A program made the translations under genes and the position numbers. This document shows positions 1 to 41,013 of a DNA stretch of 41,013 nt, one piece after another. The DNA is from a virus. Position 1 is the stretch's first letter, and each line of letters starts with the position of its first letter. The notes under the pieces were generated by a model that worked only from the letters and a program-made list of their open reading frames with translations, had not been told where the DNA came from and did no database searches. The stretch lies in the UHGV virus genome UHGV-1836508, one strand, 5' to 3'.

Positions 1-958
1 CGTCTGACTCTCTGGCTACCTGAACAAGCAAGCCAGTAACACCAGAATAATCTACTGTGTAATAACGTTCACCTTCTTCACCTTCCGATCCGCTCGCACC
101 GTCCTGATATTTCATTGCGGAACCTACAACTTCTGGGATTGCTTCCAGAGCTTCCTGTGCAATGACACCAGCATAGGGCATACCGTTTTCTTTAAGCGTG
201 TATGTATAGCCGTTCATTTTACGGATGCGGTCGGTTGCATTATCGATCACCTGAATGTTGTCTTTCAGATCCCGGTCGGAATGCTGGTTAAATGCGGTGG
301 CATGACATGCACCATTAACGCTTAACATATAGGTGTTATCGGTATTTTTCTGCGCATAGAACATATAAGCGCCACCATCAACACCGACTTCATAAACAAC
401 AGGACGGCTGGAATTTCCCCATAATAACGTCGACACACCAGAATACGCCGTACCTTGCGTGTTTAGTGTCATGGTCGACCCGTGATTAGCATATTTGATC
501 TGCAATGAGTCTGTATTATCAAACTTAATAAGCGCGTTACTTCCCCGCACACCATACGACATGAGACAGTTCCCCATCTTAAGGTAACCATCACTGCCTG
601 GAAAAATTAAAGTTCCTCCGTAAAGATCACTAAAGTCCCAAAAGATACCTTTTGTCCCGTTATGTGTGACGATCCTCGTCATTGTATCTTTAGTACCATC
701 AATATTTTTTCTGGTATATATGTCACTATAAGCGTTTTCCGTTTCACCAGTCTTATTTGACAAATGCAGCTTACCGCTGAATATAGTTCCAGTTGTTGGC
801 AATGTTTTTTGATCATAGATTACATTGCAATAACCATTCCATGTTGTTTTATTGTCTACATAAGATTTTGTTGCGTAGTTTCCTTGATCGGTTTTTAATT
901 TGCTAACGTCGGATTTTAGCGTTTTGATATCATCAGGAATTACTGTCGATGTAGCCAT
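1..958 (-). CDS. tail fibre / receptor-binding protein, partial (N-terminal 319 codons; 3' end beyond window start) with intramolecular-chaperone (peptidase S74-type) motif
   Basis: Minus-strand frame is open from ATG at 958 (SD GGAAGGAAA just upstream, in-frame stop at 968-970) down to position 2 with no stop, checked triplet by triplet. Product contains SDRDLKDNIQVIDNATDRIRKMNGYTYTL...GVIAQEALEAIPEVV, the hallmark start of tail-fibre C-terminal intramolecular chaperone domains. Absent from the ORF track only because its stop lies outside the window. Confidence 0.7.
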   Translation of the reverse strand, partial: MATSTVIPDDIKTLKSDVSKLKTDQGNYATKSYVDNKTTWNGYCNVIYDQKTLPTTGTIFSGKLHLSNKTGETENAYSDIYTRKNIDGTKDTMTRIVTHNGTKGIFWDFSDLYGGTLIFPGSDGYLKMGNCLMSYGVRGSNALIKFDNTDSLQIKYANHGSTMTLNTQGTAYSGVSTLLWGNSSRPVVYEVGVDGGAYMFYAQKNTDNTYMLSVNGACHATAFNQHSDRDLKDNIQVIDNATDRIRKMNGYTYTLKENGMPYAGVIAQEALEAIPEVVGSAMKYQDGASGSEGEEGERYYTVDYSGVTGLLVQVARESD

Positions 959-967
959 TTTCCTTCC

Positions 968-1249
968 TCACATCCAGCCACGAAGTTGATGCTCAACAGC
1001 AACCGCGTATTCATCGAATAATGACGGTGTTTTCACATCATTAATGATGCGCACGTTTACAAAATATCCGTCTTCCTTAACACATACCGGTTCGCCATCT
1101 TCAGTCAGTTCTCCGGTTTCTTTGTACACGTTACCTATCACGTCAATAAGAATATCATCCTGCATCGACTCGTCATCATAATAGCCAGTGCTATCCATAA
1201 AGGCCGAAAAGTCGGCCCTGTCTTCAAATTTGAGTGTTAAATCTTTCAT
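968..1249 (-). CDS. hypothetical acidic 93-aa protein between the two fibre genes (possible fibre assembly factor)
   Basis: ATG at 1249 overlaps the upstream fibre stop (TAATG); stop at 968-970 sits 10 nt before the next fibre start. No recognisable motif. Confidence 0.5.
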   Translation of the reverse strand: MKDLTLKFEDRADFSAFMDSTGYYDDESMQDDILIDVIGNVYKETGELTEDGEPVCVKEDGYFVNVRIINDVKTPSLFDEYAVAVEHQLRGWM

Positions 1250-3615
1250 TAGATTGACTCCCCCATCTGAGCATCAGTCAATGCCTTGTGCCATATTCTG
1301 AAATTCCTGATATGACCAAATAAATGGCGTAACCCGGCTGTAGTCTGGCCTCCAATACGGATAATTGCGGAGTTCTGAATATATGACCATGTGGTTTTTG
1401 TTTCGCTGGATATACGCCCGTTACTTACTGAGCACGTAGACTGATCTGACTTTACACGCATCCCCATAACCATTTTTTCAAGCGATGCGTTTTCGTTTAC
1501 CCGTCTGTTAGCCAAACCTATATCACAATAAGGAAATCCGTCGTAATCTGTTGAACGACCGAAGCCAAGAATAATAGCCGCTCCGGTTTGATGACCGCCG
1601 GTATCAAAAACACGCGGTGCTGCATTTGGCGTTTTATACCAGTTCTTATGTACCTCACAAAGAACTGTAAAAGGAAGATTATAAAGGTTATTCTTGATTG
1701 GGACTGTCACCATATCGCTTGCGCGAGTGCTTGCAGTTATATCAGTTACAATAAATGACGAAGCACTTGATCCACCTTCCACTTGTGGAGTTGCGATATC
1801 CAGATAGTCTCCGGATACTGTGCTTGAACCTTTTACAGGAGCGTACTGAACCATCGCACCAATCATGCTCTCAGTATCCAGTGCATTAATTGTAGCCTGG
1901 AAGAAAATCCAACCAGTAGCCTCATCTTTTACTGCCTTTGAAATAATACGATTTGCAGCACCACCAGTTAGTTCAATTAAAAGTGTTGATAAATTGAGGT
2001 AAGCATCTCCCAAAAAAGTGTAAGTAGAACCATCATGATGTTCAAATCTTAAACGACACCTTATATTTTCAACATCACTTCTGACACGGCATGAAATGGT
2101 CACATATTTTTCATCACCTGTGACATCAAATCCTTTACTGCCAGAAACCGTTACGATACTAATCGCACTTGTTTGACCAATAAGAGTATCTTTTACAGTA
2201 AATCTACCATAAGTAAAATTAAAAGAATCCGTGGATATTTCTGTGAGTTCCAGATTGCTTGACTTATTCCATTTAGATGGATTTGTTGAATTAAGCAGAA
2301 GATTAGTTCTTTGCCCCTCAATAAGCAGGCCATCACGTTCAAATCGTGGCTCGTCAATGGCAGCCTCTGTCAGCACACCAGATTTATTAATATAGGTTGC
2401 TTTCGATGCGCGTTTAAACTTTACAACCTTATCGCCAGGCATCGTTATTTCATCATCACCAATAACAATCTTTTTATATGACGGCGAAAAGCCCGTAATC
2501 ATATCCAGTGAATCGTTAAACGGTATCCACACATCGGGAAGCGGCTGCAAAACTTGTTTATACGGCTCCGCAGCCTGGTTTGCATACTCTCTGGCTGCGT
2601 CTTCACTCGCTTTTGCAGCCGTCTGGCTTGCAGCGGATGCTTTCGCCGAGTTAGCCGCCGCAGTCTCGCTCGCCTTTGCGTTGGTTTCACTGGTTTTTGC
2701 AGCTTTTTGACTGTTGGCTGATGCAGTGGCAGAAGCAGCCGCCGCACTTGCAGAACCAGCTGCGGCACTCTCGCTTTGGGCTGCTGCATCCTGACTGCTT
2801 TTCGCCGCAGTTTCGCTGGCTTTAGCATTCGTTTCGCTGGTCTTCGCTGCCGTCTGGCTGGACTTTGCGTTAGTTTCACTCGTCTTCGCTGCTTTCTGGC
2901 TATTAGCCGCCGCAGTTGCTGATCCAGCTGCTGAAGTCGCAGAACCGGCTGCCGCACTCTCGCTTTCAGCTGCTGCATCCTGACTGCTTTTTGCTGCGGT
3001 AGCGGAGTTGGCGGCAGCACTCTGACTCGATTTTGCAGCTGCCTCGCTATTTTTCGCATTAGTTTCGCTGGTCTTTGAAGCTGTCTCACTCGCTTTTGAG
3101 TTAGTTTCTGATTTTTTGGCCGCTGTTGCGCTCGCTGCCGCCTCTTTAGCTTTTTGTGCAGCGGTGTTAATTATGGGAGTATTTTCTTTATACCATTCTA
3201 GGTTCTCATTGTGCTCATTAACGATCTGCGTAAGGGATTTTACGGTTAATTCCGTGCCATCTTCACGCTCAATTGTTATTTCATCCACAGCAGTCAGCCA
3301 ACTACGCATCATTTTTGAATCGGCTGACATGCGAGACATAAGCGCAGTAAAACGAGCACTAAATTGGGTCAAATCACCTTCATAGGTCGTAATTATTCTG
3401 CACGGAACATTTGTTTGGGTGCTGCCACCGTAGGCTTCAACAAGAGTTAACGAAGTGTCACTCTCGATTGATTTTATTTCATATAACTTATTATCGGGGC
3501 CAATCAATATCATACCTGGAAGGACGCCGTTCGCCGTCACTCCCCATGCTGTGCCTGTTCCCACTACAGTTTTATTTCCTTTAGTGAGATTTATTGTACC
3601 TTCCCTGTACCACAT
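1249..3615 (-). CDS. side tail fibre protein (lambda Stf-like) with Ala/Ser/Thr-rich repeats
   Basis: 788 aa directly downstream of J. Central region is built of repeated KTSETNAK / AAKSSQ / SATAA units, very like the alanine-rich repeats of lambda Stf-type fibres. ATG at 3613-3615. Confidence 0.8.
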   Translation of the reverse strand: MWYREGTINLTKGNKTVVGTGTAWGVTANGVLPGMILIGPDNKLYEIKSIESDTSLTLVEAYGGSTQTNVPCRIITTYEGDLTQFSARFTALMSRMSADSKMMRSWLTAVDEITIEREDGTELTVKSLTQIVNEHNENLEWYKENTPIINTAAQKAKEAAASATAAKKSETNSKASETASKTSETNAKNSEAAAKSSQSAAANSATAAKSSQDAAAESESAAAGSATSAAGSATAAANSQKAAKTSETNAKSSQTAAKTSETNAKASETAAKSSQDAAAQSESAAAGSASAAAASATASANSQKAAKTSETNAKASETAAANSAKASAASQTAAKASEDAAREYANQAAEPYKQVLQPLPDVWIPFNDSLDMITGFSPSYKKIVIGDDEITMPGDKVVKFKRASKATYINKSGVLTEAAIDEPRFERDGLLIEGQRTNLLLNSTNPSKWNKSSNLELTEISTDSFNFTYGRFTVKDTLIGQTSAISIVTVSGSKGFDVTGDEKYVTISCRVRSDVENIRCRLRFEHHDGSTYTFLGDAYLNLSTLLIELTGGAANRIISKAVKDEATGWIFFQATINALDTESMIGAMVQYAPVKGSSTVSGDYLDIATPQVEGGSSASSFIVTDITASTRASDMVTVPIKNNLYNLPFTVLCEVHKNWYKTPNAAPRVFDTGGHQTGAAIILGFGRSTDYDGFPYCDIGLANRRVNENASLEKMVMGMRVKSDQSTCSVSNGRISSETKTTWSYIQNSAIIRIGGQTTAGLRHLFGHIRNFRIWHKALTDAQMGESI
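2560..3140. repeat. in-frame tandem coding repeats (Ala/Ser/Thr-rich) inside the side tail fibre gene
   Basis: Reiterated gc(a/c)gc / agcgaaac / ctggct units at DNA level give repeated SETNAK-AAKSSQ peptide units; this also generates spurious ORFs in other frames. Confidence 0.7.
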
Positions 3616-3708
3616 TTATCCTTTGCTCCTAGATATGGTGGGCGTTCCATGCCCACCATTAAGTTAGTACCTACCTATTTTTACAGAAATGATTATTTTT
3701 TTCCACAA

Positions 3709-6700
3709 TCAAAGCCGACCAATCCTCACTCGAAGGACATTATTGTCATCATAAACGTCAATCCTCTGACCATTTATAACCAATCTCCCATTGCCGCCAC
3801 TATTGCCGTTGATCTCAAGCGTTCCATTTTTACCAAATCGCCATCCGGCTCGTCCGCTTACGAAGTTTGTTGATTGCAAGTCACCTACCTTTGCATTTGT
3901 GATAGTACCATCCTTAATATACGCACCATTCATGTATGCAACGCTGTTTTCGATAACAAATGGTGTGGTGATCTTTCCGTTAACTGAGTTAACTAGACCA
4001 AATCGATCTGCTTGCACCAAAAACTGGGAAAGCCCCGTGGTGTCAATTCCAAGCGCAATACCTGCGACATATTTTTGCCCACCACTTGTTGACGTTTCCA
4101 TCTTCAACGTCCACGCGGTTGAAACCTTTTTGTTAGTATCAGCAATAGCAGTTGCCTGCTCTTGAATTGTCGCTGTATTTCCATCAACTGATGCTTTTAA
4201 GGTGTCAATTCGTCCACTTAGAGCATTGTCGGCGTTTGTGCGCACAGTCGCCTCAGACGTAATCGCGGCATTAATATCTTTGCTCGTTTGCGCCTGTAGA
4301 TTAGTGATGCTAGAAGCCAAAGCCGAATCAGCGTCAGTTCTGGCTTTCGTCTCTTCTGCTACAGCCGCCTTAATATCTTTACCCGTCTGGCTCTTCAATG
4401 TGGTTATCTGTTGTGCTAAAGATTCATCAGCAGTTGCTCGGGCAATTTTTTCTTCAGATATAGCTGCACTAATATCGCCTTCAATTTTGGCTTGTAACGA
4501 TAGTATTTCTTTTGAAAGTGCTTCATCGGCACTAGCTCGTGCCTCTTGTTCACTCACAATTGCGGCAGAAATATCATCGTTAATCTTTGATTCAAGTTTG
4601 GTGATTCTGCTTGCAATAGCATTATCAGCATCTACACGAGCCGTTGTTTCTTCAGTGATTGAAGCTCTGATATCCTCATTTATTTCAGCGCGAATTTCCT
4701 CCATTTTCGTAGCCATTGCAGATATATCGTCTGCAAAAGCCTTCTGAGTTGTGGTGATCTTCGCATTACTCACCATCTGCTTGTGCTGATCTTCATCCTG
4801 ACGCAAAGCAAGATCGATGTTTGTTTTAGCCAATGCCTCAATGTTTGTCGTAACTTCGGCACTAGAACGTTCAACTTCAGCCACGGTTTTTTTCATTTCT
4901 TCAATGGTGGCTAAACTGCTATCTACAGTTGACTTCATCGCCTCGATTTCTTTCGCGTTTGCCAAGTCACCCTCAACTCGTGCTTCACGCTCCTCCGCAA
5001 TTAAAGCCGATGAATTGTCAAGTGCTGCATTTGCCGCCTCAACAGCTCCAGCTACAGCTTTACCCTGCTCTGATACAGTTTCCTGCAACTGAATTAAGGC
5101 AGCGTTAGAGTTTGCAACCTCCTTAAGTGCGTCTTCCACCTTGCTGACAGTACCGGAAACTTCCGTTTTAAGATTGTTTTGAGCTTCTTCAAGCCGCTGA
5201 TCGGCATCTGTAAATTTGTCATCGAGGATTTTCAGACTTTCTTCCATCTGTTGATAGATGGAATCCACCGCCTCCTGAGATACTTTTGAGTCGATTTCCT
5301 CAAGTAAAGTCTGGCCAAGTTCAGAAGACGTAATTTTGCCTGTCAGGAACGACAGCACATCGCGAGTCGTCGCCTCTGTACCCAAGTTTGAGTTCGGAGG
5401 ACTCAACATACCGCGCTTGTTTGACGCACGAACCCAGTAATACCACGTTTCGCTATCCCCAAGACCAGCATGTGTAAAGGTGGTGCTTGCAGACTCTGCG
5501 ATCAGTTTCGCTGTATCCAGATTGTTGGTCTGGGATGCGTAAACATTAATGTGATCAAGGTCTACCGAATCTGGATTAACCCAATTCAGTATCACATTAC
5601 GATAGTCTCCAACGGCTGTTAATGACGTTGGGGCATCTGGCGGTGTCATTGTGCCCAGCACCTGATAAACGGTACTGATAATCTCTGTTTTTTTACCGTT
5701 GAATGAAACCGCATACAGCTGGAAGTCGTAGCGTCCATTCTCCGCGACATTAACGATTTCGTATTGCTCTTCGGTTACACGCGCCGATTGCCAGTTCGAT
5801 ACATTGTTTGCATCAGAACGTCGCCAACTGATCCAATACTCTGGAGATTTCCCTTCCCATGTTGCAGTCAGTTTTACTGACAGGTTGCCCGGGCTTGAGA
5901 GATAAGTCCCTTCAGTGATTTGCAAATTAGACGGCTTGGAATAAGTCGGGTCCAATACCGTCGTATTCTGCGGGATAAGCGTTGCACCATTGTCGATCGC
6001 CTCATATTTAGACGGATTGTTCTCAACAGCGGTGATGTCAAAGCTACCCGGCGTTTCCCCCTGTGCTATGTTAACAATGCGAACGCGCATAGGTTCGAGG
6101 TCTGGTTCTGTAATAGTCCAGACGCCGTTCAAAACAGGCGTTTCAGCCGAAGACAGGGCTTTTGAAAACGTAACTTTTGTTATATTTTCGCCAGTTTCAA
6201 GAACATCGCGTTCAACGATTTTGCCTTCCTGATTCAGTATTCGAATAAAGCAGCCGCCTTTGGCTAACGACACAGGCGCATCGAGTGTGACGCTGTTTTT
6301 GGTAAACGCCACAATTCGACCTGAGTTACGTTTGCCTGCGCGATATTTGTTCTGAATCAGAACGGTTTCACCAGGCATCAAAAATGACGCGTCTAAGCCG
6401 GCAGTAAATGTAATTACATCCGACTCCATTCTGGCGGTATATAAAAGCCACAAACCAACTCGGTGAGCCTGCCCTCGGCTTGTACAGCCAAATGCCACGA
6501 CTTCTGTCTTACGCTCACCATAACGGCGCATTGCGTCCTGATCTTCAACGTACTCGATGTTTTGCTTATAACCGTCCTCCTTGTTGTTGTAGGTTACGAG
6601 CGCAACGGATGGGCGATCTTTACGCGCAGAACCTTTATAGGTAAACAATCCATCTTTGACGTTAGAGTTGGTAAACATCATTACCGGATCTGACGGGCTA

Positions 6701-7869
6701 TCCTGCATGATGTTAACCATGCCACCAGCCCAAAACACCATGCCGCGGAATGCTCCAGCAATATCCTGAATTAGTCGGTATGCGTCCTGTCGACTGGTAA
6801 TCTGCGTATTGATTGCAAAACGTTTCTCTTTGCCACCAAAGCCATCATCAACCTCTTCGTCACAATATCGACCGATCTGGTACAGCTGGCCGAGGTCAAT
6901 CATGGACTCTGATACAAATTGGCCAAGCCCATATCGTTCATTCGTTAACAGGTCGAAAAGAATCCAGGCTGGATTGGATGAAGACAGCAGCTTAAACGTA
7001 CCGTCCCATACTCCAACGTAAGTGTTACTGGATTCGTTATAGTTTGATGGCACACGAATTTTTAGGCCACGCACCAGATAAGAGCGAGAAGGCATAGTGC
7101 TGCCGAACTGCTCAGAATTAACCTTCAACCCCACCAGCACAGAGTTTGGGTAGTTCATCGGTGTATCGACAATCTCACCTATTGAATCCACCCATGTATC
7201 GTTATAGAGATACTGGCTGCTGTTATCATCGGTAATACGGACTACACGAACCTTGTATGCGCGTCCAGGCTTAGGCAGCTTCAGCTCATAGCTACGGTAA
7301 TAAACACCTGTCTTCTTTGCTGTTAGCTTAATGCCAACGCTTTTTTCACCTTCTGCGACCACATCTACAAATGTTGAGTCGCCATTTGCTATCTGGAACT
7401 TGTACTCAACGCTTGTACCGTTCGTGTCACCAGTTTTTTTATCTATGCTTCGCAAAGAAGGAAACTTCATGATGACACGAACCCGATCAGCTTCATCGTT
7501 ATCGATTGAAACCGTTACATAATGTGTTTTTTTTAACTGGATATTGACGGATTTAGGCGTTTCAACGAAATCAAAGCCAGACATTGGAGTCTGGTCTTGC
7601 GAACCGTCGCGAAAATCCCATGTGATTCCGCTGAAGTTGGAGGAACCGTCTTCATTTACAATCGGCAGATCGTCGATAAAAATAGATCTTGCGCCATTTA
7701 CTAAGCCGCCAATTACCCCTTCCCCAAGAAGATCGAGGATAGCGGCCATTGCACGAGAATTTACGGTATCGTCGGCTTCAACCGGTGTACGGCTGGAGCT
7801 TTTGCTGCTTTTTTTACCACCCGCACCGGCAATAAACAGCGGTAGCTTTTTCTTCTTGAACTGTTCCAT
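3709..7869 (-). CDS. central tail fibre / host specificity protein (lambda gpJ-like)
   Basis: About 1386 aa, position after I-K-L-M, gpJ-like N-terminal and C-terminal regions (…AYIKDGTITNAKVGDLQSTNFVSGRAGWRFGKNGTLEINGN…). Track start at 7875 is TTG; first ATG with SD is at 7869. Confidence 0.9.
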   Translation of the reverse strand: MEQFKKKKLPLFIAGAGGKKSSKSSSRTPVEADDTVNSRAMAAILDLLGEGVIGGLVNGARSIFIDDLPIVNEDGSSNFSGITWDFRDGSQDQTPMSGFDFVETPKSVNIQLKKTHYVTVSIDNDEADRVRVIMKFPSLRSIDKKTGDTNGTSVEYKFQIANGDSTFVDVVAEGEKSVGIKLTAKKTGVYYRSYELKLPKPGRAYKVRVVRITDDNSSQYLYNDTWVDSIGEIVDTPMNYPNSVLVGLKVNSEQFGSTMPSRSYLVRGLKIRVPSNYNESSNTYVGVWDGTFKLLSSSNPAWILFDLLTNERYGLGQFVSESMIDLGQLYQIGRYCDEEVDDGFGGKEKRFAINTQITSRQDAYRLIQDIAGAFRGMVFWAGGMVNIMQDSPSDPVMMFTNSNVKDGLFTYKGSARKDRPSVALVTYNNKEDGYKQNIEYVEDQDAMRRYGERKTEVVAFGCTSRGQAHRVGLWLLYTARMESDVITFTAGLDASFLMPGETVLIQNKYRAGKRNSGRIVAFTKNSVTLDAPVSLAKGGCFIRILNQEGKIVERDVLETGENITKVTFSKALSSAETPVLNGVWTITEPDLEPMRVRIVNIAQGETPGSFDITAVENNPSKYEAIDNGATLIPQNTTVLDPTYSKPSNLQITEGTYLSSPGNLSVKLTATWEGKSPEYWISWRRSDANNVSNWQSARVTEEQYEIVNVAENGRYDFQLYAVSFNGKKTEIISTVYQVLGTMTPPDAPTSLTAVGDYRNVILNWVNPDSVDLDHINVYASQTNNLDTAKLIAESASTTFTHAGLGDSETWYYWVRASNKRGMLSPPNSNLGTEATTRDVLSFLTGKITSSELGQTLLEEIDSKVSQEAVDSIYQQMEESLKILDDKFTDADQRLEEAQNNLKTEVSGTVSKVEDALKEVANSNAALIQLQETVSEQGKAVAGAVEAANAALDNSSALIAEEREARVEGDLANAKEIEAMKSTVDSSLATIEEMKKTVAEVERSSAEVTTNIEALAKTNIDLALRQDEDQHKQMVSNAKITTTQKAFADDISAMATKMEEIRAEINEDIRASITEETTARVDADNAIASRITKLESKINDDISAAIVSEQEARASADEALSKEILSLQAKIEGDISAAISEEKIARATADESLAQQITTLKSQTGKDIKAAVAEETKARTDADSALASSITNLQAQTSKDINAAITSEATVRTNADNALSGRIDTLKASVDGNTATIQEQATAIADTNKKVSTAWTLKMETSTSGGQKYVAGIALGIDTTGLSQFLVQADRFGLVNSVNGKITTPFVIENSVAYMNGAYIKDGTITNAKVGDLQSTNFVSGRAGWRFGKNGTLEINGNSGGNGRLVINGQRIDVYDDNNVLRVRIGRL
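4230..4700. repeat. five tandem 93-nt (31-aa) repeats in the coiled-coil part of the J-like gene
   Basis: Peptide units DI(S/K/N/R)A(A/S)I…AR…AD…L…I…L recur five times (DISAAIVSEQEARASADEALSKEILSLQAKIEG and variants). Confidence 0.6.
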
Positions 7870-7886
7870 GTTCAAAAAATCCTTGT

Positions 7887-8480
7887 TTACATTAGCTGGT
7901 CAATCGTGATTGAAGAACTCACAACCTGTGAGCCAACCAGAATTTCCTCGCCATAGATAAGTTGTACTGGGTTGCCCTGGTTTTCTGTATTTTGAGGGCC
8001 GTCGAAATAATAAGAGTTCGAGTTATCTGCCTGTCTCACACTTTCGTTAGTGGCTTGCGGCGATATTATTTGTGATATGCCGCCCATCATCAGTGACAAA
8101 CCGAGAGGTGCTAAAGCAGGCATCACTACCGCCGATACAACCAACAAAGCGGCCCCTACTACCGTCTGAAACCACCCAAAAGCAGATCCACCGCTTCCTC
8201 GCGGAACAGGTGTAATGCGGATTTTGGCAATGTTGTCAGACTGCCCCATCATCTGATATTCACTTTCGTCAACAGACCACTTGTGGCCCTGTTTATTGGT
8301 GATCTGGATGTGGTAACGGTCATAGGTTTTGATATTGCGCTTCATCCATGCTTTAAACCCAGGCTTGTTGGCCTCAATTAAATCCAGAGCCTGTTTTGTA
8401 TTGCGCACCTTTAGATGCCAGTGGCGGCCAAAATGTTTGGCCATAGGGCCGCCAAGCTGCACATGAACTAACTCAGACAC
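7887..8480 (-). CDS. tail assembly protein (lambda gpI-like)
   Basis: 197 aa between K and J homologues; hydrophobic Gly/Ala-rich C-terminal segment as in gpI. GTG start with SD AAGGGAG. Confidence 0.7.
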   Translation of the reverse strand: MSELVHVQLGGPMAKHFGRHWHLKVRNTKQALDLIEANKPGFKAWMKRNIKTYDRYHIQITNKQGHKWSVDESEYQMMGQSDNIAKIRITPVPRGSGGSAFGWFQTVVGAALLVVSAVVMPALAPLGLSLMMGGISQIISPQATNESVRQADNSNSYYFDGPQNTENQGNPVQLIYGEEILVGSQVVSSSITIDQLM

Positions 8481-9265
8481 GTCTCATCTCCCTTGAGCAA
8501 GTCTCTGTGACGCAAGTGATGCGTCGTATGTTTCTGATACATTCCGCCGTAATAAGCACGACAACTAAGACGGTCGATCTGGTGATGAAGAATCATTCCA
8601 TCGCCGATATAAACCGCGCAGTGATCTGGCATTTTCCCGTATTGAATAAAGAAGACGTCCCCACGTTGAGGCTCTGTTCCAGGCGCAAGCCGTACCAATC
8701 CCTCGTTTCGGTAGTTCTGGTCGAGAATGTCGTTATCGCCGGTGTACCACGATGGAATATGCAGGTGTGCGTTCGGGTTAAGCTCGACGTTAAACTCACG
8801 CTTCAAATAGTCCCGACACAACATCCAGCAATCGAATACGCCAAATACATACGGTCTCCCCAGGTATGGCATTTCGAAACCATCAGGTGTGATCACATTC
8901 ATCTCGCTAAAATGGAAAGGGGCATCTCCCTCAACATTCTTGCGAATAGCCAGAATCATCCACGGAACTTCCGTCGCTTCACAGCCTGCACGATCGGCAT
9001 CAGATGCTTCTGCTGATTCATCAGTATGTGAATGCCAGATTGCGATTACGTCACCTGCATCCTCTGCCGCCATAATGTCGTCAACGTGCATTACAAAAGT
9101 GTTCTGCGGGTTCTCCGAAACATTTCGCGCTTCCATAAAGCGATATTTGTCGCCATTAGTTCTCACCAGAAAGCCACACGCTTCATTAGGGTAGCGATTT
9201 ATGGCGCAGAGATAGATTTGCTGCATAACATCAGAGCCAAGCTCAGGGATTGCTTTATTACCCAT
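8468..9265 (-). CDS. tail assembly protein (lambda gpK-like; MPN/JAMM plus NlpC/P60 domains)
   Basis: N-terminus …NEACGFLV… and HSHTDESAEASDADR (JAMM HxH…S…D) followed by a Cys/His NlpC/P60-like half, as in lambda K. Track start 9292 is TTG; ATG with SD GGAG is at 9265. Confidence 0.85.
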   Translation of the reverse strand: MGNKAIPELGSDVMQQIYLCAINRYPNEACGFLVRTNGDKYRFMEARNVSENPQNTFVMHVDDIMAAEDAGDVIAIWHSHTDESAEASDADRAGCEATEVPWMILAIRKNVEGDAPFHFSEMNVITPDGFEMPYLGRPYVFGVFDCWMLCRDYLKREFNVELNPNAHLHIPSWYTGDNDILDQNYRNEGLVRLAPGTEPQRGDVFFIQYGKMPDHCAVYIGDGMILHHQIDRLSCRAYYGGMYQKHTTHHLRHRDLLKGDETCLS

Positions 9266-9956
9266 ATCGCGTAGCTCCAATAAACCCGCCAAAATGGATC
9301 ACTCCGTTGGCAAAATAATTCCGACGCGCATTACAGGCGTCATAACGTTTTGTGCAGTAATCAGCACCAGACATAGACGTCTGCTGGTTATTTTTGTCGA
9401 AATATGGACCGGTATAGCCGCATTCTGGCCCTCGGTATTTCCACGGGCAGGTGTTTTTAATGATCTGACGATACGGCAGTTGCACCCCCATCAAATCGAA
9501 CACACTGGACAATTCAAACTCGACAACCTGATGAGTTTCGAGAGTTTTCTGTTCGATAAACCACATTTCATCCGGGAAATGTTGGTTTGGATCTGCTGTT
9601 GGGTTGCCGTCTTTAAAATTAACGGCATCGAGGAAGCGAGCCAGCGTCATCTTGCGAATAATGCGGCAGCCAACAAGATCGTCGTTCGCCTGAACTTCCG
9701 CAGAGACGGTTCCGGCAAAGTTCGATACCTGAATTTTTGGACGTGGCAACGTTCCCTGGCCAGTTTTGTCAAAGCCTGATGCTTTGATTGGCCACGGCTC
9801 GTATGTCACTCCTTGCCAGACGACCGGTTGCATCAGTTCGTTTGTTCCGGCGTGGAAGAATAACTTCCCCCCTGAAGTTGTGTTCGACATATCCAGTACG
9901 AACAACTCAATGAGTGCAGAGGGAGATAAGCTCTGAATATCAGCTTTAATTCCCAT
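9258..9956 (-). CDS. minor tail protein (lambda gpL-like, Cys-rich C-terminus)
   Basis: Strong similarity to lambda L: VVWQGVTYEPWPIKASGFD…ARFLDAVNF…CPWKYRGPECGYTGP…C…C. ATG at 9956 has SD AAGGATG and gives 232 aa, the same length as lambda L. Confidence 0.9.
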   Translation of the reverse strand: MGIKADIQSLSPSALIELFVLDMSNTTSGGKLFFHAGTNELMQPVVWQGVTYEPWPIKASGFDKTGQGTLPRPKIQVSNFAGTVSAEVQANDDLVGCRIIRKMTLARFLDAVNFKDGNPTADPNQHFPDEMWFIEQKTLETHQVVEFELSSVFDLMGVQLPYRQIIKNTCPWKYRGPECGYTGPYFDKNNQQTSMSGADYCTKRYDACNARRNYFANGVIHFGGFIGATRYG

Positions 9957-10038
9957 TGTTTCATCCTTGAAATAAGTAGGCGCTAACATCCTGTCAGCGC
10001 CACAATGATAGTAAATTAGTACTTACTTATCCAGATAC

Positions 10039-10374
10039 TTAAGCCTCAAATACTTGTCTGAATGTAGCAGTTAAGACACAGTACCCCTGATATCGCTTGA
10101 CCGTATGACTGTCACATACAACTACAATCCGTTTTCCTCTTGGATTAACCCAATAGAACGACTCAACTCCTGCTCGCTCAGTCAGGAAGTCATCGATTGC
10201 ATTAATTTCGTTGTATGATCTGGTAAAGGTTAACGACCATTCTTCTTTAATACGATTAAGACCTTGAGCCTGTCGCTGCTCGTAGTCATCACCAAAATTA
10301 AGTACCGTTACATTCGGTTTTACGCTCTTTTCAGATTCGTAATCTGGATACCAATTAAACGTTTGTCTTTCCAT
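10039..10374 (-). CDS. minor tail protein (lambda gpM-like)
   Basis: 111 aa with FGDDYEQRQAQGLN, matching lambda M FGDGYSQRAPAGLN; SD AAGGA 7 nt upstream of the ATG. Confidence 0.85.
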   Translation of the reverse strand: MERQTFNWYPDYESEKSVKPNVTVLNFGDDYEQRQAQGLNRIKEEWSLTFTRSYNEINAIDDFLTERAGVESFYWVNPRGKRIVVVCDSHTVKRYQGYCVLTATFRQVFEA

Positions 10375-10416
10375 CTCACATCCTTGTGAGACTGCCCCGG
10401 TCGGGGCAGTCGATAG

Positions 10417-13400
10417 TTAGTTACGTTGAGTGTTTGGGTTGAGTGATCCGCCAGGGCGTTTCTCTTGAGCGATAGTCTCAAGCGCGATTGCTTTCATCCG
10501 TTGAGCGGCATTGTTCCATATGCTTTCTGTATCGCCGGATTCAGTTGTGCTACCGTCACTATGGACGTTGATCTCAATTGATACAGGAGAAAGAACATTT
10601 CCTCCTCCACTCATACCATCGGTACTGAGCGTTACAGGGATTGTTCGACCATCAGGCAATGGAACATACGCCTCATTCATATCGCCTTCCCCAAACAACG
10701 CCAATTGAGGTGAGTTGGCGATACCGCCTTTCTGGTATGCTCGGAGCGGGATCACGCCGTCTTTTCCGAATATGCCACCATTTGCAAACTTCGGAATTGC
10801 AGGAATACCATTCGTGCCATCGGCAGCAGAACTGGTCAGATTGTTGAACCCGGAAGTTGAGCCAGAAGAACCGGACATCAATCCATCGAATCCACCACCA
10901 GCCCATACTGAAACCAAACCAGATGCAACTGTCGCGCCGAAATTCAACCACTTATTACCAGAGCCGGAAGCATTAGCTCCAAGCATTGCAAACGCGGCAG
11001 ACAGAGCGCCGGTAACAGAGCTGAGGTTCTGCATCGAGAAGATGGAGTCCTTCACTGCTTTTGTCTCAGCATCTTTGGCTTCGGTGCTATTAAATAGCCC
11101 TGATACCCAGCTACCAATCGCATTTGTTGCTGTGCCAATTGCGCTGGTGGTCTGCTGTGTCGTTTGCCCCAATCCAGTTACCGAACTGGACGTCTCCTTC
11201 GTGGCTTCTCCTACCGACTTGTCGCCATTAACAGTGTTGCTTATGCGCACACCTTGATTGGCAACTGCGGAAGCAACCCCGGTGAGCAAATTACCACTCT
11301 GTGAACTACCAGCTGCGGTGGTTCCCATCCCCAACATGTTCATTAGAGGCAGCGTGATCTGCGACTTCACGACCATATTGGTGATATCTTTCAAAATGGA
11401 CTGAGATAGGCTGGAGAAGCTCATCTTCCCGTTAATAACGAAATCAGTCAGGACATCAGTTAAGCCACTAAACAAATCAGTCCAGGTGCTTTCGATCTGC
11501 TCTGCCAGATTTTCGTATTCCAGTGCCAACTTCTGCGTCGCAGTCCCCGTCTCTTTAATAAGCGCGGTATTGCCAGCAGCAATCAGTTGATTGATTTTCT
11601 TTGTATAAAGCGCCACAACTTTAGGATCAGACGCCTTATCACGAAGTTCTATCAACGCTTTGAGATTGCGGTTGTAGGTGTCTTCGAAATCAGCAACTTT
11701 CTCTTCGCGAGACGGCGTATAGCCAGCACTAACAATGGAATCCGCCTCCGGTGCCCAAGTGGAGATCATCTGCTCAACATTGCGGCGATTAAACATCTCG
11801 CGATATTCAGGTGTCGCATTTTTGAGGTCTTCAAGACGTTTTTTCGCCTTGTCGATCATCTCTTGAGTGATGAACTCGTTAGGTACCGCATTAGCCAAAT
11901 CTGTCAGCGATTTCGTTGTATCGCGAAGAGACTGATCAAACGATACCGTAGCCTTAGAGCTTTCACCCATTTGCCCCATAAGCTGATCAGCTTTGTCCAG
12001 AGCCTTCTGGTATCCGGCTGCCAGTTTCTGTTGCGCTGCCTGTTCCTTCTTGGCCGCACGCTGCGAGGCGTTAGCTGATCGTTGGGCTGCTTTCTCGGCA
12101 GCTGCTGCATCCTGTTCACGAGCTTTAGTAAGTGCGGCAATGGCTGCGGCACGCTCTTCATCGCTCATTTTCTCCAGAGAGCTGGCGCTGGATGCTTTCT
12201 GCAAATTAAGCTGCGTCTTGAGTTGTTTAGGCCCAATAATCGGCTTACCTTCGAAGTCCATCATCGGAGTGCCGTCAGGCAAAGTACGTTGATAAGTCGC
12301 AGAATCCATCTGGTTTCGCATATATTGCGCCAGCGCCTTCTGAGCAGCTTTATCAGTTGTACCTAACCCAAGAACATCTCCATTGATTGACACTAAGCCA
12401 TTACCACTTTTGGCCGCGTTATCCCTCTTAAACTCTGCCTGAGTCAGTTCCTGAGCAACGACTTCCAAATGCTCCTGATAGCCACGAATACTTCCTTGCA
12501 GTTTCTGAATCTGCTCGGTATTTCCTTCCTTTTTCGCTTTTTCAAGCTGATCATTAAGAGTCGCGATTTGCTTCTCGGTCGCATTCTTACGAGAAGAAAG
12601 TGAATCAACCAGTTTTTGCGCAGGCTCCAGATAGCTTTTGTTTACCGTTTCACGTAACGGTGCCAATAGCTTGTTCTTTTCGTCATCCGAAAGTGAACCG
12701 TCATCCTTGATTTTCTGGATTTTCTCCAGAGCCTCCTGACGAGCTTTCACGAACGTTGCCGCAAAGTCTCTATTCTCTTCGAGTATTTTCTCTATCTGGG
12801 ATTCTGCCGTCTCTTTTGCCAGACGTTTGGCTACAGCCAAATCCCCTCTGGCAATAGTTTCATTGGTTTCATCGCGTTTCTTACGAAGTTCATTTAGCTC
12901 ATTTTCTATTCGCTTACGTTCATCATGATTAATCTTTACTGTAGTTCCGGCCATACCCGGCCCATAAACCACCTTTTCGCCAGATTTTAACTCTTGTTCC
13001 TTTTGCGTGATTTGTTGCTCAAGACGCGCTTTATACTCGGCCATCTGTGCACGTTTAGCCGCCGTCATCGCTTCTGGTATTTTCCTAATCTCGTCAACGA
13101 CCTTTGAAGTTTCGCTACGAAGCATGGTCATATACGTGATTAAGCCAGCAACAGCGGTCATTGCAGCAGTGAAAACAAAACCTATCGGATTCGCCGCAAT
13201 AAACGCAGTCAGGCCAGCAAAAGCGCCTTTAAGCCCCGTAATCGCCCCACGGATGGCGAAAATAAGAGAGGGGATCGGAGCCAGCCCCATACGTGCCGCA
13301 CGATTGAATCGGGTTACTGCTGTAGCGCCGAGGTTAAATGGAGTCTGTATGGCGGTCGCCATCGTGGCAAAGGTGCTAACCATCTGGCTGCCTGCGCCAA

Positions 13401-14994
13401 CTACCCCCATGATCCCTGCTCGCATCAGTTTGAACGCAACCATCGCGGCCACGACCTTACCGAGATTAATCACCAGCTCTTGGTTCTTTGCTAACCATTG
13501 AGCAAGCTGACGCAACCCATCGATTGCCGTTGTTAACCCCGAACCTAAAGAATTGGCAAACGAAATCCCTTCGGCGCTATTCATGATTGAAGCCAGTTCT
13601 TTCATCCCCTTCGATAGAGAATCCAGATATCCGGCCTGACCAACCCGATCAGCAAATAACGTGAATGACGTCTGAAGTTGCGCCAGCGCACCTGTGTAGG
13701 TTTGCATCATGTCTTTCGCTGCGTTCTCATTCTCCGCACGCAGACCAACAAACATCAGAGACAACGCCTGTTTTGCCTCAACCGTACCGCTGGCAACGGC
13801 TTTAGTCAGTTCCCCCATAGTGATGCCTGCGGCGTCTGCCATTGCCTGCATCGCGTTAGGAACGGCTTCACCTAATTGCTGACGTAGCTCTTCCATTGAC
13901 ACAACGCCCTTACCGGACATCTGCTGAACGGCCACAGCCGCACGTTTCAACAGCTCACTATCACCACCAAAACGAGCAACGGAGTCCACCAGCGCCTTCA
14001 GAGAACCATCGGTTGGATCTAAGCCAGCAGAACGAAACTTCACGAAGGAGTCTGTTAACGCCTGCATCGCGAACGGCGCATTTTGAGCCATGTCTACGAT
14101 GTACTTCATATCATCAGCGGCAGCCTGGCCCGGGTTGGACTTCTCCTTATTCAACCCTCGAAGCATCACCCGCATACGTTCCATTTCGGCCGCAGCTTCA
14201 ACAATAGGCTTCTGCCACCCAAACATGATGTCAGTAACCGTTCTGGCTGCATCTCCGATCTCGCCAAGCAGGAAAATGTTGCCACGAAGGCCAGAGAACA
14301 TACCTCCTTCGTTACTTTTACCGCTATGGCCAGAAGCGCCGCTACGCCGCCCGCTACCACCATCGCCACTTCCAGATGTACGAACGCGTACCGGCTTGCT
14401 AATCAGTTGCTGACGTCCGATAACTTCGTCCATCTGCTCACGAACCTTTTTCAGTCCCTCGGCAGCCTGACTCGTTGTGACACCCCAATTACTGAGTCGC
14501 TTCGTCGTGGTATTAAGGCGCGTATTCATGCCACTCACGGACGCAGAGGCTTCTTTGACCTCCGTACCAAAGCGGCTTGCGCTTTTGCTTGCATAGGTCG
14601 CCCAATCAGAGAAATCATTTAGCTCTGATTGCACTTTACGTAATGACGCGGTGAGTTTATCTACTGAAGAAGTTGTCGTATCGACGCGCTCAATCAGGGC
14701 TTTAAGACCAGAATTGAGGCTGGTGATGTTGCCACGCATTTTACGCGTAGCATCTGAAGCAAGCTCAAAACCGGCAGCTACATCCTGTAGTTTATCTGCC
14801 GTAGAATCGAGCTTGCTTTCCAGAACGCCAATGATACGGGCGACCGAACCCAAAGAGCGTTCAAAGGTTTGGATTTTTTGAGCAGGCTTTGTTACCTGCT
14901 CACCAAATCGAGTAAGCAGTTTCCCCGCACGATCGATTGACGCTGTAAACTGTTTGTCTTCCAGCGACAGGATAAACTCTACGTTTTGTGACAT
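10417..14994 (-). CDS. tail tape measure protein
   Basis: About 1525 aa, coiled-coil rich with Gly-rich segments, located between the G/T chaperones and M. Track start 15015 is TTG; ATG at 14994 follows the T-frame stop. Confidence 0.9.
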   Translation of the reverse strand: MSQNVEFILSLEDKQFTASIDRAGKLLTRFGEQVTKPAQKIQTFERSLGSVARIIGVLESKLDSTADKLQDVAAGFELASDATRKMRGNITSLNSGLKALIERVDTTTSSVDKLTASLRKVQSELNDFSDWATYASKSASRFGTEVKEASASVSGMNTRLNTTTKRLSNWGVTTSQAAEGLKKVREQMDEVIGRQQLISKPVRVRTSGSGDGGSGRRSGASGHSGKSNEGGMFSGLRGNIFLLGEIGDAARTVTDIMFGWQKPIVEAAAEMERMRVMLRGLNKEKSNPGQAAADDMKYIVDMAQNAPFAMQALTDSFVKFRSAGLDPTDGSLKALVDSVARFGGDSELLKRAAVAVQQMSGKGVVSMEELRQQLGEAVPNAMQAMADAAGITMGELTKAVASGTVEAKQALSLMFVGLRAENENAAKDMMQTYTGALAQLQTSFTLFADRVGQAGYLDSLSKGMKELASIMNSAEGISFANSLGSGLTTAIDGLRQLAQWLAKNQELVINLGKVVAAMVAFKLMRAGIMGVVGAGSQMVSTFATMATAIQTPFNLGATAVTRFNRAARMGLAPIPSLIFAIRGAITGLKGAFAGLTAFIAANPIGFVFTAAMTAVAGLITYMTMLRSETSKVVDEIRKIPEAMTAAKRAQMAEYKARLEQQITQKEQELKSGEKVVYGPGMAGTTVKINHDERKRIENELNELRKKRDETNETIARGDLAVAKRLAKETAESQIEKILEENRDFAATFVKARQEALEKIQKIKDDGSLSDDEKNKLLAPLRETVNKSYLEPAQKLVDSLSSRKNATEKQIATLNDQLEKAKKEGNTEQIQKLQGSIRGYQEHLEVVAQELTQAEFKRDNAAKSGNGLVSINGDVLGLGTTDKAAQKALAQYMRNQMDSATYQRTLPDGTPMMDFEGKPIIGPKQLKTQLNLQKASSASSLEKMSDEERAAAIAALTKAREQDAAAAEKAAQRSANASQRAAKKEQAAQQKLAAGYQKALDKADQLMGQMGESSKATVSFDQSLRDTTKSLTDLANAVPNEFITQEMIDKAKKRLEDLKNATPEYREMFNRRNVEQMISTWAPEADSIVSAGYTPSREEKVADFEDTYNRNLKALIELRDKASDPKVVALYTKKINQLIAAGNTALIKETGTATQKLALEYENLAEQIESTWTDLFSGLTDVLTDFVINGKMSFSSLSQSILKDITNMVVKSQITLPLMNMLGMGTTAAGSSQSGNLLTGVASAVANQGVRISNTVNGDKSVGEATKETSSSVTGLGQTTQQTTSAIGTATNAIGSWVSGLFNSTEAKDAETKAVKDSIFSMQNLSSVTGALSAAFAMLGANASGSGNKWLNFGATVASGLVSVWAGGGFDGLMSGSSGSTSGFNNLTSSAADGTNGIPAIPKFANGGIFGKDGVIPLRAYQKGGIANSPQLALFGEGDMNEAYVPLPDGRTIPVTLSTDGMSGGGNVLSPVSIEINVHSDGSTTESGDTESIWNNAAQRMKAIALETIAQEKRPGGSLNPNTQRN

Positions 14995-15001
14995 TCCCTT
15001 G

Positions 15002-15669
15002 TCATCCTCTGCCAAATATTTGCATCAGTTGCTCTTTGGCGTCAGGGTCTGCCTTATCCTGGCTTGGATCGTAGACTTTATCTGTTACGACTGGTCTTCC
15101 AATCCTGAGTTGCAAACCCTCCATGAACGCCTTCACAGCCTCTCCATCCGCCTGGGACGCACGAGCGACTTGTAAGTTGCGGACATCCTCTTCCGCACGC
15201 AGACGGTCTATATTGCGACTGAGCATCCAGAACATCGTGAGAGGAACGTTCAGTAGCTCTAATGGCGACACGGCGTAGTGAGCAACTACACGACTGAAAT
15301 AGAATCCGAGATCTATTGAGACGGTCCTTGTCCCGGATTCATCGCGGGAAATTACTTTGCCCCTTCGCCAGCCGCTTTTTCGTTTTCTTCATCAATCACT
15401 TCCATAGCGAAGGTGAAGATCTGCTGGAGTTGCGGAACAGTCAGTTTTTCAAGAACTTCGTCAGGTACTGAAGGGATAACCTTACGAACCAGATCTGCAT
15501 AAGCTGTCACTTGCTCAACAGGAGACATGTTCATGAGATCTTTACCTTCCATCTGCTTGATGGAAACGAACAGACCTACCGTCATTTCAACGATGGGATA
15601 TTCCTGACCGCCAAATTTGATGCTTTTCTTCGGAGGCAGAATGGAATCGAGATCGAGTAATTTGGTCAT
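15002..15669 (-). CDS. tail assembly chaperone G-T fusion, predicted to be made by -1 ribosomal frameshift
   Basis: The downstream open frame (track ORF 15002..15271) is exactly -1 relative to G and stays open up to the stop at 15389-15391, overlapping the last 12 G codons, which contain GAAAAAG. Conserved G/GT arrangement of siphovirus tail modules. Confidence 0.5.
15352..15669 (-). CDS. tail assembly chaperone (gpG-like)
   Basis: 105-aa acidic protein immediately upstream of the tape measure gene; ATG with SD AAGGA. Confidence 0.75.
   Translation of the reverse strand: MTKLLDLDSILPPKKSIKFGGQEYPIVEMTVGLFVSIKQMEGKDLMNMSPVEQVTAYADLVRKVIPSVPDEVLEKLTVPQLQQIFTFAMEVIDEENEKAAGEGAK
15375..15381 (-). 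other. candidate -1 frameshift slip site (GAAAAAG on coding strand)
   Basis: Only homopolymeric slippery run inside the G/T frame overlap window. Confidence 0.35.
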
Positions 15670-15724
15670 TGGTTAAAATCCTTTTAAAAGAGAGGCCCAT
15701 CCTGAGCCTCTGCTTAATTACTGA

Positions 15725-16471
15725 TTAATCTGCGGGGTTAATCGTTACTGACTTAGTTGCCTTCTTACCACCGCTATTGCTGGTGAAGGAGATATTTGTA
15801 GAACCCTGCGCCACACCACGTACCAGACCCGTTTGATCTACCGTGGCCTTTTCCTGGTCTTCGGATTCCCAAACACCGGTTTTGTCTGCGGCATCAGCTG
15901 GAGTGATTTCGGCTGCCAGTTGCACAGTTTCTCCAGCTTTTACGGTTGGAGATTCCGGTGAGATCGACACAGTTTTTACCGGTTTAGGACCGCTCATTTT
16001 GCCCAGAACGCCTTCATCATCCGGGTATGCGCTGAACTGAACAGAGAACACACGAACATCATCAGACTGGTAGGTCATAGTGAAGTTGCCCGCGGTTGCC
16101 GCTTTCGGGATGGTCAACACATAGTCGGTGGTGTCCTGCGGAGTCAGAACCAGCTCCTTCGCCACATCAATCAGGTTAACGCCCTGTGCAGATGTGATCG
16201 TGACAGAGTTGTCATCTTCGCTCAGAGTAGAACCAGGCATCAGGTCAACCATGTTTTGGAGTACAGACTCAGCCAGAGGCGCGGTGATGGTAATGTTGCG
16301 CCCCTGAACTAATTCGGAAATTACGGTCTGCCCCAACTGATCGACGGTGACTTTCAGCGTTTCAGTGGCTACTTCAACCTGAACACCACCTTTGGTGTAA
16401 CCCAAATCCACACCACCAAACGACACCTTACAGGCACCAAGTTTGATGTTTTTTACATGGGTATTAGACAT
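15725..16471 (-). CDS. major tail protein with C-terminal Ig-like (Big_2-type) domain
   Basis: Position upstream of G/T; C-terminus …TVKAGETVQLAAEITPADAADKTGVWESEDQEKATVDQTGLVRGVAQGSTNISFT… is a Big_2-like Ig domain. ATG at 16471 has SD AAGGAG; the track start 16507 has none. Confidence 0.8.
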   Translation of the reverse strand: MSNTHVKNIKLGACKVSFGGVDLGYTKGGVQVEVATETLKVTVDQLGQTVISELVQGRNITITAPLAESVLQNMVDLMPGSTLSEDDNSVTITSAQGVNLIDVAKELVLTPQDTTDYVLTIPKAATAGNFTMTYQSDDVRVFSVQFSAYPDDEGVLGKMSGPKPVKTVSISPESPTVKAGETVQLAAEITPADAADKTGVWESEDQEKATVDQTGLVRGVAQGSTNISFTSNSGGKKATKSVTINPAD

Positions 16472-16526
16472 TGATGGAAAACTCCTTTTTCCGTTAATTC
16501 TACGCATTCATTGCGCTAATAGTAAG

Positions 16527-16554
16527 TATATACTTACTAATTGAGTTAATTCAA
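16527..16554 (-). promoter_or_regulatory. candidate sigma70-type promoter for the major tail gene (TTGAAT - 16 bp - TATATA)
   Basis: Hexamers read on minus strand; the -10 lies in the perfect palindrome TAGTAAGTATATACTTACTA. Confidence 0.4.
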
Positions 16555-16929
16555 TAAATAGCCAGCAAATTCAACAGGAATGCCTGCTTCTATTAATGCC
16601 CCATCATTTTTGGGATAAATGATTGGCATCGCCATCGGTCGTACAAGTCGAAAATAAACACCACCAGATTCCGTTTCCTCTACTGGAAACATCTCAATGA
16701 TTTTATGGGCTTTCTCAACCGTCGTAGTAATTGACGAACCACGCACAATGATTGTGAATGATTCGTGATAAAAGCCCTGTAGCTCATGATCGATGCTGAT
16801 GCCGGTATTTGGGTTAATAAGCAGGACGCCAGATTTCACATTGGCAGGCAAGTAGTGACAGAAAATGTCAGTCCCGACCGTGCCAATCTTTGCCTTCTGC
16901 ATCAAACTTGCAAACGCTTCAATAAACAC
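16546..16929 (-). CDS. putative tail terminator / tail completion protein
   Basis: Gene immediately upstream of the major tail gene. Track start 17052 is TTG with a 122-nt overlap; GTG at 16929 with SD GAGAGG is the likelier start (ATG at 16902 is an alternative). Confidence 0.45.
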   Translation of the reverse strand: MFIEAFASLMQKAKIGTVGTDIFCHYLPANVKSGVLLINPNTGISIDHELQGFYHESFTIIVRGSSITTTVEKAHKIIEMFPVEETESGGVYFRLVRPMAMPIIYPKNDGALIEAGIPVEFAGYLLN

Positions 16930-16930
16930 A

Positions 16931-17404
16931 TTAACCTCTCGTAAATCCGGCTTTTCTGGCAGCCTCAAGAATCGCTTCTGAGAACTGCTTCTCGCTAATT
17001 TCCACCGCTCTTTCCAGAAAGTGTGGCCCAACACGGGGTTTAACACCGGCAATTGGTGGGTTTGTCACGTTCTTCATTCGAGAAAGATAACCGAGTCGGT
17101 ATTTACCCAGCTCCATGTACTTAGCATAGTCACCTACTTCTACGCCCGGATGCCCCTGACGTGGTTTTGCTCCAGACACAGAAAGCTCAATACGCAGCCC
17201 TGAATAACCTTCTTTAATCACCCTGGCAAAGATGGCTGTCTCCAGAGATCCGGTTTCCAGCGGGGCCATTGCACGGCTGAGACGCTCAACCAAACGCGCC
17301 AGCTTTTCCATGTCCCGGATAAGATATCGCTTAAATGCTTTCTGGCTGTTGTTGAGTCGATTCCCCGCACGTTTGAACTGATGCGCATCGTATTTCAGAC
17401 CCAT
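16931..17404 (-). CDS. putative head-tail joining / tail component protein
   Basis: 157 aa, ATG start, overlaps upstream gene stop by 10 nt; position in the connector region. Confidence 0.45.
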   Translation of the reverse strand: MGLKYDAHQFKRAGNRLNNSQKAFKRYLIRDMEKLARLVERLSRAMAPLETGSLETAIFARVIKEGYSGLRIELSVSGAKPRQGHPGVEVGDYAKYMELGKYRLGYLSRMKNVTNPPIAGVKPRVGPHFLERAVEISEKQFSEAILEAARKAGFTRG

Positions 17405-17739
17405 ATATTCGCCCCTACTTCAAGATGCCCAGGTCTTCCTCGTAGCCCCCAGCGGCGATGAACACTGGACACCTTTAATTTTTGACCTTCAAGGATCAGC
17501 ACATCATCAAGTTGTACAGCCGCTTCTAAAGGGACAACTAACACAGCATCAAACAGCTCCAGACTCGCCTTACCACGACTACCAGAGCTATCAGCACGAA
17601 CTGACGATTTCTCATTACTCTGTTCGAACTTAACCACGCCGACATTCGTCTTCCTGACGAATTGTAATTGCGCCTCGCCGTAAACGTTCTTTGCGCCAAA
17701 GCGGTAGATCGCAATTTCTGTTTGCCACGAAATATTCAT
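17395..17739 (-). CDS. putative head-tail adaptor / head closure protein
   Basis: Track start 17835 is TTG; ATG at 17739 preceded by AGAGAGAG. Position between head and tail genes. Confidence 0.4.
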   Translation of the reverse strand: MNISWQTEIAIYRFGAKNVYGEAQLQFVRKTNVGVVKFEQSNEKSSVRADSSGSRGKASLELFDAVLVVPLEAAVQLDDVLILEGQKLKVSSVHRRWGLRGRPGHLEVGANIWV

Positions 17740-17818
17740 GCTCTCTCTCTGTTGTTGTCGGTCGCTCTCATTACTGGCCAAAAACCCTTTCGACCAAAAG
17801 TAAATAATGCGACTGGCG

Positions 17819-18652
17819 TTACGCACGGCGAACAATCATACGGTTGTTGATGTAACTGACCAGCAAGCGCCAGGTACTGCGAGCCACATGAACGTTTGCA
17901 GCTTTACCGGTACGGTACATGTTGGTTGTTTCACCGATTGACTCTGACAAAATGCCATCCTCTCGTGCTGCGGCAACATCATTGCCATTTGCGATCTCAC
18001 ACGCTTCGTTGACAACGGCAAGCATCAACGCTTCTTTGAAGTAGTCAGGGAACTCTTCAAACTTCTCCTGCGTCATCTTTTCCCAATCGACTAAATCATG
18101 CCGGTACGCTCCATCTGCTCCCCACGGAATGTCATACACATTCAGCATATTTTGAGGGCGATCGTATCGGTCAAAGTCGATACGTAGAATTTTGCGGATT
18201 GAGAACGGTAAAGTTTTAATTCGTCTGGTAGCCTCAATGAGACGCTTGCGCATTAAGCCTTCACCATCCGACAGCAAAGTGTCCCCATTCAGCATATCGA
18301 TCGCCTGCATTTGAGCATCAGCGACAGTTGCAAACGACTGTTCTGGTATCGACAGTTCAAAACTATTCAGCAGAACATACATTTGCCGCTCTTCATGCGT
18401 CAGACCCGATGCAACAGCCTTCACAATGACGTACCGCAGATCGCGTTCTTTCTCAGAGAGCTGGTTATATTCAGCCGACACGACAACCGGAATCGACATT
18501 TGACCGCTGGTAATTTCTAGCGGCTCGCCATCAACGAGAATAGCCCCGGTGCTGTCCTTTACTGTGTAGGTAGCAGATTCGATATCCAGCACGTTGAAGG
18601 CAAATGAAAGGGAAACAGCTTCACCGCTACGATACGAGTCGATCTGCGCCAT
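17819..18652 (-). CDS. hypothetical structural protein (connector region)
   Basis: 277 aa; ATG overlaps upstream stop (TAATG); within the late operon. Confidence 0.5.
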   Translation of the reverse strand: MAQIDSYRSGEAVSLSFAFNVLDIESATYTVKDSTGAILVDGEPLEITSGQMSIPVVVSAEYNQLSEKERDLRYVIVKAVASGLTHEERQMYVLLNSFELSIPEQSFATVADAQMQAIDMLNGDTLLSDGEGLMRKRLIEATRRIKTLPFSIRKILRIDFDRYDRPQNMLNVYDIPWGADGAYRHDLVDWEKMTQEKFEEFPDYFKEALMLAVVNEACEIANGNDVAAAREDGILSESIGETTNMYRTGKAANVHVARSTWRLLVSYINNRMIVRRA

Positions 18653-19086
18653 TACTCACCGCCTTGTGCTTTCAGGATGCCTTCAATCATCTCGACAATT
18701 CCTTTCGCTTTGACACCAACCTGATTACCAATCACACGTAGACCGGCAATGCCTTCATTGTCTGCAATTGACTCCAACTCTTCTCGTGTGAAAGTCTGGA
18801 TCTGTTTGGTCGGTTCATCTGGTGTCCCACGTTTCATTGGCACAATGTCAGGTGCTGCTGGCTCGGTAATCAGGTCTGCGGTCAACTCGCCACGATCACT
18901 GTATGCGGCAGACGGAGAAACATTTTTGCCCTCGACTGTTGATGCTCGCATTGAGGCACAAATCCTTTGCTGATCGATAAAAGGCAACTCCGCTACGGAC
19001 ACCCCGTTCTCGAACTGAACGCCGCACAACATTCCCGAATAACCGGAAAATTGCGGTTCTAATAAAACAATTTTTGCTGGTTTCAT
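18652..19086 (-). CDS. hypothetical structural protein (connector region)
   Basis: 144 aa; ATG start preceded by a GC hairpin with GAAA loop (19110-19127). Confidence 0.5.
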   Translation of the reverse strand: MKPAKIVLLEPQFSGYSGMLCGVQFENGVSVAELPFIDQQRICASMRASTVEGKNVSPSAAYSDRGELTADLITEPAAPDIVPMKRGTPDEPTKQIQTFTREELESIADNEGIAGLRVIGNQVGVKAKGIVEMIEGILKAQGGE

Positions 19087-19130
19087 AACGCATTCTCTCT
19101 ACATGGGCGGCTTTCGCCGCCCAATATTGA

Positions 19131-20051
19131 TTATTCCTGTGCAGCAGTGACTTCTACGGTCGCTGTCGCTTTGTGGCTACCATCTTGGGTAGTAACCTCG
19201 ATTGTGGCAGTACCAGCCGCAACGCCAGTTACAACACCGGTTTCGCTATCCACCGTTGCAAACTCGGTATTTTTGGATTCCCAAGTAACGGTTTTATTTG
19301 TTGCTCCTGCCGGCTCGACATTTGCGGTCAGCTGAACAGTTTTGTTTGCCTCAACGGTTGTGCTATTTGGGTCGATTTCGACGCCGGTAACAGCCACAAC
19401 AGGCGCAGTTACTTCCACCGTTGCAGTTCCCTTTTTGCTGCCATCTTGGGAAACGATCTCAATCGTCGCAGTGCCAACTTCTACACCAGTAACGTTCCCG
19501 CTCTGGTCTACCGTTGCCTTGTCTTCATTTTTGGAAGACCAAGTAACTGCCTTATTCGTCGCATTTGACGGCTGAACATTCGCTTTCAGACTGACTGATT
19601 TCCCTTTCTCAACAGAGGTTGAGTCTGGCGTTACCGTTACGGATTGAACGGCTACCGGATTTACGGTGACTTCCACTGACGCGGAAAGCTGGGTTTCCTG
19701 ATCAGTTGCGGTAATTTTCACTTTGCCTGGTGCTACGCCAGTTACTAATCCAGTGCCGTTGACGGTTGCAATTTGATCATTGGCTGACTTCCAGGTGAAT
19801 GAACTGGCACTCTTACCCATAGTAATACCTGCACTAAGTTGAACAGTTTTCCCAACCAAAACTGACGGTGAAGCCGGGGTTATGTTTACGGATTGGGAGA
19901 AGGGAACCGCCTGCAAACAAGCAGATAGCTGACTTTGTTGTCGCTCGGTTAAAGGTTCATCGGAGATAGAATTGGTAAATCCGGCACGGCACATATGCCC
20001 CGTAAAATCCGAAAATGCCTCTTCCGTAATCTTCATCTTTTGTTCTGGCAT
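19131..20051 (-). CDS. Ig-like (three Big_2-type repeats) virion surface protein, probable head decoration protein
   Basis: Three repeated units of the form …V(T/S)VTP…(V/A)xxGxTVQL(S/T)A…P…ATN…V(T/W)(W/K)xS…ATVD…G…V(T/R)GV…G(T/S)…I… immediately downstream of the major capsid gene and its attenuator. Confidence 0.7.
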   Translation of the reverse strand: MPEQKMKITEEAFSDFTGHMCRAGFTNSISDEPLTERQQSQLSACLQAVPFSQSVNITPASPSVLVGKTVQLSAGITMGKSASSFTWKSANDQIATVNGTGLVTGVAPGKVKITATDQETQLSASVEVTVNPVAVQSVTVTPDSTSVEKGKSVSLKANVQPSNATNKAVTWSSKNEDKATVDQSGNVTGVEVGTATIEIVSQDGSKKGTATVEVTAPVVAVTGVEIDPNSTTVEANKTVQLTANVEPAGATNKTVTWESKNTEFATVDSETGVVTGVAAGTATIEVTTQDGSHKATATVEVTAAQE

Positions 20052-20061
20052 TTCTCGCTCC

Positions 20062-20093
20062 TACAAAAAGGGTGGGCGTATAGCCCACCCTTT
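20062..20093 (-). terminator. intrinsic terminator / attenuator after the major capsid gene
   Basis: Minus-strand hairpin AAAGGGTGGGC-tatac-GCCCACCCTTT followed by TTTTG. Confidence 0.7.
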
Positions 20094-20124
20094 AACATAG
20101 ATAATTACTTATCTACTTCACTGA

Positions 20125-21000
20125 TTAAATTTTTACATTGGTCAGTGCAGCGATAGCCTTATCGTGCTTATTCGCCAGAGAGCAGTACCACTTCACACGG
20201 GTACGTACTGCGTCTTTGTTCTGTACAGTACCAATGTTTTCAACAACGATACCTGCGTTGTCGCCGCCATACAGACCAGTAACGCCGTTCTCTTCTGACA
20301 GATGCAGGCAGTAGATGCTTGCTTTGCCAGAATCGGTCGGGATGAAGTCGTTGATGATGAACGGAACGCCGTTATGACACAGCATCGGACGACCGAAGTT
20401 CTCCATCATGATTTCAGACGGACCTACGTTTACTGTACGCAGCAGCGCACGGTAAGCACGCAGGTGCTCTGAACGCATCATGATGCAGTCAGCACCAAGA
20501 TCTTTCACCGCATCGACCAGTTCGTCGAACATAGAGAAAGTCATAGATGCACCGGCGATATCGATCTTCTGATCTGCGTGCATCAGGCGTGGAATGCCGT
20601 CAAACGCCTTGTTGTTGGAGCTGGAGTCACCCAAAATCAGGTTGCGACGGAACGCACGAGCCAGACCTTTAACTTTCTGACGAACCTGAATAGCCAACTG
20701 GTTGTTGGTGTCGGCCATAGTGGTCGCCAGGAATTTATCAACGTCTACGTCACCAGCCAGAATACGCAGTTTCGCAACGCATTCTTCGAAGGTTGCTGCA
20801 CCTTCAGGGATGGTGTCGTTAACGTCGATGAAGGTAGCTTCACTCAGCGTTTTTTCACGGTTGTACAGATATGCCTTTGAATTAATTTTCATAAAAGGCA
20901 GGATGGCAAACAGGTCATCGCGATCGATGATAGTTTCGATCACACCCTGTTCAAGTTCGTTGTTAGACAGCTTTTCAGCTTCTTCACGCAGTAATGGCAT
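20125..21000 (-). CDS. major capsid protein
   Basis: 291 aa after scaffold and portal, followed by an attenuator; composition and length typical of HK97-fold capsid proteins. Confidence 0.75.
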   Translation of the reverse strand: MPLLREEAEKLSNNELEQGVIETIIDRDDLFAILPFMKINSKAYLYNREKTLSEATFIDVNDTIPEGAATFEECVAKLRILAGDVDVDKFLATTMADTNNQLAIQVRQKVKGLARAFRRNLILGDSSSNNKAFDGIPRLMHADQKIDIAGASMTFSMFDELVDAVKDLGADCIMMRSEHLRAYRALLRTVNVGPSEIMMENFGRPMLCHNGVPFIINDFIPTDSGKASIYCLHLSEENGVTGLYGGDNAGIVVENIGTVQNKDAVRTRVKWYCSLANKHDKAIAALTNVKI

Positions 21001-21025
21001 CTATCAATTCCCTTTGATTTAGATG

Positions 21026-21913
21026 TTACTTAAGTCCAATTTTCCCCAGACCGGAGGCCAACTTATCCATAGTCGACTTGTTCTTCGGTTGGGATATTGT
21101 GTAGGTCGATTTGGAATGTGAGCCTACACCCTGCTTGGCTTCGCTACGCATCAATGCGTCAGCTTCCGGATCTGCCCGCACAATGCGTTCAATCGCGGAT
21201 TCAAACGGCAACGGCTTACCTTCACCGTCAACCAGAACAGCTCGTTCTTTGTGACCTGCCGGTTTGTCATAACCCACTACGCTACCGTCTTCACCCACTT
21301 CAAAATGAGAACCGTAGATCACGCGGGCTTTTGCCGGGGTCATCAGAACTTTGTCACGTAGGAAGAGAGAGTTACTGAAGGAAGCGCCCACGGTCATCTC
21401 GACTAATTGAGATTTCAGTGATGCGTTTTCACTTTCCAGTGCTGCATAACGTTCGTCACGCTGTGCCAGCTCTGCCTGGTGTGCTTCGATCATCTGTTTT
21501 TTAACAGCATCGAACTCACCACGACGCTCCAGTTCAGCTTGCTCCGCCTCACGACGTGCGTTTTCTGCGGCCTGTTCAGCTTCTAAAAGCTGGCGAGCAC
21601 GAGCCGGATCGATATCACCGTACTGAGCAAGCTGATCGGCCAATGTGCGCTCTTTCTCTTTGCGCTTCATGTTCTCCTTCAGCAGTTCAGCACCAGCTTT
21701 CTTGGTTTTACGAAGTTCGGCCAGTAACTCTTCCTGAGTCATGCCAGCGTATTCGTCATCGCCCTTCGGCTGCTCTTTTTGTTCACCCTGTTTGTCAGGA
21801 TCTTGTGTACTCTGCTCATTATCAGCAGCTACACCGCCAGCGCCTCCACGCTCATGCGCTTCAGCGACATCCATCAGACCACGACGGGCCAAAAGCATTT
21901 GCCACAGATTCAT
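21026..21913 (-). CDS. scaffolding protein
   Basis: 295 aa, long charged coiled-coil stretch (…AELERRGEFDAVKKQMIEAHQAELAQRDERYAALESENASLKSQL…) between portal and capsid genes; SD AAGGA. Confidence 0.6.
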   Translation of the reverse strand: MNLWQMLLARRGLMDVAEAHERGGAGGVAADNEQSTQDPDKQGEQKEQPKGDDEYAGMTQEELLAELRKTKKAGAELLKENMKRKEKERTLADQLAQYGDIDPARARQLLEAEQAAENARREAEQAELERRGEFDAVKKQMIEAHQAELAQRDERYAALESENASLKSQLVEMTVGASFSNSLFLRDKVLMTPAKARVIYGSHFEVGEDGSVVGYDKPAGHKERAVLVDGEGKPLPFESAIERIVRADPEADALMRSEAKQGVGSHSKSTYTISQPKNKSTMDKLASGLGKIGLK

Positions 21914-21934
21914 AAAAATTCCTTTTGTTACTTA

Positions 21935-23509
21935 TCACTCGTTCTCTTGAGTAGATGAGTCCCCATTCCCTCGGGGTTGATCTTGCCCGCTTTCTTGGGC
22001 TGCACCACGATCATAAGTAAGTACTGACTTATTTTCAAGGGTATTTAGATCATTTTTTGGAGGAAAATTCAAGAGATCTTTATCAAATTCCTTTTTCATC
22101 GCCTCAGTAATGTTCGGGAAAATCTTCTCAATAAGCATTTCCATCTGGTGACGACGTACAGAGTCCGGTGCCTGAAGTAATGACAGTTTCTCGGCAACAG
22201 AAAATTCATCAGTAAGGCCACGAATATCGAAACTTTCTGGATATGCAATTAAAGAGTGGTCTTCGTCCAGATCTACCCCCATCCATTTCGCAACCAGTAG
22301 CATGATTTGGCGTTCAGCCCTTTCCAGACGCTCTGCTTTTGTGACAAGCAAGCTATTTACACGCTGGAAGTCATACATTTTTGCGGCACCAGATGAATTA
22401 TCGATTCCCTGTGCGTTGTCCTGCTTCGTTCGCTCACCAGCTACACCAACTGAATGGTAGATTTCGTTAATCACCGTCTTAATCGTAGTGATGATCATCT
22501 GAGCTTGTTTCGGGTCTGGTGACAGATAAAACGGCTGGTTTCCACCTTCAGAATCGTAGGTGAAGACTCGCTTTGTGCCCATTTCAAGCACTTTAGTGTG
22601 GTTTTCATCACCAGGTAAAAGCGACTGTACCGGTATAGCCAACTGGCTAAATGTCTGATCCTGAATAATGGCATCAAGGTTTGACAGATAGTTTGCAACC
22701 GCACGATCAAGATAAGCGATATCATCGATCAACGATGGGCTGAAATACGGTGATTCACTTTCTCCAATACAATCAACAGGAAACACAGGAACTACGCCGA
22801 GATTATGCTCACCGCTATCCTCTAAAATTACTTTTGCCTGACGGCGACCTGCTCCACCAGCGCCCTTCTTCACTTCCTCACGGAACAGATACCACTCGTT
22901 TTGTGTCCACAGACGATAACGTTGGTATTCCTGACCTGTAGAAGTAAAAGGATCTGCGTCATCACGAGCGACTTCCACAATTAACGCCCACAACATATTC
23001 CCGTCGTCGTCCCATGCCACATCCAGCATTTGCTGAGGTGAAATCCAGTAGGCGTAGGCGCGAGCATCTTTCTTTTTCTCGTCAGCTACTGACTCAACAT
23101 CACCACTCATCGTGCTATCGACAACAACCCATATGCGACCGTAAATAGACGACTGCAAATCAATAGCGGCCATAAATGAGTCAATAGAGGCATTCTGGCG
23201 AGTCGCACGTTTCCAGAAATTGCGGATCTGCTCTGGTGCCTCTTCGATATTTCTATGAATGTCTTCTTTAAAGAGATATTTGTTGATGAGGTTTACCACC
23301 TCACGAGTGTGGTTGAAGCGATAAGCACGTTCAACTCGCTCCTTAAACTCCTGATCTCCCTCTTTAAAGTAACGAAAGATATTGTCTGTAAACCAACCAC
23401 GCCCGCCAGCGTAAGTGCTGGCGAGGAAGTCCCAATGTTCTTTTTTCTTTTCGTATTCCGGGTGGCGTCGCGCCACCAGATCCTTAATTTGTTTGTCGTT
23501 CAATTCCAT
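21935..23509 (-). CDS. portal protein
   Basis: 524 aa directly downstream of the terminase large subunit; size and position. Confidence 0.8.
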   Translation of the reverse strand: MELNDKQIKDLVARRHPEYEKKKEHWDFLASTYAGGRGWFTDNIFRYFKEGDQEFKERVERAYRFNHTREVVNLINKYLFKEDIHRNIEEAPEQIRNFWKRATRQNASIDSFMAAIDLQSSIYGRIWVVVDSTMSGDVESVADEKKKDARAYAYWISPQQMLDVAWDDDGNMLWALIVEVARDDADPFTSTGQEYQRYRLWTQNEWYLFREEVKKGAGGAGRRQAKVILEDSGEHNLGVVPVFPVDCIGESESPYFSPSLIDDIAYLDRAVANYLSNLDAIIQDQTFSQLAIPVQSLLPGDENHTKVLEMGTKRVFTYDSEGGNQPFYLSPDPKQAQMIITTIKTVINEIYHSVGVAGERTKQDNAQGIDNSSGAAKMYDFQRVNSLLVTKAERLERAERQIMLLVAKWMGVDLDEDHSLIAYPESFDIRGLTDEFSVAEKLSLLQAPDSVRRHQMEMLIEKIFPNITEAMKKEFDKDLLNFPPKNDLNTLENKSVLTYDRGAAQESGQDQPRGNGDSSTQENE

Positions 23510-23535
23510 TTGAATAACCTTAGATAATTACTTAC

Positions 23536-24792
23536 CTATCGAGAACCACCAAGAATAACACGGTTTTTGACTGGATACCTACGATGTACTGGATAGCCCA
23601 ATGCGTCTGCACTATGCTCAATGCCACCTGTCTTATCCATATCTCGTGTTCCAGGCTTGTAGATGACTTTTTCCAGTGAATCAATCAAATGCTTGCACTT
23701 CGGATCGATATACAGCCGGATATCTCCAGATGCGGTCATCAGCATTCGGTTAACAGCATTAACACGATCCGCAATTGGCGGGTGCTTTTTCGAATAATCG
23801 ACACGTAAGAATCCCTTCTCTTTGAATATGTCGACGTCAGACTCCCCGCGAGCATGTTGGCGATAAGCACCTGCCGGATCTGGAAATACCGTTATCTGTG
23901 ATTTCCAGCGCCAGAAGCGTCTCTCAAGCTCATCACAAACCTCTGCCGTGTTAGAGGAAAAGAGCACCAATTCATCAATTGCCCATAGCTCACCATTTGG
24001 CTGAGGTTGCAAAATTACTGAAGACATCGGGTCAATGTTGAAGTCCTGCCCTACCCATATAGGCAACCGAGGGTTGAACTGAAGCGGTTTTACATGCACG
24101 TTACGATCGAACGGGTAGTAAACGCGCCCGGACATGTTCTCAAAGCTCGCCAGGTACTCCTGAGCGAACGATTTCGGGTCCATATCGTTCTTAGCAGCTT
24201 CAATTTCCGCCGTAGGTACAAACGGAGAATCGGCAGTTACAAACTGCCAGCTCTTCCACTGTCCCTTTCTTTGCAGCTCTACGTTCTGGCCTATAGTCCA
24301 CAGTTTGTGAAATTCCGAGAAGCCTTTTGGCGTACCAATGATCAGTGCACCGCCGCGTGTCGATGAAAGAGTAGGTCGTAACACCTTGTACCAGGTGTCA
24401 GCCTTCATATCCTGAAATTCATCAAGCACTACAAAATGCAACGCTACGCCGCGCAGAGTGTCAGGCTTATCAGCACCTTTGAGGGCGATCTCCGAACCGT
24501 TCTTCAACACGATTGTCATCGTGGTGTCGTTCTTTTTCCTAACCCACTTACGAGGCAGAACTTCCTGTAGATCGTCCCACAAAATCTGGCGAGCCATCTG
24601 GTAAGTAGGAGCGACATACCAGACTCTTTGCTTTTTTTCCTTTGCCGCCGCACGAATAATAGTGGAGATCGACAACCGGGATTTTCCCCAGCGTCGACCA
24701 GCACAAACAACTTTAAATCGATGCGGAGACTGGAAGACTTTCATCTGTCCAGAATGCAGTTGCACAAGACTGAGCGAGGACGGGATTGCCAT
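23536..24792 (-). CDS. terminase large subunit
   Basis: Walker A …VVCAGRRWGKSRLS… and Walker B VVLDEFQDM in the N-terminal ATPase half; position before portal. Confidence 0.85.
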   Translation of the reverse strand: MAIPSSLSLVQLHSGQMKVFQSPHRFKVVCAGRRWGKSRLSISTIIRAAAKEKKQRVWYVAPTYQMARQILWDDLQEVLPRKWVRKKNDTTMTIVLKNGSEIALKGADKPDTLRGVALHFVVLDEFQDMKADTWYKVLRPTLSSTRGGALIIGTPKGFSEFHKLWTIGQNVELQRKGQWKSWQFVTADSPFVPTAEIEAAKNDMDPKSFAQEYLASFENMSGRVYYPFDRNVHVKPLQFNPRLPIWVGQDFNIDPMSSVILQPQPNGELWAIDELVLFSSNTAEVCDELERRFWRWKSQITVFPDPAGAYRQHARGESDVDIFKEKGFLRVDYSKKHPPIADRVNAVNRMLMTASGDIRLYIDPKCKHLIDSLEKVIYKPGTRDMDKTGGIEHSADALGYPVHRRYPVKNRVILGGSR

Positions 24793-25424
24793 TATTCGTC
24801 CTCCCCTTCAATTCCATCATCTGTCGCATCAAATTCGCTTAGAGCTTCTTCTTCCAACGTCTCAAGCAATTCGTCATCGATGATTTCAGGCTCGTCGTCT
24901 TCCTGACGTAATTTCGCCACCTGGGAAGGCGTAAGCTCACCAAATACCAGGTTCGGAATTTCTTCCTCGTCATTTTCCGCATGATCCATGCCCAATGCTT
25001 TGGACGAAACTTCAAAGCATTTTGCAAGGGTATTACTGGCTCTCTGTAAGCTCTTGAGAGAATCCTCAATCGCCCCTAAAGGCTTACCCTCACGTTTGGC
25101 CGTAGTGACTTCGACCATCACCATCTGCCCCAACGCATACGCCCAGCCGTCATAACGTGTACGACGTTCTTCTATCTTTTCCGCACGGGCTTTAGCGCGA
25201 AGCTCTGCGTCAGATTTAAGAGACTCACGAACCATCTTCCCAACAGAGTCCGCGCCTTTCTCTAATCCTCGCTTTTTGAAATGTCTGGAGAGTGTTTCAC
25301 GACGAATGCCGTACTCTTCCTCCAGCTTTGAGAGTGTATATTCGCCTGACGTCCATTTGGCTTCAGCTTCGGCCCACTCCGCTGGTGTCAGGCGAGTTTT
25401 TACCTCGTCTTTTTCGACCGTCAT
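24792..25424 (-). CDS. terminase small subunit (putative)
   Basis: 210 aa, HTH-like N-terminus (YTLSKLEEEYGIRRETLSRHFKKRG), acidic C-terminal tail, stop overlaps large-subunit ATG (TAATG). Confidence 0.6.
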   Translation of the reverse strand: MTVEKDEVKTRLTPAEWAEAEAKWTSGEYTLSKLEEEYGIRRETLSRHFKKRGLEKGADSVGKMVRESLKSDAELRAKARAEKIEERRTRYDGWAYALGQMVMVEVTTAKREGKPLGAIEDSLKSLQRASNTLAKCFEVSSKALGMDHAENDEEEIPNLVFGELTPSQVAKLRQEDDEPEIIDDELLETLEEEALSEFDATDDGIEGEDE

Positions 25425-25443
25425 AGATCCCTCTAAAACACAC

Positions 25444-25463
25444 AGAGCGCGTCCATGCGCTCT
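25444..25463 (-). other. leader hairpin immediately upstream of the terminase small subunit RBS
   Basis: AGAGCGC-gtccat-GCGCTCT, 15-20 nt before the SD. Confidence 0.5.
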
Positions 25464-25507
25464 AAAACAACTTGTTTACTGCATCTGCTAACCAACTTGT
25501 TTTCTGG
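25464..25507 (-). promoter_or_regulatory. two copies of the shared palindromic leader element (AAACAAGTTGTTT type) upstream of the terminase genes
   Basis: Plus strand aaaacaacttgttta (25464-25478) and accaacttgttttctgg (25491-25507); same element as in the early-gene leaders. Confidence 0.5.
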
Positions 25508-25549
25508 GGTGTTTAATTAGGTCTGGCATGTCTTACGAAGCCTGCTTCC

Positions 25550-25586
25550 GTATATATTTAATAAGTTACTTATTATTTATATATAC
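25550..25586. promoter_or_regulatory. 37-bp AT-rich nested inverted repeat upstream of the terminase genes
   Basis: gtatatat-tt-aataag-tta-cttatt-att-atatatac; outer arms gtatatat/atatatac and inner arms aataag/cttatt. Confidence 0.5.
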
Positions 25587-25619
25587 AGATGCAGGTCTTT
25601 AAATAAGCTCCCAGACCGA

Positions 25620-25886
25620 TTACATCACCAGTAACTTCGCTTTGGCTCGACCTAAAGTGGTTAACCCAAGAGTCCGGCGGTGATAGCGATTGTCACTGCG
25701 TTGGCGCGTATGCCCTTTCTCCACCAGCCCCTTTTTTATCAGAGCGCGAATTGAGAACTGGATACTTTGCTTGGTTGTCTTGTACGGCAAAACTTCAAGC
25801 AATTCGTCCAGGTCAAGTAGATGACCTCGCTCATAACCGAGATTGAGCGTTTTGATGATGTCCTTTTGTTTATCGGTTAACGTCAT
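25620..25886 (-). CDS. small winged-helix-like DNA-binding protein (putative regulator)
   Basis: 88 aa, basic C-terminus, helix-turn-wing pattern (…QSIQFSIRALIKKGLVEKGHTRQRSDNRYHRRTLGLT…); SD AAGGA 7 nt before the ATG; last gene of the ParB operon. Confidence 0.45.
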   Translation of the reverse strand: MTLTDKQKDIIKTLNLGYERGHLLDLDELLEVLPYKTTKQSIQFSIRALIKKGLVEKGHTRQRSDNRYHRRTLGLTTLGRAKAKLLVM

Positions 25887-25895
25887 GGCAAATCC

Positions 25896-26786
25896 TTATG
25901 CCGGTAAAGCAATTTCTAACGGTTTATCCAAAGGTTGTTTGTCGAATGCCAGCAGTGGCAGCGTGTCAGGCAGTCGACGGCCAAAGTCAGGGTTTCGGTA
26001 CACACCATACAACGGAGACGTAAAGCTCAGGTTGTGAATGTCCTTGAGCAGCTTCACAATGCTGGCCTCGTCCACCAGACTGTCGGCAATGTCCTGAATC
26101 GTCGTGCCACGATTCCGCCCAGCTTTTGCCAGGGAACTGTTCTTATGGTAGTCCGCCACCAAATCGCGCAGCGCACGGCGACGACGAGACTCGCTCATAG
26201 CGAACAACTCTTTGACGATCGCCTCGTTATCACCCGGGTCGGAGCGGAAATGGCGCTGGAACACACGCAGTGCACTTTCATAGCTCTTCGGTCGCTCAGG
26301 GCGGATGAACTTAAACCCTGCTTTCATGGCGAAGGGATTGTATTTGCTCATCGAGGACTGGATCTCAATGATTGGCCGGTCATGCATCCTGCTAACCAGG
26401 TTAATCATTCTATAAGAGACGCCTACGCCACGATACTGAGTATCCACAACTGAGCGACTGATCACCGCAAAGTTGTTATTCACGTACCGACCCCAGTACT
26501 GGTTAGCCACGGTGGTATTAGTGGTTGGTTTCAACTTAGGAAACATGCGGTGGCGAGGTGCCAACAGTAGTTTCGGGTAAGCCATAACCACGACGCCCAC
26601 CAGACGGTCATCAAGTTCGCAGCGATAGTAAGTTGGCGCGAAAGGTTTGCCGTCTGTTTTGTAGTGAAGCGACTTAAGAGCGTGCCAGTCCTCTACAGTT
26701 CCCTTTGTAACAGTCATTCGCTCCAGAAAGTCCAGATGACGCGGAAACTCTTCAGGGCGGTAGCGTTTAATGATGATGTCCGTCAT
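25896..26786 (-). CDS. GNAT-like acyltransferase-fold protein with C-terminal extension
   Basis: GNAT motif A-like QYRGVGVSYRMI preceded by hydrophobic strands, and motif B-like YNPFAMKAGFKFI; about 130 extra C-terminal residues. ATG overlaps the ATPase stop (ATGA). Confidence 0.5.
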   Translation of the reverse strand: MTDIIIKRYRPEEFPRHLDFLERMTVTKGTVEDWHALKSLHYKTDGKPFAPTYYRCELDDRLVGVVVMAYPKLLLAPRHRMFPKLKPTTNTTVANQYWGRYVNNNFAVISRSVVDTQYRGVGVSYRMINLVSRMHDRPIIEIQSSMSKYNPFAMKAGFKFIRPERPKSYESALRVFQRHFRSDPGDNEAIVKELFAMSESRRRRALRDLVADYHKNSSLAKAGRNRGTTIQDIADSLVDEASIVKLLKDIHNLSFTSPLYGVYRNPDFGRRLPDTLPLLAFDKQPLDKPLEIALPA

Positions 26787-27448
26787 GAATGGACCTCATC
26801 ATGACTACCATTGTGATATTCCACCTTCACGCGTTCTTTGTAGTGCTTGGTGATCTGCATATCAGGGCGCAGCGCGTTCTTCAGGTCTTCGTGAGTCGTC
26901 GCCACCATTACCGTCGCACCAACCTTTCGAGCGGCACGCTGGAGGTTAGACGCCACAACCTGAGCGGTTACACGGTCGAGAACAGCGCCGAACTCGTCAG
27001 CAGCCCATACTTTAGCGCCTGACTCAATCAGTTTGGCAATCTTGAGACGATATTTCTGGCCGTCTGACATTTCAGAAGGCTTGCGAACAAACAGATATGC
27101 ATCGTTCAGACCAGCCATAGATAACAACCCAAGCGCATCACTGGTCGTTTTGCCCAACTGATCGATGACGTTAACCTCATTATCGAAGGTAAAATCATCG
27201 ATGGAGGCTACAGACAGCCCTTCATCCTTCATCTGTCGTTGCAACTCGCGCAGCACAACGGATTTGCCGGAACCGGATTGGCCGGTGATGTACACCACAT
27301 CGCCCTGCTTCACTTCCAGCTCCAGATTGTCGTAAAGCGTCCACTCTTTTTCGTCCAGGCCAAGCCCGAACGACTCAGCGATTTCCAACGTGCGCGTGGT
27401 TTTATTTACGCGTGTCTGAAACGATACGTTGATGATGTATTTGCTCAT
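26783..27448 (-). CDS. stand-alone ABC-type ATPase (nucleotide-binding domain only)
   Basis: Walker A GQSGSGKS, ABC signature MSDGQ, Walker B VWAADEF, H-loop TTHED; no transmembrane segment; ATGA overlaps on both sides. Confidence 0.75.
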   Translation of the reverse strand: MSKYIINVSFQTRVNKTTRTLEIAESFGLGLDEKEWTLYDNLELEVKQGDVVYITGQSGSGKSVVLRELQRQMKDEGLSVASIDDFTFDNEVNVIDQLGKTTSDALGLLSMAGLNDAYLFVRKPSEMSDGQKYRLKIAKLIESGAKVWAADEFGAVLDRVTAQVVASNLQRAARKVGATVMVATTHEDLKNALRPDMQITKHYKERVKVEYHNGSHDEVHS

Positions 27449-28113
27449 GCAGCCATCTCCCCGGAAGAGATCTTCTCCGCATATGCCACAAATGCGTCTA
27501 CCCCGCTTTCTCCCGTCATTTCTTCCATATGGGCAAGCAAATCACCAACAACAATGGCAGAGCCAGCAGGGAGCGTTTTAAAGCCCAATACGTCGACAAC
27601 ACGTACTTCTTCCGCTGCAACTTCACGACTGATCTCGGTGTGTTCATCCTTCTGTCGTTTAGTTTCTTCGCCAAGATCGATAACTAGCGAGTCGGTGTCC
27701 ATTTCTTCTGTCATACTGCCAACGAGAACATTCAACTCACGCTCTTCAAAGCCGAAAACCTCAATATCGTCCAGAACAAGCGACTCAAGCTCTTTCTGTA
27801 GCTTAATTGCATCGTAATCAATGCTGGCAAGTCGGTTATCTTCAAGGCGCTTCGCACGAACCTCGTCATCACTCAGATCATCACGAACAATAACCGGTAC
27901 GCGCTCAAGTCCAGCAAAAATTGCAGCCTCACGGCGGCCGTGGCCAGTAATAATTACGTCGTTCTTATCGACCGTAATTGGCTGGTCAAATCCGCGCTTT
28001 TTAATGGCTGCGGCCAAATCTCTGATCTGCTGTTCATCATGCTTTTTGGCATTCATCTCATAGGGAATAAGATCTGCCGGGTCGCGATATACGATTTCAA
28101 ACTTTTTGGTCAT
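27445..28113 (-). CDS. ParB/Srx-fold (ParB N-terminal domain) protein, paralogue 2
   Basis: …VIITGHGRREAAIFAGLERVPVIV… matches the ParB arginine-rich motif; ATG at 28113 overlaps the upstream stop (ATGA). Confidence 0.75.
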   Translation of the reverse strand: MTKKFEIVYRDPADLIPYEMNAKKHDEQQIRDLAAAIKKRGFDQPITVDKNDVIITGHGRREAAIFAGLERVPVIVRDDLSDDEVRAKRLEDNRLASIDYDAIKLQKELESLVLDDIEVFGFEERELNVLVGSMTEEMDTDSLVIDLGEETKRQKDEHTEISREVAAEEVRVVDVLGFKTLPAGSAIVVGDLLAHMEEMTGESGVDAFVAYAEKISSGEMAA

Positions 28114-28811
28114 TACATACGCTCCTTGTAGTAGTCGACCAGCCACACCAGAGCCTCACCAGCGTTCTCCATTTCATTACCGGTGTTAATAGCCTGCTCT
28201 TTGATGATGTTTTTTATGGTTTCTGCAACACGATCTGACGCATCGAAAGTTACTTTGAAGCGCATGGTCTGATGTTCCGCACCCACACGTTCGGTTTTCT
28301 CTCGTTTGTCGGTATCGACAGGCTCATCACTACCACGAGACAACGCCTCCAGTGCTTCAAGGTCGATTGCCGCCTCTTTTGCTAAAACCATCGAGATTTC
28401 GTCGTCATACGGGGCGATTTCAGACAGTTGATAGTCAAGTTCTGACTGAATTTCTTCAATGAAGCGTTGCAATGCGATTTGGTCGTCTTCACCGTATCGC
28501 TCGTTGTCCACCAGTGACATCTGTTTAGCTACGACATCGCTAATTTTGCCCACAGAAAGCACCGGAACCGTTGAAATTCCTTGCTCAATAGCAGCACGCC
28601 AGCGATGTTCACCGCCGAGGATTTCAAAAAATCCATCTTCAAGTTCACGAGCCAAAATTGGCTTAAAAAAGCCCAATTTTTCGATAGAACCTTTCAGTTT
28701 TTCAAAATTCTGCGCACCAACCGAATTGGTGTTCCAGGTATTCGGGCGAAGGTTGGCAACATCAACCTGCAAAATCGTGATTTTTACATCCATTTTATTG
28801 CTACAATCCAC
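28113..28811 (-). CDS. ParB/Srx-fold (ParB N-terminal domain) protein, paralogue 1
   Basis: …EILGGEHRWRAAIEQGISTVPVL… is close to the canonical ParB GERRxRAA box. Start uncertain (GTG 28811 or ATG 28793), both with weak SD. Confidence 0.7.
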   Translation of the reverse strand: MDCSNKMDVKITILQVDVANLRPNTWNTNSVGAQNFEKLKGSIEKLGFFKPILARELEDGFFEILGGEHRWRAAIEQGISTVPVLSVGKISDVVAKQMSLVDNERYGEDDQIALQRFIEEIQSELDYQLSEIAPYDDEISMVLAKEAAIDLEALEALSRGSDEPVDTDKREKTERVGAEHQTMRFKVTFDASDRVAETIKNIIKEQAINTGNEMENAGEALVWLVDYYKERM

Positions 28812-28875
28812 TAAGTAATCACTTACTTATTATAATAGCCAAATAACATACAAAAGGCACTAAGGAAAGAGGTTT

Positions 28876-30435
28876 ATGACTGTTCGGATTGTATCTAACG
28901 CAGTAAATGCGCTTATTTCTGGCGCAGATGACAAGGTAAAGCAACTGGTGCAGCAAATGTTGAGCTACGAAGTCGAGACTGGCGACTGGAAGGGCACAAG
29001 CACGATGTTCAACTGGAGTAAAAACTCGTTCCCTGCTGGCTTTGCCAAGCCTGTAGCGGCGAACTTGAACAAGGCGGGCATCAAATGTGTTCATATCCGC
29101 AAAGACAAAGCCCCGGCGCTTGGTAAACCAAATCCGGCGGTTAACCCATTCCCATACAATCCTGATTATGCGTATCAGGATCAGACTGTGGAAACACTGG
29201 TTCGAGAGGGAATGATGATTGCGCAGATCGCTACTGGTGGCGGGAAATCTAACGTTGCCTGCAAAGCAGCTGCACGTATCGGTCGAATGACATTATTTTT
29301 AACAACCCGCTCTGTTCTGATGTTTCAAATGGCCGAAAACTTCCAGAGATCCATCGACTACCGCGCCGAAAATGGCGAACCGTGGTTAAAAGACCAAAAG
29401 GTTGGAGTCATTGGCTCGGGTGAGTTCCAGGTATCACGACATATCAACGTCGCTACAGTTCAAACTCTTGCAAGTTTCCTCGAAGAACCACCACGCGATG
29501 CAACACCAGATAAAAAGAGCTACCACCTCAAACGTCGGGAGTTGGTGAAACGCTTCCTTTCAAGTGTGTCTCTGCTTATTCTGGAAGAAGCGCATGAGTC
29601 TTCAGGTTCTAATTTCTATGACATTGCCAGATTATGTGTGAACGCAGACTATCGTCTGGCGCTTACAGCCACGCCGTTCATGAAGGATTCGACGGAAGCC
29701 AACATGCGCCTGATGGCGGTGGCCGGGCGAATTGAAATTAAAGTCACAGAAAAGTACCTGATTGATCGAGGCATTCTGGCAAAGCCGTACTTCCTTTATC
29801 ATAAAGTTGCCTACAAGCCAGACGAGGCCAGAATCAAGGCCGAACTTGCCAACAAACACCTCAATTTTAGAGTTGGTATGAGCACCGCCTACCAAAAGGC
29901 TTATCAGTTGGGGATCGTGTATAATTTGGGACGTAACGAGGCCATAGTGCGCGAGGCATTGCTTTATAAGCAACATTCACTCAACTGCATGACTCTGGTT
30001 CGTCTTAAACGCCACGGGCAAATCCTGATGGAGATGATGAAGGAGTCAGGTCTTAAAGTTGATTTCATCTATGGGGAATCTAACCAGACGACAAGGCAAG
30101 CAAAGCTGAATAGTTTAGCGTCTGGTGAAATAGATGTTTTAATAGGCTCGACTATTCTGGATGTCGGTGTTGATGTACCAAGCGTTGGTGCGGTCATTCT
30201 GGCTGGTGGTGGAAAAGCAGAAGTTGAAATGAGGCAGCGTGTCGGTCGTGGCTTACGAGCCAAAAAAAATCAGGCAAACGTGTGTTTTATCACTGATTTC
30301 ATTGACATTAGCAACAAATACCTGTTGTCTCACTCTTATGAGCGAAAACACATCATCGACACCACACCTGGCTTTGCAGAAGGTGTATTGCCTATTGATG
30401 GAGCATTCGATTTTGGAGTTCTGAAACGAGATTAG
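28876..30435 (+). CDS. superfamily 2 (DEAD/DEAH-type) helicase
   Basis: Motif I IATGGGKS, motif II LLILEEAHE, motif III LTATPF, motifs V/VI …DVLIGSTILDVGVDVPS…QRVGRGLR; strong SD TAAGGAAAGAGG. Confidence 0.85.
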   Translation: MTVRIVSNAVNALISGADDKVKQLVQQMLSYEVETGDWKGTSTMFNWSKNSFPAGFAKPVAANLNKAGIKCVHIRKDKAPALGKPNPAVNPFPYNPDYAYQDQTVETLVREGMMIAQIATGGGKSNVACKAAARIGRMTLFLTTRSVLMFQMAENFQRSIDYRAENGEPWLKDQKVGVIGSGEFQVSRHINVATVQTLASFLEEPPRDATPDKKSYHLKRRELVKRFLSSVSLLILEEAHESSGSNFYDIARLCVNADYRLALTATPFMKDSTEANMRLMAVAGRIEIKVTEKYLIDRGILAKPYFLYHKVAYKPDEARIKAELANKHLNFRVGMSTAYQKAYQLGIVYNLGRNEAIVREALLYKQHSLNCMTLVRLKRHGQILMEMMKESGLKVDFIYGESNQTTRQAKLNSLASGEIDVLIGSTILDVGVDVPSVGAVILAGGGKAEVEMRQRVGRGLRAKKNQANVCFITDFIDISNKYLLSHSYERKHIIDTTPGFAEGVLPIDGAFDFGVLKRD

Positions 30436-30437
30436 TT

Positions 30438-30716
30438 ATGAGCGAAAAGAAAACAACTTATTGCCAGGTGGCATTGTCTGATAAGGCCAATGAAAAACTT
30501 GGAAAATTCCAAATAAAACTCAAAGAGAAAAAAATCAAGATGTCTAAGGCTGAAGTTATCAATGCCATTCTGGAGACGATGACTATGGCTGAATTTGACA
30601 AAGTCACATCTGCCGTTGGGGTTTCCGCTAAGACGCGTGAGAAAATCATGCGCATCTATGAAAACTCCAATATGACAAAAAAAGATCTAGAGGAAATACT
30701 GAGCAGGTTGCCGTAA
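30438..30716 (+). CDS. hypothetical 92-aa protein (Lys-rich)
   Basis: ATG 2 nt after the helicase stop, so likely coupled; no recognisable motif. Confidence 0.5.
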   Translation: MSEKKTTYCQVALSDKANEKLGKFQIKLKEKKIKMSKAEVINAILETMTMAEFDKVTSAVGVSAKTREKIMRIYENSNMTKKDLEEILSRLP

Positions 30717-30748
30717 CATTTCATATTTACCCCCTATCTACTAATTCT

Positions 30749-30784
30749 ATGATGTGCTCACTTGTTAGAAAGGAGCACATCATG
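30749..30784 (+). other. 11-bp perfect stem-loop sequestering the SD and start codon of the next gene
   Basis: ATGATGTGCTC (30749-30759) pairs with GAGCACATCAT (30773-30783); loop holds AGAAAG of the SD; the ATG at 30782 is in the stem. Confidence 0.55.
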
Positions 30785-31348
30785 AGTTGGTTAAAAGAAT
30801 TATCATTTGTTGACACCACTGGCGCTAAGAAAAATCATTCTTTCTGGAAAGTCAGCGATCCTTCTGATTTTCTTGTTGGTGCTAATGCTGCTTTTGAATT
30901 GCTTAACTTTTATCAACGTTATCCAGAAATGAAACACAGTCCACTCCTGTACAGAATAACAAACGATATGAATAGGTCTGGTTTATTATCAAGTGAGTCA
31001 GCGAAAGGCTTTTTTAGCAAAATTACGCCTCACATATCATTCGATGCAACAAACGAAATTGATTATCTATCCACGAAATCTCAAGAACAATTATCTGTAC
31101 CACCTGAGAAAAAAGAAAGACGAATTGCCAGCATTGAAAATATATCGAAAGAGCTTCGCACAACAACGTTGAGGCTGCTGAACTTTCTTACGCTGCTTAA
31201 TTGGATAGATGATCAAACATTGATTCCATCAACAGATGCGTTGGATAACAGAGTCCTTAGGCTGAACAAAAAATCGCAATTTGGTTTTGTGTTCACCAAA
31301 AAAGGTGAAGATTTAATCAAAAGAAAATATAGATTATTGAATGATTAA
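30782..31348 (+). CDS. hypothetical 188-aa protein (AT-rich accessory gene)
   Basis: SD AAAGGAG 7 nt upstream of the ATG at 30782; the track start at 30749 lacks an SD. Confidence 0.55.
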   Translation: MSWLKELSFVDTTGAKKNHSFWKVSDPSDFLVGANAAFELLNFYQRYPEMKHSPLLYRITNDMNRSGLLSSESAKGFFSKITPHISFDATNEIDYLSTKSQEQLSVPPEKKERRIASIENISKELRTTTLRLLNFLTLLNWIDDQTLIPSTDALDNRVLRLNKKSQFGFVFTKKGEDLIKRKYRLLND

Positions 31349-31354
31349 TAGTCT

Positions 31355-31384
31355 ACATGCAGGTGTATGAGAGCACCTGCATGT
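31355..31384 (+). terminator. stem-loop terminator after the 188-aa gene
   Basis: ACATGCAGGTG-tatgagag-CACCTGCATGT directly after the stop; T-run is interrupted. Confidence 0.45.
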
Positions 31385-31637
31385 GACATTCATCACATTT
31401 TTGAATGTATATACCTTCGGCTGAAAAAGATCTTGATAGGCTAAATGATATTTGTAGGCTTCGCCTCCGAAGAAATTCGGAGGATATATGCGACAATTTA
31501 TAAAAACGTGTGACCTAAGAAATATAGTAGATGATATTGCATGTGATGAAATTAGCAAAAAAGAGAAGAACAAAAACGCCAATTAACGCTATCTACCTAT
31601 AAATCTGAAGAGTTCAATAGGATGCATATCTGAAACA

Positions 31638-31673
31638 CGCCCTCGACAATACCAAAAAGATTTGTCGAGGGCG
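31638..31673. terminator. bidirectional hairpin terminator between convergent accessory genes
   Basis: CGCCCTCGACAA-taccaaaaagatt-TTGTCGAGGGCG, 12-bp perfect stem. Confidence 0.55.
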
Positions 31674-31732
31674 TCGGGCTTTCCCTATGTCTGAACGATT
31701 AAATTTTACAGCAATTAAATATTTTGTATATG

Positions 31733-32533
31733 TTATTCTTCTGGTGGCACGACAAAATCATCGAGCTTATTCTTTTCGTCTCGAAGCAACTTGATTTCTT
31801 CTTCTGTTATACATTTGTCATAATCTGTTTGTTCAGAATGGCACAGTGTAACCGCGAATGGATAGCCGGTATAGGACAGTCCCCTAACAGGTTCTAGTTC
31901 ACCGTTGTCTTTTTTCCTAAATTTGTAAAAGTCAGGAGTGTCATAATTGGTGACGCTAACAAGAGCATATTTATCATTTTCTCTTGCATACACTTCACTA
32001 ACACCTCTCGATTCGCCCAACTCTCTACTCACATATGTCGAATCACTTGCTGCATCAAACACAGCCTGACCTAATGGAGTTTTTTTTAAATCATCTATTT
32101 TCTCTTTTTCCTTCCTGATTTTAGATTCGTTTTCCAGATAAAGTTTCACACCGTTTTCTTTACATGCTAGATTTTGGCGTTCAAAACGTAATCGTTCTCT
32201 TGCCGAGTTGGCACTTTTATCCATTGTAACGAATACAATCGGGTTACGTTCACGAACATCAAAGATGTGCGCATTGAATGCGGTCGCACCTGTATAGGCG
32301 TTCAAGACGTTTTTGCCATTCACCTCTCCACATACCATATATGAATAGCTATTTTCACCTAACTGAATAGCTCGCATATTCGTGAACCGACCAGCATCAG
32401 GATCTAGCAGTGTAGAGCGAATATCCTTTTCAACTAGATCTATGGCTCGCTCTTCATCAGAATCACAACCTGTTAATAGTAAAGCCGCTATTAACAATGC
32501 TAATGAGTATTTTTTATTCACCCCATTCTTCAT
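31733..32533 (-). CDS. lipoprotein (signal peptide with lipobox LTGC), stand-alone accessory gene
   Basis: N-terminus MKNGVNKKYSLALLIAALLLTGCDSD; own divergent promoter region and downstream hairpin; AT-rich. Confidence 0.7.
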   Translation of the reverse strand: MKNGVNKKYSLALLIAALLLTGCDSDEERAIDLVEKDIRSTLLDPDAGRFTNMRAIQLGENSYSYMVCGEVNGKNVLNAYTGATAFNAHIFDVRERNPIVFVTMDKSANSARERLRFERQNLACKENGVKLYLENESKIRKEKEKIDDLKKTPLGQAVFDAASDSTYVSRELGESRGVSEVYARENDKYALVSVTNYDTPDFYKFRKKDNGELEPVRGLSYTGYPFAVTLCHSEQTDYDKCITEEEIKLLRDEKNKLDDFVVPPEE

Positions 32534-32635
32534 GAAACTTATTCCATAATCAATTTTTGGTGGAATGTACGGTTAGTCTGTCTACGCATCATAGAGATGT
32601 ATATAATGACCAAAAAAGACTTAAAAAGGTAGACT

Positions 32636-33157
32636 ATGGTTAAAGACATCACCTACGGCATACCGGCTGAAGTCTGGCCGCGAGACTACGAACATGCTGA
32701 AAACATACTTATGTTCTGGCGGAAGAACAACATTCCTGTAAGAGTCACGCTTGAAGACGGTCAGGTGTTTTGCATGTACGTTCAGGGGACAATGCCTTCC
32801 CGCAATAAGCTAGATTTATGCCCGCTTCCATATGATAAAGAAAATCGTATAAGACTCCCACTTGAGCGCATTAGCACAATTGAATCAGGTGTAATCGATG
32901 GCATTGCTCGCGAGTTCAAAGGTAGGCTAACAATACATCCAGACTATGTTGACAATCAGCCATCACGCCGTGACTTTTTTGCGATATGTCGCAAGGCTTA
33001 TCAAAACGACCAATCTATAAGGGTCTACATGACAGACGGTCGTGAAATAGAAGGGGTGTCAAGAGGCGTTGATGCTTGCCAGGTCACTCTTAAATTAGAA
33101 GACGGCAGAAAAATACTTGTTTTCTTCGATTGGGTTGAACGAATCCTTCCATTTTAA
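32636..33157 (+). CDS. hypothetical protein with two tandem Rof/YaeO-like repeats (possible Rho modulator)
   Basis: Internal duplication …VRVTLEDGQVFCMYVQG…RIRLPLERISTIE / …QVTLKLEDGRKILVFFDWVERI resembling the LTLELKDGE…RLDKITSF pattern of Rof; TATAAT at 32602-32607 upstream. Confidence 0.35.
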   Translation: MVKDITYGIPAEVWPRDYEHAENILMFWRKNNIPVRVTLEDGQVFCMYVQGTMPSRNKLDLCPLPYDKENRIRLPLERISTIESGVIDGIAREFKGRLTIHPDYVDNQPSRRDFFAICRKAYQNDQSIRVYMTDGREIEGVSRGVDACQVTLKLEDGRKILVFFDWVERILPF

Positions 33158-33168
33158 ATCTATAAGGG

Positions 33169-33198
33169 TAATAACCGGCTAAGCCCGGTTATTATTTT
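33169..33198 (+). terminator. intrinsic terminator
   Basis: TAATAACCGG-ctaagc-CCGGTTATTA followed by TTTT. Confidence 0.7.
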
Positions 33199-33339
33199 AC
33201 ATGCCATTCATTTAAAACTCTTTCAATGTCACTCTGTATAAATATATAAGGTTAAAAGCCCGAATTGATTATTTATTTAGGGAACACCTTCGACGATCTC
33301 GCTTTTATTTCTAGGACTTTCATCCCTGCAGAAAATTTA

Positions 33340-33367
33340 AAAAAAATACTTGCAATCTTTTTTCACG
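33340..33367 (+). promoter_or_regulatory. sigma70-type promoter (TTGCAA - 16 bp - GATAAT) with upstream A-tract
   Basis: -35 at 33340-33345, -10 at 33362-33367, A-rich block 33321-33338; flanked by inverted repeat ttcgacgatctcgctttt / ctcgtcgaaagcgag. Confidence 0.55.
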
Positions 33368-33452
33368 TATCGATAATTGAACTCGTCGAAAGCGAGCTAG
33401 CTAACGACAGTAAAAAATAAATTCATTTTAATTTTTCGTAAGGATGTCCATC

Positions 33453-34103
33453 ATGACTAACATTATCATTTCTAAAAAGTCCATCATTGAAGCTGCTGCC
33501 ATTGTATCCGACGAGCTGCGCGAAAAAGCAGATCTGGCAACTCAAACATATAACGAACATTATAAAAATGGTACGCACACAAAAGCAGACAAAGCAAATA
33601 TGCAAGCTGCGACCACCAAACTTGCTTACTTCATCAACAACGTCGTAAACGCAGTAGAAGACGAAAAATTGTGCTCTGTTTTCTACTATGCGATCAAAGC
33701 AAGCAAACAAGCGCCAGAAGTATTTTTCCGTGATGCAATGACTAATAGTTATTCTCTGGAAAAACTGGTTTATCTGGTTAAATCCATTAAAGCTGGAAAG
33801 TGTGTTTATTCCGTCGCTGATATGTCCGGATCTCGTGTATTCGCATTAATCGATATGATTAACGACGAGATCGAGACGTTCACAAATGGCGCTGTTTTCG
33901 ATTTAATGAATGAAGCGAAAAAAGCCAACGAAATAAAATTAGACGCAGGATACACTCAAGCCAACCAGCTTATCAATCTTTGCGAACGTCTTGGACTTGT
34001 TGAGAAAGTCAAAGGAATGGGAAGCGCAAAAGCTGGTACGCAGCAATATCGCTTTATTAAAAATGATTTCTATAACTATCTGGCTGATGCTTTCAAAGCG
34101 TAA
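33453..34103 (+). CDS. hypothetical 216-aa protein
   Basis: SD AAGGA before the ATG at 33453; own promoter and terminator; no motif recognised. Confidence 0.55.
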   Translation: MTNIIISKKSIIEAAAIVSDELREKADLATQTYNEHYKNGTHTKADKANMQAATTKLAYFINNVVNAVEDEKLCSVFYYAIKASKQAPEVFFRDAMTNSYSLEKLVYLVKSIKAGKCVYSVADMSGSRVFALIDMINDEIETFTNGAVFDLMNEAKKANEIKLDAGYTQANQLINLCERLGLVEKVKGMGSAKAGTQQYRFIKNDFYNYLADAFKA

Positions 34104-34116
34104 TTAATGGAATCTG

Positions 34117-34137
34117 GCGCCCACTATGGGCGCTTTT
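34117..34137 (+). terminator. hairpin terminator (partial, read-through to next gene likely)
   Basis: GCGCCCA-cta-TGGGCGC followed by TTTT, then SD AAGGAG of the next gene. Confidence 0.6.
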
Positions 34138-34150
34138 AAGGAGCTTAATC

Positions 34151-34381
34151 ATGTTTATTCTTATCGCTGGCGTTAACGTGCGCAATGAATATTTTGTTAA
34201 TCGCATCGCTGGGATCGCTGGTTACGCTGGGCGCTCAGTCGAGTTTATCGATGAAACAACGCGTAAAATTGATTTATTGAGCGACCAGGAGCGAAAAAAA
34301 GCAGACGTGAACGACGCTGATATATTTTTAATGTTAAAAGCGTTTGTAGAAATGGGATTTAAAATCAGTTTACACAAATAA
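34151..34381 (+). CDS. hypothetical 76-aa protein
   Basis: SD AAGGAG 7 nt upstream; followed by a strong terminator. Confidence 0.5.
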   Translation: MFILIAGVNVRNEYFVNRIAGIAGYAGRSVEFIDETTRKIDLLSDQERKKADVNDADIFLMLKAFVEMGFKISLHK

Positions 34382-34387
34382 AATCGA

Positions 34388-34410
34388 GCGCCCATAGTGG
34401 GCGCTTTTTT
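34388..34410 (+). terminator. intrinsic terminator
   Basis: GCGCCCA-tag-TGGGCGC then TTTTTT; exact reverse complement of the hairpin at 34117-34133. Confidence 0.8.
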
Positions 34411-34434
34411 CGTTTCCAATACTCCCACCATAAC

Positions 34435-34456
34435 GCGCCAATGATGGCGCTTTTTT
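34435..34456 (+). terminator. second tandem intrinsic terminator
   Basis: GCGCCA-atga-TGGCGC then TTTTTT; further weaker GC hairpins follow to about 34580. Confidence 0.65.
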
Positions 34457-34758
34457 ATTGTCTTTGACTCACTCCAACAACATAAAAATAAGCGCCAAAA
34501 TAACGCCATAGACGCGCTTTTATATCCTTACCAGTACATACCCATTACTTAGCGCATTAACGCGCTTAAATCGCGTTATATTGCGTTATGGTGTATGGTT
34601 AATCATTGGCTTTTATTCTTGCTATGTGATCCGCGTTTATTTGTCGGCGCAGATCGGCATTTTGTGTTGTTCTGTGTCCGCTCGCATATGATTGCCACGT
34701 TGGGCAACGTGTACGCGCTTACAGTGATTTACCCACGGATTCACATAATCACATAGCG

Positions 34759-34995
34759 AAAGCTATCTGGATGGCCCAGGGGCTGAAACCCCCACCAGCG
34801 ATACCCCAGCGCCGCTACGCAATTTCTGGCGCGATTCCGGGTTTCTCCCGCTCAGTTTTCTACATAAAGGCGACCCCCGCCGTTTCCCGAAAAAATCCTG
34901 GCCGTTTCCCGTCGGCTCATGAATACGTTCCTCGCCGTTTCTGAAAATTTCCCTGCGGCAGCTGGTGGCTATAGAGAAAGGGCCGTTTCTGGCCC
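34759..34995. repeat. iteron array 1: about 6-8 direct repeats of (G)CCGTTTCC(C)-type units
   Basis: gccgtttcccgaaaaaa (34878), gccgtttcccgtcgg (34901), cgccgtttctgaaaat (34933), tttccctgcgg (34950), gccgtttctggccc (34982) plus degenerate copies; non-coding. Confidence 0.75.
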
Positions 34996-35004
34996 TCTTC
35001 TCAG

Positions 35005-35487
35005 TTACACGCCATCAAGGATGTGGATGCGGTTGCTTGCGTATACATTCAGCATAAAGTTAGCGCAAAACAGTTTCCATGTATCAACGCCAGCGGTATA
35101 CGTAATGTTTTTGCATTTAATCGCATTGTTGGCGATCCGCATCCCCTGCGATACTGCTTCATCGTCGGAAAATTTGAACGACGATTGAGTTTTAATCCAG
35201 ACAGAAATCTGCGTAGCGAACTCAATCAGCTTGGACTGGCAGAATCGCCCGGAGCGCACCGGAAAGACGAACGTTCCGAATCCAGAATTTACCACATACG
35301 CTTTCTCAAATACCCGCGAGTAACGACGATTGCCAATGATGTCGCGTGCAATAATGCATTTTTCTTGTGCTGACAGTTCTACCGTCTCATTGTCGCGCCA
35401 TGCACCAAGTACTCGTTTTTCAATGTCAGAGAACGTTACAGCGATATTGCCATGTGCGGGTGCGTTTACAGTAGCGATAAAATTCAT
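35005..35487 (-). CDS. hypothetical 160-aa early-cassette protein A
   Basis: ATG with SD AAGGAAA; own promoter and shared leader element. Confidence 0.6.
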   Translation of the reverse strand: MNFIATVNAPAHGNIAVTFSDIEKRVLGAWRDNETVELSAQEKCIIARDIIGNRRYSRVFEKAYVVNSGFGTFVFPVRSGRFCQSKLIEFATQISVWIKTQSSFKFSDDEAVSQGMRIANNAIKCKNITYTAGVDTWKLFCANFMLNVYASNRIHILDGV

Positions 35488-35508
35488 GATTATTTCCTTA
35501 TCGTAAAT

Positions 35509-35562
35509 AACAAATTGTTTTCTTGTTGGTGTTAATTATCGTTGTACGAATAAGGCGTCAAA
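35509..35562 (-). promoter_or_regulatory. promoter (TTGACG - 15 bp - GATAAT) plus conserved leader element for gene A
   Basis: Minus strand reads TTGACGccttattcgtacaacGATAATtaACACCAACAAGAAAACAATTTGTT, then SD and ATG. Confidence 0.55.
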
Positions 35563-35662
35563 GTGGAAAGTTGCGGTAGCCGGACGAGAACAGGTGGGTT
35601 TGTCGGTTGCCTGGAGGTAAGAGGTTGGTGTTTTTAGCCTGCGGGAAACAGGATGGTCATTT

Positions 35663-35686
35663 AAGGCCACCAGCATTGGTGGCCTT
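35663..35686 (-). terminator. hairpin (terminator or processing site) after gene B; contains a Chi octamer
   Basis: AAGGCCACCA-gcat-TGGTGGCCTT; near-identical copy at 36134-36157. Confidence 0.45.
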
Positions 35687-35691
35687 AGTCT

Positions 35692-35973
35692 TTAGTGGAG
35701 CAGACCGATGTCGATGGTATCCCCTGAATCATCCACACGGATCATCAGCATGGCGAAGGCGTTTAGTGGATAGCTTGCGTGCCATTCAGGGAAGCGGTCA
35801 TCTCGCATGAAGTCGGCAATGTCGTAAACGCATCCCTCAAAGTGGAAGAATCGCGTGCTTACCTGCTCGTCATAATCCACATGATCCATTTCTTGCTGTT
35901 CTGTTTCCGGCAAGTCCAGCCATGATTCAAGGAATACATTTTGTGCTTTAGGGGTAATGGTGAAATCAGTCAT
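35692..35973 (-). CDS. small strongly acidic early-cassette protein B (93 aa; DNA-mimic-like composition)
   Basis: ATG at 35973 with SD GAGGA (the longer track ORF has no SD). About 22 Asp/Glu against about 5 Lys/Arg. Shares a D(I/A)ADFM(R/D) segment with gene F. Confidence 0.55.
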   Translation of the reverse strand: MTDFTITPKAQNVFLESWLDLPETEQQEMDHVDYDEQVSTRFFHFEGCVYDIADFMRDDRFPEWHASYPLNAFAMLMIRVDDSGDTIDIGLLH

Positions 35974-35992
35974 GAGCATATCCTCACTGCGT

Positions 35993-36024
35993 AAACATGT
36001 TGTTTTCTTGTTGGTGTAATTATC
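35993..36024 (-). promoter_or_regulatory. -10 GATAAT plus conserved leader element for gene B
   Basis: Minus strand GCGATAATtACACCAACAAGAAAACAACATGTTTAC. Confidence 0.5.
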
Positions 36025-36133
36025 GCAGTGTAGATAAGGCATAAAAGAAGTTAATACAGGCTGAATACACAAGAAAGGTTCTGGAAGTTGATAGCCAGGT
36101 TTCAAACTAACCTTCGGTTATTAAAAGTCATTT

Positions 36134-36157
36134 AAGACCACCAATGCTGGTGGCCTT
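36134..36157 (-). terminator. hairpin (terminator or processing site), inverted copy of the 35663 element; contains a Chi octamer
   Basis: AAGACCACCA-atgc-TGGTGGCCTT, followed on the minus strand by a U-rich tract. Confidence 0.45.
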
Positions 36158-36308
36158 AATAATTATCGCCCGATTACGCTAAGGATCTTTTCCTCAACTG
36201 ATTTGTTGTTGCGACTAAACTGCCTTGCGTATCTGATGACAGAAGAGGCGTTTTGCTTTCTGACCATCTCGGCTCTTTCCTTCAGGCGTTTCTTGAAATC
36301 GCCCATAT

Positions 36309-36683
36309 TTACCACCAGGCGCAGAAGGTCAGTCTGTTATTGTGAAAGTCGTGGTTCTTAATCAGATCTTCCACAAGCTCTTTCAACTCCCCCACATCAT
36401 GCCAGTAACCTTCATCGTACTCCTGACTGCCGAAGAAAAAACCTTCCCGGGTAGGCAAGTACTCTTCGCAATTACTTTCGTTTATGTGCATCAAATGAGC
36501 CTTCAGAAAACAAATGTCATTCATCGTTAATTCTAAAAGCTCACAATTTTCGACTTCACCTACGTTGCGCTCCATCCACCCAACGAGCGCATTGAACTTA
36601 CGGAAGTAAGCAACCCGCTTTCTGGATGCCTCGTTATTCAGATCGTTTTTAGGCTGTGTCTCGATATAGATATCAAGTCCCAT
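36309..36683 (-). CDS. hypothetical acidic early-cassette protein C (124 aa)
   Basis: ATG at 36683 with SD AAGGAA; track start 36725 is GTG without SD. Confidence 0.55.
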   Translation of the reverse strand: MGLDIYIETQPKNDLNNEASRKRVAYFRKFNALVGWMERNVGEVENCELLELTMNDICFLKAHLMHINESNCEEYLPTREGFFFGSQEYDEGYWHDVGELKELVEDLIKNHDFHNNRLTFCAWW

Positions 36684-36737
36684 GATGGTTTCCTTATTAA
36701 GTTGCTTCAGTGAAATCATTTTCACAAATCAGATAAG

Positions 36738-36760
36738 GCAGAAAACAAATTGTTATCGGG
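36738..36760 (-). promoter_or_regulatory. conserved leader/operator element upstream of gene C, in inverted orientation
   Basis: Plus strand gcagaaaacaaattgttatcggg. Confidence 0.4.
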
Positions 36761-36768
36761 CTTAATAA

Positions 36769-36791
36769 AATGGCGCGGTTTACGCGCCATT
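36769..36791 (-). terminator. intrinsic terminator after gene D
   Basis: AATGGCGCG-gttta-CGCGCCATT then TTATT on the minus strand. Confidence 0.65.
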
Positions 36792-36800
36792 TAAAGAGGA

Positions 36801-37196
36801 TTAAGCGAATACGCTTTCAGGGATTAAGGTGTCGGCAGGAATGCCAGAGGTAATGCGCAGGCCGTACTGACCAATCCAGGTAGTGTTGGTATTCAGGTTG
36901 GAGGCGAATACGGTGTTAACCATATTCATCATGGTTTCAAACACCTCTTCATCAACCTGGCGGAAGTAGTTCTCGATTTTCAGCAGCAGCGGGTCAGTTG
37001 CATCGAGAATGGACTGGTATTGAGTCGCGTACTCGCCGTCGGAGGCATCACCTTTACGCACGATCGTACTGGCCTGGACTTCGGCACCAGTTTCGGTGTT
37101 GTACGTAACAACGGTGATTTTTGCCACATTCTTACCTTCGGCGGTTTCAGAGGCATAGTAAACATCAACTGTCAGTTTTTCGCGTTTAACGGTCAT
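36801..37196 (-). CDS. hypothetical 131-aa early-cassette protein D
   Basis: ATG at 37196 with SD GGAGAG; own sigma70-like promoter. Confidence 0.55.
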   Translation of the reverse strand: MTVKREKLTVDVYYASETAEGKNVAKITVVTYNTETGAEVQASTIVRKGDASDGEYATQYQSILDATDPLLLKIENYFRQVDEEVFETMMNMVNTVFASNLNTNTTWIGQYGLRITSGIPADTLIPESVFA

Positions 37197-37228
37197 TTCA
37201 CTCTCCGTAGTGTTTTGGTTATTTTTAT

Positions 37229-37257
37229 ATTCTATGATCGTAGGTATGTACTTACAA
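37229..37257 (-). promoter_or_regulatory. sigma70-type promoter for gene D (TTGTAA - 17 bp - TAGAAT)
   Basis: Hexamers read on minus strand; -35 lies within a GTAAGTAC motif. Confidence 0.5.
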
Positions 37258-37266
37258 TACAAAAAA

Positions 37267-37289
37267 AGCCCCGTAAGGATGGCGGGGCT
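37267..37289 (-). terminator. intrinsic terminator after gene E
   Basis: Minus strand AGCCCCGCC-atccttac-GGGGCT followed by TTTTTTT. Confidence 0.8.
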
Positions 37290-37323
37290 GTCGTACTGTC
37301 GACTAATTACCACTTGCACATTA

Positions 37324-37635
37324 TCAGGCTATTGCCATCACTGATGCTCTCTGAATTTCTTGCTGGGCCACGCGGTTAACTTCCATCAAAGCCAGTTCGA
37401 GCTGATGTTCCGGCCACATTCTTTGAAATGCCATCCAGCCTTTTCCACGCTGGCGACGAACATTCATTACATAACGAGTAAAGGTGTTTTTATCGAAAGA
37501 CACCGCTGTTTCACGGAACAGACGAATAGAGGTTCCATTGGCAACGATGTCCAGCAAAGTTAATTGAGCAACCAGCGCAGGCTTCTCTTTTCTCTTCTGG
37601 TCTTTGTCCAGACCAAGAACCAATGATTTTTTCAT
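37324..37635 (-). CDS. small basic early-cassette protein E (103 aa; possible nucleic-acid-binding regulator)
   Basis: ATG at 37635 with SD GGAG; Lys/Arg-rich. Confidence 0.5.
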   Translation of the reverse strand: MKKSLVLGLDKDQKRKEKPALVAQLTLLDIVANGTSIRLFRETAVSFDKNTFTRYVMNVRRQRGKGWMAFQRMWPEHQLELALMEVNRVAQQEIQRASVMAIA

Positions 37636-37646
37636 CACAACTCCGT

Positions 37647-37681
37647 AAACAACTTGTTTTCTCAATGGCGTAAATAATACC
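37647..37681 (-). promoter_or_regulatory. -10-like TATTAT plus conserved leader element for gene E
   Basis: Minus strand GGTATTATttacgccattGAGAAAACAAGTTGTTTAC. Confidence 0.45.
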
Positions 37682-37789
37682 AGTAAGAAAACGGCTACAA
37701 AGCATATTGATCAGGCGCATGAGCGATATGCAGGTTCTTCCCTGCGGCTACAGATTAAGTTAAGCCAGCATTGCTGGCTTTGGTTGGGA

Positions 37790-38119
37790 TTACGCGATTA
37801 CCTCAAGAAACTCCTGAACGTCCCAATGCTGGACGAGGTGAAGATAGACCTTAGAAATCACGTCATTTTCGCTATCGCATGTGAAGTAGTACTTCTGGCT
37901 GCGGTTGTATGTGTCCACACAAAATTCGCTCATATCCATAAAGTCAGCATCTTCACCCATGTCGCAAATCATCAAAGCAGGTGCGTCATCACGAGTCATC
38001 AGCTCAAGCACCCACCGCGAATTGATCAGAGTGGAAGACCAACCTTCTAACTCATAAAACTGATCAAACTCTTTTTGAGTTAATTTCTTGATTTGGTTGA
38101 TGTCGATATTTGCAAACAT
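37790..38119 (-). CDS. small strongly acidic early-cassette protein F (109 aa; paralogue-like to B)
   Basis: ATG at 38119 with SD AAGGA; net charge about -15; EDADFMDMSEF segment resembles gene B. Confidence 0.55.
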   Translation of the reverse strand: MFANIDINQIKKLTQKEFDQFYELEGWSSTLINSRWVLELMTRDDAPALMICDMGEDADFMDMSEFCVDTYNRSQKYYFTCDSENDVISKVYLHLVQHWDVQEFLEVIA

Positions 38120-38132
38120 AAAGCAATCCTTA

Positions 38133-38165
38133 AACAACATGTTTTCTTGATGGTGTTATTATCGC
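38133..38165 (-). promoter_or_regulatory. -10 GATAAT plus conserved leader element for gene F
   Basis: Minus strand GCGATAATAACACCATCAAGAAAACATGTTGTTTAAGG. Confidence 0.5.
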
Positions 38166-38479
38166 AATAACGCACAAGCGAAAAAGGATTTTATTCCGGT
38201 GAATGTGGTTTTGGCAGTGAGTTTTCAGGTTCAGTACCGAGAACACTTTTTACATTATTCTGATTTAGTGGCCGAAGGTGGCTGGTGGGCAGAATAATCC
38301 TCTCCCCGAAAACCTACTGAAATCGATTGTGACCCGTTGGCTGTCTGGCACAATTACGCTGTAGCTGGGCATTCAGAGGGAATCCAGCGGTAAGTAAGTT
38401 CGCCTGCACGTGAGCGTCTCTCTTCTTCCCGCACATTACAGGTGGGTAGCCGCAACTCTCCCTCTCGCTATACCGGTAC

Positions 38480-38662
38480 GCCGCCGTTCCTGAACCGGCA
38501 TCGAGCCTTTTCCCGAAATCCACACAGGCAACTCGACCGTTTCCCTGAAAATCCCCAGCCGTTCCCCGAAGGCAATCCAGCCGTTTCTGTAGCGGGATGC
38601 AGCCTTTTCCCTGCGGCGACGCTCCCGTTCCTGAAAATGGACATAGCCTTTTCCCTGGATGG
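38480..38662. repeat. iteron array 2: eight direct repeats of (A)GCCGTTTCCCTGAAAA-type units at 20-23 bp spacing
   Basis: Copies start at about 38484, 38504, 38537, 38557, 38578, 38601, 38624 and 38645; the region has only low-complexity ORFs. Confidence 0.8.
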
Positions 38663-38699
38663 CCCGAAGGCTGACCGAAGGGGTGGAAATAGGCGTTAC

Positions 38700-39690
38700 G
38701 GGGGACGAAAATTATGGCTTGAATTTATACGAAGAAAGTAGCGATACCCCTCCTTCCCTTCCCACTTATACCTCCCACGAATTTTCTCTCTTATGTGGGC
38801 ATAAACCTTCCCTCTGATAACGCTCTATACGGCGAGTATTCCTTTGGGTGAAATGGGTGGTTTGTTCTTTCTACCGGCATATGTGGTTTCGTTCTTCTTG
38901 AGGTGGTTCTTCTCTGTGTTTTCGTCTGGGTTGTTCTCGTCGTTTTGGTGACTGTTCTTCTCCGTGTATGGAGTAATGGCAGGTGGGCGATTGCTTTCGT
39001 TATTGTGTTTGAGTTGTTTGTCTGGAGTGCGTGAAGGGCTTTTGTAGTTATTCGTGTATTGGGTAATGGCGTTTCCCGTGATTGTTATGTTTCGTGTCTT
39101 TTGGGATTGAGAGAAACCTTGCGGTTACAGGCTTCGTTGGGGTTTCAGTGATTCTGGTGTTTCTTCGCTGTTTGGGTAATGGCGTGTCGTGGGTATCGCG
39201 CGTATGGAAGTTTCGAATTGCCTGTGAAAGTTAGGTTGGTTGTCCGGTAGCCTGGGAAGAAGAGGTGGGTCTTTTCGGTAGCCTGCCATAAAGAGGTTGG
39301 TTGTTTTTGGTAATGGCATATGTGTTATTTAGTTGTTTTGTTATACCTGAAAATAAGTTGTTTATATGGTTGTGTAACGCAACGGGAGCGATTTTGAGCG
39401 TGTGTTTTTGTTGGTAGTGTGTTGAGTCGTCTGTGGTGAAATTTGGACGCTGTGGCGCTATCTGCTGCGTGGGATTACGGGTATAAGAAGTGATGTGTGA
39501 AAACGTCAATTTTTTAGACCAAATCGGGTGAAAGCGTTGACATTTCGTTGATCTGTTGTTCAGTTGTTTTCTTATTGGTATAAACAACTATAACCTATTG
39601 ATATTTAAGGATGTGATTGCAGGTATAGAATGGGGGTAGTGGCGATCAACGGATTCTTATAGAAAAGAATCAAATTGTGACCGCCATTAT
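38700..39690. other. ~1-kb GT-rich (plus strand) non-coding tract with dispersed GGTAATGGC repeats
   Basis: No plus-strand ORF of 60 aa or more; minus-strand ORFs are low-complexity with TTG start; GGTAATGGC-like motif at about 38965, 39063, 39175 and 39309. Confidence 0.6.
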
Positions 39691-39697
39691 CAATGTT

Positions 39698-40432
39698 TTA
39701 CTTAGTTTTGTTTAGCAGAGAGAGAATTTCATCACTAATTTCACTCGCCTGTTTGATAGCCAATGCAGTTACCTCTTCTATGGTTGGTGACTGTTGATGC
39801 TCATGTTTGGTTTCAGTTATGACAATGTGTTCTTCACCTGAATTTGCGCATAGTGCCGCATTGACTATAAGGTTTGAGTAAGAATTTAGCAGAGCACTGT
39901 TGATAAACGCTTTCACGGTATTACTGTCTGCACCAAATACATCTTTTCTGACCGCTTCAGCCTCACAGCGAACCCCTGCAGCAACATCGTGAAGAACATG
40001 TATGGCCTTGGGGCTTGTTTGTTCACAGTACTCAATCATTATTGTCGAATTGTTCTGTTCAACAAATGATCTGATGCCTGACGATTCACCCATAGCATCG
40101 AAGGCAGCGTGACCCGCACTAGTAGAGATATCTTCATAGAGTTCTTCATCGCTATCTTTTTCTTCAGGTGTCGAGGTGTCTTCATCGTCGTAATAGATAT
40201 TGCCTTTAATCAGTGTTTTGGACACTTGATATAAACAATAAGAGACAAGATTTAAGCATTGGATTTTAGCTGTATTGTCCTTTGTCGCCTCGCTCTTCAG
40301 TTCTTTCGCTTCTTCAGTAAGGCTGTTGATAAGACTTTGTATTTTTTCCAACGCGTTAGGTGCACACTCAGCGTTGTCCATAAAGAATTTATAACCAGTC
40401 CCAGGGATTTCTAAACTTTTCAACTTTTTCAT
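39698..40432 (-). CDS. hypothetical 244-aa protein
   Basis: ATG start with SD-like AGGAT upstream; acidic central region; no motif recognised. Confidence 0.55.
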   Translation of the reverse strand: MKKLKSLEIPGTGYKFFMDNAECAPNALEKIQSLINSLTEEAKELKSEATKDNTAKIQCLNLVSYCLYQVSKTLIKGNIYYDDEDTSTPEEKDSDEELYEDISTSAGHAAFDAMGESSGIRSFVEQNNSTIMIEYCEQTSPKAIHVLHDVAAGVRCEAEAVRKDVFGADSNTVKAFINSALLNSYSNLIVNAALCANSGEEHIVITETKHEHQQSPTIEEVTALAIKQASEISDEILSLLNKTK

Positions 40433-40477
40433 TTCTTTGATAATCCTAAAAACAAACTACCAATGCTTTAATATCTG

Positions 40478-40777
40478 TTACCAGTTCCAGCACTCAAGCC
40501 CTTCAACAACCGGTGCGCCACAATCAAAATGTACAGAGTCAAAGCCTACATCAAGTACCTTCTGAATGTTCGAAATCGCGCCCTCGGATATACCATATCG
40601 ACGCAAGTTATCTTTCCAGTCATCGTCCTGTAACCCGGCGTGAACTATGCAACCGTACTCAATTTGTGAAACCCAATCCAGCTCATTGCTTGCGATCATG
40701 AATCGGCGAGCATCTTCCTCTGATGTATGAGATGAACTGATCAATGCCACCTGGTAGGATTGAGTAATATTTAACAT
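40478..40777 (-). CDS. hypothetical 99-aa acidic protein
   Basis: ORF overlapping the upstream gene stop; no motif recognised. Confidence 0.5.
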   Translation of the reverse strand: MLNITQSYQVALISSSHTSEEDARRFMIASNELDWVSQIEYGCIVHAGLQDDDWKDNLRRYGISEGAISNIQKVLDVGFDSVHFDCGAPVVEGLECWNW

Positions 40778-41013
40778 CCCCTCTCCCCGTTTGGAAACAA
40801 CTCATTCGCCGTAGTGGATATAACCTCCCAATTAACGCCGACATCAGCGTTATGGCATTGTCTGATTTTTTGCATCACCTGTACGCATTGTTCATCAGTG
40901 AGATCTGTCCTTACTTCAGCAATATCTTCTTTGTGCCACATAACCATGAGTAAGGGTTCGTCTTCTGGATAGTTTTTCAGTTTCTCGATGATTTCTTTTG
41001 CTGTTCCAAACAT
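40771..41013 (-). CDS. hypothetical 80-aa acidic protein (start at or beyond window end)
   Basis: ATG exactly at the window edge; the upstream region is not visible, so the N-terminus may be longer. Confidence 0.45.
   Translation of the reverse strand: MFGTAKEIIEKLKNYPEDEPLLMVMWHKEDIAEVRTDLTDEQCVQVMQKIRQCHNADVGVNWEVISTTANELFPNGERGC

Follow-up and report, generated by a model that had tools for sequence, protein, structure and literature searches.

The 41,013-nucleotide window analysed here (virus genome UHGV-1836508) carries two arrays of a bipartite repeat, each composed of three tandem units, at positions 35574–35661 (site 1) and 39215–39306 (site 2). The likeliest reading of the arrays is a previously undescribed set of docking sites, not the scar of a duplication. 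We assign a probability of about 45% to the arrays being phased binding sites for one sequence-specific DNA-binding protein, which would act on transcription or DNA architecture. The window represents an SSU5-type phage-plasmid, ~98% identical to Escherichia coli LF82 pLF82 / phage Cyrano, from a family of relatives of Salmonella phage SSU5, Salmonella Typhi pHCM2, and Yersinia pestis pMT1.

The repeat unit and its conservation

The repeat unit is 30–31 bp long and is composed of box A (CGGTAGCCTG), six free nucleotides, box B (AGAGGTKGGT), and a T-rich linker. Repeat finding returned spacings of 30/28 bp in one family and 31 bp in another, with overall periods of 28–31 bp, and all units are located on one strand. 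Site 1 starts with unit 1 (35574–35603, plus strand, CGGTAGCCGG-ACGAGA-ACAGGTGGGT-TTGT), which is canonical in the E. coli lineage, other lineages having a more degenerate version in its place. Next comes unit 2 (35604–35633, plus strand, CGGTTGCCTG-GAGGTA-AGAGGTTGGT-GTTT), the orthologue of which, CGGTAGCCTGGCGGTAAGAGGTGGGT, is found in SSU5, pHCM2, Klebsiella, Cronobacter, and pMT1. One unit at each site is more degenerate than the other two. At site 1, it is unit 3 (35632–35661, plus strand, TTTTAGCCTG-CGGGAA-ACAGGATGGT-CATT), which adjoins a hairpin; homology between lineages ends inside or just past this unit. At site 2, it is unit 1 (39215–39244, plus strand, GAATTGCCTG-TGAAAG-TTAGGTTGGT-TGTC), which has a weak box A and stands where relatives carry CGATTGCCTGGGAAGATTAGGTGGGT. 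Units 2 (39245–39275, plus strand, CGGTAGCCTG-GGAAGA-AGAGGTGGGT-CTTTT) and 3 (39276–39306, plus strand, CGGTAGCCTG-CCATAA-AGAGGTTGGT-TGTTT) complete site 2. Among the four good units of the window, the boxes are 89% identical and the non-box positions 42%.

A sequence-only reading of the window had described a ~65-bp element at 35573–35637 that recurs at 39245–39310 with about three quarters of positions identical. Both quoted sequences are present, the first starting at 35574 and the second at 39245 as claimed, and a global alignment of 35574–35637 with 39245–39310 has 51 of 67 columns identical (76%). The alignment score is 34, compared with −4.9 ± 4.5 (maximum 11, n = 3000) for dinucleotide-preserving shuffles of the second copy, which corresponds to a z-score of 8.6. 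When the first copy was scanned along the GT-rich tract in all 66-nt windows but those of site 2, the best score was 8 and the mean −7.7. The top off-diagonal match of the first copy to both strands of the whole 41-kb window is at 39244. The match is thus real, and its identity exceeds that expected from the local GT-rich composition. The element is, however, not a single 65-bp module, since ~65 bp correspond to two tandem units of 30–31 bp out of the three present at each site.

The complete pLF82 (108 kb) has the unit nowhere but at these two sites, on one strand. Both arrays are kept in a single orientation in Escherichia, Salmonella, Klebsiella, Enterobacter, Cronobacter, Kluyvera, and Buttiauxella, except for Yersinia pMT1, which has a large deletion of the region and retains site 1 only. 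Opposite-strand copies are absent from 77 related viral contigs, which contain one to three strong units at site 1. At site 2, 39 of these contigs have two units, 23 have three, two have one, and 13 have none in range. Copy number varies by whole units. In an alignment of 47 non-redundant relatives, the members of which were not chosen by motif, conservation is 95% in box A and 93% in box B, compared with 65% in the spacers and 75% over the whole tract; in an eight-genome alignment, the invariant columns lie in the boxes. The box-specific conservation with diverged spacers, seen both within the genome and among orthologues, reflects selection on two recognition boxes rather than leftover homology. 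Neither a recent duplication nor the recombination footprint that had been suggested is supported, given the presence of both arrays in the same order and orientation across lineages in which the neighboring 160-aa protein has diverged to ~67% identity. Across 185,579 species genomes scanned, the composite motif was confined to Enterobacterales replicons of SSU5 type, apart from four isolated single matches in unrelated genomes that we take as chance.

Surroundings of the two sites

Site 1 lies between a G+C-rich hairpin and the −35 hexamer of a leftward gene, as the sequence-only reading had placed it. The conserved gene (phrog_1641, CYRAN_111; 35005–35487, minus strand) encodes a 160-aa protein and is transcribed away from site 1. 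The protein has no Pfam domain, and its AlphaFold2 model (pLDDT 85.5) has no match in a PDB fold search. The predicted promoter (35535–35561, minus strand), recognized from sequence and conservation, is composed of a −35 TTGACG (35561–35556) and a −10 GATAAT (35540–35535). The −10 is invariant, and the −35, which is TTGGAC in other lineages, and the spacing of 15–16 nt are sub-optimal. The array spans about −48 to −137 relative to the predicted promoter, 12 bp from the −35. Upstream-activator geometry, with sites at about −40 to −140 and an imperfect core promoter, is found at site 1 alone. The A+T-rich segment to the left of site 1 (35488–35573, 86 bp) has 31% G+C. The leader of the 160-aa gene contains an operator-like palindrome, AAACAAnTTGTTT (35508–35520), common to all the small-gene cassettes, the terS upstream region, and the non-coding tract (39351–39363). 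The hairpin (35661–35688), located 3′ of the 35692–35973 gene, forms the right border of site 1 and includes the complement of Chi. Around 20 bp past the unit at site 1, SSU5 has the start of a promoter-like pair in rightward orientation, TTCACA / TATACT, accompanied by a Shine-Dalgarno sequence and an ATG. The 160-aa gene is expressed in LF82 lysogens (PMC9928086 supplement).

Site 2 is part of a conserved non-coding tract of ~1.5 kb (38141–39697). From left to right, the tract contains 22-bp-phased AGCCKTTYCY repeats (38482–38655), a CT-rich block, a GT-rich part (38820–39310, 73% G+T) with (G)GTAATGGC repeats, site 2, an AT-rich palindrome segment, and conserved TTGAC-type hexamers (39481–39542). 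The A+T-rich segment directly right of site 2 (39307–39380, 30% G+C) includes GGTAATGGC (39309–39317) and the palindrome at 39351–39363. The A+T-rich segments adjoining the two arrays (74–86 bp, 30–31% G+C) also hold promoter and operator motifs. No conserved canonical promoter was found beside site 2 at the equivalent position; the closest hexamer of TATACC type lacks conservation and shifts in distance by ~22 bp between lineages. A putative promoter-like pair, TTGACG-17 nt-TTATAC (39481–39509, minus strand), points leftwards into the tract. Its hexamers are conserved and its spacer is variable, the −10 lacks the canonical A2/T6, and the pair was missed by a consensus promoter scan. The suggestion of a duplicated upstream regulatory module is retained as a repeated cis-acting module positioned upstream of a promoter at site 1, but not at site 2, which is followed by no equivalent conserved −35/−10 pair.

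The earlier statement that the second copy has no adjacent ORF agrees with our finding of no credible ORF at site 2. When compared with seven relatives, CYRAN_103 (39231–39587, minus strand), annotated in phage Cyrano, shows indels of 1, 8, and 1 nt that break it. The RefSeq annotation of relatives has no gene at site 2, and a small ORF from 39312 changes frame in Klebsiella. We rejected a coding sequence for the arrays, as the reading frame is not kept among relatives. A structured RNA was likewise rejected: the arrays have no Rfam match at E ≤ 1 and no covariation on either strand, and consensus folding of 100–230 nt yields about −1 to −8 kcal/mol. Expression of the ORF over site 2 does not rise above the detection floor in LF82 lysogens (PMC9928086 supplement), which, together with the expression of the 160-aa gene, fits a DNA-level element.

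The arrays flank a hyperplastic block of small-gene cassettes, 1.4–4.5 kb long. The small ORFs of the block each have a repeated promoter/leader box and a hairpin, and the block varies strongly among relatives. T4-type phages have PeSLs, mobile regulatory cassettes with promoter and stem-loop repeats in hyperplastic regions, which the block between the arrays resembles in its small ORFs with promoter/leader box and hairpin. The likeness, however, concerns the cassettes and not the 31-bp units, which are found at the two borders only, without promoter or stem-loop.

Possible functions of the arrays

We hypothesize that each site provides three helically phased (30–31 bp, ~3 turns), same-orientation, bipartite recognition sites for one protein. 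Because the composite motif is limited to this family, the protein would most probably come from the phage-plasmid's own genes. A conserved host factor would also fit the fact that the boxes hardly vary across lineages with proteins at 50–70% identity. The 160-aa protein encoded next door has neither a Pfam domain nor a structural relative, and so bears no mark of DNA binding. For the 160-aa gene promoter, with its good −10 and poor −35 and spacing, the array at site 1 would most likely be an upstream activator or an architectural module, and its bound protein would activate rather than repress; in SSU5 the array also adjoins the divergent rightward promoter-like pair. Site 2 would keep the same protein beside the A+T-rich, operator-bearing segment of the non-coding control tract. 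Lineages differ in how far the array is from the −35, and outside E. coli they have a degenerate proximal unit, so a strict activator geometry is not conserved. The direction of the units relative to the nearest promoter-like or A+T-rich segment is opposite at the two sites.

The arrays partly resemble several known systems. The OL and OR of phage lambda are paired tripartite operator clusters that cooperate by looping. Like the arrays, they are two clusters of three sites a few kilobases apart, flanking a regulatory/accessory region, with one cluster at a promoter. The arrays differ from them in being asymmetric direct repeats instead of palindromes, in lying upstream of the −35 and not over the promoter, in their variable separation of 1.4 to 4.5 kb, and in having no assigned repressor. 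The rrnB P1 promoter has three phased Fis sites upstream, and site 1 similarly has three sites ~30 bp apart upstream of an imperfect-core promoter. The unit motif is, however, far more specific, at ~30 bits or more, and is not Fis-like, and the second array has no matching promoter. RepA (IncFIB / P1-type) iterons were rejected, as the 21-bp ATCCACTATAGAGAG-type repeats flanking repA of the replicon do not resemble the unit and are ~33 kb away. A plasmid centromere (parS / parC-type) was rejected because partition genes are not adjacent; two ParB_N-domain genes are located 7–8 kb from site 1, beside the terminase region.

The main rival to docking sites, which we consider unlikely, is that the arrays are bound by a phage replication initiator, with site 2 and its A+T-rich neighbor forming a lytic or second origin and site 1 another origin-like or control site. 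Iteron clusters such as P1 incC/incA, lambda ori, and SPP1 oriL/oriR are likewise direct, helically phased repeats of ~20–30 bp, in two separate clusters per replicon, one beside a promoter and both beside A+T-rich DNA, as the 30–31% G+C segments are here. The tract has two further repeat families, AGCCKTTYCY and GTAATGGC, and the strongest strand-composition anomaly of the replicon, and pMT1, with its large deletion, lacks site 2. Among the element's own products are DnaE, a DnaB-like helicase, a ligase, and a UvsW-like helicase, and no lytic origin has been described in the accessible literature. Phage SPP1 sets a precedent with two dispersed origins, each of direct repeats together with an AT-rich unwinding element, bound by gp38 (PMC6316719). 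In the phage-plasmid, however, no initiator gene adjoins the arrays, the unit has two parts separated by 6 free nucleotides, and a replication role is putative. The tract contains only one-mismatch DnaA-box matches and two GATC sites, without conserved DnaA boxes or GATC clusters, and the cumulative skew has no origin-type switch there. The plasmid origin, with RepA, 21-bp iterons, and several DnaA boxes and GATC sites, is elsewhere and unrelated in sequence, and site 1 occupies an ordinary place upstream of a promoter, next to a gene expressed in lysogens. We regard it as very unlikely that the small terminase recognizes the arrays, or the tract around site 2, as a pac region. The region is conserved, repeat-rich, probably bent, and non-coding, the large terminase belongs to the Terminase_6N type, which commonly goes with headful (pac) packaging, and a string at 38886–38902 resembles the lambda cosB R3 sequence. 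However, the tract is ~13 kb from terS/terL, and pac is usually in or beside terS; site 1 would be left unexplained, and the Cyrano virome coverage is no higher than plasmid contamination.

A role in transcripts appears improbable. In such a role, either box A would work as an ops-like signal for RfaH in a rightward transcript, or the C-rich complement in leftward RNA, which contains CACCUCU (anti-Shine-Dalgarno- or boxA-like), would take part in Rho or antitermination control of the CA-rich tract RNA. Rho prefers C-rich, G-poor RNA, which a leftward tract RNA would be by composition, and the boxes, hardly varying from host to host, fit a host factor. CGGTAGCCTG agrees with positions 3–12 of ops (GGCGGTAGCGTG) at 9/10, as in units 2 and 3 of site 2, with G1 and G2 missing. 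The match includes C3–G8 and T11–G12, which are required for RfaH recruitment and pausing (PMC5995543). As in ops / JUMPstart, the repeated element is in horizontally mobile Enterobacterales DNA. The ops-like strand is, however, antisense to all neighboring genes, no conserved rightward promoter feeding either site was found, and the units are in tandem with a conserved second box. An ops element in an operon leader was rejected, as the units are not on the non-template strand of a transcribed leader. The good units of site 1 are altered, unit 1 by T11G and unit 2 by A7T, and the latter abolishes RfaH action in ops (PMC5995543). The transcribed leader of the 160-aa gene does not include site 1, the transcript level of the ORF over site 2 is at the floor in lysogens, and RNA structure and covariation are absent; with the unit compared to many known motifs, one coincidence of 8–10 nt is unsurprising. 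A neutral relic of duplication or recombination, without a function of its own, is the least probable explanation. The arrays flank the most recombinogenic, mosaic segment, and homology breaks at unit 3 of site 1, but both arrays are kept in position and orientation in at least eight genera, and a relic would decay uniformly instead of conserving boxes between free spacers.

As docking sites flanking the cassette block at 1.4–4.5 kb, the arrays could be bridged by the protein bound at both of them, as in looping between two operator clusters. We speculate, with considerable doubt, that the arrays are paired anchors of a dedicated phage-plasmid protein that ties together the ends of the cassette block, one anchor being placed in a composite non-coding region that is a lytic origin or lifestyle switch. 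Such a protein would couple the expression of the accessory-gene domain to the element's choice of being maintained as a plasmid or replicating lytically.

A two-box repeat in two arrays

The segment 35000-40000 of the window is ~98% identical to the E. coli LF82 plasmid pLF82 (phage Cyrano), and relatives of the window include Salmonella phage SSU5 and S. Typhi pHCM2. These matches identify the window as part of an SSU5-type phage-plasmid. Its relatives also comprise several hundred non-mobilizable IncFIB plasmids from Escherichia, Klebsiella, Enterobacter, Salmonella, Citrobacter, Cronobacter, and Yersinia. Tail, head, and terminase genes come first in the gene order; ParB_N-domain and UvsW-like genes follow, and then a block of small minus-strand genes and a long non-coding tract.

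The sequence-only reading had described two ~65-bp look-alikes with about three-quarters identity. Both sequences are present in the window, as copy 1 (35574-35637) and copy 2 (39245-39310), and 51 of the 67 columns of their global alignment are identical; copy 1 starts one base after the position 35573 assigned to it. The alignment score of 34 exceeds those of 3000 dinucleotide-preserving shuffles (-4.9 ± 4.5, maximum 11; z = 8.6), and in the rest of the GT-rich tract, 66-nt segments score at best 8. The similarity is therefore not explained by local GT-rich composition, the objection that had been foreseen. The top off-diagonal match of copy 1 on both strands of the whole window is at 39244.

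The ~65 bp are composed of two tandem units, and a repeat search identified four copies in the same register, spaced 30/28 and 31 bp apart. On the plus strand, the unit consists of box A (CGGTAGCCTG), six variable nucleotides, box B (AGAGGTKGGT), and a T-rich linker. A third, more degenerate unit is present at both sites, so that site 1 is formed by units at 35574-35603, 35604-35633, and 35632-35661, and site 2 by units at 39215-39244, 39245-39275, and 39276-39306. Comparison of the four good units gives 89% identity over the 20 box positions, against 42% over the remaining 10. The units contain no conserved matches to DnaA, IHF, Fis, KOPS, or Chi sequences, and inspection by eye revealed no conserved sigma-54 or CpxR pattern in them.

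In the complete 108,379-bp pLF82, the unit is confined to these two sites and to one strand; one additional loose match, inside a metG-like gene, looks like chance. We retrieved 77 related viral contigs using the neighboring 160-aa protein, and none of them carries a unit on the opposite strand. Site 1 has one, two, or three strong units in 36, 38, and 3 contigs, respectively. Site 2 has two units in 39 contigs, three in 23, one in 2, and none within range in the remaining 13. Unit number varies between relatives by whole-unit steps, and the distance between the sites ranges from 1411 to 4522 bp (median 3223) in the related viral contigs. A search for the composite motif in one genome per species (185,579 genomes) located it only in SSU5-type replicons, from Kluyvera, Buttiauxella, and Yersinia, apart from four lone single matches in unrelated genomes, which we take as chance. 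A permissive pattern scan of viral contigs yielded mainly chance matches and was uninformative. Yersinia pMT1 retains site 1 alone, with the tract region deleted.

The conservation of the copies in relatives was assessed in a tract alignment of 47 non-redundant sequences constructed independently of the motif. Box A is conserved to 95% and box B to 93%, compared to 65% for the spacers, 82% for the linkers, and 75% for the tract overall. The invariant columns of an eight-genome alignment are GTAGCCTG and AGAGGT-GGT, and the spacers vary (GGAAGA versus GGGCAA; CCATAA versus ACAGGA). Orthologous units mostly retain their own spacer, such as ACAGGA in five of the eight genomes, whereas paralogous units do not share theirs. 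This points to old arrays whose likeness is maintained by selection on the two boxes rather than by recent duplication or homogenization, and it removes the earlier proposal of a recombination footprint. Apparent array-to-array recombination in large Klebsiella plasmids, where homology begins at 39245, is in fact an IS truncation of the tract further left.

Surroundings of the arrays

Site 1 is located upstream of gene A (35005-35487, minus strand), which encodes the 160-aa protein. The minus-strand order is the hairpin (35661-35688) of gene B (35692-35973), units 3, 2, and 1, a gap of 12 bp, and the gene A -35 element, which confirms the placement of copy 1 between the hairpin and the -35. 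The promoter is composed of a -35 TTGACG, a 15-16-nt spacer, and a -10 GATAAT. The -10 is invariant among relatives; the -35 and the spacing are sub-optimal, and other lineages have TTGGAC. The -10 is followed by a leader box ACACCAACAAGAAAACAAnTTGTT, which carries the palindrome AAACAAnTTGTTT, and then by a Shine-Dalgarno sequence ahead of the ATG. The promoter-proximal unit is degenerate in lineages other than E. coli. The position of site 1 fits the upstream regulatory module that had been suggested; the recombination footprint proposed as the alternative does not fit. The 160-aa protein (phrog_1641) is conserved and has homologs only in the SSU5-type family; its gene is expressed in LF82 lysogens (PMC9928086, supplementary table). 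The protein contains no Pfam domain, and its confident structure model (pLDDT 85.5) has no structural relative in a PDB fold search (best E = 0.64), which gives no support to its being an autoregulating DNA-binding protein.

Homology between lineages ends within or just past unit 3 of site 1, which therefore forms the left border of a variable block. In SSU5 (L002 3160-3495), the DNA to the right of the canonical unit, including the hairpin, is replaced by a rightward promoter-like TTCACA/TATACT pair, so that the array there lies between divergent promoters. The insertion, placed exactly at the array border, continues with a Shine-Dalgarno sequence and the 90-aa ORF SSU5_116, which is annotated 'repressor-like' and has an HTH_60 match (E = 0.003) under the Pfam cut-off. 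We rejected this helix-turn-helix-like gene next to site 1 because it is lineage-specific and its Pfam match is sub-threshold.

The interval between the arrays (35661-39215) is hyperplastic: across 64 related contigs its length spans 1.4-4.5 kb and its small-gene content differs. Every small cassette gene has its own promoter box and hairpin, recalling the mobile regulatory cassettes of T4-type phages. The promoter/leader box [GATAAT]-TAACACCAACAAGAAAACAAnTTGTTT with the palindrome AAACAAnTTGTTT is located at 35508-35540, 35993-36025, 36743-36758, 37647-37692, and 38132-38165, upstream of every small minus-strand gene. The box or its palindrome recurs in the tract (39351-39363, 39565-39581) and twice just upstream of terS (25465-25502). 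It looks like a common operator/leader for one regulator of the cassettes and the structural operon. Exact Chi sequences (GCTGGTGG) at 36144-36151 (plus strand), 35668-35675 (complement), and 38281-38288 (plus strand) lie within the G+C-rich hairpins between cassettes and at the tract's left edge, and could stimulate RecBCD-dependent cassette shuffling. A 173-aa protein (32636-33157, plus strand) has a full-length match to FljA (PF03614, E = 1e-80) and a faint Hfq-like match. FljA is a repressor of phase-1 flagellin that acts on the fliC mRNA leader, which suggests that the gene either silences host flagellin or encodes an RNA-binding regulator of the shared leaders.

Site 2 is part of a ~1.5-kb tract (38141-39697) conserved in 838 PLSDB plasmids and 12 phage records, which has no RefSeq genes in any relative inspected. 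The left end of the tract (38482-38655) contains iteron-like AGCCKTTYCY repeats at multiples of 22 bp (start-to-start spacings 22, 53, 22, 22, and 44 bp), which are kept in relatives; extra plus-strand copies occur at 34878, 34933, and 37437. A CT-rich block separates these repeats from a GT-rich part left of site 2, which is 73% G+T and carries (G)GTAATGGC repeats. Between 38954 and 39317, the (GTTCTTCTCCGTGTATGG)(G/A)GTAATGGC repeat has four copies in the window and six in relatives; the last is immediately right of site 2. This third repeat family resembles box A with an insertion (GGTA-AT-GGC versus GGTA-GCC). To the right of site 2, a 74-bp segment with 30% G+C contains GGTAATGGC and the cassette-leader palindrome (39351-39363). 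The right part of the tract holds conserved TTGAC-type hexamers and another leader-box copy. The hexamers of a leftward TTGACG-17 nt-TTATAC pair (39509-39481) are conserved and its spacer varies; it lacks canonical -10 positions and is not called by a consensus promoter scan, and is thus an uncertain promoter.

The sole ORF over site 2, annotated in phage Cyrano as CYRAN_103 (39231-39587, minus strand), is disrupted by 1-, 8-, and 1-nt indels among relatives, and its transcript is at the detection floor in most listed conditions in LF82 lysogens (PMC9928086, supplementary table). Considering also the lack of RefSeq annotation in every relative inspected, it is very probably not a gene, and copy 2 has no credible adjacent ORF, as had been noted. 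A small hydrophobic ORF whose ATG lies in GGTAATGGC (39312) likewise does not keep its frame among relatives, which eliminates coding sequence as an explanation. A rightward 80-aa gene that could feed the tract is present solely in the SSU5/pHCM2 sub-lineage.

Possible functions of the arrays

We propose, with a probability of about 0.45, that the arrays are sites for one sequence-specific DNA-binding protein. This reading is based on a pair of strongly conserved boxes separated by a variable spacer of constant length, on a repeat period equal to three helical turns, on the single orientation of the units, and on their restriction to two loci in 108 kb and to one element family. The unit carries far more information than is required to specify a site in a genome as large as this one, as would suit a dedicated protein encoded by the element itself. 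At site 1, the position of the units suits upstream activation, or an architectural role, at a promoter whose -35 is weak; at site 2, the protein would bind beside the A+T-rich, operator-bearing segment of a composite control region. As the arrays flank the cassette block, bridging between them is possible. We infer the binding itself, which protein binds, whether it activates or represses, and looping.

The most serious rival, although unlikely, is a role as a replication origin. Direct repeats adjoin A+T-rich DNA at both sites, the tract contains additional repeat families, the phage has a full replication gene set with no mapped lytic origin, and SPP1 provides a precedent of two repeat-plus-DUE origins; however, no initiator lies adjacent, no host-factor boxes are present, and the skew shows no origin signature. 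The arrays are not RepA iterons, which differ in sequence and location: the plasmid origin flanking repA, ~33 kb away, has 21-bp ATCCACTATAGAGAG repeats, DnaA boxes, and GATC clusters. Upstream of repA in pLF82 (L012 27750-28379, L011 1087-1570; outside the window), this region is apparently duplicated: two blocks separated by ~370 bp both contain a DnaA box, decamers rich in GATC, and 21-bp iterons; additional iterons in both orientations are located downstream of repA.

A transcription-coupled role is suggested chiefly by box A, which matches ops at positions 3-12, but is improbable, since the ops-like strand is antisense to every local gene, there is no conserved rightward promoter, and the site 1 units of the window carry A7T or T11G. 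That the arrays or the tract serve packaging is highly improbable, with terS 13 kb away, and a lambda-type cos site is rejected on account of the large terminase, which belongs to the Terminase_6N type. For the same reason, the resemblance of GGTTTCGTTCTTCTT (38886-38902) to lambda cosB R3 (GCGTTTCCGTTCTTCTT) is probably coincidental. Box-specific conservation makes a neutral relic barely credible. The arrays have no Rfam match to a described RNA family and no conserved RNA structure on either strand, and no par genes adjoin them as would be expected of a centromere.

Implications for SSU5-type phage-plasmids

The 31-bp unit adds an undescribed example to the familiar class of phased direct-repeat binding arrays; the arrays alone demonstrate no new mechanism or principle. 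The searched literature on SSU5, pHCM2, pMT1, and Cyrano contains no description of the motif or tract, and the accessible literature on SSU5-type phage-plasmids covers the plasmid replicon but not the lytic origin, regulatory circuitry, or cis-elements. The family is clinically widespread and little studied: its members are frequent in clinical Enterobacterales and include S. Typhi pHCM2 and relatives of Y. pestis pMT1. The motif is precise and highly specific, and is usable as bait for the binding protein. A conserved ~1.5-kb non-coding control region is now flagged and dissected, and borders are set for the segment in which SSU5-type elements exchange accessory genes.

Follow-up and report, generated by a model that had tools for sequence, protein, structure and literature searches.

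Iteron origins such as the R6K gamma origin with its seven 22-bp iterons, P1 oriR/incA, lambda ori and T4 oriE carry same-strand repeats that are phased at approximately 22 bp. These repeats usually number five to eight, vary in copy number by whole units, keep a conserved spacing and lie in noncoding DNA or are tolerated within coding DNA; classical iterons are conserved over 17 to 22 bp. In P1 oriR/incA, the iterons flank the rep gene on both sides. A different arrangement is known from phage P4, whose ori and crr form two clusters of one octamer, present in both orientations and separated by approximately 4.5 kb, that are bound by the primase-helicase alpha. The direct-repeat centromeres R1 parC, TP228 parH and pB171 parC1/parC2 also consist of short direct repeats, which can form two clusters; they are coated cooperatively by a small DNA-binding protein, and they lie next to the par operon or on both sides of it, overlapping its promoter. 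Finally, the sites of ParB and Noc are palindromes of 14 to 16 bp (parS, TGTTTCACGTGAAACA; Noc site, ATTTCCCGGGAAAT). The array described here is of a known kind, an iteron-like protein-binding array, but for each specific family that we considered, one or more defining features are missing from it, and it is accompanied by an unusual partner tract.

The array lies within a window of 41,013 nucleotides, the whole stretch of DNA that was analyzed (UHGV virus genome UHGV-1836508). A BLAST search of the array region against phage records assigned the window to a phage-plasmid of the SSU5/pHCM2 type, with Escherichia phage Cyrano as the best match (86 % identity across 1.3 kb); the next matches were PhiR41_1, Salmonella phage SSU5 and relatives from Klebsiella. 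Besides tail genes and terminase, the window, which is reversed with respect to the 108-kb Cyrano genome, encodes two ParB_N proteins, a helicase of the UvsW type, a protein resembling FljA and a block of small genes of unknown function. Phage-plasmids of this type are common in Enterobacteriaceae and can bear resistance genes. Sequence related to the array was found in 716 PLSDB plasmids (from Escherichia, Salmonella, Klebsiella, Enterobacter, Citrobacter and Cronobacter), in pHCM2 of Salmonella Typhi and in 240 of 5,426 complete E. coli genomes (4.4 %), every time on a plasmid. A scan of IMG/VR for three cores at 22-bp spacing retrieved 86 loci, most of them SSU5-like and spaced as in the family, and a scan of viral contigs with the conserved 14-mer CCGAAGGCTGACCG, an unspecific probe, yet yielded 15 SSU5-like loci. 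The searchable literature contained no description of the array, of SSU5/pHCM2 iterons or of a lytic origin, centromere or other cis-acting site, and for this family we found no replication, binding or coverage experiments and no PhageTerm results. The array and a second, smaller cluster of the same motif occupy the following positions:

38481 to 38662, plus strand: main array of eight direct copies, AGCCGTTTCCC(T)GAAAA-type units with cores CCKTTYC
34877 to 34948, plus strand: second motif cluster, with cores at 34880, 34902 and 34935 spaced by 22 and 33 bp

The initial annotation had reported eight direct repeats at spacings of mostly 20 to 23 bp, placed on one face of the helix. All eight same-strand repeats were recovered, and the starts given for them fell within 0 to 3 nt of the starts of the 7-nt plus-strand core CC[GT]TT[CT]C (38484, 38506, 38537, 38559, 38581, 38603, 38625 and 38647). 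When anchored at the cores, the spacing was 22/31/22/22/22/22/22 bp, so that the reported phasing of about two helical turns was borne out by the 22-bp core spacing while the repeats proved more regular than 20 to 23 bp. The total number of core 7-mers in the window was at chance level (22 observed versus 21.6 expected), but 8 of the 22 fell within 170 bp on a single strand and 4 more in the second cluster. A search made without the motif returned a top 8-mer (at most one mismatch) that recurred seven times within 220 bp, compared with a maximum of four to six recurrences in 40 first-order Markov simulations of the window. Tandem Repeats Finder missed the array because its spacers are too diverged. 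The eight phased repeats are real and exceed chance. Iterons are recognized as at least three direct repeats in a single orientation with helical phasing, and the array offers eight such copies here and six in most relatives.

The second cluster lies 3.6 kb from the main array, carries the same motif in the same orientation and sits in a noncoding gap just past the terminator-like hairpin of the last gene of a leftward block. Its three sites, which were left out of the construction of the scoring matrix, scored 18.3, 10.5 and 14.0 bits. A fourth match at 34983 is located inside the terminator-like hairpin itself (34979 to 34996) and may be coincidental. The cluster is conserved in Cyrano, SSU5, pHCM2, the Enterobacter and Klebsiella relatives and the most divergent relative. 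In the complete Cyrano genome, matches above 13 bits were confined to the two clusters, and a motif-agnostic scan of the same genome revealed the RepA iterons and the two clusters as the only noncoding repeat arrays.

Comparison with related phages had been named initially as a check of the array, and every relative examined had conserved both the cores and the spacing pattern, as a protein-binding array would predict. Six copies spaced by 22/31/22/22/22 bp are the usual form (23 loci in the scoring-matrix scan); counted by exact cores, about 34 of 93 loci show this spacing, as do most loci with a full array. Mean column entropy across 14 distinct six-copy arrays was 0.12 bits in the cores and 0.47 bits in the spacers, and the 31-bp spacer keeps its length although its sequence has wholly diverged between the Cyrano and SSU5 types. 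The 22-bp period is retained in Klebsiella plasmids that are approximately 70 % identical overall. CCGTTTC cores persist in both clusters of the most divergent relative found, a K. quasipneumoniae contig with a neighboring protein of 53 % identity, despite diverged flanks, and the spacing of its main array is irregular (26, 10 and 24 bp). These comparisons indicate that the sites are under purifying selection, probably as short recognition sites, and that in most lineages the phasing is selected as well.

The copy number of eight, in contrast, holds for the window and is not a trait of the family, whose norm is six. The left flank together with copies 1 to 5 is 97.5 % identical to Cyrano and 74 to 78 % identical to the SSU5 type; the remaining copies have the opposite affinity:

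38601 to 38665, plus strand: copies 6 to 8, the SSU5/pLAO18-type part, 95.4 % identical to SSU5 and 70.8 % identical to Cyrano

The 165 bp that follow copy 8 also match the SSU5/pLAO18 type best, and Cyrano-type sequence resumes from 39101. Because copies 1 to 5 are of the Cyrano type and copies 6 to 8 of the SSU5 type, the eight-copy array is, judged from these identities, a recombinant of Cyrano-type copies 1 to 5 and SSU5-type copies 4 to 6, and its left crossover falls inside a repeat. The eight-copy form was absent from the complete E. coli genomes in the collection, in which the best match was 44 bp shorter.

The array region had also been described as noncoding, and this description proved right. 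The open reading frames that overlap the array are short (58 to 99 amino acids) and not conserved, and an annotated 134-amino-acid frame above the array in Cyrano is disrupted in the window. Relatives differ in the array by indels of 22 or 44 bp, which would break any reading frame running across it. The array match had no annotated gene beneath it in any row listed for the 240 plasmids of E. coli, nor in nearly all of those listed for the 716 PLSDB plasmids, and a conserved protein-coding gene spanning the array, which would have spoken against the initial proposal, was looked for and not found. The surroundings of the array contain the following features:

38141 to 39697, no strand: gene-free gap of approximately 1.5 kb between two minus-strand genes in the list of open reading frames; it contains the array
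38666 to 38830, plus strand: conserved block leading from the array to the skewed tract, with GGCTGACCGAAGGGGT, GTTACGGGGGA, the C/T-rich run CCCCTCCTTCCCTTCCCACTTATACC and CTCTATACGGCGAGTATT
38831 to 39640, plus strand: G/T-rich strand-skewed tract (A 17 %, C 12 %, G 31 %, T 39 %)
38188 to 38217, minus strand: sigma-70-like promoter candidate of the leftward operon from a consensus scan (CTGCCA-18-TAAAAT), approximately 270 bp from the first repeat
38156 to 38170, no strand: palindrome TTATTATCGCAATAA, a candidate operator in the predicted 5′ leader of the leftward operon
35005 to 38140, minus strand: leftward block of seven to eight small genes, bracketed by the two repeat clusters

The gap, whose left bordering gene may start at 38119, recurs at the same place in all relatives examined (Klebsiella, SSU5, pHCM2, Enterobacter, E. 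coli plasmids and locus L331, the most divergent relative). The conserved block, which can also be described by the motif CTCTATACGG beside the C/T-rich run, contains columns that are invariant in an alignment of four phages and motifs shared with Klebsiella, and CTATACGG-type motifs are repeated in locus L331. The skewed tract carries four G(T/A)AATGGC motifs (38973, 39063, 39176 and 39311) and almost no GATC, and GGWGTAATGGC was not enriched elsewhere in the window. Its skew is conserved over 750 bp in five other loci (GC skew of +0.29 to +0.42 and AT skew of −0.35 to −0.41) and can likewise be seen in the most divergent relative. The second cluster, the strand-skewed tract and the recombinant origin of the eight copies had escaped the initial annotation.

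We consider it very probable that the array constitutes a set of conserved binding sites for one sequence-specific protein that binds them cooperatively. The nearest DNA-binding candidate is encoded 4.4 kb from the array:

33444 to 34103, plus strand: gene of a 219-amino-acid protein (phrog_1513), a candidate binder of the repeats that always adjoins the second cluster

The structural model of this protein (mean pLDDT of 85) combines a helical N-terminal domain with a C-terminal winged helix, whose predicted recognition helix is invariant among homologues down to approximately 54 % identity. The family comprises 23 representatives in 1.84 billion proteins, and a profile search with it detected no relatives beyond the family. 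By proximity and predicted fold, the protein is only a candidate for the binder, and its invariant recognition helix, as predicted, is compatible with a conserved DNA target. We sought relatives without the array in which the candidate would have been lost together with it, and found none; the partial matches (NZ_CP028997) carry the array. The neighboring 160-amino-acid protein gave no fold match. Two ParB_N proteins (27445 to 28811) are encoded within the terminase operon. The first has a Spo0J/Noc-like N-domain with a GGEHRWRAA box, and few identities to Spo0J were present across the region that aligns to its DNA-binding part.

As to the function of the array, we tentatively favor, with clearly less than even confidence, the recognition module of a vegetative origin that acts together with the conserved strand-skewed tract. 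A protein that is most likely encoded by the element, and is not RepA, would recognize the core CCGTTTCC in units phased about two helical turns apart and coat the six to eight sites into a phased nucleoprotein complex. This complex would serve as the recognition module of a second, lytic origin and act on the adjacent tract, C/T-rich at first and then G/T-rich and skewed, by opening it or by firing a primer transcript that stays hybridized, with the second cluster in the auxiliary part that crr plays for the origin of phage P4.

Several observations argue for a vegetative origin. The plasmid origin is already accounted for by RepA. The element encodes its own helicase, primase and Pol III alpha as well as T4-like UvsW, UvsY and gp32-type proteins, with UvsW inside the window, and this replisome with its T4-like recombination genes comes without a lytic initiator or origin that we could recognize in the element, which favors the same reading. 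Arrays of CCGTTYC cores at 22-bp spacing in unrelated phages lie inside O-type or winged-helix initiator genes, which suggests that arrays of such build are usually origins and favors an origin here too. The adjacent skewed tract could open or hold an RNA-DNA hybrid, and the family-restricted winged-helix protein encoded nearby also counts toward an origin context. The RepA plasmid origin itself was rejected as an identity of the array. The element's RepA, of the IncFIB/pHCM2 type, has oriR/incA-like iterons of similar architecture in the same genome, namely 21-bp phased direct repeats, which in Cyrano are of the CTCTATAGTGGAT type and lie on both sides of repA (60 to 62.5 kb), as the iterons of P1 do around rep. 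Their sequence is nevertheless unrelated to that of the array (CTCTATAGTGGAT versus GCCGTTTCCC), the array motif is absent from them, and in Cyrano they flank repA at a distance of 33 kb from the array.

Comparison with iteron origins reveals both likeness and difference. Like them, the array combines same-strand phasing at about 22 bp with copy changes by whole units and conserved spacing, and it is noncoding. Unlike them, its conserved core occupies just 7 to 10 bp of each 22-bp unit, no initiator gene adjoins or overlaps it, and in place of an AT-rich element or a DnaA box there is the long skewed tract. Searches of the 5 kb to either side of the array with Pfam and PHROGs detected neither a Rep nor an O-type family, the DnaA box TTWTNCACA had no match between 34300 and 39800, and no AT-rich unwinding element lies beside the repeats, stretches of 72 to 75 % A+T occurring only at least 650 bp away. 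IHF-like matches were found only at the edges of the gap (38081, 39591 and 39688). All of these findings count against an origin, as does the irregular spacing in the most divergent relative. Cumulative GC skew along the Cyrano genome runs monotonically, follows gene orientation and gave no origin signal. In overall layout there is a likeness to P4, in that one large and one small cluster are separated by 3.6 kb; P4 differs in the mixed orientation of its repeats, and we recognized no homologue of its alpha protein here.

A bolder version, which we regard as unlikely, holds that the array, the C/T-rich block and the 0.8-kb skewed tract together make up an undescribed type of vegetative origin that is served by a new winged-helix initiator, either phrog_1513 or another family-specific protein. 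Bound to the CCGTTTCC sites, such an initiator would trigger a persistent RNA-DNA hybrid or strand opening in the skewed tract, and this would feed the T4-like replication and recombination machinery of the element (UvsW, UvsY, the gp32-like SSB, the DnaB-like helicase and Pol III alpha), again with the second cluster as an auxiliary site. Apart from the RepA iterons, the genome has no iteron-like feature other than the array, taken together with its partner cluster and the skewed tract, and with the RepA plasmid replicon already known, it is a candidate for one of the missing functions, such as lytic origin or centromere. Its function, if known, would help to explain how the element switches from plasmid maintenance to lytic amplification, would inform incompatibility and typing schemes and would supply vector parts.

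An architectural or regulatory role is possible, though rather unlikely. A regulator, for example the 219-amino-acid protein, would bind both clusters and loop or insulate the block at 35005 to 38140, where it would control the promoter near 38190 or block read-through from an upstream gene that is expressed in the lysogen. In favor of this role, the clusters enclose exactly one transcription unit and point in the same direction, and the stretch from the array to the first gene of this unit contains a promoter-like site and an invariant palindrome. In the LF82 lysogen, expression falls from about 57 at CYRAN_102 to the floor of 5 across the tract (PMC9928086). A minus-strand transcript of the tract would be rich in C and poor in G and resemble a Rho loading site, and the looser spacing in the divergent relative also counts toward a regulatory array. 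The promoter, however, is 270 to 470 bp away, which is far for a simple repressor or activator, and an array of six to eight phased sites is large for a regulator. Moreover, the bracketed genes vary among relatives while the arrays persist: only the last gene of the block (160 amino acids) is always kept, and the block contained no Pfam family and only PHROGs of unknown function. Manual inspection revealed no correctly spaced sigma-54 promoter near the array, since in TGGCAC (38346) the distance from GG to GC is wrong and a second candidate lacks conservation. The palindrome at 38156 to 38170, which is invariant in four phages and in Klebsiella, resembles the P1 C1 operator; it occurs only once in the window, so that no dispersed set of operators was found.

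A partition centromere appears quite unlikely. On this reading the array would be the site for the small partner of the ParA ATPase (CYRAN_28, CYRAN_29) or for a ParB_N protein of the window and would serve plasmid segregation. Centromeres of types Ib and II typically consist of direct-repeat arrays, the array resembles R1 parC, TP228 parH and pB171 parC1/parC2 in its short direct repeats and two clusters, and in Cyrano parA has no adjacent repeat array that could be its centromere: the region upstream of it contained neither a similar motif nor a repeat array. The ParA partner belongs to no Pfam family and is hence not demonstrably a ParE toxin. As a lead, the best-conserved unit GTTTCCCTGAAAAT agrees with the Noc site ATTTCCCGGGAAAT at 11 of 14 positions and also resembles parS half-sites, and the core GTTTCCC looks like a hybrid of parS and Noc half-sites; the array nevertheless consists mostly of half-sites in direct repeat and not of palindromes. 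Known centromeres adjoin their par genes, but the array is tens of kilobases away from the par genes, approximately 42 kb from parA on the Cyrano circle (parA at 29.3 kb, array at 95.3 kb) and approximately 10 kb from the ParB_N genes. The location of the latter in the terminase operon and their few identities to the DNA-binding part of Spo0J also speak against a centromere here, and a weak TTTGATAA array in CYRAN_30, just downstream of the par genes, provides an alternative candidate.

That the array is a packaging signal, where the small terminase subunit would bind a pac or cos accessory site, is very improbable. Some terminase-binding regions do contain phased repeats (lambda cosB, SPP1 pacL), and the array is oriented. 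The terS gene (24792 to 25424), however, lies approximately 13 kb away and has its own upstream noncoding gap of 195 bp, and a pac site would not be expected to have a second cluster at a distance of 3.6 kb. The ends of related IMG/VR loci and contigs are not fixed relative to the array, with offsets spread evenly from 114 to 6851 bp on both sides of it, though these ends probably reflect data storage. Among the functions first suggested for the array, which were those of an origin, a pac site, a centromere-like site or a regulatory array, the underlying prediction of a protein-binding array was supported, pac lost ground through the distance to terS, and a centromere would not lie beside parA.

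Hardly credible, finally, is an RNA-level element, in which repeated CAGGGAA/CAGGAA motifs of a minus-strand transcript would sponge CsrA or another RNA-binding protein: GGA, which a CsrA sponge needs, is present on the minus strand in 6 of the 8 main-array units, but the conserved minus-strand core is GAAACGG and not GGA, and some units are without GGA (one main-array copy, one copy of the second cluster and the doubtful hairpin match at 34983). A search of the array against Rfam, CsrB/Rsm families included, returned no match at E values up to 1, and neither strand folded better than shuffled sequence (z = +0.84 and +0.66, slightly worse). In RNA sequencing of the LF82 lysogen, the two spurious Cyrano open reading frames over the array and the tract were at or near the expression floor (PMC9928086, Table S1). 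The strict 22-bp register of the repeats is a feature of the DNA level.

The gene-free gap that holds the main array (eight phased direct repeats, 38481-38662 on the plus strand) bears the marks of exchange between two sub-lineages, the pLAO18/SSU5 type and the Cyrano type. A patch of SSU5/pLAO18 type, extending from 38601 to approximately 39000, lies within a region that is otherwise of Cyrano type, a mosaic that shows homeologous recombination between the sub-lineages, with one crossover falling inside the repeat array. The same gap is depleted of GATC, which is absent from 38141-39549 (1.4 kb), the window mean being 4.1 per kb; five relatives likewise contain no GATC in the equivalent 750-bp tract, the G/T-rich, strand-skewed stretch to the right of the array.

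The Chi octamer (GCTGGTGG) is strongly enriched in the window, with 13 sites in 41 kb versus the approximately 1.3 expected, and the whole 108-kb Cyrano genome carries 25. Examples from the window are as follows:

34792, minus strand, Chi site
34961, plus strand, Chi site
35667, minus strand, Chi site
36146, plus strand, Chi site
38281, plus strand, Chi site

In most lineages, cluster 2, a smaller cluster of the main-array motif, lies between two Chi sites, one on the minus strand approximately 64 to 88 bp to the left and one on the plus strand approximately 25 to 58 bp to the right. The plus-strand Chi located approximately 200 bp to the left of the main array is retained in both E. coli and Klebsiella types. 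Within the block of small leftward genes, a Chi octamer also lies at or overlaps each of two near-identical hairpins, and palindromes occur at two positions outside that block:

35661-35688 and 36132-36159, opposite orientations, 28-nt hairpins (TTAAGGCCACCAGCATTGGTGGCCTTAG) listed as terminator-like
34696-34712, palindrome CACGTTGGGCAACGTG
38156-38170, palindrome TTATTATCGCAATAA, invariant, within the leftward operon's leader

The palindrome at 34696-34712 has a conserved counterpart, CACGTTGGCGCAACGTG, at 3820-3840 of the Klebsiella relative L329. The noncoding gap to the left of cluster 2 (34430-34600) contains approximately nine copies, in both orientations, of a TAACGCG/TAAGCGC-type motif, which is also found in Klebsiella relatives and may constitute a separate binding-site cluster.

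The leader palindrome occurs only once in the window and reads ATTGCGATAATAA on the minus strand, which resembles the P1 C1 operator ATTGCTCTAATAAATTT. The leftward block opens with a gene (37790-38140) that probably starts at its second ATG, at 38119; this codon has an AAGGA ribosome-binding site, and the PHROG profile alignment begins at residue 8.

Unrelated IMG/VR phages carry classical 22-bp iteron origins inside O-type or winged-helix initiator genes (L313, 10774-10900; L252, 12555-12640), and these iterons happen to share a CCGTTYC core with the main array. In L252-type loci, two TTATCCACA DnaA boxes adjoin the iterons. In Cyrano, a little downstream of parA and CYRAN_29, CYRAN_30 contains five TTTGATAA/TTTGATGA-type repeats within 260 bp (30581-30841), a possible alternative candidate for the centromere of the ParA system.

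FljA is the repressor of phase-1 flagellin, and a full-length homologue is encoded at 32636-33157 (PF03614, E value of 1e-80), at a position conserved in the relatives checked for it. Directly upstream of terS lie five further genes:

25620-28811, minus strand, genes for two proteins with a ParB_N domain, one ABC-type ATPase, one unknown protein of 296 amino acids and one protein of 88 amino acids

The 88-amino-acid protein gives a faint LexA-type winged-helix match. Together with the terminase genes, these five look like one unit, and their order is retained in the divergent relative L331.

Follow-up and report, generated by a model that had tools for sequence, protein, structure and literature searches.

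A conserved, strand-skewed non-coding tract at the edge of a cargo hotspot in SSU5-type phage-plasmids: a candidate directional transcription insulator

A G/T-rich tract that hundreds of SSU5-type phage-plasmids from gut bacteria have in common marks the edge of a hotspot of swap-in cargo, and it is the last conserved sequence before the cargo begins. We analysed this tract in a window of 41,013 nucleotides (the whole stretch of DNA under study), which belongs to an SSU5-like phage-plasmid. We tentatively interpret the tract as a conserved non-coding boundary element that acts in cis and as a candidate directional, Rho-dependent insulator or attenuator, and we assign a probability of roughly 0.35 to this reading. 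Directional insulation of transcription is probably the main job of the tract. RNA polymerase would arrive from the right, starting either at any cargo gene beyond 39690 or at weak operator-linked promoter-like sites at 39480-39600, and would produce at least 650 nt of untranslated RNA that is nearly all A and C, hardly foldable and has a C/G ratio of 2.6. Such an RNA would be an ideal loading substrate for the host termination factor Rho, leftward transcription would be terminated, and the unprotected RNA would be trimmed back to an invariant hairpin at 39640-39686. The variable cargo would thereby be kept from driving the conserved small-gene cassettes on the left, each of which has its own promoter, operator and terminator.

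Composition, conservation and coding status

The initial annotation described the plus strand of this region as dominated by G and T, and the composition bore this out (Table 1). The plus-strand G+T content of the core tract lay 6 SD over the window mean; the best 600-nt segment (38841-39440) reached 72.8% against a mean of 50.2% (SD 3.6%), and the next-highest segment anywhere reached 61%. GC skew ranged from +0.40 to +0.56 and AT skew from -0.24 to -0.63 in 200-nt segments starting between 38900 and 39300. RNA read leftward from 38843-39499 would contain 40% A, 33% C, 15% U and 12.5% G, with a C/G ratio of 2.62 over 657 nt (0.87 for the window) and 14 YC dimers per 100 nt (versus 9.4). The tract is the longest region in the window in which C exceeds G on the sense strand, and the excess of C over G in the leftward RNA was at least 15 per 100 nt, nearly unbroken, from 38831 to 39699. 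ACA and other k-mer biases in the tract were at the level expected from composition.

Table 1 Features of the tract and its surroundings (positions in the window)
Feature	Position	Strand	Remarks
Array of 8 direct repeats (GCCKTTYCCC)	38484..38656		22-bp phase with one 31-bp step; beside the tract, not within it
Conserved left block with C-run CCCCTCCTTCCCTTCCC (38747-38763)	38690..38842		GC skew sign change here
Core skewed tract	38843..39499	-	Maximal-scoring G/T segment; plus strand 73% G+T
Dispersed repeat unit 1 (TGTTCTTCTCCGTGTATGGAGTAATGGC)	38953..38980		Best conserved block of the tract
Dispersed repeat unit 2	39043..39070		GGTAATGGC at its end; repeat-family analysis
Dispersed repeat unit 3	39156..39183		GGTAATGGC at its end; repeat-family analysis
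Tandem 31-nt repeats (CGGTAGCCTG...AGAGGTGGGT)	39220..39306		Two full copies and one partial copy
Fourth GGTAATGGC copy	39309..39317		Exact match
Palindromic operator-type site AAATAAGTTGTTT (family AAACAAnTTGTTT)	39351..39363		Perfectly palindromic in SSU5-type relatives
Conserved weak leftward promoter-like site	39480..39509	-	TTGACG, 18 nt variable, TATACC; 9/11 lineages
Inverted repeat GAAAACGTCAA...GTTGACnTTTC	39499..39565	+	Rightward TTGACA -35-like box at 39537-39542, poor -10
Leader-like element	39564..39587	-	Operator half-sites in inverted order, TTGTTT(12)AAACAA
Invariant inverted repeat/hairpin (TGGCGATCA...TGACCGCCA)	39640..39686	-	Last conserved sequence before variable cargo
Upstream leftward cargo gene, 244 aa, coiled-coil (CYRAN_102 equivalent)	39698..40432	-	Expressed in lysogen

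The sequence, length and skew of the tract are kept in 838 PLSDB plasmids as well as in 245 of 5,426 complete E. coli genomes (4.5%), and it is almost never annotated in those plasmids and genomes. From GTDB genomes, a scan contributed no more than two Kluyvera contigs plus two contigs that are probably stray, and the matches to paired GTAATGGC motifs in IMG/VR were chance matches, none of them G/T-rich. Literature searches on origins, transcriptomes or non-coding regions of pHCM2 or SSU5 turned up no account of the tract. Nine relatives retain the skew, as do 42 distinct sequences that come from several genera and range from 1,002 to 1,060 nt in length, and it persists down to approximately 57% identity. 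Alignment columns exchanging G and T numbered 59 in the tract (versus 66 for A/G and 68 for C/T) and 2 in the left flank (versus 23 and 31). The composition is thus conserved beyond the sequence itself. The sequence is also constrained: its conservation stands at about the level of the first codon positions of neighbouring genes, and its identity of 0.69, against 0.44 at the synonymous-like third codon positions of those genes, indicates that the tract is under purifying selection. Blocks more than 90% conserved across genera, together with positionally conserved motifs, lie within 650 nt. One plasmid carries a natural IS1 insertion inside the tract at about 38925. The window is a mosaic, in which 38700-38990 shares 88-93% identity with one or both of the two SSU5/Enterobacter-type relatives used for comparison and most of the remainder is 95-100% identical to the Cyrano type, with breakpoints inside the repeat array and inside the tract.

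Several lines of evidence bear on coding capacity. The plus strand at 38800-39450 holds no open reading frame of 60 aa or more, as annotated, and the frames there are 30-50 aa long. Two minus-strand frames had been listed with TTG starts; both exist, and the TTG start applies to 39231-39587 (118 aa), whereas 39125-39319 (64 aa) begins with ATG. Substitutions in the tract showed no 3-base periodicity and the entropy per phase was flat, while the flanking genes, used as a positive control, gave identities of 0.44, 0.66-0.71 and 0.75-0.81 at third, first and second codon positions. Indels in the tract were mostly not multiples of three, and stop-free runs differed in place and strand between lineages, leaving no conserved open reading frame. 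On these comparisons the tract is non-coding for protein, in agreement with the initial annotation.

The genes neighbouring the tract all point leftward. Among 50 loci, the right flank fell into 10 unrelated homology groups and the left flank into a single main group (45 of 50), and this contrast between a varied right flank and a constant left flank points to ever-changing incoming transcription at the tract. Adjacent cargo in Klebsiella relatives points away from the tract, which is still kept, and large non-phage Klebsiella plasmids have the right part of the tract together with cargo. The segment 39499-39565 always accompanies rightward DUF262/restriction-modification cargo in Klebsiella plasmids. 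Comparison of the neighbouring proteins with Pfam, PHROGs, NCBIfam and PADLOC returned only families of unknown function.

RNA structure, transcription and embedded motifs

The leftward RNA is predicted to be almost free of structure. No Rfam match was found at E <= 1 in 37000-41013 on either strand, the tRNA/tmRNA scan found none, and sliding RNAalifold on seven diverse sequences gave SCI values below 0.5 everywhere on both strands. The plus-strand fold was no better than shuffles (z-score +0.68), and the leftward fold was very weak (-81 kcal/mol for 671 nt; single-sequence energies of about -8 to -17 kcal/mol for 120-nt pieces). The long non-coding RNA proposed earlier is therefore not supported in a structured form. 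The hairpin at 39640-39686 has an invariant 8-bp stem core with no covariation or compensatory changes, and homology to one relative breaks inside it. Three features of a rut site, namely at least about 80 nt of RNA with C well above G, little RNA structure and no ribosome shielding, are found in the predicted leftward RNA.

Expression data are available for the LF82/Cyrano lysogen. CYRAN_102 has log2(FPKM+5) values of 5.6-9.2, up to about 585 FPKM, and CYRAN_103, which lies inside the tract, has 2.32 in LB, which corresponds to zero FPKM, and no more than 4.3 in the other conditions, or 0 to about 14 FPKM overall (PMC9928086 S1 Table). The same study reports antisense transcripts, which suggests that the data are strand-specific (PMC9928086). 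According to the gene table, the transcript of the CYRAN_102 equivalent appears to stop ahead of the tract in this lysogen, with the RNA signal gone no more than about 110 nt past the upstream stop codon, near the hairpin. The leftward CA-rich transcript that had been proposed is absent in this sole transcriptome found, which covers the leftward strand of the Cyrano lysogen under five conditions.

The dispersed GTAATGGC repeats are present in the tract as claimed. The motif recurring near 38965, 39063, 39175 and 39309 resolved into three exact GGTAATGGC copies (39062, 39175 and 39309) and AGTAATGGC ending at 38980; with one more exact GGTAATGGC copy elsewhere in the window, there were four copies against 0.25 expected, and no shuffle reached four. 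The units are spaced 34-134 bp apart without helical regularity, and unit 3, read leftward, is colinear with a cassette -10, start region and half-operator. The 31-nt repeats vary from one to three copies among relatives and are homologous to 35566-35650, directly upstream of a cassette promoter (score 57 versus a null of 22 +/- 2.4). Sites of the AAACAAnTTGTTT family number eight against 0.24 expected: each cassette promoter has one, others precede the terminase/late genes, and a single site falls within the tract. The tract seems to be built from duplicated promoter-operator modules, and its operator-type palindrome and module-derived repeats are probably binding sites for regulators. A broader description as a general array of decayed cassette promoters was rejected, since only two sub-elements are significantly or recognisably homologous.

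Promoter-like signals at the right end are weak. A sequence resembling the early leader element, oriented leftward into the tract, had been noted at 39560-39590; the element is real and its core resembles the leader/operator of the small minus-strand genes, but its -10 is degenerate, with neither the GATAAT box nor the second operator half-site. TTGTTTTCTTATTGGTATAAACAA at 39564-39587 is unique at up to three mismatches, GTTGTTTTCTTAT has six matches at up to two mismatches (1.6 expected), and the core aligns to 35999-36019 with a score of 32, inside the shuffle range. A second conserved weak promoter-like site lies at 39509-39480. Simple sigma-70 and terminator scans gave no more matches than shuffles, and in a PWM promoter scan of 11 lineages every site returned paired a good -35 with a poor -10.

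Searches for other known motifs gave the following results. CGGTAGCCTG fits the RfaH ops element GGCGGTAGnnTG, which acts on the non-template strand in leaders of long operons, at 10 of 12 positions, twice (39245 and 39276), and is conserved; these matches lie on the plus strand, which carries no rightward gene in the window, and the copies at 35566-35650 oppose all genes. The ops-like match on the leftward strand (38878) is single and not conserved. Complementarity of GCCAUUACC to 39683-39693 was discarded, as it is not kept in other lineages, and mimicry of the fliC 5' region, considered on account of a nearby FljA-like gene, scored 20 against a null of 19. Fis, DnaA and boxA motifs were absent. 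Chi-like octamers numbered 1 (1.0 expected) at up to one mismatch and 6 (9.2 expected) at up to two. In the leftward RNA, ARN runs of three, four and five units equalled shuffles and GGA occurred three times, at composition expectation.

An array of direct repeats lies 190 bp left of the tract, with units starting at 38484, 38506, 38537, 38559, 38581, 38603, 38625 and 38647, and a second, related array lies 3.6 kb off at 34880-34990. Across an entire related plasmid the motif is confined to these two loci, and units are gained and lost between lineages. The array was rejected as RepA iterons, which have a different motif (ATCCACTnTAGAGAG) and lie far away: in a related plasmid of 106 kb, about 33 kb separate repA and the tract. 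Its repeats are spaced about two helical turns apart, as in iteron origins. No DnaA boxes (TTWTNCACA) were found, and AT-rich 40-mers occurred only at 39328 and 39569, which are the operator sites. No initiator gene was identified beside the array, whose neighbours have no recognisable domains, and the whole-plasmid cumulative skew was monotonic with no switch at the tract. The earlier suggestion of an origin-associated region is backed by the phased array but not by DnaA boxes, an initiator or a genome-wide skew switch, and no observation made in these analyses hints at a packaging site.

Weighing of alternative explanations

The insulator reading is supported by a predicted C-rich leftward RNA with raised YC dimers that would be unstructured and untranslated, by a composition conserved beyond sequence under purifying selection, and by leftward genes with a variable right flank and a uniform left flank, next to which CYRAN_102 is expressed and CYRAN_103 is near-silent in the lysogen. 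Other points speak against it. A 30-nt intrinsic terminator would suffice for the same job, and the loss of RNA within about 110 nt could equally be due to the hairpin alone. Rho sites tend to be short, with little conservation of their sequence, and insulation alone does not explain the >90% conserved blocks and positioned motifs in 650 nt. U is depleted as strongly as G, which is not a Rho requirement; the tract is retained in Klebsiella, where the cargo faces away; and neither the 22-bp array nor the change of skew sign near 38840 is explained. An alternative is a DNA-level hub for regulator binding derived from duplicated promoter-operator modules, occupied by the global repressor of the phage-plasmid and a factor recognising the 31-nt repeats; the hub would repress nearby promoters cooperatively or by looping, or would serve as a regulator reservoir. 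The distribution of AAACAAnTTGTTT, the operator half-sites at 39564-39587, the 31-nt repeats common to the tract and the upstream region of a cassette promoter, and the position-conserved, roughly 30-nt GTAATGGC units colinear with cassette modules all speak for such a hub. We nevertheless regard it as unlikely, given that it leaves the 650-nt strand asymmetry and the tolerated G-T swaps unexplained, that only one full operator is present, that the units show no helical regularity, and that similarity to cassette modules is not significant beyond two sub-elements. Similarly doubtful is the possibility that the 1.5-kb gap as a whole serves replication in cis, for example as a lytic origin with an initiator on the 22-bp array, in which derepressed leftward transcription from 39480-39600 toward the conserved G-cluster and the array would activate or prime replication. 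This reading draws on the eight phased repeats, a motif found at only two loci, the conserved C-run at 38747-38763, the skew sign change, the silence of the region in lysogeny, motifs that could be binding sites, and the RNase HI, primase, DnaB-like helicase, ligase and 5'-3' exonuclease encoded by the element itself, and the literature searched holds no lytic origin. Against it stand the lack of DnaA boxes, of AT-rich patches other than the 40-nt operator sites, of an initiator gene beside the array and of a whole-plasmid skew switch. Given how stable RNA-DNA hybrids of this kind usually are, CA-rich leftward RNA on a GT-rich template would hardly be expected to promote an R-loop, and the IS1 insertion at about 38925 also weighs against an origin, although it shows tolerance in the plasmid state only.

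Explanations that place the function in the RNA itself appear weaker. During lytic growth the tract might be read leftward into a structure-free CA-rich RNA of about 0.7-1.2 kb that titrates, in trans, a nuclease or a factor binding single-stranded RNA; the conserved leftward promoter-like sites and operators at the right end, the extremely unstructured prediction with conserved repeated motifs and the retention of the tract even without a neighbouring gene reading in are consistent with this. It is nonetheless quite improbable: the lysogen shows no leftward RNA in any of five conditions, the -10 boxes of the promoter-like sites are poor, known motifs are not enriched (three GGA, ARN equal to shuffles, no fliC 5' similarity), and the RNA should itself undergo Rho termination and quick degradation. 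The more specific version, in which derepression yields an unfoldable RNA made almost entirely of A and C and of 0.7-1.2 kb that sequesters Rho or another single-stranded-RNA-binding host protein or nuclease through GCCAUUAC-type repeats as binding units, is very doubtful. We hold equally little confidence in a recombination linker, that is, a homology arm beside the hotspot that is kept for cargo exchange and whose G/T-rich strand would favour RecA pairing, in line with the preference of RecA for GT-rich DNA. The hotspot boundary has 10 different right flanks, the mosaic breakpoints fall within the array and the tract, and non-phage Klebsiella plasmids share the right part along with cargo; but Chi-like octamers do not exceed composition expectation, selection for evolvability is weak, and the conserved motifs and strand orientation go unexplained. 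The decayed gene named in the initial annotation, or more widely a degenerating leftover of genes or promoter modules that serves no function today, is the hardest to sustain. Parts of the tract are recognisable paralogues of cassette regulatory modules with ruined -35/-10 boxes, and one IS1 insertion is tolerated; however, conservation near the level of first codon positions (0.69 versus 0.44 at third positions), the maintenance of length and skew across genera in 42 distinct sequences and the presence of the tract in 838 plasmids disfavour this reading and leave it scarcely any probability.

Comparison with known systems and significance

The insulator reading finds its closest parallels in Rho terminators and rut sites (lambda tR1 and the nin region) and in the Rho-mediated silencing of acquired DNA, which likewise involve untranslated, C-rich, G-poor, unstructured RNA after an active unit. 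As with phage rut regions, the tract sits in a temperate phage between differently regulated blocks, and in the Cyrano lysogen the RNA signal appears to be lost there. It differs in being approximately five-fold longer than typical rut regions, in the depletion of U along with G, and in its strong sequence conservation, repeated motifs and embedded operator; no nut/boxA-like antitermination site was found in the tract region. The 22-bp-phased array with a second copy kilobases away, the regulated promoter-like region aimed at the array and the element's own RNase H and replisome genes recall P4 ori/crr, lambda ori and ColE1 RNA II, but DnaA boxes, a clear AT-rich unwinding element by the array and an identified initiator are lacking here, and nothing in those origins corresponds to the skewed tract itself. 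Lambdoid boundaries or linkers are also conserved non-coding junctions to exchangeable genes with breakpoints inside, yet they span tens of bases without compositional asymmetry, compared with 650-1,000 nt and extreme strand skew in the tract. If transcribed, the tract would resemble CsrB/RsmZ and CrcZ as a long non-coding RNA with repeated short unpaired motifs, but unlike these it has no GGA/ARN enrichment, hairpin-presented motifs, lysogen transcript or Rfam match.

SSU5-type phage-plasmids occur frequently in clinical E. coli, Klebsiella, Enterobacter and Salmonella, and they carry defence systems and other cargo directly beside the tract. A conserved kilobase that is blank in annotation pipelines, although selection on it matches that on the neighbouring proteins in strength, marks the edge of their cargo hotspot. 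If the RNA were a sink for Rho or a host protein, it would represent RNA-based anti-termination or anti-defence, and a lytic origin or a regulator hub here would pinpoint a control element still missing from the picture of this poorly studied phage group. If the tract is an insulator, it would explain how these elements swap cargo without upsetting their own gene programme.

Composition and constraint of the tract

The G/T strand skew described in the initial annotation was extreme. GC skew ranged from +0.40 to +0.56 and AT skew from −0.24 to −0.63 in 200-nt segments starting at 38900–39300, and the top 600-nt segment contained 72.8% G+T versus 50.2 ± 3.6% across the window. On passing rightward across approximately 38840, GC skew changed from mildly negative (C/G 1.46) to strongly positive. 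The absence of a plus-strand ORF of 60 aa or more was also borne out (longest, at most 50 aa). Both reported minus-strand ORFs were present; the TTG start held for one, and the other begins with ATG. The recurring motif was recovered in the tract as three exact copies of GGTAATGGC plus AGTAATGGC; with one copy elsewhere, GGTAATGGC had four exact matches in the window versus 0.25 expected.

An alignment of 42 distinct homologues, taken from plasmids and IMG/VR contigs, indicated that the tract is non-coding yet selected. Column entropy in this alignment had no 3-base phase, indel lengths were mostly 1, 2, 8, 10 or 11 nt, and the place and strand of stop-free runs varied among lineages. In the positive control, a comparison of two flanking genes of the Cyrano lineage with those of the SSU5 lineage, identities were 0.44, 0.66–0.71 and 0.75–0.81 at third, first and second codon positions, respectively; tract identity was 0.69. 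The tract and its conserved flanks (38690–39697) measured 1,002–1,060 nt with 28–31% G and 33–38% T in every sequence, and the skew profile was identical in all nine relatives examined. G/T exchanges in two-state columns of the tract were as common as transitions (59 versus 66 and 68), whereas they were rare in the left flank (2 versus 23 and 31). Constraint therefore acts on specific blocks of sequence as well as on the class of composition. The conservation data rule out the decayed gene proposed earlier.

Repeats, operator-type sites and neighbouring modules

Features of the tract and its surroundings (window plus-strand coordinates)
Feature	Position	Remarks
Related GCCKTTYCCC array	34880-34990	approximately 4 units, 22-bp phase; 3.6 kb from the first array
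GCCKTTYCCC direct repeats (first array)	38484-38656	8 units, 22-bp phase
Conserved block with C-run	38747-38763 (C-run)	left of the tract
Maximal G/T segment	38843-39499	
Unit of about 30 nt ending in GTAATGGC		4 copies in the window, 3-6 in relatives; alignment positions conserved
Tandem 31-nt repeats	39220-39306	
Operator-type palindrome	39351-39363	AAACAAnTTGTTT family
Regulatory-looking segment	39480-39600	several conserved TTGAC-type boxes, both orientations
Leader-like element	39564-39587	24-mer quoted in the initial annotation; unique
Inverted repeat/hairpin	39640-39686	invariant; without covariation
AAACAAnTTGTTT 13-mers	25465, 25490, 35508, 35993, 36743, 37647, 38132, 39351	

All neighbouring genes run leftward, in the minus-strand direction. 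The regulatory-looking segment carries a leftward TTGACG-18-TATACC arrangement, with fixed spacer length and variable spacer sequence, and, facing rightward, a TTGACA whose −10 is poor. Because the hairpin shows no covariation, its sequence does not tell whether it functions at the RNA or the DNA level. The 31-nt repeats, whose copy number differs among lineages by whole units, were significantly homologous (score 57 versus 22 ± 2.4) to 35566–35650, which immediately precedes a cassette promoter, and the GTAATGGC units were colinear with the cassette −10, start region and half-operator. Similarity of the remaining tract to the promoter–operator modules of the cassettes was not significant. The 31-nt repeats also carry CGGTAGCCTG at 39245–39254 and 39276–39285 on the plus strand, opposite to all local genes, with a further copy at 35568–35577; it agrees with the RfaH ops element at 10 of 12 positions, core included. 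Downstream cargo in Klebsiella is rightward, and the fragment travelling with it begins exactly at 39245.

Eight sites of the AAACAAnTTGTTT palindrome were counted in the window, where 0.24 would be expected. Every small left-hand gene has the palindrome between its −10 and its ribosome-binding site, and the terminase gene is preceded by it too, as are many genes around the complete related plasmid NZ_CP134368. It resembles an operator through which a global repressor of the element would act. Between 35005 and 38140 lie five or six small minus-strand genes, all of which fall in PHROGs families of unknown function. They resemble self-contained cassettes; in the clearest cases each has a TTGACG/GATAAT promoter, an operator and a hairpin terminator of its own. 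Chi or its complement occurs in several of the terminators. A 173-aa protein at 32636–33157 (+) matched Pfam Flag1_repress (FljA, translational repressor of fliC mRNA; E = 1e-80), with a sub-threshold Hfq-like match in its C-terminal part; the analysis did not connect this protein with the tract.

Across one complete related plasmid, the GCCKTTYCCC motif was confined to the two arrays; the repeats differ from RepA iterons, and repA in that plasmid lies approximately 33 kb away. Unit number differs among lineages, and the window shows a 42-nt gain. A candidate rightward promoter at 38327–38354 (+; TTGTGA-16-CACAAT, or TTGAGA-16-CAGAAT in Enterobacter), found in 6 of 10 relatives, would transcribe through the array into the tract. 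Chi octamers numbered 13 in 41 kb (5 plus, 8 minus) versus approximately 1.25 by chance, and those at 38281 and 34961 each adjoin an array.

Distribution, cargo and natural variants

Sequence matching assigned the region to the SSU5-like phage-plasmid type, with approximately 94% match to Escherichia phages Cyrano, CMS-2020a and PhiR41_1 and 78% to Salmonella phage SSU5. A more sensitive search found the same stretch in 838 PLSDB plasmids at identities down to approximately 67% (Klebsiella 430, Escherichia 224, Enterobacter 90 and Salmonella 49; also Citrobacter, Cronobacter and others). The tract occurred in 245 of 5,426 complete E. coli genomes and was plasmid-borne in every case. NCBI pipeline annotation over it is blank in nearly all records, and the hypothetical ORFs called in phage records disagree with one another and lie on differing strands. 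The literature searched on pHCM2/SSU5 origins, transcriptomes or non-coding regions contained no description of the tract.

Among 50 related loci, 10 unrelated homology groups lie right of the hairpin versus a single main group on the left (45 loci); conserved sequence thus ends with the tract, and a cargo hotspot follows (right of 39690). Annotated cargo includes a coiled-coil protein, DUF262 with a type I restriction-modification system, and an Ivy lysozyme inhibitor. For one Enterobacter relative (L007), the homology breakpoint lies within the hairpin. The window itself is mosaic, with a gene-conversion-like patch at 38600–38990. Two SSU5/Enterobacter-type relatives were compared, and 38700–38990 was 88–93% identical to one or both of them; the flanking 38600–38699 matched both types poorly, and most other sequence was 95–100% Cyrano-type. 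The breakpoints lie inside the repeat array and just past the most conserved block of the tract.

Of the tract, large non-phage Klebsiella plasmids (L004 and L005; IncFIB/IncHI1B, 194–238 kb) have just the right part, 39245–39693 or no more than 39477–39579, upstream of a DUF262 gene. This gene is followed by a type I restriction-modification system in L004, and the fragment lies near psiA in L005. In a natural E. coli blood-isolate plasmid (NZ_CP083480.1), IS1 is inserted in the tract at the equivalent of approximately 38925; the plasmid state therefore tolerates a disrupted tract.

Transcription and possible roles

RNA-seq of E. coli LF82, which harbours Cyrano, has been re-analysed on this phage-plasmid (PMC9928086) and appears strand-specific because antisense transcripts were reported. 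CYRAN_102, adjoining the tract on the right, reached log2(FPKM+5) of 5.6–9.2; CYRAN_103, a leftward ORF call within the tract, was at 2.32 in LB, equivalent to zero FPKM, and did not exceed 4.3 under the remaining conditions; and CYRAN_104, over the repeat array, was at background (PMC9928086). These values argue against leftward RNA across the tract in the lysogen, including the CA-rich transcript proposed initially, and are compatible with rightward or lytic-phase RNA. No Rfam match was obtained. The plus-strand RNA folded no better than shuffles (z = +0.68), and the minus-strand RNA folded very weakly (−81 kcal/mol over 671 nt). The suggested structural comparison across relatives, performed by sliding RNAalifold on seven diverse sequences, yielded no conserved fold (structure conservation index <0.5 everywhere, both strands). 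An RNA acting in trans during the lytic phase, or a role as recombination linker, is possible at low probability; neither gained positive support.

The composition-level facts are best fitted by a directional Rho-dependent insulator or attenuator. Leftward RNA from the tract would be untranslated and C-rich (C/G 2.62, YC dimers enriched) and could hardly pair because G and U are both depleted; whichever cargo sits upstream would supply the transcription. The sudden signal loss in Cyrano agrees with insulation. We hold this reading tentatively, at a probability of roughly 0.35, because it leaves three facts unexplained: the strong sequence-level conservation with repeated motifs, the persistence of the tract in Klebsiella although the adjacent cargo points away, and the neighbouring phased array. 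A role at the DNA level fits the motif-level facts better; the tract could be a regulator-binding hub derived from promoter–operator modules or, jointly with the array, belong to a lytic origin. Neither is mutually exclusive with insulation. For the present, we would place the tract within a known type of cis-element, as an unusually long and conserved version, rather than in a new class.
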